Shown piece after piece: positions 1 to 64,000 of a stretch of 64,000 nucleotides of DNA. Made by a program: the position numbers and the translations under genes. How positions within the stretch are numbered: position 1 is the first letter of the stretch; every line of letters starts with the position of its first letter. Below the pieces are notes generated by a model. That model was not told the DNA's origin. It did no database searches and worked only from the letters and a program-made list of their open reading frames with translations. Origin of the DNA: Hyphochytrium catenoides (taxonomy: Eukaryota; Protista; Hyphochytriomycota); assembly GCA_900088475.1 (NCBI GenBank), contig FLMG01000460.1, positions 1-64,000 on the forward strand. The letters run 5' to 3'.

Positions 1-558
<558 letters not shown>

Positions 559-777
559 GGCTTTTCAATTTCGATTTATGGCTATCTCTTGAGGAAAGGA
601 CACTATGGGTTCCAGTTTGCTCTTGCGTATGCTGGAGAAGGTTTGATAATGAGGAAGAGAAGCTGAGGCGGGTGCAAAGCTTGCCTCGTCTATGAACGGA
701 AGACTGCGGGAGAGGCGCTGAGTAATACTTTGTAGTGTGCTAGCACTAGAACTATTACCTCGGAATTTCTTTGTTCT

Positions 778-793
778 CGAATATCGATATTCG
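778..793. promoter_or_regulatory. Perfect 16-bp palindrome overlapping an HSE-like element upstream of polyubiquitin
   Basis: CGAATATCGATATTCG is its own reverse complement and overlaps TTCTCGAA (TTCnnGAA), about 220 nt upstream of the ATG. Function is inferred. Confidence 0.4.
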
Positions 794-1717
794 TCAGGCT
801 TCGATTCAGACTCACGAAATCGAAATTGTTTTGGAGTTAGTATTGAAAGGAGATGTGTGTTTGGGAAATGGGGAGAAAGAGTGTAAGAGGAAGAGGGAGG
901 AGGGGTCAAAGTGGTTCCTAGAGTCTTGACTCGTGTCACACTTCGTTTCCGATGTGGATGAGGCATTACCACATCGCAGACTCATACTAAAGGTGTTCAT
1001 ATGATAGGTGTATCTCTATAGAGAAGGCTCACACACACGTTGGATAGAGGTAGGCTCCTACTAAGGCGAACTTTCTGAGAAGTGAAGATCGCGTTTCTGG
1101 AGGTTGTGGGGAGGATTTCGATGCCCTTCGGTACTACTACTGCTCCTTTATCCCTTACCCTTACACACTGGATCGCGCATTATTACTAGGGTTGGCGGTT
1201 ATTTCTAGCCTGGGCAGACAGTCCGCAAACCTGCTGTTCTACCTGGTTGTATGCGAGTAATGAAAAGACTGAGCTAGAGGCTCTTCAATTTCGTGTTTAC
1301 CCAGAGATATCGATCAGTCTCCCTACATTCTACCCTGCCCTCCATCGTTCAATTTCGGATATCCGTTATCAAGAAAGTTATTGTCACAACGTCAAGGGGG
1401 ATGTCCCACCCATCAAGAAACATACGAAAGCTTCTTTATAATTGTCGTGAAAGTTTCTATAAGCCTAGGATACAAGGAGAAACTGCAACTAGCCCTGAAA
1501 GTATTTGCCATGAAAGATTGCCTTTTGAACAAAGCTTCTGCCAACTTCCCAGAAAATTCTTCTTAAAGTACCGCTAACGGGTGAAAAGCATGTAAGGGCG
1601 TTAGCAGCTCCTCCTCGCTGGCGACGTTTCAACCAAAGCGCTGGCCCACGCGTTGCCCCAGCGCCCCAATGTTGCCCAGTCCTAGGCCTCCCTGCATTTG
1701 CCATTGTACCTCGGCCA

Positions 1718-2076
1718 TTACATTCTGAGATCAGAATGTGAGATCAGCTGGATGCGTCCACATAGCTCATCCAACCATCGACACACCTCTGAAGCAAGTT
1801 GAGGTAAAGCAGGATCTCTGAGATCTAATAAAAGCTCCATCATCATGTAAGGGCAGGGGAACTCACAGCAGGAAGAGAAGTCGGTGGTGTTCACAAGGGC
1901 TAAGAAGAGCGATGTTGGTAGGTCCACTCGCTGGGGTGGACCCTGGCTGTCTTCTAAGTGGATCAGCATGGTGCCTCTACCCTTTGCAAACGGGGGCTTA
2001 CTATAGTTCTGCTGTAGCCAGTAAGTGGGATCGCGTGTCACCGCATCACTCAACAAGTATATGGAGGTATTATCTG
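1718..2076 (-). CDS. Possible exon of an unidentified small gene
   Basis: About 118 open codons preceded by an acceptor-like TTTATCCTACAG. No recognisable motif and no start exon found. Confidence 0.25.
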
Positions 2077-2337
2077 TAGGATAAATAGTAAGTGTGCTGG
2101 GCGGGAGCCGTTGTTGCTTCGCGCATTATCACATCGACTTGTGGAGATAAACAGTCAGCGTGGCTCTGTTGGAGCAGAAGTTATGGCGTTATGGCCTTCC
2201 AATTGTCCCGTTCGTAGGATTTTTTTCTACAACCGACTAGGAAGGATCATCTGCTTTTTTCTTTTTCCCCATCCTGCTAGGTTCTACTGTCACTTCACTC
2301 CTAATGTTAAGACTTGAATAAACAAGAGCTTGAACCA

Positions 2338-5300
2338 CTAGAGCAGCGGTTGTATGAGCGCCAGGTCGACAACGTGCTGATGCTGGCGAACAAACTCCAG
2401 CAATGGTTGCCACTTGTCGTTGCCTAAACCTGTGTGTCCGATATCTGGAGAGCCCTTATGAGACTCTTTCTCAGACTTCTCGTTAGCTTGACCGCCTTCA
2501 CTTAGTCCTTGCAAATGCTTGCGTTGATTGTAGAGCTTTATCAAAGTCAGCGCCTCCTCAAATCGTTTGTGCTGCAATCTATGAGACACAGGACAAGGAG
2601 AGTGAGAGACAAAGATGACGCTTGTGGTCGGTGGTTAGAGATTTGGCAGTGGACTTACATAACATTGAGCAAGTTATAGATCTTGCCCTTGCGAACCAAG
2701 TACTGCACGAACAGCGGGAAATAAGAGGTTCCCTGCAACTTTTCGTGCTGCAGTTCATCATCCAGCTTATCGAAAGCACTATGGATGAGATCTGCGTCGC
2801 TTTCAAAGAGCAGGCTCTCCTCATCTGTTGAGCTTGAGATGGAATCGAAAGAGGTAGAAAAGGAAGCAGAAGGAAGAAGCTCCCTTAAAACCTCCAGTGA
2901 CGCCCCATCATTGATAAGTTCCATCAGGCACTCATGCCTTGTTGAAGAGTGAGGTATGACTGCATGGCAGAACACAGAATGTGAGCGTCCGCGTCAGCAA
3001 GAAACCGAAAGAATAGGATGATAATTGGAGTCGTCCGAGGTGACCTGTCCTAGCAGAACGAAGCTGTGGAGATTGTTGGCAGGGCGAAGAAATAATAAAC
3101 GTTTGGAGCTAAGGGAGGTAGGCTAGTCCCCCTTACCGAGAGCGCATCGGACAGCAAGGCTATAGAACTCCTGCCCAAGTTCCCTGAAGCGTTGTACAAA
3201 GTGCGATACCTCCACATCTAGAATGTGCGGGCAAGTCTGGAGCAACACTAGCAGCTCGTTCAGAAGCTGGAAAACGCGAGGCCTTGAAAGACCATAGACC
3301 TGTCCTTCTTCATCTGTTCGAGGTGCAGCCGAGATTTCGCATCCGCACATTTAGCAGTAATGTTAGTTCTTCTTATGGTAGTGACCGGCTGTTGTGAACT
3401 GACTAAAAGAACGAGGAACGTGCTTCAAAAAGAAAAGTTGAGTTCAGAGTGAGGGAACTTTTGGTCCTTAACGCACCTTTCTTCTTCTGCATTGCAAGGC
3501 TTCCATACAGGTTCCTGTGTGCCTGCCTTCTCTTGGCTTCCAGGAGCTCTTCCAGCGGCTGCATGAGTGTCACCCGCCAGATGTTGATGAGGTCCCTCGT
3601 CTGTTAATTAGATGCCATAATTAAACGAATGATTGTGAGCAAGAAACTCACAAGGTAACGCCTGCCATAATTCAATGCACGGAGTATGTCTACTTCCGCA
3701 CCTGTCCTAGGTATGGAGATAGTTGTGCCAATGGATGCAGAAGGCCAAACAGCTGGCGGTACATTCCCAAGCTAAGCATTTGCTTTAAGATTCCAGTCCA
3801 AAGCAGCGGATCGCGGAGACTGAAGTCTACCATAAGCCGACACAGCAGTTCTAATACGCCCCCATCTCCTTTGTGATCTCTCCAAAGACCTCTAACCAGC
3901 CCCTCCTTGGAGCAGCTCATAAGGTCATTGATAGTCATCGGAAGCCGTAGCTCTTGAAAGTAGATCATGTAGCAGCAATACTGCATTTGAAAAGTCATTG
4001 GTCAGAGCGTCACGGAGGTATGGGGTGTCGACCGAGCAAGAACCCAGGATGGGAGTCATGGGAGGCAGTATAACAAAGGGATGTCATACGAGGAGCTTTG
4101 TACCTTCCAGTAGGATTCAAAAGTTCCATGATCTGTGTGTGAGATTTTCTCAATAAGACTGCGATCACAGAGAAGAGTCAAAGTTCTTAGGGCCCGTGCT
4201 CGAGCTCGAAAGGTGATCTTGGACGTTTCTTGAGTACGCTCCGCGAACCTGAACAGAAAGGACGCTATTTGCTCCCTTGCTCTCTCTGACAGAAAGAGTG
4301 TCAGTGCAATTGGACGGCCGGTCTACAATTACCCTTGCCCTCTAACCTTCTTCCTCTTCTGCATTTTGATTTTTCCGTATTAGCTTGCTGTACCATGCCA
4401 TGTATAGTAGACGTAAAACGTAGTCATTATCTCTCTCTTCCCTCTCTTCACTTGCTGTCTTGTCATAGATGGATTGTGCTTTGGCGGAATAGAGGTCCAA
4501 CAGCGATGACGGACCCATAGGATCATGCTCAACGGAATGGCCCCAGGAATCCCTACCAGAAATAGCAGCAAGTTAGAGGCTCTCGTGCGGTGGGTAGATG
4601 AAGACCATAACATAGCTGGTAACCCTAGAAGATAAGACGTCTACTTGAAGCTGAACTCCAAAAGAAAGCTAGGTTAACTCATATGAACCAGCGGCGATGC
4701 GGGCGGAAGGTAAATAGAATGGTCCGAGCGTGTTGTGCCTACGTTATTTGGGTTTCCGCAACCAGCCAATCCTGCACCATCTTCATCCTCAGACTATTGC
4801 TATCCAGCTCGTGGATAGCCGCGACCTCATCAGCTACGATATGAAGGCAGGCTCCATCTGCTTCCTCCCTAAAAGGGTAGTCTACGTTAGTTGCGCATTA
4901 TAGGGAAAATTTCCTGACGTAGCTCCACCTGCTCTTTACAAGTTCCTTGGCCGCTGCACTAGGGGCATGTCGAAAGTAAAGTGCCACGAACATCTCCGTC
5001 GGCCTGTGAAGGAGCTCTAGCAGATCTGAAGAGTCAAAGCTTAGTCGAGAAAAGCAGAGCTCCGTCTGCACTCTCTTGAGGCGAGTGTTTAATCGGTGGA
5101 TCTTCTCTTCTATAAAGGTTGACGAAGGTTAAAGTTAGTTCCAGAGAATAATCCATCTTCGAAGCCTCAGTTTCTCAAGAGAAAAGGGTAGGTTAACGGT
5201 ATTGAGAGAAGAAGGAGAAATGTTGCGCAGCATCAGTAGAGTTGACTACATTCAATGGACGCAACCAGATGACGGCTGTGTAGCACGTGATCAGAGGATC

Positions 5301-8300
5301 ACAGTTGCGCCATATGTGCTACTCACCGGATGCATCGGCTTTCTTCGCCTCCTGTAAGGCCAGCTCCAAAAGCTCTACCTGTTCTTTTGACAATGAGAAC
5401 TGGCCCGCTAGCCACTCTATGGCCTCTGTTCGTTTTTCTCCGGCTGTAATTTCCATAATTATTGCTAGAAAATCATGAGTTTTCGTGCCAGCTGGAAGCG
5501 GTTGCTTATGTTTTCCTGCACTTCCTCCTACTCCGTCCCGGGTGAGGGCAGCCTGTTGATGCTTGACTTCCTTCCTGAGTAGTAGCAGGAAAAATTCTTG
5601 CCTTTCCAATTTCAGTGGCTCCGCGAGGAGGAGGAGCTTATTAAGGTTGTCCTGCGAAATCACATCGCCAATGGCTACCCAAGGTTCCTTAAGGAGGGCA
5701 TGAAAGGGAAGCGCGATGCCAATGCCCGAAGGGCTCTCTGCGAAACTTCTTAGGAAAATGAGTACCTAGTGCGTTTGGTTGAGGTTAGCGGTGGTTCAAT
5801 GAGTCCTCGACCTCCCAGGTCCGTCATACTTTCTTCACCAATCTGACTCCATGGCATAAGGCACCAATCCTTCCACCTTTGATACTAATCCCAGCACATC
5901 TTTGGGTATATCTGAACCTTTATGGTATCCCCGCTCCGTCTATCTTCTCTCTCAGATCGCTAGCCTCAAATTTTACCTGAACTGCTGACTTTAGCATCGC
6001 TCTGTCCAGTGTGGTTGGGAACTGAAGCAGTAGCTGATGCACGAACAGAAGACGCCCATAGTCCATAGGAGGAAGCTCTGGAAGAATCCTTTCCAATACC
6101 TTTGCTACCGAAGGAGGCGGGATATCTCCCAGGACCCTGGCAACCTTATCTGGATAAGTATTTCCTGAGGGATGGAGAGACTCAGAAGGAGACAGAGGCG
6201 TTGAGGAGTAAGGAATGCAGGGGTACATCTCAGGCATTAGTGAGATTTGCACCAAAGCTTGTTATGTCATAATAAAGCCACATAGCCAAGGCGGGATCCG
6301 GTGCCCATACCGGTGATGCTCGCAGTATCGGTAAGAACCTCTTCTATGTACTGTAGGAGTGGTGCTGAGGGCGGGAGCCCATAATTCTCTCCAAAAGTAA
6401 TCGCTAGATTGAGATTTAAGTGGGATTTCTGGAGAAGGGGTTTCAGCAGCATATGGGCGTAAGGAGGATGCTCTCCAGCTTCATCTGTTGGAGTTAGGAA
6501 ACTTCTGTGGTCAAAGGGAATACCTGGACCAAGACACGGATTAGTGGAGTGGGGCCTGGATAAGATCTATTTACAGAGCTCTAACGCCGTCTTTCTCGAG
6601 GTGTTATGAATACAACTCTCCCTCTCTTTCTTCCCAGTCTTCTCGTCGTCAGGTCCATACACATACCAAGTGAGCACAGCTTCATCCACCAAAAGGCGTT
6701 TGTCTCTAGGCTTTTGCACTGCTCAAGGAATTGAGGCTGTTGCCATGCTGTCGCGGCATCCACTCCGAGACAGGCTAGCTGTAGGAGTCTCTTGTAGTCC
6801 TAGTAGATGCAAATGAGCATCACCCCATATGAGTTCAAGGCAGGGAGAGGAGTGACAAATAACAGTAGAAAGGAGACGGAGAGGATCTGCTTTCCATGCT
6901 ACCTGGTTTGAGTGCTCTCGGTTCAGATGGTACTTAAACCTGCCAAATGCCGCAGCAGGAGACAGGGAAAGGAGCAGGCCCAAAGCTTGTTCATGATCTA
7001 CTCTTTGAGATGAGAGAAGTTTGTCCGCTACCCTTTGCAGCTGCTGTTCAACCAGCTGTTCCCATTGCCTTCGCATTCCCTCACTCCTTGCTCCCTCCTC
7101 ATCAGCAATATGCTGCGGCTGAACAGAGGAGAGCAGCGATAGTGCCTCATGGTCTGCGCTGTTGGAGATGAGATAGCTCACAAGCTCCAAGGTGCATTCA
7201 GGCACATGCTCTGTTGGAGACGTTAGAGATTGATAGAGCATTGGTCAGCAGGTAAATGTGAATGTCAATGTTTGTGAGTCGCTAGATCAGTTGAGGAGCT
7301 AAGTGAGCAGTGAAATTTTAACACTCATATGACTGGTGGGCCACAGAAGCATTGGAGAATTATTAAGAGACCCGAGCATCAATAAGTCTGCTGACTAAAC
7401 ATGCGTGGAGCGCCCAACAAGGAGAACATAAGGACAAGAGATGGAGGGTAACAAGAAGTGTCACTGCAGGTAGTCACTGACACTACCTAGATAAAAACAC
7501 ATACCCTTATCAGGACTGCCTGACTTGTGCCGATAGCGCAATCTCTCCTCTGTAAATCGGAGGGCCAACTGCATCGCTGGCAGAGTATCGAGGACGATAG
7601 AGTCACCACGGTACCAATGCGAATGCAGGCTATGCAGGGATTTCTCGTGCAAGGCAACTGCAGTCGAGAACGGGATTTCCTCCTAGCGGGATCAAGTTCA
7701 ATAGTTGCGAATGAGGCGAGAAAGGGAGGCATCTGATCAGAACGAGAACAGCGGTTGTCGATCTTTCAAGGGCACCAAATGAAACTCTTACACTAGAGAG
7801 CTGGGCGAGTGAGGTGTGATAGATACAAGGCTTCAATGAAATAGAAGCTATGCAGAACAAAGCGAGACGATAGTAATATGTGACAGGGAAAGAGGTCCTA
7901 ACGGGATGGAAGGGAGTAACAGTTCGGGAGTGAACATAACATTCCGAGAGAAGAGGGTGGGCTTTACCTTATAATTCGCAGCCTTTTGTCTGCTTTCGTC
8001 ATCAACGTCCCAATCCTCAGTAAATTTGTCAGTCTCGCACCTCGCCAGAACACTTTTCAAGTCGAGGGCAAGTGAATAAGTACATAGATTAGAGTCTAGG
8101 TCTTCCTCTGATGGCGAAAAGGCCAGGGGTTGAAGAAGCTCAAGCGTTAGGTCACTTAGGGCTCGACAGCTTTTCTCGCACTGCAAGGGATTATCCGGGA
8201 ACATCATCTGCCCGAAGGAATGAACCAATATAAAGCAACGTTAGGCAATTTTTGTTGTTGCCACTTGCGATAGCACTGGACCCGTAGAGGTGAGATGAGG

Positions 8301-11300
8301 GCACAAGGCCCTATTCAAGAAGGCCATAGAACATGACACATAGCGAGAAGATTGGTCGTCAATCACCTGCGGGCTGTTGGCAGCATATGCCAGGAGCTCC
8401 GATGGCTCGATCGCCGGCTGCTTAGTTGGACAGGACTTGGCACAAAGCGAAGGAGAAGGAGACAGGACGCTCGCTGGATTAGAGAGATTCTGACAGAACT
8501 GTAGCGCTTGTCCAGCTTCTAGGTGTTTCAGAGCCTGCCTCGCCAAGAGATTCCGAAACTCCTGCCGAGAACAGCCCAAGAGTTCCGCTAGGGGACCGAG
8601 GCGGGAAAGCAGCCTCTGAAGGGAGTCTAAGCAGGAAGATTGAGCGAGAAAAAGCGTCAGGAGGAGATAAACATTAGCGCCTAATGAGGCCAACACATCA
8701 GCGACTCTATCGGTCAAGCCAGAATATCCTAGGGTTTCTACATGGCCCCGAAAGTATCTTCTGAGCTTAGCATCAACTTTCTCGTTCTCAAACTCACCCA
8801 CGTCATCCACAGCATCCCGTAGGCCGCTGGCATTAACTCTTATGATATCCAGTAGTACTGAGGAGCACAAGCACTTCGACAACAGAGACGTAGGAGCGAG
8901 GAAAACGCGATAGGTATCCTGAAGGATTCTAATTCTATTCAGGAGATCTTGTATCGTCTCCAAGTCGTAGTATAAGCCATTGATCTGCTCATTCTCGTCC
9001 ACCCTCTTCCTTATAAAGCCGAGAAGGAGAACCGCTGTTTGGGAAGCTATACACTGCACGGATAGAAGGGGAATCAAGCAAGGCACAGCTTAGATTCAAG
9101 TCTCATGTCTATCTTAACCTTTGTCTTCTAGTGACTCTCACTTTGCTTAGGTGTTCAGGTGCCTCAAGCGTCCCTCCCTACAGTATTTTCTTACCTCTAA
9201 CTCATGGTTGTGGCTTTCTGCTGAAGTGCAGTGGTGAAAGAAAGGCGGTGTAGCATTCTCCTTGGCAGCCTCCTCAAGGATAGTAATGCACATTCCCAGG
9301 ACCTGTTGAGCCACGGAGTGTGCAAGAGATAGAGGCGAGATGCGCTCCAGATGGTGAAGAATCAGCTCTGGTCTAGAGAGGTGAGATATAGGTTTTTCAG
9401 ATCCTTGCGGGCTACGGACGTCCTCCTGTTGTGTACCGTCTTCATGGTGCCAATCACGCTCACCCTATAGCGAATAACAACTCTTTAGTGTCTGCGGGGA
9501 AGAGACTGAAGGATAGAGGAGCAACGGAGCGTCGTCGTTATGTCCGTAGGGCGAAGGCCATGGAGGCGACTCTGAGTTGAGGTTCGAAAGGAGGTTTTCG
9601 TGCCAAAAGGTGCTATATGGGTGACTTCAGATGCAAAGTCGTAGCTCTCACAACATACTGACAGACGAGGTATATAGCCGAAAGCTGTCCAACGTAAGGT
9701 AAACCGTTCGTACCTCCCAGAGGATCAGGTTTTCTAGGTACTCAGCCCAAGCTTCACCCTCCTTTAGGTACGAAAATGCCGACACCAGCATCAGGCCCTC
9801 GCGAAGGGCATGAGGCGAATTAACTTGGGAGAGGACATGCGAAAGGAGTCGGCGGACCTGGCGGGGGTCAGCCAGGTCACAGGATTTGACCCCGTGGCGA
9901 GAGAACATGCCCTGTACAACAGCAAAGAAGCAAGAACAAGCAGCCCAAGTGCAAGTGACAGGGTGGAGGGAATGATGGTGTGAGATCACAAGGGCGGTAT
10001 TGGATACCCTAAGGGACAGAAAATCAAGGAATGGTGCGAAGGCAATGAAAGGTCCAAGAGAAATTCAACTTAACGCCAAGGAGGCGATCTGGAAAGATTG
10101 GAATGTCTAGCGGATAGGGTTAGCGATGCAGTAGTACCTCAAGTTCCATTAACTTGATCTGTTCCTGGACTTCCTCCTGTCTTCTGGTGGGCCAAGCTTT
10201 CACATTCGCCATCAGTTCCATAATAGACGAAGAAAAGGGAGGTTGAACACTTCTCAAGAGACAGAGAGCAGCCGATATCTTTTCTTCTAGCAGCGGGATG
10301 CAGGAAATGACTCGAAGGGCTCGAACCTCTTCTGATGTTTTCCCGTTCTAATAGTTGGCAGAAGAAGAGCAAACCGAGAGTGCCGAGAGCACACCAAGAA
10401 AGAAAGTATAAGTTCCGGAGGAGGAAGTGAGAGCACGGTCAAAGACTTGGGAGATTCTTACTCTGATCGTGCCTCCCAGTTCCTCTACGTAGGCACTAAG
10501 AACTTTAGCTGGATTCAGTCCGTGACGCTCACAGTGCGGGAAGACATGGCAAATGATCTCATCAGGAATCATCTCTGGGGCAAGGATTCGATCCATGAGA
10601 TAGAAAGCAACTTGTAGTGGGGTACACTGAAGAGAGAGAGAGATTAACAGATGTCACCAACCATCCTTATCCAGGCCAGCCGTGGATATAGAAAGTATTG
10701 ACAAGGAAAGAAGTTGCATTCTAAAATGGCCAAGGATCAGCCCTCAGGGATAACGTGGAAACGAGAGAGCTTTAGTGCAGCTCCGCTAAGTCCCCACAGA
10801 GCTCCTCACCGCAGCGTATTCGGCAAGGGAGAGGTAGAGACCATGGTTTTGAAGCTCTGTCATATCCAAAAGCTGTTTGCGTAGAATGAGTCCACGATGC
10901 CACGGACTATCCCTCTCCTGGCTCTGCGTAGCCGGTAGACGTATCGCCCAGCTCTGTAATCTGTTACTTGGGGCCATCAATGTTTCCTTCTGTGAGGGTC
11001 TGCTTTCTTCGCCCAGGTCATAGATAACACCTAGTAGCTGCAGTGCGTTCTCTGGAGAACGGTCTATTTCCACCAAAGCCCTAGCCCGCAACTCTATCCA
11101 AAGAATAAGCTGGCCAAACTCGACGCTACTTAACACTGGAATGACGTCTCCTACATGTTGAAGAAGCGATAATAATGGAGGTTACTTATTTGTCCCGACC
11201 TCCTAGGGGACGGACAAGTAACATCATAATTGGTGCTGAGCAAAGCCCAAGACCGACAATAGGGATTGTTTCGCTGCAAGAATGATGGGTTAACTCACCA

Positions 11301-14300
11301 ACAAGCCACGGGCAGATCAAACTGGTGCTAACTTGCAAGGGAAGTTCCCTGATCGAGCTCATCAGAACTGTTAACCATGTCGTAAGTGAGTAATGATGGC
11401 ACAAGCGCTGCGCTTCACTGTACACAATTGTAGGGCAAACGGAGGCAGATGCAGTGACGAGGTGCAGATATCTTCGAGATGTACATCAAGTTGCCGCAGC
11501 CAATGCGGAGTCATAAAAAAGTTGGCGGATATAGTAGCACAGGGACATGCGACAAAGGTCTCATACGTGAAAGCTACCGGATTGCGTTAGGAGATGCCTG
11601 GTGAATGCGGTCTGTACCATGCAAGCCATACCTTCTCGATGCTCGGGCTGTAATATGGACCTGCGATGCCTTCGCCAGATTGCTATGAAAGCCCGTACAT
11701 TTCCAGCCCTCATCTGGGCTTTAAACTCATAGATAATGCGTTGGGTACGAAAGGAATGCCAGCTTGCGGGGCAAAACGGTGCTGAAGGACGAGAAATCAG
11801 CTCAAAAGTCGTCCACTTGTAAAGCAGATCGTCTAGGTCACGGAGCAGGTCTCCCAACCTGCAGAAAGAACTTAATGTCGAGGGGTCGAAAAACAGGTAA
11901 GAAAGAGTCGACTGGCGAGAGGGGTGAAGCACTAGAGACCATACGCTTCGTCAGATCGTGGTACAAAGGGCATGGAGAGCGATCGCGGTATAAATGTATG
12001 AAGAGCGTGTGAGGTCACGGCAGCTCCAACAGTGTAGGGCTAAGGAAGCTACTGACAACACAGAGTACAGCAAGAGAGTTCTCTCTATAAGATACAGCTT
12101 GCCTTCCCACCTAGAGTGCGAAGCATCGCCTAGCCTTTTACTGCACTCGTGCATTTTCCTCTTAAGAAGTTGCGTCACACAGAGAGTGTCCTCAGCCGAG
12201 GGCAAAACAGCACTCAAACAAAGGCTAACCGTCGCCTAGATAGAGGTAAATAAATAGAGTTTAAGTTGCTGCATAGTTCGGTGGGAACACCTCCTACTTA
12301 TTGTGGACCTACCGAAATTTGGAGCAGATCGTCCTTCGAACCGCCACGCGAAGACCCGAAGACCTTGGTAATAAGGTCCAGAACTCGTCGCTGCGTGCTA
12401 TCCCTCAAACAAACAACTCCGTTATGGATCTGTTCGGATGTGTTGAAATAGAATGTGAGTGCGACAACGCGAATGCTATGTTGCTTGCAGTGTACCTCAA
12501 CGTAGTCTACCGTTTCTAGCTGCTGACGTTGTTCGGACACCTCTTCACCTGACGCGCTCTCCACGCGATCTCCGAAGAGCTGGGCATAAACACTCTGGTA
12601 GGCTTTCTCAATATTTTGAAAGAGCTCCCCCAACTGAGCTCGGTAAACCTCTGCGATGTGGAAGCCGAAGCTATCTGACAGCTTCATTGCGGCTTCATAA
12701 TTGCGCTGATGAAGCAGATACTGGAACTTGTGGACAGGCACTGACTCTTCGCAAAGTCGAACGGTGATGCCCTAGGTTAAACGCAAGGGGCATCAAGCAC
12801 AATGGTACTATGAGCTGCAACTCGACCGCACTGAGCGCAAAACAAGCGAGCTTGCAAAGGGCACAGGAAGGACCCGGTAATACCAGCAATGTCCAAGAAT
12901 AAGTATCTAGCAACGAGTGTGCTATGCCACAGAGGGCTACCTTCAACGATAAAGAGAAGAAATGTGTGAAGCTTACGATAACCTACCCCTTCGACATTAG
13001 TCTGGGAGCTGACTAGATAGAATGAGTCCACCGCAAGGTTTAGTGCCAAGACCTTTGAACATTGCGGTACTGTGGATACGACTATTTGTTCCTCGTCTTC
13101 GCTGAGCGAGAGAGGGACCATCTGAATCTCAATGGCGTCTGCCCCTATGTAACCCTAAGATTAGTGTTCGTATTGGCGCGGAAATCTGACTTCGGTGGGA
13201 GTGGAGGTAAGTTTGTAGGGAAACGCAGCAGCTAGAACAAGAGTTGATAGGTTATTTGGGGTGCCGCGACGGAAGTGCGTAATTGAGACTTGCAGTCAGG
13301 GCATTAGCAAGTCAGCCTCACCTTCGGTGACCACTGCTATTCGATGCATTATACCGGTGGAGGACGACTCAAGAAGAGCCATATCCTGTAACTTCAGGTC
13401 CCATCGCTTCACCTCTACCATTTCATAGGCGTCAAAACTGTACAGCGAGGAGGATTCTGTGAGTGTTGCCATCAGAATCATAAGAAAGGTGAAGTCGGCA
13501 TAGGGAGACTAATGAACTACCAGGAAAGCCTGTCCGACTGCTGCACAAGCAGAAAGGTCCCCTGGCTGTCCAGCGCCAGCTTTACGACAGGTGACCGAGG
13601 CACAGAGTTTCTAATAGTATGGAGAAGCGTGGGCGGCGCTTTGGCCTGGAACTGCCAGACAGAGACCAAATTTAGGCCCTCTCCACCTAAGAAGGCGCGC
13701 GATACGAGCGGGGACCGATAGACCTGAGTTTGCAACAAAATATTTTTTGCGACCGCAAGAATTTTGACTCGATGTTAGAGTTGTCAAGCAAACTGGTTTT
13801 AGGGAGGCCTTGGCATTTGTGTTAACAGCGTATATGATAGACCAAGGCAACACATCCTGGAAGACAAGTGAAAGTCTAAACGGTATTTTGAAGACAATGA
13901 GCCAACCTGCATCGTGTTTATAGCTGTGTGGATGCCGGAAAGGCTAACTGACTCTCGTTTAATAGACAATGCGAACTGCTTCACTAGTGCCTTGTTTCCA
14001 GTACGGGCAGCCTCATTCAGAAGATTCAAAGAGAGATTCGAGAAACGAAGAAGACAGTTTGAGTGATCGACCAATAGCAAGTCCTCCGTCTCAGTGGTGG
14101 ATCCATTAGCAGCAGCAGCAAGGGCCATTGCCTGACAGCCAAGTCTACGGTATCATACATACGCGGCGGAGAGATAGAATGATTAAGGAGAAGAACGTGG
14201 ATATCAATCGTGAGCCTGAAAGTGGAACTGACTGTGTTGGGTGAACTCACCTGCCACTTGGAGAGCCTTCACTGAGCTTAGGCGGGCCACCGCCAAGTGT

Positions 14301-15062
14301 TTGAGAGAGAAGAAGGCTCCCATCCTCCTGTCAATATGTAAGGACGAATGTTAGCGTCTTAGTAGGGAGAAACTTGACCATCAAGATCCTAGTTCGCACC
14401 AGCAAGAAATGAAGAGTGCCTGATGCATCCCCAACTACCAAGACTGTACCATCCTTATTCCACGCAGCATGCACTGGCGGTCGACTTAAAGGGGTGAAAG
14501 CACTTCCATCGCCTAGGGAAACAAAGAAGGCCTATCAGCAGCAGTGGGAAGAAATCAAGATCACAAGTCTTAGAGGATGCCCTCACCGTCATCTTCTAGC
14601 GCCGCCGCCTTGGGCCGGGCAGCTGCCCAATGATGGTGATAAATATAAACTCCATCCTCGGTTAGAATGGCGATATTTACCCTTCTAGAGTCTCCTTCTT
14701 GAATGGATGGGTTATAGACGATAGCCCCTGCTACACCAACAACAGAAGAAGAAGCCTTCACTTGTGCACCATCATCTTCCAGGTAGCCTTGAGGATCGAT
14801 GCTGCCAACNNNNNNNNNNNNNNNNNNNNNNNNNNNNNNNNNNNNNNNNNNNNNNNNNNNNNNNNNNNNTTTCTGCACTATTTACCAGTTTGGCCGTACT
14901 CCGACTTTTATTGCTGCCGCTGGAAGTCACCAGTAGTGACTGTCCAACAGGTCTTCCCTGGCTTGCGTTAGGTGCAACATTTCCGAGATCTCTGGCCTCT
15001 AGCTTAGGGGCTAGGAAAGCTCGATTCTCTTTTTCAGTGCCACCGAAGTAGACGCGTTCCAT
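2338..15062 (-). CDS. KNTC1: Kinetochore-associated protein 1 / Rough deal (RZZ subunit), multi-exon
   Basis: Segments match ROD: propeller VLVVGDASGTLHFL; PVHKFQYLLHQRNYEAAMKLSDSFGFHIAEVYRAQ; TNAFWWMKLCSLG; ALPFHALL; Rod_C CSKEGLVRGLWRDH...DPLLWTGILKQML. The introns checked are GT-AG and phase-compatible. An N gap lies in the 5' region. Confidence 0.88.
14810..14869. other. Assembly gap in the 5' part of KNTC1
   Basis: 60 N. Reading frames differ on either side, implying a hidden intron or a wrong gap size. Confidence 0.95.
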
Positions 15063-15556
15063 CTCTTACAAATTGAACGCCTAACGGCTTCTGGGGATAT
15101 CCATCTCGAGGAATGCACTACCTTCTGGTCGCGCTTAAGACGTCAAGAAGTAGGTGTAATTCCTAGGTCCTCTCCAGTCTTCATGAAGCTTCAGTTCTGC
15201 TTTTCATTGACAATAAGCGGCAAGAATTTGGGCTTCTTTTTTATGAGCCTTTGCAATGCTTTTGAAGTTCGCGCCAAATTCGCCAGAGACAGCATGAGAT
15301 TCTTCTCAAGTAGGGCGATTATCATATATATCACTAGTATATCCGTAAACTATCAGAAATATTAACGGTTCTCGGTGTCGTAGCGTCAAACTACACGTAC
15401 AACAACACCGACGAAGCTCTGACGCTGATGACAAGCACGAAGTTTCTGCTGTTGGTTGTTTGAGGGCAGATGCTCTCGCGGACGATGGAGCTCATCTTCT
15501 TGAGCTCGGGAGATTCAGAGCGGAGTCTTCATCCAAAAAGTCAGCTGTAAGGGCGG

Positions 15557-18500
15557 CTAGGGATGAAGGGTCTGACGTTCCTCCTTGCACAATTTCTCCA
15601 GCGTGTGATAGACACTGCTCATGGTAGGTCTCAAGTCCGGATCCCGCTCGAGGCACGCTTGAACCGTTTCCAGATGCTTGAGCGAGACGGTCCGGGCTCG
15701 GGGACCAAGGATCTCATGGCCCTCTAACTTCATTCTAATCACCTCCGCGGCGGGTAAACCTAATCAAGCGGACAGTTAGGAAGAACTGGTGGGCAGTATG
15801 ATCGTTGAATGACAATGGACAGAAGGTGACAGAGAAGGGATTGAAAACTTGCTGAGGTGGAGCGAGGGTAATTCATGTCAAGCGGTAAGATCTAGAGAGA
15901 GACACAGGGAAGGAGAGCGGAGTCACAGAGATTAACAAGGAACCAGAAAAGATAGAAGTAGAAAGTGCATGCCTCTTAGGGGTTCTTGGCCAGCCAAGAC
16001 TTCACAGCAAAGTATGCCAAACATATACACGTCCGACTTCGCTGAATTCTCAAAAGGAGGTTGCAAAGATTCTGGCGCCATCCAATGGATGGGCCCGTAA
16101 TTTTCACCAATCAGTATGCCCTGTGCATGCAAGCTTGTTCTAAGAACCACTAGCAACGAACCAGTGCAAAGAACTCTGCCAGAACGGTAAGAAAACGACG
16201 CAATCGTACCTTGTCTATCCGTCGGCTCAGACCAAAGTCACAGAGTTTCACAGTGAGGCTATCGGCTAAGAGGCAGTTCCTAGCAAAGAGTTATCAGGGT
16301 TCTGGTTGTCACAACAATCCACTGCTGATGCGAAGTACCAGCGCCAGTCACTTTATCCCGTTCTTGAGGTCGTCACCTCTGGTCTGTCCTTTTGACTCCA
16401 CTCCGTCCCCATATCAATAGGAGTCTAAATCCACTAGCTTTCACTTGCCCTTTCTGTGGATATCATCACCCTGGTCCATATCCCGCAGTCCGCTGCCTTG
16501 TCCAAAAAGTCATACCTGGCGGCCACGTCTCTGTGGATAACATCACCCTGGTGCATATTCAGTAAACCGCATGCAGCGTCGCGGAGAAGCGAAGTGCGAA
16601 AGTAGCTAGGACAAGAGCTTCCTTGCCAATCATTCACAACCTTGAAGCCACTGTCCACAAGGTCCTTCACACTGCCTAATGGCATGTACTCTGTCACCTG
16701 CGGGGCGGCCACATAAAGCGCAAATGGCTTATAAAAGTGGAAACGCCATTCAAACTAGCAGATCTTCTTTGGTTGGACGTACACGAGACCAATAAGTAGT
16801 GCATACACAGATACATGGAACCCGTGAAAACAAATGGGGCCCAAGAGGTTGACAGGCCAAAAAAAAGAGACTATGGAGGGGAGGAAGTGCATGGACCTAT
16901 GTCCGATGGTGACACATATAAGGGCTTACCAGACAGAGCGGGTACGACGGGTCAGTGCACGCCCCCACCATTTGAATGATATTGGGATGGTAACCCAACA
17001 GAGAGTGGATGGAGGCCTCATGACGGAGGGAAGCAGCCAGATCGGAGCCCTCGTGAGCACCAGGCCGTAGTTCTTTCACGACAACCTACACGAGGCCCAT
17101 GGCCAGGGAAGGAGAAAAGGACGGTAGAGTTAGTAATAAGTCACAGGAGGCTGGTCTAGCTGGCTGATAACGGAGACCCGTCAAGGATATGTGGCTCCTA
17201 GATTGTCCCGCCGTTTTCTTAAAAGGCCTCTTTAGGGCTGAGGCATGAGGGACATCACGAAGTAAAGAATACGACTGTAAGCAGCCAAAACGGCCATCTT
17301 TTTTCTCACTCCTTACCTCTTGCCCGTGGAGCTTGCACAGAATCGCATCGCCAAAGTTACCTTGCCCCAAGAGTTTAATCACTTCAAGCTCTTTGTAGTT
17401 TACTTCTCGGTAGGCTGACGGCACAACCTCCATCTCCGTTTGCAGTTGCTCCCACTCAAAAACCCCGGTGGTCTCTCCTCCAACTAGCAGCTTAAAATGC
17501 AGGCGGGCCACCTTCGTGCCTATGACAAGTTTAGCCACCCCTGCAGTCTCAAAAGCTTCAGGCCTTTTCAAACATAAAAGTCGAAAGGAGACACAATCTA
17601 TGTCCCCTCTCCAGCATAGCGTCTGCCACAAGGGGCTCTCTATCCTGAAATACTCCGGGGGAAGCTCTAGAGAAATAGAGATGACCTGCATTCTTTGAAT
17701 GGCAAGGGACGCCACGTGTCCTCTCTCCCTGTCTCCTCTTTCCTCAACAGCAAACCTGATGACATCTTCTCTCTGGGTGCGGAGATAAGCATAGATATTT
17801 ATGCGAAAGGACTGTCCGACTGACACAAGTGCAGGAGCAAAGGCGCTGAAGTGCACTTTGTCATTTCTTGGCCGACCCCTTCGCTGAAATTTTGGGAGGT
17901 GCTCTGACGATGAAAAGGGCAGCAGCCAAAGGAAGTGTAGAGTGAGCAAAAAATGAGGGATCTGCGGTGGAGCAAGAAGGCACAAGGACACTTGATTGCT
18001 GCTCCGCTAATCCAGCCAAGAGATATTACAGTCAGCAGAAGGGAAGGTAGCCACGTTGGAGGTGAACCAGATCTAACCTCCTCTGGCCTCTGTCTGCATT
18101 GTATTTGGGTCATGGTCGTCATTCGATATGTGCAGGTCTCGTTCCATGTGGCTGGAAAGCAGCTTCGATAGGACAAGCTCCTTAGGTAACTCCTACAGAT
18201 GCATCGTATGCAGTAGGTTCAACGGTCTATGGTTGGCTATCATGGAGGAGACATAGGAGAAGTTCGTCTCACCTCAAGCTTCCGGTTTGGAAAGTCATCG
18301 TATCTCACGATCATAGAAGGCTTCAAAGACAGAAGCTCTGAGGCTTTTGTAGTCTCATGCTTTTGGGGGCGGAGTTCGGGAATTTGATCCTTTACTGGTA
18401 CAACCATAGAGCGCTGCGGAGACCTGTCATCCTCAACAAGGGCTGAGAGGTCTGGCGACATTGCTGGAGAAAGCTCTTCTTCCATTTGAGAGACGTCTCC

Positions 18501-21060
18501 CATCTGCACATACTAAGCATGGCCACGCTGAAGGTAAACCCGAATTCCCGGAGATGTGGTATAGGACGTAATCCCTTACTCTCATGGGTGCTGGGAGTGC
18601 CACAATCTGGCCCTCATGGTCCTCTGCGTGGTCGTCCAGTGTATCGTCCAAGAAGGCTTGTGATGACAACGGGACAGCTTCAGACTCCTGTCTAGCAGAC
18701 AACCCTTGAGAAACTTTTGGTACATCAAAAAGCTGAGGTCGGGGTAGAGCTCCCGCTGGAAGTCGAGAACGGGCACCAGGAGGAGACCGAGACGACCCTT
18801 CAGCTACTTTGGGATCCGCTCCTCTTGGTGCAGAATACCTCCTTACTGTTGGTGCTGGCGCTGGCGCTGGAGGTAGCGAAGGTCTAAGTGATGGAGGAGG
18901 GGCTGGAGGTGCGGAGATTGGGAGGGACGGAGGCAAAGGCATTTCACCAGGAAGTACATTGGCAGCTAAGTCGCTCCGATCTGGCTGTGAGACAAATAAT
19001 GTTAGGTTGAAACTGTGCTAGGCTTGTGCACATGCATCGCTTTTGATACCGCCCACATCCCTTTTAGTGGAACCACTCACCTCAGGGGTCGACGTCTCGG
19101 TAGGTGCCAAGGGTAGGGGAACAGCACCATAGGGATAGGGTGTGCTTGCCGGAAGTGAGCCATCGGTGCGCATCGGTGAAGTTATCCCATATCCTCCCGG
19201 CGCTGGGTGGGAGCTGAGCTGTTGGGTTCTTGTCCGCGAGGCACTTTCACCTAGGAGTGCTGGAGCGGCTGTAGATGAAGCCAATGAGCCAAGAAAGTAA
19301 AGGGGACTTTAGGGGAGACTAGGTTTAGGTCGTCGCGCTTCAAACTTTGCCCAAAGTAAGTGCTGAAGACCCCCAAACAAGATGAAGCGGGTCGTGGAGG
19401 CGTTGTATAAGTGAAAGGGCCAGCGGGAAAAGTGCTCTCGACCGCCAGCAAATCCGAATGGAGAAGAGGAGGTAAAGGCAGCTATAATCCAGAGAATTTT
19501 AAAATTATCAGAGGTCCTACCTAGTGGTGTCACGGTCTGAGGTGGTGTGGCAGTCGCTGAACTCAGCTGCTCTCTGGGCTTGCGACGGCGTTTGAGAAAA
19601 CTGGTGATTGATGCTACAACCCCTCTGCCGGCTCTTGCTTTTTGCTCTATAATTCTCCCTGAATTAGGTAACACGGGGAGTTGTCGTAGGGATGCCAGAG
19701 GAGAAATGTTTTGAGGTGAGACAGGACTCAAGTTTTGAGAAGGAAAGAGTCGCGCGGCAAAATTTGAGCTACCAGAAGGAGGTTCCAGGTCAATCAAGAT
19801 GCCGGAGCTGTCATGTGATGCGGAGCTCTGGGTCTTGAAGAGCTCTTCTTCTGTCTGTAGCATAATACTTGCTTGAGAAAATGTGACAGCCTTAGTACCT
19901 CCCTTTTGTCGCTTGCCCCGCAGCACTGCCTCCCCTGATGCCTTCTTCTTTGCTTGTTTGGCAACCTTCTTCTCCTTCTCTTTCTCCTGCACTTAAAGGG
20001 ACGTGAATCACGGGAAGGAGCAGTCAGGATTCAGCATGGTCACCTCCTACCAGTTGGGCTGATTGTAAATGAATCCTCCTGTAGTATGGCTGACTCAGCG
20101 TCAAGGAAGGTGAGACGTGGCACGAAAGGTGAGACATTCAGCCTGCGCGTTGAAAGCAAAACTTCTTGCAAAGGCGCGGCCTAATAGCAAAAGAAAGACG
20201 AAGGATGTCCATCGTCACTAACCTCCTTCTACCTCATCCTCCTTCTGCAGAAAAGGATGATTCAGTAGCTCTTCGATGCCTCGACTTCCCAATCTGCAAG
20301 TGGGATCAGGATCCAGCAGTCTGCGCAAAAAGTCTTCCAACCCTATCACTGCATTCCAAGGTCTTGGCAGCTCCCAAGCCGAGCCCGAAGGACTAACCTT
20401 GCCACTTATTATTTCGAAGAGAACGACAGCAAGACTCCACCAGTCAGCAGCAGGCCATAGAATAGGGACCTCATTCTTGTTTATGGCCTGAAACACCTCA
20501 GGCGCAAGGTACGGCCGCACGCTGTCGTCAAACTTGAGGACGCGGATGAGTCCTTCAGCGGTGTACCCATGGTCAGAGAGCACTATGTCACCACTGTCGG
20601 AAATGAAGGCAGCGGAAGGTCTTAAACATCCATATGCAATGTCACTAGCATGAAACTGATGTAAGGTATGAATAAGTTGCCTGGTCCAGACGCGAAGGAT
20701 CCCAGGCGTCAAGGCCTTCCCATTAGAGGCCGAAAGATCTAGAGATCTCGGGTAGTGCTTGCGACCAATGTAAATCTGACCGGCATGATGCTGAATGAAC
20801 TCCACCTTCCGCACACCTCGTAACCAAGGAACTTCGCATAAGGGCAAAACATCTTGGCCATCGCATCCCTCGATAGTGCCAAGCAAGTCTTTGGCAGTGT
20901 CACTGAGCGTTATATTCTGTTCCCCAAGAAATTCGGCAGCAGTCAGGCTGGAATCTGACCGGCTAATTATATATGCCTGGTTAGTCGCGTTGTGAGTGCC
21001 GACAAGCACATCGCCGTACGGTCCTTGTTCCTTCACGACAAGCTGCAGATTCTGAAGCAT
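15557..21060 (-). CDS. Dual-domain kinase: N-terminal AGC-like pseudokinase, Pro/Ser-rich linker, uncharacterised beta-rich domain, C-terminal kinase with tyrosine-kinase signatures
   Basis: C-terminal domain: LGQGNFG, VVVK, HPNII, HRDVAARN, DFG, GPIHWMAPES, SDVYMFG, RPTM. N-terminal domain: YGCLRP, DHG, YLAPE, DWWSL, RLGSRGIEELLNHPF, PFVP. All intervening exons splice in compatible phases. The true start may lie upstream (to ~21440). Confidence 0.8.
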
Positions 21061-21845
21061 TGTCTCTTTTCGCCATCAATGGAAAGACGTTCGTCTTCCG
21101 TAGATGTCACCAAGATATCTGTTAAACCCCTATGCCTTCGTCTGCACCAGAGCTCTCAAACGACATTTCACGGGCCCCAAGTGAGACTTTTTGAGACTTT
21201 GTGCGACAACTTGTCGACCCAAGTGCCGTGATATCGATTATAAGCAGGTACGGGTCAGAGTCATCTCTTGATAGACCTACATTCCGACAATGTCCCTACA
21301 AAGGACAACTGGCAGTGGAGTATGGACATCGAGTCGGAACTCAACCAAAGCTCGGCAATCTCTGGGATCATCATGAACGCTAACGGGTATATCCTTTTGC
21401 AGATTGCTGGCGCTTCTGATGTTGCTGAAGCTTCAACATTGGGAATCTGAATATCAATAAGAAGAATCTATGCTCCGGGAGATGAGTAGATTACTTATAA
21501 GCGATAACTAACAGTTTGCCCCTTTTCTTCTTATCGATTCTTGGAAGATTTGTTGCTGGAGTATCGAAAGTTCTGGACCGTGTGTTCCCTAACATCGCGC
21601 CGCCTTCATCATTCATCGTGTCCTCAATCTAGAGCTATCTAGTCTCTCGACCGATGAAGGCGCCGAAATGTACACCTCAGATAGCTCCTGTGGTTGGTTC
21701 AGCACTTTCTGTTTCATCAGTACAAGCTTCAGACGGGCGCTCGTTGCCACTTGATTGTTCCAAGTACCAGTGTTAAGGACACCACGAGGCTGAGTGTGCG
21801 CTTGTAAGAGCTTTACGTCTACTAGGAACTTGCGGCCGTGGAAGG

Positions 21846-22880
21846 ATGGTCTTGGGACCGGTACCTGTAGATCCTCAACATGTACAAGAAGACATTGCCG
21901 AGTTGCGGTCCATCATTGAGCAGACTAAGTCAAGGACGTTACGAGGTGTCTTCGCTGCGCATTTAGAGGAGCTTTTGAAGCAGGAGCAGCAGCAAAGGAC
22001 CAAAGAGCAGAGCAGCAGCAGCGAACAGCAATCACCCAGCCAGGTTCCCTTTGTGGAAGCAAATAAAGCAGCGGAGAACAGAGGATCACTATCTTCTCAG
22101 ACCACGAAGTACAAGGAGCCTTCTTTCGGCTGGGAAGATGAAGGTGGGCGATGCGCTATTACCCCATTGGCGTTATAAAGCGATTCCACTTAGCTGGCTT
22201 GCATGGTCCAACCTGCCTAGGCTGGGGCAAGGAGAAGGTTCAAATCTACCTCCTCTCGGGTCTTGATGGTGTTGGAGACCTCCCCAAAGAGAACATTACC
22301 TGTGACTTCACGACTACAAGTTTCGACCTTAAGGTGCCGCGCGATGACTTACTATACCGCTTTGAAAACGTATTATGCTTATGCGTTATGTCCGCTTCCC
22401 ATAGGTTCACGGGCTGAATGGCCAAAACCTCAGGTAAGTCACAAGTTAACGTAGTGGTGAGTGGCGAAGGTCCATTGCAAGCTGAGAAACAACTGCGCAG
22501 GCTTCGGCGAGAGAACCTCTACAAGGAGATTGACCCGGCCAGATCCACATATAGACTGAAGAAGAATAGAATCACCATCGTGCTGCATAAGAAGTCGAAG
22601 GATGAGACGTGGACCACTCTAGTAGCCAAAACGACAACAAAGAGGGCTTCTAAGGATGCAGATCTTGGCAGAGACCCTACTGCAGGCATTATGGACATGA
22701 TGAAGGTACCGTTAGCTACAGCTTGACCAGGATATCTACCGTTCTTTCTGTGGGCTGAATGTCTATTTCTTGCAGAATCTATATGAGGAAGGTGATGCTG
22801 AAATGAAGCGAACTATCGCGAAGGCTTGGGAGGAGAGTAGAACAAAGCGTGGAGGGATGGATGATCTAGGTGGCTTGTAG
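21846..22880 (+). CDS. CACYBP: Calcyclin-binding protein / Siah-interacting protein (SIP-N, CS, SGS), 5 exons
   Basis: EDIAELRSIIEQ N-terminal helix; CS domain [68 protein letters not shown]. Four GT-AG introns, stop TAG at 22878-22880. Confidence 0.92.
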
Positions 22881-23619
22881 TATGAAGGGCATTGTGAACG
22901 CTGCAAGGGAAAGTTGAAGGAAATTCCATCAACCTTTCTAGCTCTGTGACCCTAGTGAAGTGCCCGCTAATCAGACTCTGGACGAAATTTTCATCTCAGC
23001 TTATCTACCACCGCCTGAATATTGTTGGTTTAAAATGTGGCTGCACGCGCGGGATCTCAGTACTAGAGTCTGTCTCTTGCTAACCCTCAACAAACGAAGT
23101 CGCGATTGACTTGCTGCTTATCATAGCCATTCATTGCTCCCTTTCCCATTGCAATGCTGATGCGACTGACGTAGACCCGAAGAGGCCTAGTTGCCGCCAA
23201 CTCTCCATGATCGTAACTTCCATACGTCATTGGCTAGCATGCTTTGGAAAACTGTCAGGACCGCTAGTATCTCTAATCATGATGAGAAAGCGTCTCCACT
23301 TCGTTCGCATGAGTGTGAGCTACACAGCAGCAGCAAGAATAACACGCGACAATACCAGCTTCGGAGCCACTCGGTAGCAGGATGTTCGAGAGTAAGAGGG
23401 AAAGTCATCAGAAAGAGTGTAACGCACGTCAAACTAATTCTTTGCCATCATCATGCCGCTGCGTCATCAAAAAGCAAACAACAAGAGAAGGAAAATAACG
23501 GACGTATAAACTAGCCGTTAGAGGCCCCACGACTGCTGCGTCTGTGTATTTGTCTGAGGATGAGAGGAGAGAGGAAGGGACACTCTATGAAGAGGGAATG
23601 GCAGACGTCAGCCATTTCT

Positions 23620-23870
23620 TCGTCCTCTTCCTTCCTCTCTCTCTCTTCGCTCTCTTCTCTCTCTTCTCTCTCTTCTCTCTTTCTCTCTCTCTCTTTCTCT
23701 CTCTCTCTCTGTCTCTCTCTCTGCCTCTGTCTCTCTCTCTCTCTTTATCTCGTTCACTCTCTCGCTATTTGCCCCTGTCTCTCTCGCATCCAAAGTGCCA
23801 CAACTCTATGCCACTCTCTCTTACTTCAACCTCCCTCCTCTCTCTCCTCCTGTTACTTTCTCTCCCGTCA
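23620..23870. repeat. Imperfect (CT)n microsatellite / polypyrimidine tract
   Basis: Directly visible CT runs in intergenic DNA; they generate the spurious LSLS and RERE ORFs. Confidence 0.9.
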
Positions 23871-24323
23871 TCAGGCGATGAACCAACCTTCTTTTCCTCT
23901 CCTCAGTCAGAAGGAATAGGTTCCACGGGGTGTCTCTTTTCTCTCTTCGAGCTTTCTCCTTCCAATTTCCTCCTTATTTGAACCCCTGTGTTAGACCTCA
24001 AGATTCTTTTTCTTGGGAGGGGTCCGCCCTCTCAGGCGCCTTGAAGGAACCGAGAGCCGTTCAGCGTTCAGCGGCGGAAGAGAGCCTAAAGCTCCAATCC
24101 CTAGCAATGGTCACACGCTGCGAAAGAGCGGCAAAGGCTCTGATGATCTGTCTCACCTGAAGCACAAGTACTTCTAAAGATTCCCTCGCCCGCCAGCCTA
24201 CTTAAGGGTTAATACAGAGCCGTGAGAGCTATAGAAAGACCTCAAGATATTCGGACATGATATCAGCGTCTCAATAGTAGAGTCCTTAGCATCTGCAGTA
24301 GTAAAAATCACCTAACTCAAACT

Positions 24324-25370
24324 ATGATTCGAAGCTTCACAAGATACGGCAGGGTGCTTGCCCCAAGTAGCGCGCTTTGTCACGGCGTCAAGAAGAAACC
24401 ATATTTCCCACCTCCATCAATCTTTAGAGGGCAAGGAGGAGTGCCTTTGGCATCCCATGAGATGTTCCCGACGCCATCCGCTGACTTCAGGGAGAGTCCC
24501 CCAGACCAGAGGCAACACCTCATAAGCAGAAATACATCGTCGGCTGATCGCTTCTGCGCCTCTTTGGTTGAGCTAGCGGACATGATCAGCAGGTTGGTTT
24601 TCTTTTGTGAACGCGCTGCACGGCAGCCAAGTCGGTTCGCAGACTGAGAACTTTTGTTAGGGACCCCGCCGTCGCTGAGCGAATGAAGAACCAAGTTAGG
24701 GCGCAGCTGCAACAGGAGATTGTCTGTGCAGTCTCCACGCTACAAAGAAGCCAACAGGCCGAAGCAGCAACATATCGAGTGCCTCAAAGCACCTTGCAGC
24801 TGATTGCATTTCGAAGCTCTATACCATTTGTCTGCTTTGGTTTTGTAGACAATGCGGTGCTCATTCTCGCCGGAGATGCAATAGATCTCACTTTGGGAAT
24901 GAAGTTTGGAATCTCCACAATGGCAGCTGCCGCGCTAGGAAACATTGTCTCCAATGTTGTCGGCCTAGGTAAGGTAGAGAGCCAAGAACCAAGAGAATAG
25001 GAACATAGAGAGAAAAGAAGAGAGAAAGGACAAAGGCAGCTTTGGAAAGAGCTGGAAAAGATCGAGAGAAAGGCCCAATGATAGAGAACCTTCTGCTCAT
25101 AGAGTGTTAATGTTTAGGGCTAGGAGGAGTGATAGAGGACGTCACAGAGAAGTTAAACATCCCCAAGCCCAAGCTCTCCTACTATCAGGTAACTTTGAGA
25201 GCACTGTTGTCTCTATACGGAACACAGATACATCCCCTCTCAGAGACTGACTGCCACATACTTGTTAGAGCCACTTACGGTCGGTGCGTGTAGCACATTA
25301 CACTGGGCTCTCTCTGGGAACCATAGCGGGTTGTGTTATTGGAATGGCTCCGCTACTCTTCATTGGTTAG
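24324..25370 (+). CDS. TMEM65: TMEM65-family mitochondrial membrane protein, 4 exons
   Basis: IPFVCFGFVDNAVLILAGDAIDLTLGMKFGISTMAAAALGNIVSNVVGLG...GCVIGMAPLLF, with an Arg/Ser-rich presequence-like N-terminus. An extra 3' intron could move the stop to ~25429. Confidence 0.92.
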
Positions 25371-25563
25371 AGACCGAGGACCACTTTGCCCATCATTTTG
25401 CAGCTCTGGATCGCGTCGTGCTGTGCTAAGAGAACCTATTATCGGCCTCCGACCCGAAGATCTCAGAAGAATACCTGTACACAAGTTCTTTACGTGGTGG
25501 GCTGTATATGTCAATCTTCATGGTGGGTGTGTGATCCTATTTCGCAGCACATGGCTAACGAAG

Positions 25564-27807
25564 CTAGAAGTAGCGCTCCATCAGTGCTTGTGCAAGCTCG
25601 TCTCTCTCCTTGTGAGTCAAAGCTTCGAGGACGGGGCCAGCTAAGCGTCTTCTTAGCGGACCACCGCGTACTCTGGCAACGTGATCCAAAACCTTGATGG
25701 CCTCGTCCTCTTGCCCATTTTTACAGAGTACTCGGGTAAGGGAACGAAAGGTGCCTTCAAAAAGTTTCATTCCCTTTTGTTCCAGCAACTCTAGCGTCTC
25801 ATGGACCCGGTGTGGCATTCCTGCGGCTGCATAGCATCGAAGGAGCCAGGAATAGTACTGGGAGCCTAGCGTAACTCCCTCTGCATTGGCTCTCTCCCTA
25901 AGCCCCTCCGCCTCCACGACGTTCCTGTCATGATAATAGACTCTCGCTAGATAAATAAACGCCTTTTCGGTAATCACCAGCTTCGCTTTCTTCAGTGACT
26001 CAAAGACTTCTTCAGCACCGTCAACGTCATTAGCGTAAGCACAACCGGCTAACCGAGCATAAAGCCTCTGCTCCAGAGGAAAGCTGAGCACCTCCATCCG
26101 GGCCAATAGGTCCTCTGCCAGGTCTTTATGTCCTGCCGCTGTAAGATGTGTGACCAAAGAATGATAGGCGGGACCCAGCCTTGACAAACCCAAGATTTTC
26201 TCTTGTTCTGCCTCCTTGAGGAGACCAATCGCCTCATCAAACCTCCACCTTCGCGCAAGGGTACTGACTAGAGTCAGTTTCCCCTCAATGTAAACGGAGG
26301 GCAGTAATCTGCCAGCAGATGCGAGATTGTTGAAAAGATTTACAGCACTGTCTGTCATCTGAAGGTCACCCAGAGCATCAATAGTCGACCGGATCAGAGG
26401 CTGAGTGATACCGAAGCCGGCCTCCTCCATTGCCTTGAATAGGTCATAAACTTTTTGCATGTTTCCATGATAGATATGCGCTTCAATACACACTTCAAAC
26501 GTCCGGCGGGAAAGGGAAAGGCCTCTATCCCTCATGAGACCTACCACCCCGTCCATTCCATCCCAATCGCCGACCTGTGCATAACCGTTCAAGAGCATAT
26601 CGTACGCTTTGCTCGGGATGGCTTCTCTTGGCTCGATCTCGCTAATTAGAGTCAGAGCGGTTGCTGGATCTCCAATAAAGGAGTAAGCGTATGCCAGAAC
26701 GACTCTTTTATTCGCCTCTCGTGCCTCCACTTCCATTTCGAACTTGCGATGAAGTTTCAAGAGCTTATGCACCTCCCCACTTTCCCTCGCTTCTGTCCGC
26801 TTTCGAAGTGCATTGTAGAAAGCTCCAAGCTTCACAAAGTCCCTATTACGGGCTGCTGGTTTGCTAGAGTCGCAGAGATACCAGCGGCTAACATATGGCG
26901 TAGCATGGTCTCTTATAGCTCGTAGTAGCTCTGTGACCAGATCATCACCAAATGAGAGAGAAGGATATCGTGCAACTGTCCACAGGAGGACCCTCGCACG
27001 CCAGATGTGTTTCCCAAAAACACTGTCGAGCGGAACATCATAGCCAAAGTACTGCACAGATTTCCGACTCCTAAGAAACTTGATCAAAACCATCCCTTCT
27101 GCTTTTAAGGCGGCCGCAACGTTCTCCTTTATATAGCAGTCAAAGGGTTCCAGTGATCTTTGCAAAGGTCGTCTGTCTAAATGCGCCAAGACCTCCATTC
27201 TGAGAACCAACTTGGAAGTAAGGAAAGTAGATTTAGCTGTTGACAGTACCATGTGGCGCAGTTTCTCCGTTGTGACGTTATCATTCTCATTAAGAAGCTT
27301 CCTCATAAGCGCAACGATGAAGGTCAACACCGCGTCATCTACTTCAGGATGCTCAGCACTAATGTGAAGCAGGTGCTCGGAGGCTAAGAGGGCGGAGGGC
27401 CCAGAGAAGAACTTCGCCATACCCGAAATAGCCGCTTTGTGATTGGACACGTGCCTCGAAATGAAGAGAGCTGTAAGCAGGGCATCCGCCTGACGTCTGT
27501 CACCCTTATGATACAGCTCTACTATCTTAGATACGGCCTCTGTTGTATGTAGACGTCCGTTGGGCGACAGAGGTGCTGGCGTCCGCAGCCGGTGACTTGA
27601 TTGTCCTTTTGACGAGCCAGACACAAGTTGCAAGTGGTCATTAGAAGTAGCATGCAGTGGTTTCTCAACCGTCCTAAGGGTTTCAACAGAGAATGCACGC
27701 AAGAAGATCGTCCCGATATCAACAGCCCTAGGCCTACGGTGCCCGATAAGCTTTTGTGCACAGCTTCTGCCAACTTGCGTCAAGATTGGCTGAGCCAGTT
27801 TAGGCAT
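25564..27807 (-). CDS. Pentatricopeptide-repeat-like helical repeat protein, probably mitochondrial
   Basis: Uninterrupted ORF of about 747 aa from the first ATG. ~35-aa repeats such as AYDMLLNGYAQVGDWDGMDGVVGLMRDRGL, TFEVCIEAHIYHGNMQKVYDLFKAMEEAGF and YYSWLLRCYAAAG. Confidence 0.85.
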   Translation of the reverse strand: MPKLAQPILTQVGRSCAQKLIGHRRPRAVDIGTIFLRAFSVETLRTVEKPLHATSNDHLQLVSGSSKGQSSHRLRTPAPLSPNGRLHTTEAVSKIVELYHKGDRRQADALLTALFISRHVSNHKAAISGMAKFFSGPSALLASEHLLHISAEHPEVDDAVLTFIVALMRKLLNENDNVTTEKLRHMVLSTAKSTFLTSKLVLRMEVLAHLDRRPLQRSLEPFDCYIKENVAAALKAEGMVLIKFLRSRKSVQYFGYDVPLDSVFGKHIWRARVLLWTVARYPSLSFGDDLVTELLRAIRDHATPYVSRWYLCDSSKPAARNRDFVKLGAFYNALRKRTEARESGEVHKLLKLHRKFEMEVEAREANKRVVLAYAYSFIGDPATALTLISEIEPREAIPSKAYDMLLNGYAQVGDWDGMDGVVGLMRDRGLSLSRRTFEVCIEAHIYHGNMQKVYDLFKAMEEAGFGITQPLIRSTIDALGDLQMTDSAVNLFNNLASAGRLLPSVYIEGKLTLVSTLARRWRFDEAIGLLKEAEQEKILGLSRLGPAYHSLVTHLTAAGHKDLAEDLLARMEVLSFPLEQRLYARLAGCAYANDVDGAEEVFESLKKAKLVITEKAFIYLARVYYHDRNVVEAEGLRERANAEGVTLGSQYYSWLLRCYAAAGMPHRVHETLELLEQKGMKLFEGTFRSLTRVLCKNGQEDEAIKVLDHVARVRGGPLRRRLAGPVLEALTHKERDELAQALMERYF

Positions 27808-28119
27808 CCTATCAACCTCACCTCCCAGGCTGGACAGCACACGGTGCTGCTGCCTTACCGTTGACCCTCCAAGTGATGGCGGGAGATGCCTTCTACCTTA
27901 ATCTTAAGGTATAGAAACCTCATTCTGTGAAACTACCAGCAGTCACCGCTATCCCAGCGACCAGGTCAGCAAGTGACCTTTAGTCTGGCATCTGGGAGGT
28001 CATCGAGGCTCAAAAATTGCGAGTCAAGAAACTTCAGAACCAATTATCATTGCCAAAGGTAGACATCACTGCCACCCAGTAGATAGCCAGTAACGACTTT
28101 CGGGCCAACAAAATGTCGT

Positions 28120-28350
28120 CCCTGTACTAGTAGAAAGCTGTCATACAAGAGACATGTACGTCGATGTACACTTTGTTCCATCTCTATAACCCCACACAGG
28201 CAATAATTATACCAAGTACAAGTACGTACACTCTATGATCAGGACGATTCTTCAAATACTTGCTTGAAGGTGTGTCCTACGTGAAGTAGAGCTGTATAAT
28301 AATGATGGACAGCTCAGTCAGCTCTATACCTCGTCCTTGTACAAGTACAA
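28120..28350. promoter_or_regulatory. Intergenic GTAC/CAAGTAC motif cluster
   Basis: CAAGTAC at 28213, 28219 and 28342 plus several further GTAC sites, upstream of the PPR gene. Confidence 0.4.
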
Positions 28351-28958
28351 CTTCGAGGGGTCAACTCTTTGCCACAACTAGTTTCTGAGTATGATGTTGC
28401 GGCTAAAACTGTTGTTTTGAGTCTGTCTGTCTATGGAACAGAAGGAACAAACTTGTTGCGTTGAGTGCTCAGAACTCCTCGGCTTTTATAACCTCCAAAA
28501 AATCGTCTGGATAAACAATCTGCAGAATCCACCATGCCAGAAGGAGTGATTTTATTGCGAGAACCGCAATAGAAATCTCTAGTTCTACTATCTATTTCGT
28601 CTTCTGCTGTTCCCAATGATTTTGTCCTGGGCTCAACCTTCATGACGCCGTGATCTCACCATCCCCTCAGCTCCGTAATCCTGCTGCCTTCTTCTCTTGA
28701 TGAGGTGAAGGTAAGCCAGAGTCTTTATATCCGTTTAGGTCGGTGTCGATAGATATTTGATAAATTATAAACCTAGGGGAACTGCTCCTTCTTTTTCCTA
28801 GAAATTATCAAGTTCTCTTCCGTGACCGCAAGACGCCAGAAAGAAGGCCACAAGAGCTTACTACAGAGCTCATAATAAAATCTGTTGAAATATCAGTTTT
28901 CGGCGCCGCGGCCAGTTGATATAGAAAACTTTGACGACTACTACTTCACTTGCTAGGG

Positions 28959-30929
28959 TTAATAACCGTCATGTGAAGAAGCGTGCCCCGACGTGCTGGT
29001 AAGGGTGTCGGACACACCCTGAATGCCAGCTGTTGTTGACTTTTGGATACCATTTTCGCCGTTATTCATGGAGGGACCCCTGAAAGCCTTTGCCTCAGCA
29101 GGCGACTTAAGCAGAGAATTGACGCCCTGATTGGCTGTCATTGTGGCAGCGGCCCCTGCTGCGTCTCTTGCCGGTTGATTAGGATGAGCGAGAGTTGAAA
29201 CTAAGGTATCAGACGACCGTAACCCAAGGCCTTGGCTGCTGACTTGAGACTCCTCCTCGTCGTCACAGTCTTCTGCTTCCTCATCCTCGCTGTCGTCGCA
29301 ATCTTCTGTTTCTTCCTCAACCTTCTCGTCGTCCTCGCAGTCTTCCGTTTCTTCATCCTGCTGGTTCTCACGGTCTTCCGTCTCTTCATCCTGCTCGTTC
29401 TCACAGTCTTCATCCTGCTCGTTCTCATAGTCCTCGTCCGAGTCCACTTGTGCCTGCTGCAGCTCCGCCTCGTCCTCCTCTTCACAATCCTCAACTAATG
29501 GTGGTGACGTCCCGGTCACAGTCTCACCAGCTTCGTAGATAGGAGTTGGTGCTTTCGGAGGTGAAGGCTGTCCGTCACCGATGTTTGAACCAGGTGTAGG
29601 AGTTGGTGCTTCCGGAGGTGAAGAATGTCCATTGCCGCTGTTTGTACCAGGTGCGGGACTGGGTGGTGCCGCAGGTGGAGAGTATCCGTCACCACTGATT
29701 GCACCAGGTGCAGGACTGGGTGGTGCCGGATGTGAAGAATGTCCGTTGCCGCCGCTGTTTGTACCAGGTGTAGGAGTTGGTGCTTCCGGAGGTGAAGAAC
29801 GTGCATTGCCGCTGTTTGTACCAGGTGTAGGAGTTGGTGCTTCCGAAGGTGAAGAACGTGCATTGCCGCTGTTTGTACCAGGTGTAGGAGTTGGTGCTTC
29901 CGGAGGTGAAGAACGTCCATTGCCGCTGTTTGTACCAGGTGCAGGACTGGGTGCCGCCGCAGGCGATGAGTATCCGTCACCGCTGATTGTATCAGGTGCA
30001 GGACTGGGTGGTGCGGGAGGTGAAGCATGTCCGTTGCCGCTGTTTGTACCAGGTGCAGAACTGGGTTGTGCCGGAGGTGAAGAACGTCCGTTGTCGCTGT
30101 TTGTACCAGGTGCAGGACTGGGTGCTGCTGGAGGTGAAAGATTTTCGTAGGTTGGCCGTTGTGCCCCAGTATCTTCTTGTGGACCCGGACTGTTGATTTG
30201 CCCACCAATGGGAGCTAGTTGGTCCCAATTAGGTGGGCTCTGTGCAGCTTCTTTTTCTGCTGTACCTGGGACCCAAGGTACGACAGCCTCCACCCCGGTA
30301 GAAGAACTTGGAAGGGGAGTGGGTGCAAGGGCGATGACCATGGGTGATGGTGGCATAATTTTCCCGTCATCTGTTACGTCATCTGCATCTGGCACTTTGA
30401 TGGGATTGCTAGAGCCTGGTCGCAGGTTGTTCCCACTGGAGCTTGGAGTGGGTGCCGAGTTGTGTGGGACCGGCACTGGGACGGGGGTACTGCCTCCTCC
30501 TCCAGATCCGGGTATACTTTCCTCTGGATATGCAGACCCCCCGTCACGGGTGCTTGGAACGTCTGGGGTTTCTGGACTAGAGGAGCTCTCCAAACTGATT
30601 TCAGGGGAGGAACTCTCAGCGCCAATACCCGAAGGCGGTATAATAGAAGAGCTAATTTCACTCGAGGCGGGACCACCACTTTTCAATACGCATCCCGGCA
30701 CACCGCTTCTGACTATGCCACAGCTCGAGCCATGAGGGAGGCCTTCCTGTGGTCCTGGGCAGTTGCCATTAGGCATCCCACCTACACATATAGGAACCGT
30801 TGCACAGAACGTCCCGACACCTTCAACAGAAACCTCAAGCTGTCCCGCCACGCAGTCAAGGCGGCTGGCCTGCCCTAAAGGGATAGTAGACGCTAGCCCC
30901 ACAAGGGTAAGGAACTGAATTATCTTCAT
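28959..30929 (-). CDS. Secreted mucin-like protein with an oomycete-type Cys-rich N-terminal module, Pro/Ser/Gly repeats and an acidic region
   Basis: 656-aa intronless ORF. Signal peptide MKIIQFLTLVGLASTIPLGQA; module VSVEGVGTFC...PIC...GNCPGPQEGLPHGSSCGIVRSGVPGCV; tandem repeats; no TM segment. Confidence 0.9.
   Translation of the reverse strand: MKIIQFLTLVGLASTIPLGQASRLDCVAGQLEVSVEGVGTFCATVPICVGGMPNGNCPGPQEGLPHGSSCGIVRSGVPGCVLKSGGPASSEISSSIIPPSGIGAESSSPEISLESSSSPETPDVPSTRDGGSAYPEESIPGSGGGGSTPVPVPVPHNSAPTPSSSGNNLRPGSSNPIKVPDADDVTDDGKIMPPSPMVIALAPTPLPSSSTGVEAVVPWVPGTAEKEAAQSPPNWDQLAPIGGQINSPGPQEDTGAQRPTYENLSPPAAPSPAPGTNSDNGRSSPPAQPSSAPGTNSGNGHASPPAPPSPAPDTISGDGYSSPAAAPSPAPGTNSGNGRSSPPEAPTPTPGTNSGNARSSPSEAPTPTPGTNSGNARSSPPEAPTPTPGTNSGGNGHSSHPAPPSPAPGAISGDGYSPPAAPPSPAPGTNSGNGHSSPPEAPTPTPGSNIGDGQPSPPKAPTPIYEAGETVTGTSPPLVEDCEEEDEAELQQAQVDSDEDYENEQDEDCENEQDEETEDRENQQDEETEDCEDDEKVEEETEDCDDSEDEEAEDCDDEEESQVSSQGLGLRSSDTLVSTLAHPNQPARDAAGAAATMTANQGVNSLLKSPAEAKAFRGPSMNNGENGIQKSTTAGIQGVSDTLTSTSGHASSHDGY
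29540..30140 (-). repeat. Coding tandem repeat, 60-63-bp unit, about 10 copies (SSPPEAPTPTPGTNSGNGH-like)
   Basis: Recurrent GTTTGTACCAGGTG at ~60-nt spacing, directly visible. Confidence 0.95.
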
Positions 30930-31934
30930 GTTTCAGTCCTAAAAAAAACAGAACAGAGTTAACCGGCGCGGCAATTCGCCGAATGCAGGATCCTGCCGCA
31001 GCTGATGACGCCAACTGGGAATTGTCGATATGGCTCCTGAGGATCCCAGGCTTGAAGCTTTTTTTGCTTATGACCCCGAAGAAGGAAAAAGGGTTGAAAG
31101 AGACACCATAGACACAAGCCGTAGAATTAGTATTGAACATAATAAGAGCTGTTCTAACACTCTCGTACACTACTAAGCATGAGGCTGATATCGGTGATCA
31201 GATGTGAACAAAAGTGTCAAAGCTCAAAGTTAGCCGCTTTATTGTAGAGCTTTATTAGTAGAACTATCCGCTTAGCCTTGTGAGTAGGGAGTAGTCTAGT
31301 GTTGTCCCGGACAGTGCATGCATTCCCTCATCCCACGTTTCTTTCGAAAAGAACGGGTTCATTCATTATAGACAAAAAACTGTAGGGGTGTGTCCATGAG
31401 ACAGTAGTGTCGTAGATATTGTGAGTACATTACGTATAGTGAGCACCCATGGTCCCATCATCACCCATCACTAGTGTCATGAACCTTCTCAGACTTCTTA
31501 TTCCTTTTTTTTGAAAGGATACCGCTGAAGCCGCCACTAAGTAGATCTACTCTCCCACTGCTGAGATCTACCACAATGTATGCGGTGACTGGGGACAAAA
31601 AGGATAGGAATCACGTGATCTAGTGAGCGGCCCGAGAACTAGAGAGAGGTGTCCGGTCCAGACCTGCTGGTACGCGCCAAACTGTGTCGGATGGGCTCAA
31701 TGTTTCCGTCCTCCAAAGTCGCTCTTTCTCTTGCAAATGCCTTAGCCTGTCTCTTTGTCTCAACCTCGTCTGTCGATAGGAAATGCTATTGCCAGGACCT
31801 AGAACGGGCTATAGAATCATATGGCTCGGATTCCATTATCAGGCACTAGCAATATCTCCGGCCAATCCCCAGCGTCCTTGAGAGATGAGACTTCAAGAAC
31901 TGGGGGAACAGGAGGTTGTCTAAGAGAAGCTCCC

Positions 31935-32210
31935 AATTACAAGTACCCGTGTACACAAGTCTGAGTACAAGTCCAGAGCATTAGAATTGATATCTTTGAA
32001 GTACTGTTTTACTCGCTGCTGTACTTGTTCTATTCAAGTCGTGGCCCATGGGTAAATTTTTATAAATAACTAAATAACGGTACCTGCAGAATTGGTGGAT
32101 AAAAAGTTAATACACCAAGTACATAATAGTACATAGTTCTAATTCTGCTAGCACAAGTACTGTTTTACTTGTCAAGGCACTCCTACGAGGACCTGTCAGT
32201 ACTTGAGAAA
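31935..32210. promoter_or_regulatory. Intergenic CAAGTAC cluster with a 15-bp direct repeat AAGTACTGTTTTACT
   Basis: Direct repeat at 31999-32013 and 32155-32169. CAAGTAC/GTACTTG at 31940, 32021, 32116, 32154 and 32199. Confidence 0.45.
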
Positions 32211-32543
32211 ATCCATACATGCCAAGGTTCTCCACCAGCTGCCTCCAGTCCTGCTCATGGCTCATGGCTCTTGGCACCGGCACCACAGCGCAGCTTTCTT
32301 GGTGCCCTCGTTGGGTCGGGAGACAGGACTAGTTCTTAGCTTTGAGATGCCTTCATTCATTAGATAACAGGTCTCACTCACTACTCCTGCTACGCTAAGA
32401 ACCCGAGGCGTTCAGTATGCAGACCGACGGTCTGAGCTTTGGGGTATCCTGCATTGTGAAGCTATCATTGCAACTCTATGAAGCGTGATGGGTTGCTCCT
32501 TTCTCTCTTGAATCTTCGAAGATCCATTAGGTCTACATCAGAC

Positions 32544-33140
32544 CTATAATTTGTCTCGAGCAGCCAGAAAGCGAAAGCGGCATGCCAGATCTCTCTGCCT
32601 TCTCTTTTCTCTCAGCTTGTCCTGGTGTTCTTGAGCAGCAGCACCCAGTCCGGTATTGCAGAACGTTAAAGTCATTTGTAGAAATTGTACCTCGTGCTGG
32701 AACCTAAACACTAAGCTTTCGTCGATATCTCTGTTCGCCAAGGGCGGCAGAAGCATCTTTGTATCCATACAAGTAGGAAACGCAGCGGTGAAGCATGTTG
32801 GTTGTCAGCGATTCGTCCTGTATTTCTGTATTAGCTAGCTCAAGACGAGGGGAAGCAGGTGATAACGTAATGGGTGGTTGTGAAATTGTGGAGTCCAGGT
32901 GCAAAGCCGTTTCCCCTTCAACACTGCAAGTACAGCTTAGAGAACTGTGGTCGCTCTTCGCTCTATTCCCAAAAGAAGCTTGACGTGAGGGTGACATCGC
33001 TAATGAGATGCAAGAGCCCAGTTCACTGTGGTGAACTACATCATACCAGTCTCAGGATGTGGCTATTAGTGCTGTCTACTGCAGTTGGATTGGAATTGGA
33101 GCAGTCGTTGTTGTCTATAAGGGTTATGCTGGCCAGCCAA
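32544..33140 (-). pseudogene. Decayed ankyrin-repeat gene fragment
   Basis: GETALHL, then ANTEIQDESLTTNMLHRCVSY, then after a frameshift KMLLPPLANRDID resemble consecutive ankyrin repeats broken by indels. Confidence 0.4.
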
Positions 33141-33204
33141 CGCTCAAGGGACATATTCAGCGTCGGTGCACTAGGGATCCTTAGTAGGCACGATGTCAGG
33201 TCAT

Positions 33205-36200
33205 TTAATGTCCTACTTGATCTCCTAGCACAATATGAGTCCCGACTGCCCTTGGGACGGTCTCGTCCTCCTCTTTGGCACCGCCAGACGCTTCCCCTTC
33301 TCTAAGCAATTCCTCATACAGCTTCTTAGCTGGTGTTCCGAGACCCCTGCGGATCCACCTAAAATAACAGTGCAAAGGGTTACTAATATGGCATAACGCA
33401 GAGTACGAAAAACGGGATTATATGAGTATACCGCCGTCTTCTGCAGAGCTTCAGCTTCCTCAGGCCATCCTTGTCATTAATCTCCCCTTTCCTCGCCGTC
33501 GCGCTTTTGAAGTGCTTTATCTTGAAAGTTCTGGACATGGACAGGAAGGAGTAGTTGTACTCCCAACCCTCTGCGTCGCAGTTCGGAACAGACATGTCAA
33601 CTTCCCAGTCCGCTAAGTCAAAGTTAAACGCTCCTTCCGTTCGGGACATCGTGCTAAACTTAAGAGGGTCTTGAGGGAAAAGATGGGCTCGCGTAGATCC
33701 AAACCCTGATATCAGATTGTTCCTACAAAAAATGCAGCAAGATGCAGTATGAGGTGAGTAGGGTAGAGGTACAAAGAGCTGCAGCTAGGAACGTTGGGCT
33801 AAAGGGACATGGGACTTTGAAGACATGAGCGTGTCAACAACGTAAAAATACCGAGCACAATAAGCCCCAGCCGAGTCAAAGCTGTCAATATAACTTCGAT
33901 GAGATGTAGGGTTCACCTTTGGTTCTCCCAAACCTCAGCCTGCGCCGGCGGAAGAGAACTTATCAGTTCTCGAAACTTCAGGTCCCGCTTAGCTCTAGCC
34001 TTCGCAGATACTAGCTCAGAAGGGACCTCCACCAACCGCTTTAATGCCTTTAAATTGTGGTCAGCACTGGAGAAGGCGAAGCCTGTGGTGCAGCAGACAA
34101 GTTGTGGTTAGGAATGACGCAGATGTAGATGATTCACTCTCAACGTGAGATATCATGAAGGACCAAGTCACGAAATCTATGTGGGGCATGAACAAAGGAA
34201 ACAGAGATCGTAGATAATACACAGGGACATGGGGTACAGAGGCTCATAGATGCACGTTGCAGTCCACACAAAGATTGATGCCAGCAGAATGTGTACGAAT
34301 TCGGGCCCCAATCGCTGCAGCTCAATCGATGCAGTCACATTGGGCTATTCCTAACCTTTATGCTGTGCACCAGCGTGCTCCTTGATGTCAATATCAAAGT
34401 CATGATCGTCATCTTCATACGCCTCCTCAAGTGACCTGTGCCGAGGGAGAAACTGTTAGCAACTAGTTCCGAATCAAAGAGGCCACGGACTCCTCGCACT
34501 CTCCCGATTCAAGCTGGAGTGCCTCCTCTCTCACTTTTGGCGCTTGGCGTACTTGCCTGAGTTCATTTGCTCTACATAACTCTACCCCGCACCACCTCTC
34601 TCTTCGCGGTCACGTATACGCGAAACTCTGTGGTTCTCTTTCTCTCAACTACTCTCCAAAACTAAACTCCCTGTTCACGGTGTCAACTCTAGGCTGCTTG
34701 AAACTTACCTATCCGCCACGAAGAAGGTAGTTTGCTCCACGGGTGGATTCCAGTCCAGGTTTGAGGTGTCAACCTTGTACCAAAAGGCCTCTCGAATCAA
34801 ATGATAATATTCGGGGTAGAACTGTTGGTAGACTTCAGTCGGGACATGGCAGTCAGCGAGACCTAAGGGATGGTCTATTTACCTCTCTTTTCCATCCTTT
34901 CCAGTAGATATCTCTAGCCAGGGCCATAACGGAGGTTACTATCACCACGATATAGAACATCGGAATCTCGTAAAGATATGGGAAAGCCCAATCCATGACC
35001 GAAGGCATTCCAGCATAGTTGAATGCTATAGCGCTTAAGCCATATACTATCAATGACAGCCATACAGCTAAATGTAGAGGCCAATCAAAGGTAGCTGCAT
35101 TGAAGATGAGCTTTAAACTGGACACCACCATCATTGCTGTCCTGTGTCGGTTGTGGAAGATTAAGCGATGACTATCATAGAGAGTAGCGGCATAACTTGC
35201 TAATATTACCAGGAGACAGCACCACAGTCCCAGAAGCCATAGAATGCACCGTTATGGTCGAAGCGGCCGTAGAACCACAGGGGGACAAAGACGCAGATAA
35301 CTCCTTCGAAAAGTGCTTCGGCAAACCTGGAATACTCCTGTTATTGAGAAGAAAGGCTAGGGTACTGAATCAAGAGTGAGAAAGCGTCACCCTGGATCGC
35401 AGTTACGGCCCAAGAAGGGACTGAAGAAGCTGAGGAATGAATGAATACACCAAGCCTCAGATCGTACTCGAGAGGACGGATTAAGAGCATTGGCCCGAGC
35501 CGGCGATGCAAAGAGAGACAACAAGCTCCCTTCAAAGTAGAGACAGCCACACCTATGTAAGGTGGCAATGAACTGGACACAGAGTGACGAGGTTCCCTGA
35601 AAACCATTGAGAAAAGGATATACAGGCAGACTCAAGGAAAGCCGAGAGGGAGTGGTACAAAGGCACAGACGACCAGAATATAGCCCACCATGCCCAGAAC
35701 ACGCCAGTACTGAAAAGCTCATTTTTCCATCCTGCTCTGTAGATTGCCGGATAACGTTCAGCCATCACGTCGGGAACCTCCTGATCCAAAATGGAGACGG
35801 CGACGATGGGAACTGCTGTGTACAATGTGTTATAGCTGCATGACAGAATGCGGTAAGGCTAGATCGTGGATCATAGCGTAGACCTCACTAGATAGAATAT
35901 GCTTTTAAGGTACAAACAAATGAGGGCGGATGCCATAAGGGAAAAGCTAGATTGAGGAGGAGAACACGGGCTGGGGCATGACAACAGGCACAGAAAAAAA
36001 GTGCCGGCTGCCAAGAGAAGCATGCTTTTGCCAAGTCAGCGACTTACAGGTTGATCCATGCATTGTTATAGAAGCGGCTGCCAGACAACGCCGCGTACAT
36101 CGCATAGAGATAGAGACACCACTGAAAGAGTACGTTCTTGTATATGATGTAGAGACAGGTCTTGGACATCCGAAAGTAGCACCAATGACCATGTACAAGG

Positions 36201-39200
36201 AGCAGGCGTTTGAGATAGGCAAACTGCGCTATGGCATAGTCGCTATTGTTCACGGCTTGAGCACCCTCTTGCCCTGATATGCCTATACCGACGTGGGCTT
36301 CCTGAATCATGCTAACATCGTTAGCGCCATCTCCAATAGCTAGCGTCCGAACATCCAGAATGTTGTCCTTCACTAGCGCGACCATCTGGGCCTTCTGCTT
36401 GGGGCTCACACGGCATCCCACCAGGGCCACACAGTGCTGAGCGAATTCCAGCAGAAGCTAGGAGGGGAGACCATAAATTAGCATAGCAACGCAGACCACT
36501 ACACCTTCTCTTGCTATTTTGTACATGACTACGGCAGCGGAGATGCAAGAAAGTGAAGGAGACAAGACTCATTTTCCCACCTGCTGAAGATACAAACTAT
36601 CAAAGATGAGTGAGAGCGAGGCTCCATCAATAATGAGGGCCTTAGGAGCAATTGCTGGCCTTTCTGCTGGGAGAAGATGGCCGTTCACCTCCCAGTACCC
36701 GGTCATTTCCTCCGCGTACGCCCTCAACGCCTTCTTAAGTGCACCCTTTGTTGGGAAGTTGCTGTTATTGATGATGATCCGGTCCATATCATTGCTCAGG
36801 AGTTGGCACGCGAAAGCGATGTTGATAGCTGTCTCTTCCTTGTCTCCAGTTAATACCCAGAGCTTGCAAGCGTTGCAGATAGCACAAGTAACAGGAGTAC
36901 ACAGCAGTGAAAGAACGGAGTGGGTCGCGGGTGATGAAACGAGGACGGGAAGAGAGCCATCAGCAACAGGTGAGAACTAAGGACGCTGTGCAGGGACAAC
37001 GCTGGAGGATGGTGGAATCAAACACAACAACGAATACGATTGAGTAAAGTTTCGCTTAGAGACCATCGTGAAGGGTGATAGAAGGCTACCTTGATCCCTG
37101 CCTTCATGAGATCGGATATGGTTTGAGGCACCCCGTCCTGGAGACGATCCTCGATAGCCGTGGCTCCTAAGAGCATGAGCCCTTGCTCAAGTCGATTCTC
37201 CAACCTATCAATCTTATTGTCCTCGCCTGAAAAACATACAGATATCAAGTTAGAGGCATCACCCGTGGTCTTCATCTTCTCAAGGCAATGTTGACAACTT
37301 TGAGGACAACGGATCTAAACAGGCTCAATCGAATGTGGGAAGCTTTAAACTCCATGTACCTAACCAGCCGATGTCGGGGTACCCTAAGCAGCTGGGCCAT
37401 ACCTCTTCCTCTCTTGTCCACTTCTTCCAAGTCCAAGAGAACAGCGTGATATTCCGTCGCCCATTCCTCGTATTCGTCCTCATCTAGCTCCCTGTAAGCC
37501 AGGACCAAGGTCCGCAGGCCGTCCAAAGCAAAGCGTTCAAGGTGCTCAACAGTGCTTTCAACGAGTTGTTCAGCATTTGTCTCTCGATTAATCCGCTGCA
37601 GCATCACGCTGTCCGCCCCCTTTGAATACAGGCGAAGAGAACCTATAAGAGAGATTGGAGATCGTAAGTGGAAGACATCACCTCCAGATAAGTGAAGGAC
37701 AGCTGAGGGTGGCCGCCTCGTTTCTGCTCACCATCAGCGAAGCGAATCACTGTCGACATCCGCTTCCTAGTACTATTGAACTCTATTACATCTAGCACTT
37801 CGAACTCTTGGATGCCTCCCTTTGTCTCCACAAATATCATTCCGGGACGCCGGTCTATGAACTTGTAGCCCAGGAAAGCGGCCCCTAAAAGCAAAGACCA
37901 TCGAGGTCATTAGTCTTCTATCGTTGAATAGGAAGGAAGAGAACAAAAGCAACCATGTCACTCAGACTGGCGGCTGTACAGCAGAAGAGCCCGTACAGTA
38001 GTACTATTGAGCACAGTGTACGGCCCTGAGGCAGTCGATCATCCACAAGTAGCGCCGACGAGAAGGAGCGGGAAGGATGAGATGCTGATAGCGATAACAA
38101 CCACAGAAATGGCACCTCCTGACAGAACTAAAGGGAGCTATTGATAGGATGAGGAGGAAGAGGAATCACACCAAGCCAAGATGGGCCCAGACCTGCAACT
38201 AGGGCTTGTTCGTCAGGTGAAGAGGCAGACCAAGTGACTTGTGTGCGGTCTTCACTGCCCTGATGGTGTTCGGGAATGACAGTGTGGCAGATAGAGAGAT
38301 GAAGGAGAAACTCCTCAATCTTGCTTGCATGGTCCTGTCCCCTTGCGCCCTAACCACGAGGTTATCGTAAGAAAGCTATGAGCATTAATCAATTGGTTAA
38401 ACTTCCGACACTGTGCTACCTCTCTGTCAAGTTTGAACTCATCGTCGGGATCTAAGAACTTCACATTTGGTGGTTGATCGACCTCGAGGCTATCCGCCTT
38501 GATATCTCTCAGAGAAGCCTGGGAAGGGCAGGAAAGACAGAGAGAGCAAATGATTGGATCCCATCCTTCTTGTCGCTTTCAATAGTGCCCCTGAGTACAT
38601 TGGAAGTATGGAACAAGTGGGCTGAATGTACAGCCAGAAGAAAGGCTACTATCTTCCGCTTTCTGCTCTCACCTGCTTGCCAGCCCTCTTTATGGCCACT
38701 CTTCCAATCTCCGTGGTTCCTTTCCCGTAAGCTACTCCGTTTATAGAAAATTTTCTAAAGTCCATTATATTAGCTGTCAGAGTCCCCGTCTTGTCAGAAA
38801 AGATATGTGAGATCTGCCCCAGCTGGTCATTTAGATCCGGATTACGTGCGTTAGCAGGCATGTCCGTCGGCTCATAGTACATCTTCAAATCGTTGGAGAT
38901 AAACCAGGCCTGCCACGTCTTAGTCACCGCTATACTTACGTATAGAGTGATGGGGACGAAGGAGGACGTGAGGCCCCAGAAGAAGAAGACGTAGATTATG
39001 AACCCTAAGGCGTTGTTGAAGAACGGGTAAGGGGGAGAGGTGTCCTGGAGTATGAGGTAGGTCGCTGTATCCAGGTTGGTGGCCACCCACCATGAGCACA
39101 GAGCGCCAGCCAGGAGACAGATTACAAGGAGAGTGAGAATGATGTACACTATCTTGCGATTGATAATCTCAGCAATCTGCCCTATCTTCTGTGGGGTTGG

Positions 39201-40853
39201 CTTTGAGCTCTGCATGATCTTAGTGTCCACACCTACCAGAGAGGATTTGAGTACTCAATCTCTTAGGTGACCTCAAGGCTTAAGGGCCATCCGTAGCACT
39301 AGCACCTCTCTCATTGCCACCTTAACCCTGTGAGATGTGATAGATTGGACGCCTTCTCAACTGCTAAGCGGCAAGGGTCTCTCTTCCTCTTCGATCCATT
39401 TCTTATCTGCTCCTGTTTTCTTCCTTGGCTCACCTGTGTTCACCACGACTCCGTAGGCGTAGTCGACGTTCCTCAAGGTGGTTCCCCTTAGTAGCATGTT
39501 CTTGAGATCGATGTTGAAGCTTTCTCCCTTCTCGTCGATGTATCGGCCTCGAAAGCTGTTTGTGTCATGATTGGGAGCTTCACACTGAATTTCTCCTTTG
39601 ACACGCTCCACGTCCTCGTCCTTCATTACTGTTCCTAGCAGGCATTGCAGGCTCTCGCGAACTTTCAGATTTGTCTCTCCATCAAGACTCTTGGTCTCTA
39701 CAAAGCAAACCCCTTGGGGTGGGACGTCCTCCTTCTCCGCCACAGAGATTATCAAAAGATCAGCTGGGGCCGTGCATCGATTCTCAACCTGTAAGGTATG
39801 GGAGAGAGTGGTGAGAAAGCGGCTGAAGAAACAATTCTTCACCCACGAGATGTATAACCTTACCTTGACAATATCTCCAACGCATATCTCACGCCATTGG
39901 GTCTTAACAAACTGCCTTTGCTGGGGATCGAAGCGCAGCGTCTTGGCTGAGTTTGCCCTTTTGTCGGCCTTATGCCGCTTTCTATCCGCCATGGCCTCAA
40001 AGATCCCGTCGACAGCTATCACGAAGCCCAGAGCGAAATACGTGACGGGGACACCTCCGGTAATAGAGACAGCAGGGATCATCTGACCAATACCTACCAA
40101 GAGGAAGTAAAAGTTGGCCGTCTGTTTGAACTCCTTCAAGAGATGGAGCGGAAGAAAGTTCCACACGGTGTACTTTGACGTGATCACCGTATTTCCTGCG
40201 AATTTGAACTGCCCGTTCTTCTCTCTGTCATTGACGAAGAGTCGTCGAGGAAGAGGCTTAGGAGCTGACGACTCTTCTCGCTGATTTGTGGTAGGATACC
40301 ATGTGTCTTCGGAGTTGTTCTGGAGTACCTCACTCTTTGGGTCAAAGCTCGGGAAGACGATGCGGCTGATCTGAGCGGTAGAGGGTAGAGAGTCATCAGT
40401 GGAGAAGCATCTGGCTTAGGTGGCGTCGGCCATCTATCAGAGGGTTTAAGAGAGGAAGAAGATGATTGGGAAGAGATATTAGCGGCCCCAAGGAGGGCTC
40501 AATGAAAGAAGCGACCTCATCTTCCGAGCGTCTTCTGAGAAGAAAGATAAGGAGAGCCAGATGCCCTTTCTTACCCGCTTAATGGAGCTGTAGAGTGATT
40601 CTGAGGTAGTCTTTGGTACGCTGTCTCCGGCGACTGGTGCATCAACAAGAGCAACGCCTTCTGGCACCGTCTGAAAAGGTCTTCCTGCACAGGTGATAAA
40701 TTTCACATCTCTTGTGCTTTGCAACTGCTCCAGCAAGGCTGAGGGTTTGCGGCCTAGTTTCACGGCTTCTGCATCAGACACTCCTGTATCCACTGGACCA
40801 GCCTCCACATAGTCGCTCCCAGAAGGCGAAGCCAAGATTCGCCCGGAGTCCAT
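33205..40853 (-). CDS. P4-type ATPase (phospholipid flippase) with a C-terminal dysferlin (DysF) domain, multi-exon
   Basis: [98 protein letters not shown]. The frame continues into EVWENQR...DWEVD...DAEGWEY...RRRRWIR and stops at TAA 33207-33205. Confidence 0.95.
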
Positions 40854-42498
40854 TTACTTATACGCTTGGCACTGCAGCCTAAAGTTAGCCTATAGCCCTG
40901 ACTGCTGGTCAAGCACCAGACAGGTAACTGAGTAAACTTTCTTGCAGGTGATGATCGTAAGGTAGGGTGGCCCAGCTATGTACTTCTTCAGAAAGGCTGC
41001 TTAGTAAGTGTCGAGGAGGTTCCCTGCCAACCCGTTTCAGCCCCGACTGATGAATCGGAGTCTACTGTGGTGGCTCCTTCGCGTCAGTGGCGGCTGGCCC
41101 TGCCCTCCACCGCCCGAACGCTGGTTCCTTCTATACCTAGAAAGCCTCCAAGAAGCCCTTAAACCCGATCATAGAGAGCCAACTCTATCGCCCTCCGTCT
41201 TCATCATCCCAGACTCCCTGTCATCTGCCTGTACATCGCATCGCCTTGCGTCTCTCATCCTCCTCGCCACTTCCTCCGCCGTGCCTCCCGTGCCAACTAC
41301 TAGTGTGTACATCCTTACACAGCGAGAGAACACAGAAACAGCCTTTCTCTCTGAGAGAACTTGACTCATTATGCAGGATTCACATGTGCAAGTCCCCGAT
41401 AGTCAGGAAGAACTGTACAGCTATTTAGAACGATGATGCACAGAATCTTTTGGGCTGGCAGTTTACTGGCGGTCGTTGACTGTCTCGCCATTGTGGGTCC
41501 GAATCTTTGGGCCAGACCAGGTGCTCCTGACGTCCAAGATCCCAGGCCCTCACACGATAGATAGGACACAATGATGATTCAAGGTATTATTAGGGATGAA
41601 TACCTTCATCTACTCATGAAGGAGGATGGCCTGTCTATAGCCTGTGTAGAGTGATGGGGTCTGGGCATTATTCGAGGATGTATTGGGCTGGTAACCATCT
41701 AAAGAGGAGGATGCCCAGGTCTGCTCAGACGCACAGAAGAGAACTACGCCTTGTGGGACGCTGTCATCCCTAACTCTGTTCTCGCTACTAACTACCAGTG
41801 TGGACCAAGAGGATGTAGTGCCGAAAGCCCATAAGACCAGCTCTTGGCGCTGAAGAAGGCTGATGGGCAAGAAGAATAACATGCAAACGCCTTCTTCTCA
41901 ATGCCGCGGACAATAAGTAGTACGTGCGATGCAGCTGTACTCCTACATATGGTGCAATACTCTCGAGGGAGCCTGTAATTGCTATATCACCGCCACGCAG
42001 GTCTGATAGTACTACCGCTTTCCTTGTCCGTCTGTGGCGCTCTTCTTCTTCTCTGTTCCATTGTTTGAGAACCTAGAGCTCTGCTGACGACCACGAGGGA
42101 CCAGAAGCCAAGGAGTTGGAACAGGTCTATTATGCTGAGTAAATCTGAAGGAAGAGTTCGCCTCTCAATTGGCTAATGACCCTCCTTTGGCACTAAAACT
42201 CATAAGCATTATATGTTTCTCCCTTGGCAGTCTAGCTACTGAGTACGAATCGCCCTTTCCTAAGTAAGCAAGAGGAGTCAGCCAGTGCAATAAATGGCTG
42301 ATTAGAGGCTCCATAGTATCAGTCAAACAGCTTATCAGAGACCATTTGTCCATGAATCCGTCCTCTTAGAAGAGCTAGGCAGAAAGGGTATCTTTTAAGA
42401 GAACACCGCCACCACGAAGGTTTAGGTGGACGACAACAAATAAGGCACATCGTGATCTTCAGAGAAATATAGAGGCCGTACAAGTGGTCCCTCATTCA

Positions 42499-43766
42499 TC
42501 ATGCTGTGGGTACCACAGGCTCATCTGGGCGCTTCCTCCATACACCCTCAGGAGCAAGAATCGCACAGGCTAGCATCACGCGGTTAATGGAGCTGTGTTC
42601 ATCCCCGTTCTCTCTCTTCAGCATTCCTTGGACGCGCAGTGCTTGTGGAATCAGACCCTCTACCCTGCCTCTCATGTCTGGGAAGAATTTTGCTCCAAGC
42701 ATAGCACCATAAAGTCGGAAGGGCAGTGCGAAATGGGCTTCATTCAGCGCTTCTCTACTACGCTTGCGGAGCTTGGTCTCTCGTATACCCCCTGTCCACT
42801 GATCCATCCACGCATCTAACCCCCAGCCCAGAGGATCAGACGTCACTCGGGGAATGAAACTTTGGAGAGAGTTTGAGAGGGCATTGATCTCCCTCTCCAA
42901 AGATGGTTTACCTCCTGCGTGGTGGATCAGTTTGAACACAATAAGAGCACTTAGCGCATCGTCATTTGGAACAGCAAAGCGGCCATGTGGTGTATCGTCA
43001 ATGGGAGAGCAGTCGCTGTTGATTTTCCATCGAAAACCACCATGCTCTGGATCGTAAAAGTGAGGAAAGGTTGCCTTTGCTATTCTCGCGGCTTGATGAA
43101 GCCTTTTCTTGTCACCAGACACTTGTCCCAGTCGCAGCAGCGCAAACAGCCATTTGTCAATGTAGTGCCAGTACATCCCATCATAGCGCATTCCCAAGTC
43201 CGTCGTCTGTCGCGCTTTCTTCTTTCCGATACGAAGTCCCACGAAACCTGTAACATCGTACTCAGAGGAGGGGCTTGGCAACATGGGATATTGTTCTGAT
43301 CGTGGACGCCCTAAGCCGATATGAACCGCGTCGACCAATCGATCGGCAGCGGCAAGATACTGGTCCCTCTCGGGTTGCACCATTGCCAACGTTGTGTAGG
43401 CCATTACGGCGAAAGCATCTGTCCACAAGTATCGCCTATCACCATTAGAGCAATCACCTGCTTCCTCTTCAGGGAGCGGCTGAGGGAATCTACAACTACC
43501 TCCATCATCATCCTTGAAAGGACCATAAACGTCCTGAAGTAGACCTTCGGCCACAGCAGCATCCGCCATTGGCATTCCAGTCGTCATGAAGGACTTCACC
43601 TTCTGTCGTACGTCTCTTACTCCAGCAGCGCACCTGTCATAGACGAGGAGTAGCTCTCAAACCACCGATCTTGGTGCTATCGTCGAATACCTTTAAAGGG
43701 TCAAACCGACGAGAGAGGATACCTGTAGTGGCGCACTACTAGCCAGCACCGGCGGAGTTTGACCAT
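42499..43766 (-). CDS. Uncharacterised conserved protein (RRYLWTDAF family), probable alpha-helical toroid fold; likely short 5' exon plus one intron
   Basis: Single long exon with RRYLWTDAFAV, GLRIGKK, DGMYWHYIDKWLFAL, WKIN, LPFRLYG and HSSINRVM. The upstream exon MVKLRRCWLVVRHYR joins in phase via GTATCC...TATGACAG. Confidence 0.75.
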
Positions 43767-44975
43767 TTCTGTGACAGATGAGGAGGCTCCTGGTTACCGC
43801 TACAAAGCTCCCTGAGCTAAGAGATCCATTAAGGGGAACAGAAAGCAGCAATAAGGATGAAGAAATCTTAGGATCGTTGTTCCACTGCCAGCAAAAGATC
43901 TAAGGAACCAACCGATAAAGATCTGAAGATCTGGCAGAAGAAGAAATTTCTTCATGCGCAAGCACTGTACTTATGTAAGTAGCCTAAGTACTGAGGACTT
44001 ACCATTAAGGTGCGCTTCCCAGTAACTGTTGTGGTTTGGCAACTGTATTGCAAGTACTTTGAACAGTATCGTCTGCTCTTGCGGAATTACTACTTATAGA
44101 ACCCAGTTCTGGGCTGTCAGGCTTCTTTTGTCAAACCCAAAAGCTGCACCAGGAAGGGAAGGTTTTTAGAGCATTGCAAGCATACGAAGCCCAACCGTTC
44201 AACTTAGATTGCCACTGGCGGCGGCTGGAACCGGCTGATGCCCTTCTGCGGTTAGCTCTGAGATCGTGTGCTCGTGACGACGTTGGAATTTGCGGAAGAC
44301 CCATGACAGGACTGGTATGTAGGATGGTGAACCAACAGCAAACAGGTTGATGGGGTTAATAAGGGCCTTTGGTACTACTGTGCCTGTTCAGCATATCTTG
44401 GTGATTCTTTAGATCACTGGGGAACAATGGTCCTCCGCAGGGCCTGTCAACTGCCTGGTGTCGCAGTAACAGATTGCTCAGAATCGTTCAAAGATGGCTT
44501 CGGGTTTACTAAGATGGCTCTTCAGATACCGGACAATTGCTGGTGCTTGGCAGGGTGATGGGGATGGACCACAGCAATGATGACAGCTAGCCAGGGAGGA
44601 TGGTCAGTTACAGCGCACAACTAAAGGTACAGGACCTCCTTTCCGAGGAGCCTTGCGACCCTATAAGGCCCTAGAAGCTATTATGCTTGTGACCGGCTTT
44701 TTACTTAGCGTCATCTCCGTTTGACAAGAAGTGATACATTGATCTTCCTTTTGAAGCAAATCTCAACTTCTCTCTAGTTTCTTCCCTCTTCTGCAAACAA
44801 AGTGGTCATTCATTAGACCTCCCTGTAGAACCTGGAGCACGACAGCCTTTGAACCTCCAAATAAGCGTTAGTCGGCTGCAATCCTGCTACTTGGCTCTCA
44901 CCAACTGATGTGGTCTCCTCGACACCAATCTACTTAGATCATCCTTCTATAGACTACTATCCCCGAATTTCTACA

Positions 44976-47779
44976 CTAGTTGTCCGTCATACTATCTCCG
45001 TCTTGGTCCTTATCTGCTGCGTCCTGAATTGCAGCGAGTAGAGCTCCTACCCCTGAAGTTGGTTAAAAGGTATTAGCGTAGACCTTACCCCTGAAGCGAT
45101 TACTGTGCTTACCATCTCCTCGAGCTAAGTGGGCCGACCCAGCAGCGGGATTGAGGTTGAAGTTGGCCATAATTGCATTGATGTTACCTACACATGGAGA
45201 AGGAAAGACTCGTAAAAAATAAAGCGACCAACTTAAGGTTGCAGGAGTCTGTACGAGTGCTTCTTGAAAGGATAAAACGACACGAGCTAAGGGTCAAAAT
45301 AGCAGGAGAGGAAAAGAGATCTCGGACATACCACTCTGACAGGCAGACGCGAGGGAGTGGACGCTCTGTCGAAATTGAGGGCTCCTCACTATTTGTATGA
45401 GCTCGTAAGGTGTTTGTTGCTCAGAAGGGAGAAGAGGGAGGAGTGCTCTTTGCGCACTCTCGTCTTGCAGTAGCGGAGCGACCTGTAGGGTAATTGTGTA
45501 AGAGAGATGCAGGCAAAGAGAGCATAATGTGGCGCTCAAAGCTGGTTGCAATAGGAAGGGGGTAGTGTGGAAACATGACAATCCGTGACTGACGTTATCA
45601 GCGTTGAGGACACCCATAAGAGAGGTAGGACGGGTCTGGAACGCTTGAGGAGCCTGTGATTGAGAATAAGGGTGGTTAGCAGGCTAGGATTGCAAGTATC
45701 AGTAAATTGGAGACTCAGAATTCACGTAACTCCGAACCCTACCTTTCTAGGGATGAAAGAGGAGTTATTTAGCCGAGTGCGGTGAACTTGGAACGAAGTT
45801 TAATGCAAGAGGGCATCTTACCATTTGCTGAAGACTCATCATGGCTTGGCGAAAGTCTTCGGTAGTCAGAGTTCGCGATTGAGATGATGCGGCCGTGGTG
45901 GGTTGGCTAGTCACCTGGCCTCGGCGAGTAGGCGATGGGGGGGATTGTCCTGCAGGCCATGAATTTTGAAAGGATAGTGCGAGAAGAGGGACAGAGAGGT
46001 ACAAGAAATCCAACACGTGAGCATGCTTGTGTAGGAGATGTCTGCAAGCGAGAGAGAGGAGGCTAATCTAAAAAGAGGTCGATCGCGGCGCTGCATGGAG
46101 CTTGAGGGATGCTAAACCACGCTTCAGGGATGGGAGTCTCTCCCAGCGACACTGCAGTTGGGCGGTAGGTGGGCCAAGTGGCTTTATTGAATGTATACGA
46201 GACTGAGAGCCTAATAATGGGTATTTGCCGCCTTAGCCAGGGTAACACTATTACAAGCAGTAAGTCAAAAAGTACCGTCAGCAGCCTGCTCTCACTCTTC
46301 TTAGGCATCGGTATCCATGTTGTCGCCTCCGGTATTATTGCGCCCTGAGCCTGAGGGGTTCTGCCTGTTTCTAGGTGAGCTTGATGACCCCCTCCCTTGA
46401 TCCTCTGAAGGGCTTGCATCCCTCAAGCTCTCCTGGAGAGCGAGTTGCAGCATCGTCTCCTCATCATAGTTATCGGCTGCGTCCGTGGAAGAAGATGAAG
46501 TAGGGGCAACCCTCCCTCCGGGAGTTGGGGATGTACCTTGGCTTGGTGCGGGTGCTGTTGCCGCCCCTGTGCTGGTGCTAGCCTGTGAAGGTTGTGATGT
46601 GCCTGCAGGTGCACCCCTGGCCTGCGCATTGGTCCCTGCTGCTCCAGCTGCCAGGAAGAAGAAGAGCGAAGGATAACGTTCAATTCGAGAGTAACCTCGC
46701 AGCCCATTATGACAAAGAACTACCTGCATTGGCTGGCATGCCCAAGTTTTGCAAAATGCTCTGTAAGTCCGCAATTTGAACAGAGCCGGGAGTATTCCCG
46801 CCTCCTTCCCGATTCTGAGGTTGTCTGCCAAACGCCCTACAAAGACTAGTAAGTAAGGGTACTGGTGTACAAGGGACAATGGCTCTCATCGCGTCACATT
46901 CTTCTGGACTCCACGCTCGTCAGTCTTCCTCACATCAGCATAAACTCACCCTAGCATCTGCATGAGGGCATTTTGATCAAACTGGGCGGGATTTCCGGTA
47001 CCTGCCGCAGCTGCATTTGAGTTGATCGACTCCTGCACCTTTCTGACATTCTCATCGTCTTTGTCGGTGCCTTTATCCTGTCAAATTCTGCGTTAGTGCA
47101 TCGAACATTGCAAAGGTGACGTTTGAAGGAGTCTACGCAGCGTCGAAGACCCATAATCTAGTTGCTGTTCTTTCACCTGGGGTGCAGCCCGCTACCTATC
47201 CCGGATGAAACACTACGCCTGCCTCCTTTCTTATCGCCTAATCTACGTCAGCACCTGAAGCCAGAACAGCAGCCGCCTTGATGAATTGCGATACTGAAGG
47301 GCATACACCCTATCGGTATCACGTCCAGTATTCACCCTTTTAAAGTCTGCTTCATCCGGAAAGATAATTAGGTCCTATGAGCCGTGAGTCAGTCATCGAT
47401 GTATTTACTTTGCTTGGAAGTCGCAGATGTAAGACTACTTACATCTTCCACGTTCCCTGACGTTCTATCTTTCCATTGGAAGTGTATAAGCTGATCATCT
47501 CCCTAAGACAGCCTCGTCATCAGGTGGCTATTTCGTGTCACGGCTGCAAGCAAATCTTACCCTAGTCACTATAAGTTGTCCTTTCTTTGACTCTGGTGTC
47601 ACCCTCAATTTAGCTGAGCCAGTTATCGGTTCTGTACTCAGCTTTCCAGCCTTGAAGGCTACTATGGGGGGCTGTATTGATGCAGGTCTAACGTTAGTAT
47701 GTGGACAATGAGAAGATCACGCGCCAGAATGGCGTACCCTCGAAGAGCCTCCACTCCCGTACTGCTGGAAGAGTGACAT
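44976..47779 (-). CDS. RPN13: Proteasomal ubiquitin receptor Rpn13/ADRM1 (Pru domain, linker with UIM, UCH37-binding domain), multi-exon
   Basis: AFKAGK...VTPESKKG...LIHFQWKDR..VEDDLIIFPDEA...RVYALQY...LLFWLQ, and C-terminal LLPLLP...VRSPQFRQSVHSLASA. Canonical introns, one with a TACTAAC branch point. Confidence 0.95.
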
Positions 47780-50351
47780 TTGCGCAACCCGAAATCAGGA
47801 GAAGAGTTCTTCAAGATGTATATGGCTCTACAAGTCAACAGCGCCTCACTAACAGGAGCAGTTCTGTACTCTCGTGATTTCCAGTGTGCTTCTTACCCGG
47901 CCGTTGCGCTCAAATCTCGTCTGCATTCTGCAGATCTCCGTGTTCCCTTCCTCCGTTTCGCCAGACTATGGCCGAAAGGTAAGCTCTTGGATCTCTTCTG
48001 CAAAATTGACGGAGTTCTGCAAAGATCCACACATATTCCCGATAATACTCAAAGAATTTGGAACAACCCAGTTGAGTAATACTCGAAAGGGACTCGGGCT
48101 TCTGAACCCGAGTACAATAACCCGAGCCGCTGGCAACAATCGGTTATCAGAGTGTCAGCTGTCAGCTCAAGTAGAGAGTAACGGATCATCATTGATCATT
48201 GTCATCGCCATCGTCGTTGTCATTGGCCTCACAAGGATGATGATGTTGGCCTTCTCGTGTCACAGCTGAGTGAAGTTAGCATAGTAGCTTTGGATGGTCG
48301 GTCCCAGTGTCTTTGATGGGCAGCACTATGTAGATATGGCAGAAAGAGTCCACAGAGCTCCCATAAGCTCTTGGTAGTATTTCCAGGCACTGCTTGACAT
48401 AGGTTAGTATCCGCAGTTGGAGATCATTGCATTTGAGGAGAAGGATTTTGTTATCTTCCTCCTCGCTCTGTAAGACTACTACTATGACTTAGAGTCCTCT
48501 TTAGGCCCTCAGAGCTCAGCTCCCAGTGCCACTGCTACTGGTACTTTATGAGCACTACTAGGCCCTTCCACTGCGGGTTCCTTCTAAGTCTTACTCACTG
48601 CTTTAACTTGTTGGTCAACCAGTCAGCCGTCCTCCATTCTCCACCATTTGTCTTTCAGGCTTGGGGCCAGGGTCAGGACAACTACAGCATCAGTCAGAGA
48701 GCTACACATGACGGCCTGATGATGAAGAGGCAGCAGCAGCAATGATGGTAATAATGTTTAAACAACCCACGCCCGCCTGTCGCCTAGATTCCTCGCTCCA
48801 GTGTCAAAGCAGCAGGACTTTTCCCCTCACATCAACCAAGATGATGGGAGGCGGCTACATCCTGCCAGTGGTTCATTAATGCTTAATAAAGATGATGCGG
48901 TTGGCAGCTATTATGACGATGCTTGGTCATCTGCTGCATATTGCACCTCCTGCCCGTATTATTAACCCCAATGGGAGCACTCATCCGGTGCTCTGGCTTT
49001 AGCAATACTAAGTCCTCTGCAGAACGACGAGATCAGTGCTGTAAATGAGAGCGCTGTGATAGCAAACCCGCTCCAAGAGGAACTTTATTTGCATGCTGAG
49101 CCTTTGTTGCTGTTGTACTTCCTAGTATAACAATGGATCGTAAGCTCGGCGCCCGACGAGGCCAGATCTTCTACGGTTGACTCTTCTTATCCCCATCCTG
49201 CCGTCCTTAAGAGGGACAAGTCCTCTATGGCTCCTGCCCCAACCGTCCCTTCAGCTCCTCACTGAACCGTCCTAACTCTAAGAAACTTCTTCGTCCCCTT
49301 TCATATCTATAGTAGTTCGACCGCTTATTAACAACCCCATCAAAGCAGCCTTTGAACACCAAGGAGGGTTACGACAGAGGATAAGACATGCTAAAAATCC
49401 TGCAACACCTTTCCTCCTCCTCCTTCCATGCTAAACGTCATACGTCCAGCCAGAGTCAGCTGATAACGTAGTAGTGATGCTGTCCTTACAGCGCATAGGC
49501 CCTAAAAACTATTGAAAAGAGAGATTGATCTTGGCTGGACTCTTCTATTGGTGAGTGTCTGAGGACTATTGCAGAGCTTAACAGTCTGCAAAAAAGAACA
49601 GTGTAAGACGACCAGAGAAGCAAACGAAACGGTGATGGCAAATCATATCGGTGATGAGACAGAGGAGAGATGATGAGAAGAGCGTCGTACTAGAGCCGGA
49701 TATAGAGATCAGGCGGAACCAACAAGTGAGAGTGGAATCACACCATGGAAAGAGGCTTCTGGCAAGGCTGGACGCTGGTCATTGCTGCCTGCCTACTAAT
49801 GATCTGTTTTTGCCATGGTTCCACGATACTACTCCCAGTCCGGCCGCGACCACCTTGCAGAGACTTCTCATTCATTTGACGATGTCCCCCCCGTGGACTT
49901 ATTTTGAGGTCAAACTCACTGGGAATGCATCATCAGCACTTTCGACCTCGTCCTCTTTGCCCATCTGTAAGGCCTACCAGTCGATAGCCCAAAATAAATT
50001 CCATAATGTAAGAGACTAAGAACGGGTCTCGAAGGAGGGTGAGAAACCGGTTAGTCTGTACCTTCTCCTTCAGAGAGAAGCTAACTAACTGCCATACAGG
50101 GGTGAGGAAAGAGTCTTCCTCACGAGAGAGTCAGTCGACTTGAGAATGCAAAGATAGAGGGAGTGAGTGAGCTGCAAGAGATGTTGGGTCAACAGGCTAT
50201 GCTAAGAACATGCAAAGAGGAAGAGAGGCAGAAAGAGATGGAAGAAAGAGAGCACCGTCGTCGCCAGAGCCATTCGTTGGCTCTTTGAGTCAGGACTACC
50301 CGTCCTGAGAATATTCTAAGAGAGGAGAGGCCGCATCCTCATTCGGCGGAT

Positions 50352-50765
50352 CGGGTGGTTGGTCAATAGTTAAGGAAGTGGACACATAAAACCCTTCTCC
50401 TTTGAAAGTCTTGGCTAGGGAAGTAGCATAACCAGCGTTGGGACTGTCTCAAAAAATCTTCGTTTGGTGCCGCGTTTAGCTCTCGTTGACCGTGACTTAG
50501 TAGTGGAAAGGCTCGATCTAATGGAGTCTTCTTGCATTCCTGAACACAGATGTGGGGAACTCACTGACAGACGCCTTTACCGCCAACTAAAGACCAACAC
50601 ATCTACTACTACTCAGCTTGCGTCGACGGTCAACGAGAGCTAAACGCGGCAGCAAACGAAGACTTTAGACAGCCAACGCTGGTTGTGCTTCTTCTTCCCT
50701 AGCCAAGATTTTGGAAGAGGAAGGGTGTTATATGTGCACTTCCTCAGCTACTGACTAACCACCCG
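50352..50765. ncRNA. Long imperfect inverted repeat (candidate hairpin RNA / miRNA-like precursor)
   Basis: Arms 50352-50496 and 50622-50765 are reverse complements with scattered mismatches; perfect 26-bp core at 50468-50493 / 50626-50651. The inverted repeat is certain; the RNA function is inferred. Confidence 0.5.
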
Positions 50766-51907
50766 CAACCACCTGACGAGGAGAGGAAGTTCGAGTCTCC
50801 TGGGCCAACAATTGCTATCAGCGTAGCGCTTACTACGAAGGAGACTGCTCTCACTTCTAGTAGTTCTATCCCTTCTCTCCCTCTTTCGCCTGAGATTACT
50901 TTCCTTCTGCTAGCAATGCTATTAAGTCAATGGAGTTCACCCTAAGCGAAGACTTAGGTAAAGCTGACTCACTCTTTCTCAATACTACAGATTCTCACAA
51001 GAAACTCCAAGCAAAAGGCAAACCTCATCCTCAGCAGCAAGGAGGGAAGGCAGCTAGCGGCGTGAAGGGGCGACGGAGGACGGGAGCTGGTCTATCACCA
51101 TCAAGTAGCGGACCAAACGGTCAATAAGTAATGGGAGAAGATGGGTCCAAGTCTACCCTCCTTGACGTCGCACGCTCAACTCCCTCCGTCCTACAGGTCA
51201 CTGGCACTTCATGGAGCAGAGTGACGAAGGAGATAACCAACAACAACAGCAGCACGAGATAGCACCAACAACAAAGAGTGGGCGGGCTAGAGAGGGCCGA
51301 AGGAAATGGCTTCTGCACATGACCAACAACAGTTACTCTTGTGTCGTGTGTCCACTCCTCTCATCATTTCAACAGCCGCAGACAACAAGCAGCAACCAAC
51401 ACGCCCCGTTTAATTGCTCTACCTACTGCAGCAATATCCATCAACACCACCACCTCTGCTGTCGTCGCTGACCTTCGCCTTCGTCTTCTCCCTTTCATGC
51501 ACCTCTGCACGCACCAGCCTTTGCCTATGATGGCGCCATAACTCCTCTTCAACATACCTCCTCCTGACTGCCAAACCCTCGCGCACTCAACATTCTTCCT
51601 TCTCCGTCCCCCTCCTGTTCCCCTTTCTTACTGTCCCAACTCACTAACCTCATAGATAAAAAATAACTTGAAAAGTACAGTAGTAATAAGACAGAGCGTC
51701 AGAAGCCCTTGTCATGCATCGGCTTCTGATGATGAAGATCTCCTTAGCAAAAATGGCCAGGAAAAAGGTGAAGAAGCTTCTTGTTTCCTAGCTATTTCTG
51801 TTCTTATCGCTTGACCGTACTACTTGAGAAGCCCTCCGCCATGTTGCTGCCAGAGGGAGACAGGAGCGGATCATCAATAGAGTTATTAGTCGTCATCATC
51901 ATTCATC

Positions 51908-53389
51908 ATGCAGACCACCTTCCAGCAAGTGCAGCAGCGTGTGAGCAAGCTGTGCAGGCTCCTAGGGACAGATGTACCTCTACAGGCGCCAATGCTGGGC
52001 TGCTCCACTGCTGAAATGGCGGCTAGGACTTCTCTCGCAGGTGGCCTGGGTTCCATGAACTACTCTTTTCTTCAACCAGAGGCCATGAGGGAGGCCTCCC
52101 GAGAGTTAAGTGCGGCAGTAGATCGGCTATCAGTCAGGGCACGAAGCCAGGAGGCACGGACACCATTCAACTTCAACTTCTTTGCTCATCCCAGGCCTGT
52201 AGAAGATCCGGGAAGAAGAGAGCGCATACAAGCCACTCTCTCCCGTTACTACCAGGAGATGAACATTGATCCCTCCTCCATCTCACTGGATATGCAAAAC
52301 CGTACTTTTGGCCCGGATATTCTGAAGACTTTGCTTGATATCAAGCCTTCCGTGGTCAGCTTCCACTTCGGACTTCCCTCTGAAGTGGATAACGTTGTTC
52401 ATCTCCTTCAAGAGGAAGGAGTGAAAGTATTGTGCACTGCCACAACCGTGGATGAAGCGCAGTGGCTGGAGAAGAAGGGTGTTGATGTCATCATTGCCCA
52501 GGGCTATGAGGCAGGCGGCCACCGAGGCACCTTCCTGCCCAGTCAATACACCACCATGCCTGAGAGCAATATTGGCACAATGGCTCTAGTCTCACAGATT
52601 GTTGACGCTGTGAGTGTGCCTGTCATTGCCGCCGGAGGTATCGTGGATGGTCGAGGAATAGCAGCCGCCTTAATGCTGGGTGCTTCAGGTATTTCCCGTG
52701 CATTCGATGTTATGCTTTGGCTTTAGTGCCGCCTTAGAAGCCGTTGCCTTTAGGGCTTGTTATCTCCACCACACTGCTCACCCCAGTCACCCGTCCTCCT
52801 GTGCTATACATCCGCTCAGCCTCTAAGTGTATATCACATATTGTGTTTCATCAAGAAGACGTGCTCATCTTATCAAGAAGTTCACATCCTAAATATGGTT
52901 GTCTCTCTCCCTTCTCCTCTGCTGGAGGCGCTCACACTAACTCCATACAACGTGCGACTGTGTCCTATAGGTGTACAGCTAGGCACCGCTTTTATGACGT
53001 GCAAGGAAGCACTCACCAATCCCGTCCATCGTAAAGCCTTAAAAGAAGCTCAGCACCGCTATCGACCGACAGCACTTAGCCAAGCTTTCTCCGGTAGGCC
53101 AGCGCGTGGGATAGTCAACCGGTACATGGAAGAGACTCAAGACATGAAGATCCCGTACACAGATTTCCCCCTCTGGAATGCCTTTACTAATCCACTTAGA
53201 TCTCGAAGCGCGAAAAACGGGTCAGAAGATTTTCTCTCCATGTGGTGCGGGCAGAGCCCTCCTCCTCTCAGTTATTCGGAAAAGGGTGCAGATGAGGTAC
53301 TCCAGCAGCTCCTGGCGGGGTTTGAGGAGATAATACCTAGGAACCTCGTAGACCTCAGGCTTAGTAGACAGGAGTCTGATTCGCTTTAG
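51908..53389 (+). CDS. Nitronate monooxygenase (2-nitropropane dioxygenase family, FMN), 2 exons
   Basis: PLQAPM, GGLGS, FNFNFF, VSFHFGLP, AQGYEAGGHRGTF, PVIAAGGIVDGRG, GVQLGTAF, FSGRPARG, MWCGQ. Phase-1 GT-AG intron at 52689-52970. Confidence 0.93.
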
Positions 53390-53789
53390 GGGAGTGAGTT
53401 TTCATTATGACCCCACCATACACGAGACTTTGTCACGAACAGGTCAACGGAGAGCCAGGAGGTCTCACAGCGAAGCGAGTTAAGCACGCCGGATGAGCGC
53501 TGTGATACATTTGTCTGATAGTGCGACCCTTCTGGAAGTTCCTTACATCCATGTTCTCCTAATGCTCCCAGAGAGAGAGATGTTAGTTATGCTAAAGCAT
53601 CTCCTTCTCTTCTTTATCAATCCAGTCCCTGTCCTAATAAACTATGATGGTTGGTTCCAGGTAGCTTAGCACCGCCTCGATTGGACCGCGTATTATTGCA
53701 ACTTGATTATAGTTGGGATAGCGAGCGAGCTTGTTGAGGAGTAGGGTTGCTGGCACTTATGGCCTCTCTCGGGCCCTAAGCGCCATAGC

Positions 53790-56700
53790 TTAAAGAGACT
53801 CCATGGCGGTAAGAGCCACTTGCTCTTCCGATGTTGCGGTCTCTCTTTCCTCTCTCCTTGCTTCTGAGCGCCTTGCCTTTATTCTTTGAGCTTGAAACTT
53901 AGTCAGCCAATAGGCGCTGGTGATGCCAAATATAAAGAGAATCTGTCCTGCGAACAAGAAGAAGCTCCCTATGAGAGTGACTTGACCAGGCATGTTGGCC
54001 CATTCGTTGCAAAACGTGCTGAACTCGGCTCCACATCTGATGATCTTCTCTCCCAAAAGAGAGAAGTCGACACACATCCCATCAAACTTCTGCGCCATCT
54101 CCGAACACCCAGCGACAAATGCAAAATGCATTCCTGCAATGGGAGGCGGGGAGCGGAGTCACCAGACAAGAACAGGAATAAAAGGACGATAGCACATGAG
54201 CCAGAACCGAACGCTAACAACCTTAGAGCCTACATCCTTGGAAAGCAATATAACAGAGAGGTGGATAGTTGCTCTAGGCCGAAACGCAAAACATGATAGA
54301 GAGAGAGGAACTTCAAAATTGAAAGTAATCCCTTAAGCACCTCGCAAAGTAAATACCGCCGCGCAATAGAGCATGATAATGTTGACATTGAAGATTAATG
54401 CTCCGAGAACCTGGCAGCAAGAATGCAGTTAGTATGAATCCTGAACCCGCCCGCTCCGAGTGCAAACGGTGCCTGATTGACTCATCGCTAACATGTTCCC
54501 GATCGATTATGACGTCTTACCACTGCGAGGACTGGAGTTCCCCAGTGGACTAAGAATTTCGAGTACCCCTTCGTCTCGTGTCTTATTAGTGCTCTATGGG
54601 CCAAAAACCTGATCCTAAAAGCAGCTACGAGTGCGACTCCGTTGATAATCAGGGCAGTCCATCCCACACACGAAACGATGGTCTTGGTGGTGGACCAGTC
54701 AATGATGGTTAAATACTTCTCCAGAAGTGGAAAAAGGCGTCCGGCACCGTGACGCAAGGACAGAACTCCTGAAATAGGCAAGTGACTTAGACTGGAGCAA
54801 CGACGTAGGGCCAAGATATATCAAGGGCCATTGGACAACAGTAACAAGCAAAGCTTAGTGCTTGCAGAATAGAGACCTCAAAATGATGCGCTCCAGTAAC
54901 CAGAAGCGCAAGGAAAGCCAATTTGTAGGGTTGAGGAATTACATCGCTGGAGACAAAACAAGAACTGGGAAACAACTAGATTGACGGACCTCCAACCGTG
55001 CAGGCGAAAGCCAGCAGAGACCAATATGGTAAAACAGCCACAAGACGTAGGAAGCGGCTGGATGGCTGGTCAACATAGCTACAGATGGTGGTAAGCAAAA
55101 TCCTAGCCATCCGCTACCAGTGATACTGACCGGGAGGCCTGACAACTCCAGAACAAAGGAAGCGAGGGAGGACTACACAGAGCATCGACACTACCTTTGG
55201 TACATCTGCCTTGACCAGGAATACTTGCAGGGATTAGCGGCATAGTTCATCACCAGCAAGGACGAGACCACAGATATCCCAATAAACACACCGAAAGTGA
55301 CAAGCATATTGCCCGCGTGATGCTTCACGGACACCTAGCCAATTGTCAGGGATGCAGTCAGGTTAGAGCAAGTATGAGAACTGTCTCGAGATTTCATGTG
55401 GCTAGACAGCAACGAGCAGGTTAAGACGGATTAAGATCAAGAAACTGGGAAATGCTTAAAGACCAGGAGCCATGATGGCAGGGGACTGAAAATAAAGGTG
55501 AGCTTTCTACCGGAGTTCTTCTCGTCAAGTCTATTTGAGACAAGGAAGGGCAAGCTATATCCCCAGGGATAAATAGACTGCCGGTTCCCGCCAATTTGTG
55601 CACCGGAGCATCTATTGGCCGTACCCATTGGCGGAACGTCTCCTTCGTCATAGGCCCTAGAGAACATAAGAAACACCACATGTACAGTTAAACGGAAGGG
55701 TGTTGGAAAGTAGGAAAAAGGGAAGAAGACGCTACCTTCAGGACCAATGGGTTTGTGAAGCGTGGTAGCGATGTGTCCCCGCCCAAACCATGGCCTCGCG
55801 ATGTCACCCTCTACTCCTAATAACTCCTTAAGACGAAGAAAATATGTATTTCCCGTCTTGCATGTGCCAAGAGATGTTTCTACGAGACACGGGAACTGTT
55901 GGTAGCTCTAACTCAAGCTTGTCCCAATACCCATGATGTCATGTCCCTATCAAGTTTGAACAGTGATGCCTTCTCTGAACCCATTCTGCTATGTCGCGGA
56001 TCTCGCGTTCAAGCATCCTGATAAGGTGCCCCCTATCTGCTCCATCCATAAATCTCCCTCTCCACCTTCACTAGAGCATCGCAATCCCTTGCTAACGGAC
56101 TTACGGCGGTTCCTGAAGCAAGATGGTGACATCACGCTATTGGAAACTTCGGACGAGTTGCCCCAGCGACCAGGAAATATCGCCCAGAGGTCTTCGGAGT
56201 CCTTTGTTATCTGTTCTGGCTCTGGAATGAGCCTGAGGTTCGATCCTGTATACCGCCAGACCTTAAATAAAAAGACACCGTTGTTAATATACAAACCCGT
56301 GCGCGAGCAGCTAATGGCGTAAAAGTTCGAACAAAGCTCGATGGCTTCACCTTGCTAGGGTGGGGTATAGTCCGGTCCACCAAGTATAGGCCCAAGACAT
56401 CGGCCACCAAAGGAACTCGCAGCGCAGTAAAGACCATATTCTCTAGGCAATGGTATGGAATTTTAGATTGTTCTGTTCTGACGGCAACTTTGGTACTGGC
56501 ATTCCAGAATCTCTGACCACCACTCGCTCCATCGGTCGGTTGCAAAACCTGCTACTTTGCTTGATATAGCTCTCTCCTATTTACTCGAATCCTACCTGCC
56601 GGTTGAAAGTATGTAGCGTGCGAGAAGAGGCCGACAAAGCCCTCAGGATGAGTGCCATTGACTAAGCTGCAGAGCCCTCTTGTGCAGTCTCTCACTTCGC

Positions 56701-58183
56701 TCCAATCGTGCTGAAAGAACTGCAATGCTAGTACCTCTCTGGACCTGGGGCATACCTAAAAGAGAGGCGATTTAGACTATAGAAAGGACTTTGCGACAAC
56801 AACTCTTTTTCTTGCTATCTTTGTTGCTTTATCGCTCCCAACCAGATTTCAGTATAGATGTTCTCTCTGATATGACGAAGTCGTCCATCAACAAGGTTCA
56901 CATCATTGAATCTTAATGTGCGGCAGTGTCAATAACATAACCGGGAGCCTCTCAATCTGCATTTCTTTCGTCCCTCGGGTTTGAGCTTGTCCCCATCCGT
57001 GTTCCGGACTCACCTTCATTCCCTCTTACCTTGACAGAAATTCTTTCCCAGTCGCCCTCATGGACTCCCATGTCGCACAAGACATATTCTACCGACTCCA
57101 TAGTCCCATTCTTCCGCGTAACGAGCCATTGGTTGGAACAGCCATTGTAAGCGTAGAAGAGGTAGAAGTTATAGACCCAACTCCCGTCTGTTCCATCGCT
57201 AAAGACATTGTAATAAATAGGTGCAAGGGAGACGTTGTTCTTGTCGAAGCCTCTTCCCCGTCGCAGGCTGAAGAAAAGAAAGTGAACACGAGCTCTCATT
57301 CACGTCAAATGCAAAGACTCTGAAAAGCACCAGGCATAGCGATGGTACTTTGAAGAAGTGGTGGAGAGTACAAGTGAATGAAAGAGCCAGACAAGCTCTT
57401 ACCGCTCGTCAGTCTTGGGGAATGACAGATAGTACTTGTGCGCTTGAGGGATATTCTTTGGATCACGAGAGATTCGCCTGGCATAACCCATTCACAGAGG
57501 TAGAAAGAGAGAGACAGGTGACACAAGTGCAAAACATGCAGGGCATAAAGAGCTGCAGAATCACATAAGAGCGAGAGATCGAAAAGCTTAGAGGAAGAAA
57601 GAACGAGACTCAAACAGCGCTTTACGAAGAGACAGGGAGAGGAAAAGATATTGGAAGATAGGAGCTAGGAGAGGGAGACGGAGACGGAACGAGGGCGACA
57701 AGGCGAAAAGAGGCTGGATGATCCTAGGTGTAAGGCCGCCGCATACCAGAGGTTCTCAGCATTTGCAGGCCCGAACCGTTCTCCAGGTAGTCCCGGAAAG
57801 GTCTTGACAAAAGGTCAGTCCAAGTCGCTTTGAAGGACACCGTGATCGCCTACACTTACCCTAAAGTATAAATCTGCTTTCTTAGCATAGCTCCTCGGGT
57901 CTGCCAGATAGTAGCGCTCCAAGGAATGGAAATGTAAGACCGGAGTGTACTTAGGTGCCAACCGATGTGCCACTTCCAAGCTCTCCTCTGTACGACAATG
58001 TGGTGCTTCACTCCTATCTGCTAAAGCTTCATACTTTAGAGGAACAGCGCATTTGGCACCAGAGGTGGAAGAGCCACGGCGCTGCGGTGCGGCGGTTGCT
58101 GTACAAGCAAGGACTACTAACAGATACAGACTAACTAGGGTCCGCCAACCAGATATCAGCCTCAATGGGTAAGAGCAGCGCAT
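53790..58183 (-). CDS. Vps62-related protein with a signal peptide and C-terminal transmembrane helices, multi-exon
   Basis: Signal peptide; APKYTPVLHFHSLERYY; FYLFYAYNG...GVHEGDWERISV; QHDW; HPEGFVGLFSHATY; FPGRWG; several hydrophobic helices in the 3' exons. Exon structure only partly resolved. Confidence 0.7.
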
Positions 58184-61100
58184 GCCGTCGCGCTTGGTAG
58201 CAAGATCCTTGCTGCGCAATGCACGTCCGCCTCCTTCTGGTCCCCTGGTCCTCTGCAGTTAGGAATCTACCCGTGAAGTCTCATTTCTTAGCTTCTCTTC
58301 TTTCTCTAGCCGCCTTAGAGATCCAGCTTACAGAATCAGCAGGTAAATGCTTATCTTGTCCTGCACTGATCAGCAGCATCGTACCGTCTCTGCCAGTTAT
58401 GAGTTAAATTAAGCTGGACTGCTACTCCTGGGTCCACCCAGCAGTAGGCCGCGCTTCCCCTAATGCTGCCGGGCAGAAAGCTGCGGGCAGAACGCTACGA
58501 AAGCTGTGATGCAGCGAAAGGACAATAATAAAATGCAACCAAACCTTAGCTTGCTTCTTTGCTACTGGGGGAGAGCTGCAGCAGTATTACTGTGGAACTG
58601 TGCCCTGAAGCACATTGAGCTCTGTACGACTATAATCTCTTCTTACCTTGTTGCTGTTGAAGTCATCGGGTGTCCGGCTAATTCTTCCAGTCAGTTCAGC
58701 GGGCTAACAAGAGGCGGCGACCTGGATTGACCCTGACTTTCCTGGCATCTCGACAATGCCGCCAAGGAAAGAGCGGGCTTTTTCCTGCTTAAACACAGAA
58801 GACAGCCTGCAGTTGAACGTATCAAGGAAATATAGGAAGTCTGTGTAAGACAAGTGCAAAGGCGAAGGTATTGGGAGGTCAAATTTCTGAACTGGATGCT
58901 TCCAGGACAGGTCTTAGATTATGTTGGAGGTTGATGTGTATAGGAGCGGGCAATGCTTTTTCAGTCATCTGCCTTGACCACATCTAGTTTGCACGCCACC
59001 ATCTAATGAGCCTAAATGTAGAAGGATCAAGCAAAGAGAGAGACCAAGAAATCCACCTCACGGCTACGCTAGCCCTGTTCTGCTGCTGTGTGTTCTATCC
59101 GAGCTCTGTCTTACCGGTGTCTCCTGGCTGTGCTTTCATTGTCATGCGGAAGGCAGACAGACGCTTCTTCCAGGGCAACAGTCCATGACGCAAGTTTCGT
59201 GCTGCTGCGCACCTTGACAGGTCTCTGTCCGCCATTGTGCAACTACTACTTCTTGCTCCTCTCTCTGCTGCGGTTTGGGGGTCTGTCTCTTTCTCACCTT
59301 TCTTGTTCATTTGGTACCTGGTCATCTCCTTCGCAGCTATAGGGTTTCTAGCGCCTTCGTCCTGCATTGGGGTTGTTATTATCTTTCAGGCGCTCTCTGT
59401 GCAGTCTCATAGAAACGCAAGATGGAAGCTGATCACGCCTCCCCGCCATTCAAGTAGCTAGTCGCCGCGGTATCTCCCCCACCCCACCTGTACAGAACTC
59501 GCATGATGCTTCATCCGTAAGCACTACCATGGCCCTACGCCTGTCGCTCCGATGTCGCTGATCCATCGAAGAGAACAGCAACGAAAGCTGCCTCATCCTG
59601 TTGCATAAACCCGCATTCATTCACCATTCATCACGCAGCCAGCACTTGTTCCGGCTTCGGCGATAATAATCTTCAAAAATCTGTTAAAGGGTAAATGAAA
59701 AGAAGCTTGAAAAGCAAGAGTTGGAGACTACTAAGTTCCCTCCGCCTGGATGATTCTCATTTCCAATTCCGCCACGCTTCGTGAGCATTCTTCCCCGGAA
59801 TTCTTGAAAAGGAAGACCACTAAGAGCGGCGCAATCAGAAACGGAAAAGCGGGGAAGAACGAAGTAACTATTAGCCATCTTGGCCATCATATCACAAATC
59901 TCATTGATAATTAAGAGGAGGAACGCAGGACAAAGATTATCTCAGAGTGTGTCAAAGGCAATCCTCGGGCAGATTGAGGAGACGCCGACTATGGCGACGG
60001 CTAGTAATGGTAGTGAACATAAAAAAATGATTCCTTTTCTTCTCTTCTGAAGTGAACGGGACGAGCTAAGGATACAAACAGCTGGATTACTAGGAAGAGA
60101 GGAGACGGTGCCCCACGCAGCTGTCTTGCTGCCGAGCCCATTCTCGCATTCTAAGTGAAAGCTTCGCGGATTGAGATCCCTCATACATTTTGATGGTAAA
60201 GCAAGCCCAGCTCGCCTCCTACAGGCATTAGGAGTACACACGGGATCCGTCAGCAGTCCAGGAGATCCCTCAGACTCTTTCTTGAGTTCATTGGTAATCC
60301 TGTATGCGCTCGCACATCACTTATCTGCCTCTAAGCGGTTGTGGCCGTTGCACCTTAGCACAACTGCACTCGAGGTCAGCTATTTCGTGGGTGCTTAACA
60401 CTCGGGGACTGAAGTGTGATCTACGGCTGTTGGAACAACCTTGAGCCTGCGGATAGGCCCTTCAGATAGGGTCTGTTGGTGAATGCAATAAGGTGATTAG
60501 GTGCGTGCTTGTTCTTCATCCACAACCCATTGTCTCGCGCGTCAAGATAAGGAGACCTCCTAGATACGCGCGCTGAACCTACAGATCTGCAGAGGAGAGT
60601 GGACTTCGACATCTACATCTGACGTAGGCGTTCCATAATAACGATCAGATCAACGGCATCTTCACCCACTGGTGGTCTGTACGGCAGCACATAGAATGTA
60701 CGTTTCTCGTGTGCTTCATGGCACATACATGAGCAGCACCAGATGTCTGACTCGGCCTTTTGATCATCATCATTTCGTCAACGGAGCGGACAGCCAGCAA
60801 CTCCTCATGGATGTGCTACTAATTGCCCCAGAAACATATCGCCATACGACCGCGGAGCATGGAGTGATGATAAGAGAAGATAATAAGGCATCTAGGAACT
60901 CACAGACTAGCAACATATGTTTCTAAAGGTAGGCAAGGTGAGCTCCTCTGTCGATGTAGCTGGTGGTAGATACACACGTCGCCCCCACAATATGCACCTT
61001 TCTCATTTGAAATGTCCTTAAATAGCGCTTGCTCCACCTCGCTTCTTGCAAAGTCGCCGTCATCATGCGGGTACTGGTGATATTGCCCTGAGGTCAGATC

Positions 61101-61881
61101 TTTCACCAGTTAGTGGTGGATAGGTAGTAGGTAACAAGAGAGTGGTGGGTGGTGCTTACCAGCTCTGCAATTGGTTGTTGCGAAGCCTACGCTGGACTTT
61201 AAGGTTGACGGCACTTTAGTCAGGTAGAAATGCCCTTGAAATGGTAGTTCTTTCTGTCACTAGCTTTCTGGTAAGGGAGGATCCAATAGCCATATAAAGA
61301 TTGTACATCTAAGGCTTGCCATGGGCACCGGCTGAGCCAAATTTTCCAAGGTTACGGAAAGACACCCCGCTAAACGAGGATACCACACCTGCCTAGTTGA
61401 GCGAGAAAGCCGGTGGACGTGATACAGGATGACAGTGCCAATTGGAAACTTCTCCTATCTCTGCTTGTCACAACCGGGTCACCGTACAATGATTTAGGGC
61501 CAAGAAAGGAAAAACAAGATAAAGAAAAGGATAGAGAAAAGCGAGAAAAGAGCTGGAAAATGGAGAAGTATTGACAGACACTAGACACGTTCGGCAGCCA
61601 TATACGGCAAGAGGTTAGTCATGTGCGTGGTGAAGCAGTTGGTAGGCAGGATATAACAAGAACTCGATATCTATAAAGAAAATGCGCAAGCTGGGTCCTC
61701 CGGTCATCTGCTACCACGCTGTCTAAAGGAGCATTCTTGATCTCTCGGACTAGGGCTTTGGACTACCCTTCCCTTACCAACTGGAACAAATCGCGGCCTG
61801 TGCCAGCTGAAGCTAACGAAAGACTCTCGAAGAGGTTGACAGGCAACGCGAACAAGCTGACGACAGCGGAACTAGTTGGCC

Positions 61882-61929
61882 TCTGCGAGTACAAGGTGTC
61901 CGGAGTCTGCGAGTACAAGGTGTCCAGAG
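61882..61929 (+). repeat. 24-bp tandem duplication
   Basis: TCTGCGAGTACAAGGTGTCC(G/A)GAG, two copies. Confidence 0.95.
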
Positions 61930-62306
61930 TCAAGGGAAAGAAAGAAAAGAGAGCGGCACCCAATTAATGGCTAGGCTCACTGCGGAAGTCCCCAAATTTT
62001 GGGAAGAAAGAGGGGGAGAAAAAGAAGAAGAGTGCAACACAGTCATTTATACAGCAACTGACATGCTTTGCTCTGCCCGCCTCAAGACAGAGGTTTTGGT
62101 GTGGTGCGCACAAAGCAGATGGGTCAACCTCTTATTCGTATGACCCCTAAATTATGAAGCAAAATTTAGGGTCCTCTTAGCCATTGTTTCAATACTGACC
62201 AACTCATCCTATCTTCTTTTGCCACACCTTTTGTGAGACGACACTAGTCACCCTTGAGAACACCCTTTCCAGCGGACCCAAGCGTGAAGTGGATGATGGG
62301 AGCCAT

Positions 62307-62524
62307 TTTCAGCGGCTTTTCAGGGGAACAGCGTGCAGACTCATCTCAGCCCTGCTGACCAATCAGAGGCGTCAAACAACTTTGATTGACGTTAGCTCCT
62401 GCAAAATGACAACTTTGAATGCCGTTAGCACCTATCAGAGGACCTACCTATCCGCTGATTGGCTGAAGTCCCTGCAGATGGGTTCCTCTAGAAGGCGGCC
62501 GCTTCTAAGAGCTGGCCGCTGAAA
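62307..62524. repeat. Nested inverted-repeat element (MITE-like)
   Basis: TTTCAGCGGC...GCCGCTGAAA ends, an inner CCAATCAG/CTGATTGG pair and a central direct repeat ACAACTTTGA.TG.CGTTAGC.CCT. Confidence 0.5.
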
Positions 62525-63259
62525 CTTTGGGCAGGGGCTAGCTGAAGAGTGGCATTGGGTTGATGAGGCAGCAGGGGACATTTGAGGCGGGGCCCGTTAC
62601 TGTACCACTGAAGAGTTGTATGCACGAGCAGCATTGAAGTTCGGGAGGATACATCATACCCGGTCTCCCTCGTCCCTCTTTACCTTCCTGCCTTCTGGCC
62701 AGCTTCTACGGTGAGGGGATCGCAATTTATTATTGGCAGCAGGAAGGGAGGAAAGAAAATCATAGCTATAGAGGCTAATCGTGAAGCAGAAGAGCACGAG
62801 CACTACGCACACCGATTACGTTTTCAGGAGCGAAGAGCAAAGGGATGGATGCCATGAGTTGTGCTATACGGAATACACCCCACCGCTATTTCTCGGATAT
62901 AATAGCACTTCTTGTCAAACTATATCTAAGGAAGAAGACATCTTTCAAATAGCACGGGTGACCCAGAAGATGGTCTTCTTCTCATAGTCGGAGTGGTCGC
63001 TTCAGTCGCGAACACTCCAGCCAGCTTGAATACCTATCAAGGGCCCCTTCGATGAGTGAGATGCTCCCTCCATGATAGATAAAGCCATCATCAGGTTGCG
63101 GAATGCAGAACAATCTTCTCCTCTAAGGCGTTTGAGGAAGTCCTATCTTGGACAACAAGAATTGCGGTCAGGCACGACTACCTAGGAGGGCATGAAAGAG
63201 GTCATTTCTACCTCATAAACTTACCTGGGTCCGAGATGCAAAATAGCAGTAGAGGCATA

Positions 63260-63560
63260 TAAAGCCCCCCAATCCAACGAGTTGGCTGGGCGTGGGGCGC
63301 TTGGATCTGTCTGGCCCGAAAGCTTTCATTTTTCCATCAAACTCGTGCCATAATAGCCTCTTTCTTTAGGTACCGATACAGGTTGTTAACATACTCCTGT
63401 CCATTGCCATGAAGGGAGTCATGGTACTTGATCTCTTTCAGGTCAAAGTCCACAAGAGCAACTTTCCAGTGGTTCCTATTGACGTTATAGGAACAGACAA
63501 CTTGGACAAACTTAAGAGGTCACCTTGTGTCTTGGAAACTAGTTCCCCCACACTCTCGCG
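63260..63560 (-). pseudogene. Ulp1/SENP-like (peptidase C48) SUMO protease remnant
   Basis: GDLLSLSKLSVPI-(frameshift)-NVNRNHWKVALVDFDLKEIKYHDSLHGNGQEYVNNLYRYLKKE...stop...PRPANSLDWG. Catalytic His and Asp motifs are present; the Q-x-N-x-x-D-C-G Cys is replaced by Trp. Confidence 0.75.
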
Positions 63561-64000
63561 TAGCCCTTATATGATTTCTTGCAATCGCCCGCATCGATAG
63601 CGTTTACAACTGATGAAGAAAATGTCAAAAAGCCCATACACCTGACGCGGTCCATGGGGGTTGAAGCCTTCACTCCTAACGTTGTCAGCTTACTACAGCA
63701 CGGAGATGGAAGACACCGAAAGGGTAGACCTGCTGCCGGACATACTCAGGGACCCATACAAAAAGCTTCTTAAGGCATACGGAGCAACCTGCCATCATCG
63801 CCGGGCTCAGCAAGGTTTGCACGCGAGGTCTCACCCAATAGCTACTACCTTTATGCGGCCAGACTCCTTGTACTAGGACACTGTTCCGCTCTGGATCCTT
63901 AACAAGCCGAATAGATTCCTTGATGGTGTTCACGCCGTCCTGGAGCCAGATTTTCTGGAAGGATGGGATAGTTGCTTTCTCCTCGGCTCTGGGATCATCC

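Follow-up and report, generated by a model that had tools for sequence, protein, structure and literature searches.

Two current questions concern how P4-ATPases are released from autoinhibition by their own tails and what general function DysF domains serve. Lipid binding by DysF domains was shown only in 2023-2025, for TECPR1, Pex30 and dysferlin. A minus-strand gene in a 64,000-nucleotide stretch of DNA from Hyphochytrium catenoides (the window) raises the question of whether the two subjects can meet in one protein and, if so, what a DysF domain might do for a lipid pump. Judged from its sequence, this P4-ATPase gene most likely has a conserved DysF domain at its end, shortly after the self-inhibiting tail motif. 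The combination of a P4-ATPase with DysF was not described in the literature searched, as the sequence-only reading that drew attention to the locus had expected.

A predicted lipid flippase with a GFAFS tail motif

The genome represented in the window is intron-rich and eukaryotic. The features of the gene are listed below from its 5ˊ to its 3ˊ end, with reference where appropriate to L001, a relative with 58% identity.

35135-40853, minus strand: P4-ATPase body (N-terminus, A, P and N domains, TM1-TM8/9), multi-exon; boundaries approximate, some junctions ambiguous
34883-35134, minus strand: exon with the last TM helices; PhoLip_ATPase_C positions 162-246/251, E 3.9e-8; true 5ˊ end further upstream
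34709-34821, minus strand: exon E2, cytosolic segment after TM10; GT-AG, compatible phase; 3ˊ end EQTTFFVAD kept in L001
34356-34435, minus strand: exon E3, acidic linker, 80 nt here and in L001; last base opens the Gly codon of GFAFS
34069-34082 (with the G base at 34356), minus strand: GFAFS, at the start of exon E4 (34082-33917); kept in L001
33937-34068, minus strand: 44-aa linker from GFAFS to DysF, in the same exon as both; 55% amino acid identity to L001
33917-33936, minus strand: EVWENQ(R), first of the DysF motifs, closing exon E4; R codon split by the intron
33432-33722, minus strand: exon E5, DysF-like core with GFGS, HLFPQDP..FS, F.F....W.VD, D.EGWEY..F, a basic loop and CRRR
33443-33556, minus strand: polybasic loop of 38 aa, net charge +7, between GWEY and RRRRW
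33346-33358, minus strand: start of exon E6 (33358-33205); completes the fourth Arg, adds the invariant Trp (RRRR-WIRR) and closes the DysF domain
33205-33345, minus strand: acidic C-terminal extension of 46 aa; TAA stop at 33207-33205
33359-34882, minus strand: span of the five tail introns, all GT..AG: 34882-34822 (61 nt), 34708-34436 (273 nt), 34355-34083 (273 nt), 33916-33723 (194 nt) and 33431-33359 (73 nt)

The identity of the flippase body is supported by both domain matches and catalytic motifs. In Pfam, PhoLip_ATPase_N (PF16209) matches at 39360-40415 (E 6e-22), and PhoLip_ATPase_C (PF16212) is distributed over successive exons, with its positions 1-67 at 36047-36457 and 68-139 at 35556-35858 preceding those in the last-TM exon. 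The motifs DGET, PITL (which replaces PISL), DKTGT, TGDK and GDGAND are all readable in minus-strand open frames, and the exon carrying DKTGT matches ATP8A1 (3.8e-31), ATP8B1, Drs2 and Dnf1 among PDB sequences. The conserved flippase blocks all occur in order and are joined by frame-compatible GT-AG junctions, several of which are ambiguous, such as those at approximately 35250-35170 and 38170. By these criteria the gene is a putative catalytically intact, class-1-like P4-ATPase, or lipid flippase. An overlapping plus-strand gene was considered and ruled out, given that the plus-strand ORFs carry no Pfam match.

The GFAFS sequence is located approximately 70 aa after TM10 and fits the [G/A][F/Y]AFS tail motif of Drs2/ATP8-type flippases. 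Motifs of this type have an autoinhibitory role in Drs2p and in ATP8A1/2 (10.1101/606061; PMC11775268).

One conserved reading frame from the last TM helices through the tail

Splicing of the six minus-strand exons of the tail (35134-33205) yields a single open frame of 1056 nt that codes for 351 aa without an internal stop. The cumulative phases of these exons are 0, 2, 1, 2, 2 and 0. The spliced product runs from the last TM helices through HK-GFAFS and the 44-aa linker into a 109-aa domain that includes ENQR, GWEY and RRRRW. A contig from an independent run (X3) spans positions 32900-35591 whole, with five base differences and one 1-bp indel located in intron 2. Because this contig covers the region in one piece, the fusion is not interrupted by an assembly gap, and an assembly artefact was ruled out on the same basis.

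The same arrangement is found in L001, where the corresponding exons are identical in length (80, 166 and 291 nt) and the introns occupy the same positions with GT-AG boundaries and other lengths (55, 72, 75 and 72 nt). The frame in L001 is kept without reading through its introns. In both sequences, splicing restores the same split codons, namely the Gly of GFAFS, the Arg of ENQR, and the Arg followed by Trp in RRRRW; unspliced read-through at the final junction produces RRRRY followed by a stop codon in each. The C-terminal tail of L001 is shorter than that in the window and likewise acidic. Comparison of the two yields a pN of 0.27 versus a saturated pS of 0.87-0.95, and for the 44-aa linker a pN of 0.27 versus a saturated pS of 0.84. 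On this comparison, the fused arrangement is conserved and under purifying selection in a second species. A pseudogene was ruled out by the open frame and the purifying selection in the two species.

A divergent DysF domain

To place the domain that follows GFAFS, the ENQR/GWxY/RRRRW triad was used to retrieve metagenome loci, of which there are 10. PF06398 scores above its cut-off in seven of the eight loci scanned, and the remaining two are near-copies of scanned loci. Eight DysF domains from triad loci, one of them without a Pfam match, make up alignment A4. The ENQR motif is invariant in this canonical set, which when compared with the PDB matches only TECPR1, myoferlin and dysferlin (E 5e-29 to 1.5e-9). 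Alignment of A4 by hhalign with A1, the family alignment of exon 5, yields a probability of 97.5% (E 7.3e-12) over 66 columns. With an HMM built from the seven verified DysF domains, the spliced tail reaches 28.8 bits and L001 36.4 bits, and none of 20,000 shuffles exceeds 12.0 bits. Motifs from this tail served to pick the canonical comparison set, a dependence partly controlled for by decoys in which the triad is held fixed: the isolated domain reaches 32.9 bits versus a maximum of 22.5 bits among 5000 such decoys. Across the window, six-frame translation gives 2173 open segments, and the exon-5 segment is the sole one matched by the DysF HMM, which argues that the DysF-like motifs are not due to chance. 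In addition, the protein language-model neighbours of exon 5 carry PF06398 (0.91-0.92).

The DysF motifs occur in their canonical order (ENQR, LP.D..WS, W.W...W.VD, D.DGW.Y..F and RRRRW.R), with variants in the tail that include F.F....W for W.W....W, FS for WS, and CRRRRWIRR. The Trp/Arg stack, whose residues are given in PMC10476172, keeps its aromatic positions as F.F....W, GW and RRRRW.R. These features indicate that the domain after GFAFS is a genuine but divergent DysF homologue. One of its relatives, P0003, shows this DysF subtype as well, with ENQR running on into exon-5-like sequence without an intron and with no GFAFS upstream.

An alternative explanation for the tail is that it is not DysF at all, and that a chance or convergent W/R-rich pattern arose in a lineage-specific extension. 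Such an origin would fit a number of null results. Pfam gives no PF06398 match for exons 4, 5 and 6 taken singly or for P0003, and searches of PDB sequences with exon 5 and the exon-5 profiles A1 and A3 (phmmer/hmmsearch) return chance matches only. Among 1.84 billion representatives, phmmer with exon 5 finds just two true relatives, P0001 and P0003, the rest being repeat artefacts. Homologous-protein searches with A1, the P0003 region and A3 add no further relatives, and none of the 147 pattern matches from an A1 profile search of metagenome contigs was confirmed. AlphaFold2 models of pieces that lack one terminal strand are unusable, with pLDDT values of 35 for the P0003 piece and 52 for exon 5 with an 11-row alignment, and Foldseek finds no match for them in the PDB. 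However, the hhalign result, an HMM score above both shuffles and fixed-triad decoys, the presence of three motifs in canonical order and the retained aromatic positions of the stack make a non-DysF origin extremely improbable. A different objection is that flippase and DysF are unfused in the main transcript, either because they reside on separate mRNAs or because only a minor isoform contains the DysF exons. Intron retention in the window would indeed create an immediate stop after exon E3 (HKG-stop) or exon E4 (ENQR-stop). These stops are not conserved, however, as the intron after E3 in L001 is an open frame of 72 nt. Moreover, GFAFS and ENQR are both within exon E4 with no ATG between them and no gap. 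A separate DysF gene would either lose its first motif or carry GFAFS. Given also that L001 retains the lengths and phases of the exons, and that both species require splicing to obtain the invariant Arg and Trp, we consider an unfused arrangement to be quite unlikely. At the level of DNA, there is thus good support for the apparent fusion of flippase and DysF.

The observation behind the sequence-only reading holds on closer analysis, and its interpretation is supported in part. It had spliced the 3ˊ exons by hand with GT-AG junctions and compatible phases, as borne out by the 1056-nt frame; its P4-ATPase with a GFAFS regulatory tail agrees with the Pfam domains, the catalytic motifs and the retention of GFAFS in L001; and its downstream DysF signature is substantiated by hhalign and by the HMM tests on the spliced tail.

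The tip loop and its proposed lipid binding

The domain has an enlarged loop between GWEY and RRRRW. In canonical DysF domains this loop has 15-25 aa according to the search pattern and 19-24 aa in the set used, compared with 38 aa here. The L001 loop is also 38 aa long, with a net charge of approximately +8 by hand count. This polybasic loop corresponds to the membrane-binding tips formed by K152/K153/W154 in TECPR1 and by residues 378-395 in Pex30. Both of these tips contact lipid through the stretches that follow ENQR and precede RRRRW. The DysF domains of the Pex30 family and of dysferlin are reported to bind anionic lipid in the form of phosphatidic acid (PA), and in Pex30 the binding involves basic and aromatic residues after ENQRR-W together with the loop before the last strand (PMC12101078). 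In the tail described here this loop is strongly basic, and the aromatic residues of the Pex30-type tip are not conserved. The length and charge (+7) of the loop suggest binding to anionic lipids rather than sphingomyelin.

Proposed regulation of the pump

The order of elements in the tail is TM10, approximately 70 aa, the GFAFS plug, the conserved 44-aa linker, a 109-aa DysF finger and the 46-aa acidic end. In Drs2p and ATP8A1, the GFAFS-type plug docks between the P, N and A domains (10.1101/606061; PMC11775268). Our preferred explanation is that the C-terminal regulatory tail of a P4-ATPase acquired a divergent DysF domain with an enlarged polybasic tip loop, and that this finger binds the membrane in which the pump itself resides, at the cytosolic leaflet. 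The most likely ligand would be an anionic lipid, for instance phosphatidic acid, phosphatidylserine or phosphoinositides. Because the finger lies only 44 residues from the GFAFS plug, its engagement with the membrane might bias the tail between the docked (inhibited) and released (active) states. The outcome would be a built-in, lipid-gated counterpart of the relief by PI4P or phosphoinositides known for Drs2p and ATP8B1, possibly with feedback on the pump's own product. We hold this explanation as a whole tentatively, at slightly below an even chance of being correct. The 44-aa linker may be long enough to permit contact between DysF and the membrane without undocking of the plug, in which case the geometry does not require coupling to autoinhibition.

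Several other functions can be weighed against this proposal. The sequence-only reading had favoured a sensor in which DysF detects a misplaced lipid or membrane damage and relieves tail autoinhibition so that asymmetry is restored; modelled on TECPR1, the lipid would be cytosol-exposed sphingomyelin. [quoted passage not shown] Nevertheless, among human DysF domains it is the only one that binds sphingomyelin, and does so through exposed W77 and W154 (PMC10476172). The position after ENQR is instead an Asn in both the window and L001, and the tip loop is Trp-free and basic. This part of the earlier reading is left unsupported, and a sphingomyelin sensor appears very unlikely. A stronger competitor accepts the fusion as real and assigns DysF to targeting or retention only, with the domain keeping the pump at a membrane subdomain or contact site or recruiting partners, as Pex30 DysF does, and having no direct effect on GFAFS autoinhibition. 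Pex30-family DysF domains, which are cytosolic parts of integral membrane proteins, are needed for contact-site localization via PA (PMC12101078), and the occurrence of the same DysF subtype in P0003 without GFAFS is in keeping with a role independent of the plug. However, an integral membrane protein needs no additional membrane anchor, and the placement of DysF right after the plug, with a conserved linker (55% identity, pN 0.27), suggests joint action. A targeting role alone is possible, although we lean against it. A further reading is that DysF serves in this lineage as a general lipid-reading module, which here would create a leaflet homeostat within one polypeptide. In such a device, the polybasic finger would sense anionic lipid in the cytosolic leaflet, which is the product side of the pump, and through the 44-aa linker would cause the GFAFS plug to leave or re-enter the nucleotide-binding cleft. 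We regard this more elaborate proposal as unlikely.

Under the preferred explanation of a flippase whose plug is biased by DysF-lipid binding, the combination hints at lipid sensing wired straight into flippase control. As a natural fusion that appears to be under selection, with a DysF finger 44 residues behind a GFAFS plug, the gene might serve as a 'Rosetta stone' that links the release of flippase tails to DysF function. It also offers a compact system, consisting of a single polypeptide and Cdc50, for testing whether DysF-lipid binding can gate a flippase. The tip loop might be the part of DysF that evolves to shift lipid preference.

Comparison with known systems

The P4-ATPase-guanylate cyclase chimeras (P4GC) of alveolates and stramenopiles are the one well-described case in nature of a P4-ATPase fused to a further functional module (PMC13466520; PMC6592433), and DysF is not mentioned in the P4GC paper examined. 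In P4GC the pump is joined to a large catalytic cyclase that brings TM domains of its own, rather than to a small lipid-binding regulatory domain as proposed here.

Among DysF proteins, the Pex30/Pex24 peroxins (PF06398) resemble the predicted fusion in that a cytosolic DysF domain is located beside the membrane in which the protein itself is embedded. However, their membrane part is a reticulon-homology region without enzymatic activity, whereas here it would be an ATP-driven lipid pump. Relative to the Pex30 family, the tip loop is approximately 14-19 aa longer, strongly basic and without exposed aromatics. The DysF motifs and the Trp/Arg stack are also present in dysferlin and myoferlin, and the inner DysF of dysferlin binds phosphatidic acid in vitro (PMC12101078). 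Ferlins nonetheless carry nested DysF pairs in multi-C2, tail-anchored proteins, in contrast to the single C-terminal DysF on a polytopic pump. The N-terminal DysF of TECPR1 (PDB 8P5P) belongs to the same domain family, and A4 matches 8P5P with an E value of 4.7e-29. TECPR1 also provides a precedent for a lipid sensor coupled to an effector, as is proposed for the flippase-DysF protein. It differs in being soluble, in relying for sphingomyelin sensing on W77 and W154, neither of which is conserved here (PMC10476172), and in having the ATG5-ATG12 E3-like complex rather than a flippase as its effector.

The closest counterparts of the pump itself are Drs2p, ATP8A1 and ATP8A2, which share the type of flippase body (ATP8A1, ATP8B1 and Drs2 are the top matches among PDB sequences) and the [G/A][F/Y]AFS motif a few dozen residues after TM10. 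Tail release in these pumps is brought about by the binding of PI4P or phosphoinositides close to TM10, by partner proteins or through phosphorylation. These tails end in short disordered segments, whereas the tail described here continues into a predicted DysF domain 44 residues past the plug.

Predicted spliced tail of the flippase gene

The sequence-only reading had proposed that the 3ˊ exons of a minus-strand P4-ATPase gene join into a single frame that runs from the last transmembrane (TM) helix into a dysferlin (DysF) domain. Exon positions were set by the boundary motifs of that proposal, and splicing by script on the minus strand bore it out as written. The resulting tail comprises 1056 nt with 0 internal stops, and its six exons have compatible phases (cumulatively 0, 2, 1, 2, 2, 0) and are separated by five introns, all (5/5) with GT..AG boundaries.

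Features of the spliced tail
35134-34883, minus strand, exon carrying the last TM helices
34821-34709, minus strand, tail exon E2
34435-34356, minus strand, tail exon E3
34082-33917, minus strand, tail exon E4
33722-33432, minus strand, tail exon E5 (exon 5)
33358-33205, minus strand, tail exon E6
33207-33205, minus strand, TAA stop after a 46-aa acidic tail at the C-terminal end of the spliced frame

The spliced product passes from the last membrane helices to HK-GFAFS, a 44-aa linker and a domain that begins with EVWENQR. The motif string of this domain is EVWENQR ... [11 protein letters not shown] ... DWEVD ... DAEGWEY ... CRRRRWIRR. A 2017 DNA sequencing run (X3), assembled independently, gives one contig across 32900-35591 that departs from the window at five bases and by a single 1-bp indel; this indicates that the fusion region is free of an assembly gap or mis-join. 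The indel lies at 34584, within intron 2, and leaves the frame unaffected.

Probable linkage of the DysF exons to the flippase

The GFAFS sequence is a tail motif of flippases (10.1101/606061; PMC11775268). In the window, this motif and the first DysF motif, EVWENQ(R), share one 166-nt exon with no ATG between them. An exhaustive phmmer search with exon 5 against 1.84 billion representatives yielded two true relatives, termed P0001 and P0003. The first of these is located on a 963-bp genomic contig (L001) from another organism, where the end of E2 and then E3, E4, E5 and E6 succeed one another just as in the window. The lengths of E3, E4 and E5 are identical in the two sequences (80, 166 and 291 nt), and the GT..AG introns occupy the same positions with quite different lengths. 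In both species, joining the split codons yields precisely the residues required by the motifs, namely Gly in GFAFS, Arg in ENQR and the fourth Arg in RRRR, and the exon that follows opens with the codon for the invariant W. Read-through without splicing produces RRRRY and then a stop in the window and L001 alike. Stops that would arise from intron retention after E3 or E4 are not conserved: the 72-nt intron that follows E3 in L001 is an open frame throughout.

In P0003, ENQR continues uninterrupted into sequence resembling exon 5, showing that a single domain spans E4 and E5. Comparison of the window with L001 gives saturated pS values (0.84-0.95) and a pN of 0.27 for the linker as well as for the DysF part, a combination that points to purifying selection at the protein level. 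Together, the shared exon, the gene structure of L001, the split codons, P0003 and the signature of selection suggest that the DysF exons belong to the flippase gene.

Identity of the downstream domain

Pfam searches with single exons and with P0003 gave no DysF match, PDB sequence searches with exon 5 and with small family profiles found nothing, and three word-indexed protein searches returned no result. AlphaFold2 models of two pieces, each without one terminal strand, had pLDDT values of 35 and 52 and no Foldseek match. In a protein-language-model atlas, the nearest Pfam-bearing clusters for exon 5 and P0003 carry PF06398 (scores of 0.91-0.92, 184-194 shared features), which is Pex24p, the Pfam family that covers DysF. 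Other PF06398 architectures (TECPR1-like, VPS13 and C2) are lower in the atlas list.

Metagenome contigs were also scanned for the triad ENQR-gap-GWxY-gap-RRRRW, with spacings taken from the window and from TECPR1 residue numbers (PMC10476172). Ten loci matched, and 7 of the 8 scanned with Pfam scored above the gathering threshold for PF06398; the two left unscanned are near-copies of scanned loci. An alignment of eight of these canonical domains, including one locus without a Pfam match, retrieved only TECPR1 (8P5P, 4.7e-29), myoferlin and dysferlin from the whole PDB. Its hhalign comparison with the exon-5 family alignment gave 97.5% probability and an E value of 7.3e-12 across 66 columns that extend from ENQR to GW.Y..F.

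An HMM built from seven verified DysF domains scored the window tail at 28.8 bits, the L001 tail at 36.4 and P0003 at 18.5, while 20,000 shuffled versions of the window tail reached at most 12.0 bits. Because the comparison set had been picked by motifs from the window tail, the test was repeated with decoys in which the triad was fixed and all else shuffled. The real domain scored 32.9 bits against a decoy mean of 2.7 (sd 3.9, maximum 22.5), a score reached by 0 of 5000 decoys. When the DysF HMM was run over all 2173 open segments in the six frames of the window, the exon-5 segment was the only significant match. The profile comparison and the decoy tests thus uphold the DysF signature recognized by the sequence-only reading, and we conclude on these sequence comparisons that the window tail most probably encodes a divergent but genuine DysF domain. 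The exon-5 subtype is a family of three known sequences.

The contexts of the seven PF06398-positive loci from the triad scan are TECPR1-like, ferlin, VPS13-like and C2. The carriers L004 (Ga0066256_1002249), L010, L006 and L005/L011 comprise a >2600-aa protein that is VPS13-like by eye (the Pfam scan covered its DysF part alone), one protein that combines C2 with DysF, a TECPR1-like protein in which two DysF domains occur alongside PH and tectonin repeats, and a ferlin with multiple C2 domains. Among these metagenomic carriers, attachment of DysF to lipid-handling proteins is recurrent. Two near-identical metagenome ORFs (L002 and L009) have a clear ENQR...GWQY...RRRRW domain with no PF06398 call at E 0.01. 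Some real DysF variants escape the curated model. P0003 (JGI metagenome 3300045300, 1394-bp contig) has no GFAFS or flippase sequence in the 170 aa upstream, which means that the same DysF subtype is also found in another protein context.

A literature search found no paper that mentions 'DysF domain' together with flippase, or 'dysferlin domain' together with P4-ATPase; the architecture may already have been annotated automatically. DysF goes unmentioned in a recent survey of chimeras between P4-ATPases and guanylate cyclases.

Divergence from canonical DysF domains

A joint alignment reveals that the exon-5 family keeps G[FW] after ENQR, LP.D..[FW]S, D.EGW.Y..F and [VC]RRRRW.R. The aromatic ladder before W.VD is F.F....W in this family compared to W.W....W in canonical domains, and is preceded by a short deletion. 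The loop from GW.Y..F to RRRRW is 38 aa long, versus 19-24 aa in the canonical set used, for which the search pattern allowed 15-25. This loop has a net charge of +7 in the window and about +8 in L001 (hand count), and is closed by a conserved [RK]KLKLC.

In TECPR1, the same loop bears K152, K153 and W154, and ENQR is followed by an exposed tryptophan (W77); both the loop residues and W77 are required for sphingomyelin binding (PMC10476172). The corresponding two regions of Pex30 (296-304 and 378-395) bind phosphatidic acid, a preference common to the DysF domains of Pex28, Pex29 and Pex31 and to the inner DysF of dysferlin (PMC12101078). Unlike TECPR1, the window has Asn at the W77 position and a loop without Trp, so an electrostatic preference for an anionic lipid seems more likely than sphingomyelin sensing.

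Flippase body and neighbouring genes

All P4-ATPase blocks are present upstream on the minus strand, in order. The DGET, PITL (TM4), DKTGT, TGDK and GDGAND motifs are readable in open frames on this strand, and the pump looks catalytically intact. Best matches to the DKTGT exon are ATP8A1 (3.8e-31), ATP8B1, Drs2p and Dnf1/2, with weaker matches to ATP11C, ATP9 and Neo1. Frame-compatible GT-AG junctions are available between all blocks, and several are ambiguous, such as those at ~38170 and 35250-35170. By our own estimate, the pump is roughly 1500 aa long.

Pfam features of the flippase and other genes in the window
39360-40415, minus strand, PhoLip_ATPase_N (Pfam)
Three consecutive exons (end of the last at 34883), minus strand, PhoLip_ATPase_C (Pfam) positions 1-67, 68-139 and 162-246 of 251
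20218-21060, minus strand, protein kinase exon
25564-27840, minus strand, PPR-repeat protein
28959-30929, minus strand, 656-aa ORF with no Pfam match
42499-43599, minus strand, GlcNAc 2-epimerase-like ORF, weak
51908-53389, plus strand, nitronate monooxygenase-family gene interrupted by one short intron

At 35170-35260 on the minus strand, two overlapping open frames each carry plausible TM7-8 sequence, and the junction requires an intron of 50 nt (35249-35200) or one of 38 nt (35209-35172). A short intron at ~39790-39865 (minus strand) follows GDIVK in the A-domain exon. Because it is in frame without stops, 40415-39360 reads as a single 352-aa open frame, and its retention would add ~25 aa without truncation. 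In X3, the region 35562-35708 is represented by two 147-bp contigs of equal depth (~226 each, with flanks at ~366-419), one identical to the window and the other with six differences. This pair looks like two alleles or haplotypes within the flippase gene.

Possible role of the DysF domain

In Drs2p, GFAFS covers the nucleotide site from the vertex where the P, N and A domains meet. The chain then continues for ~29 residues between the N and A domains, and truncating it in this stretch activates the pump (10.1101/606061). On the favoured reading of the window protein, the DysF finger would bind the cytosolic leaflet in a lipid-dependent manner and thereby shift the balance between docked and released states of the autoinhibitory tail. 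DysF would then be a built-in counterpart of relief by PI4P or other phosphoinositides, with possible feedback from the anionic product of the pump itself.

As the main alternative, DysF would only recruit partners, or localize the pump to a contact site or membrane subdomain. The linker could permit the finger to contact the membrane without undocking of the plug, and the geometry therefore fits gating and positioning alike. The window protein has a conserved 44-aa linker from the GFAFS plug to the DysF finger, and, as in the Pex30 family, its DysF domain would be kept beside its own membrane by a polytopic part.
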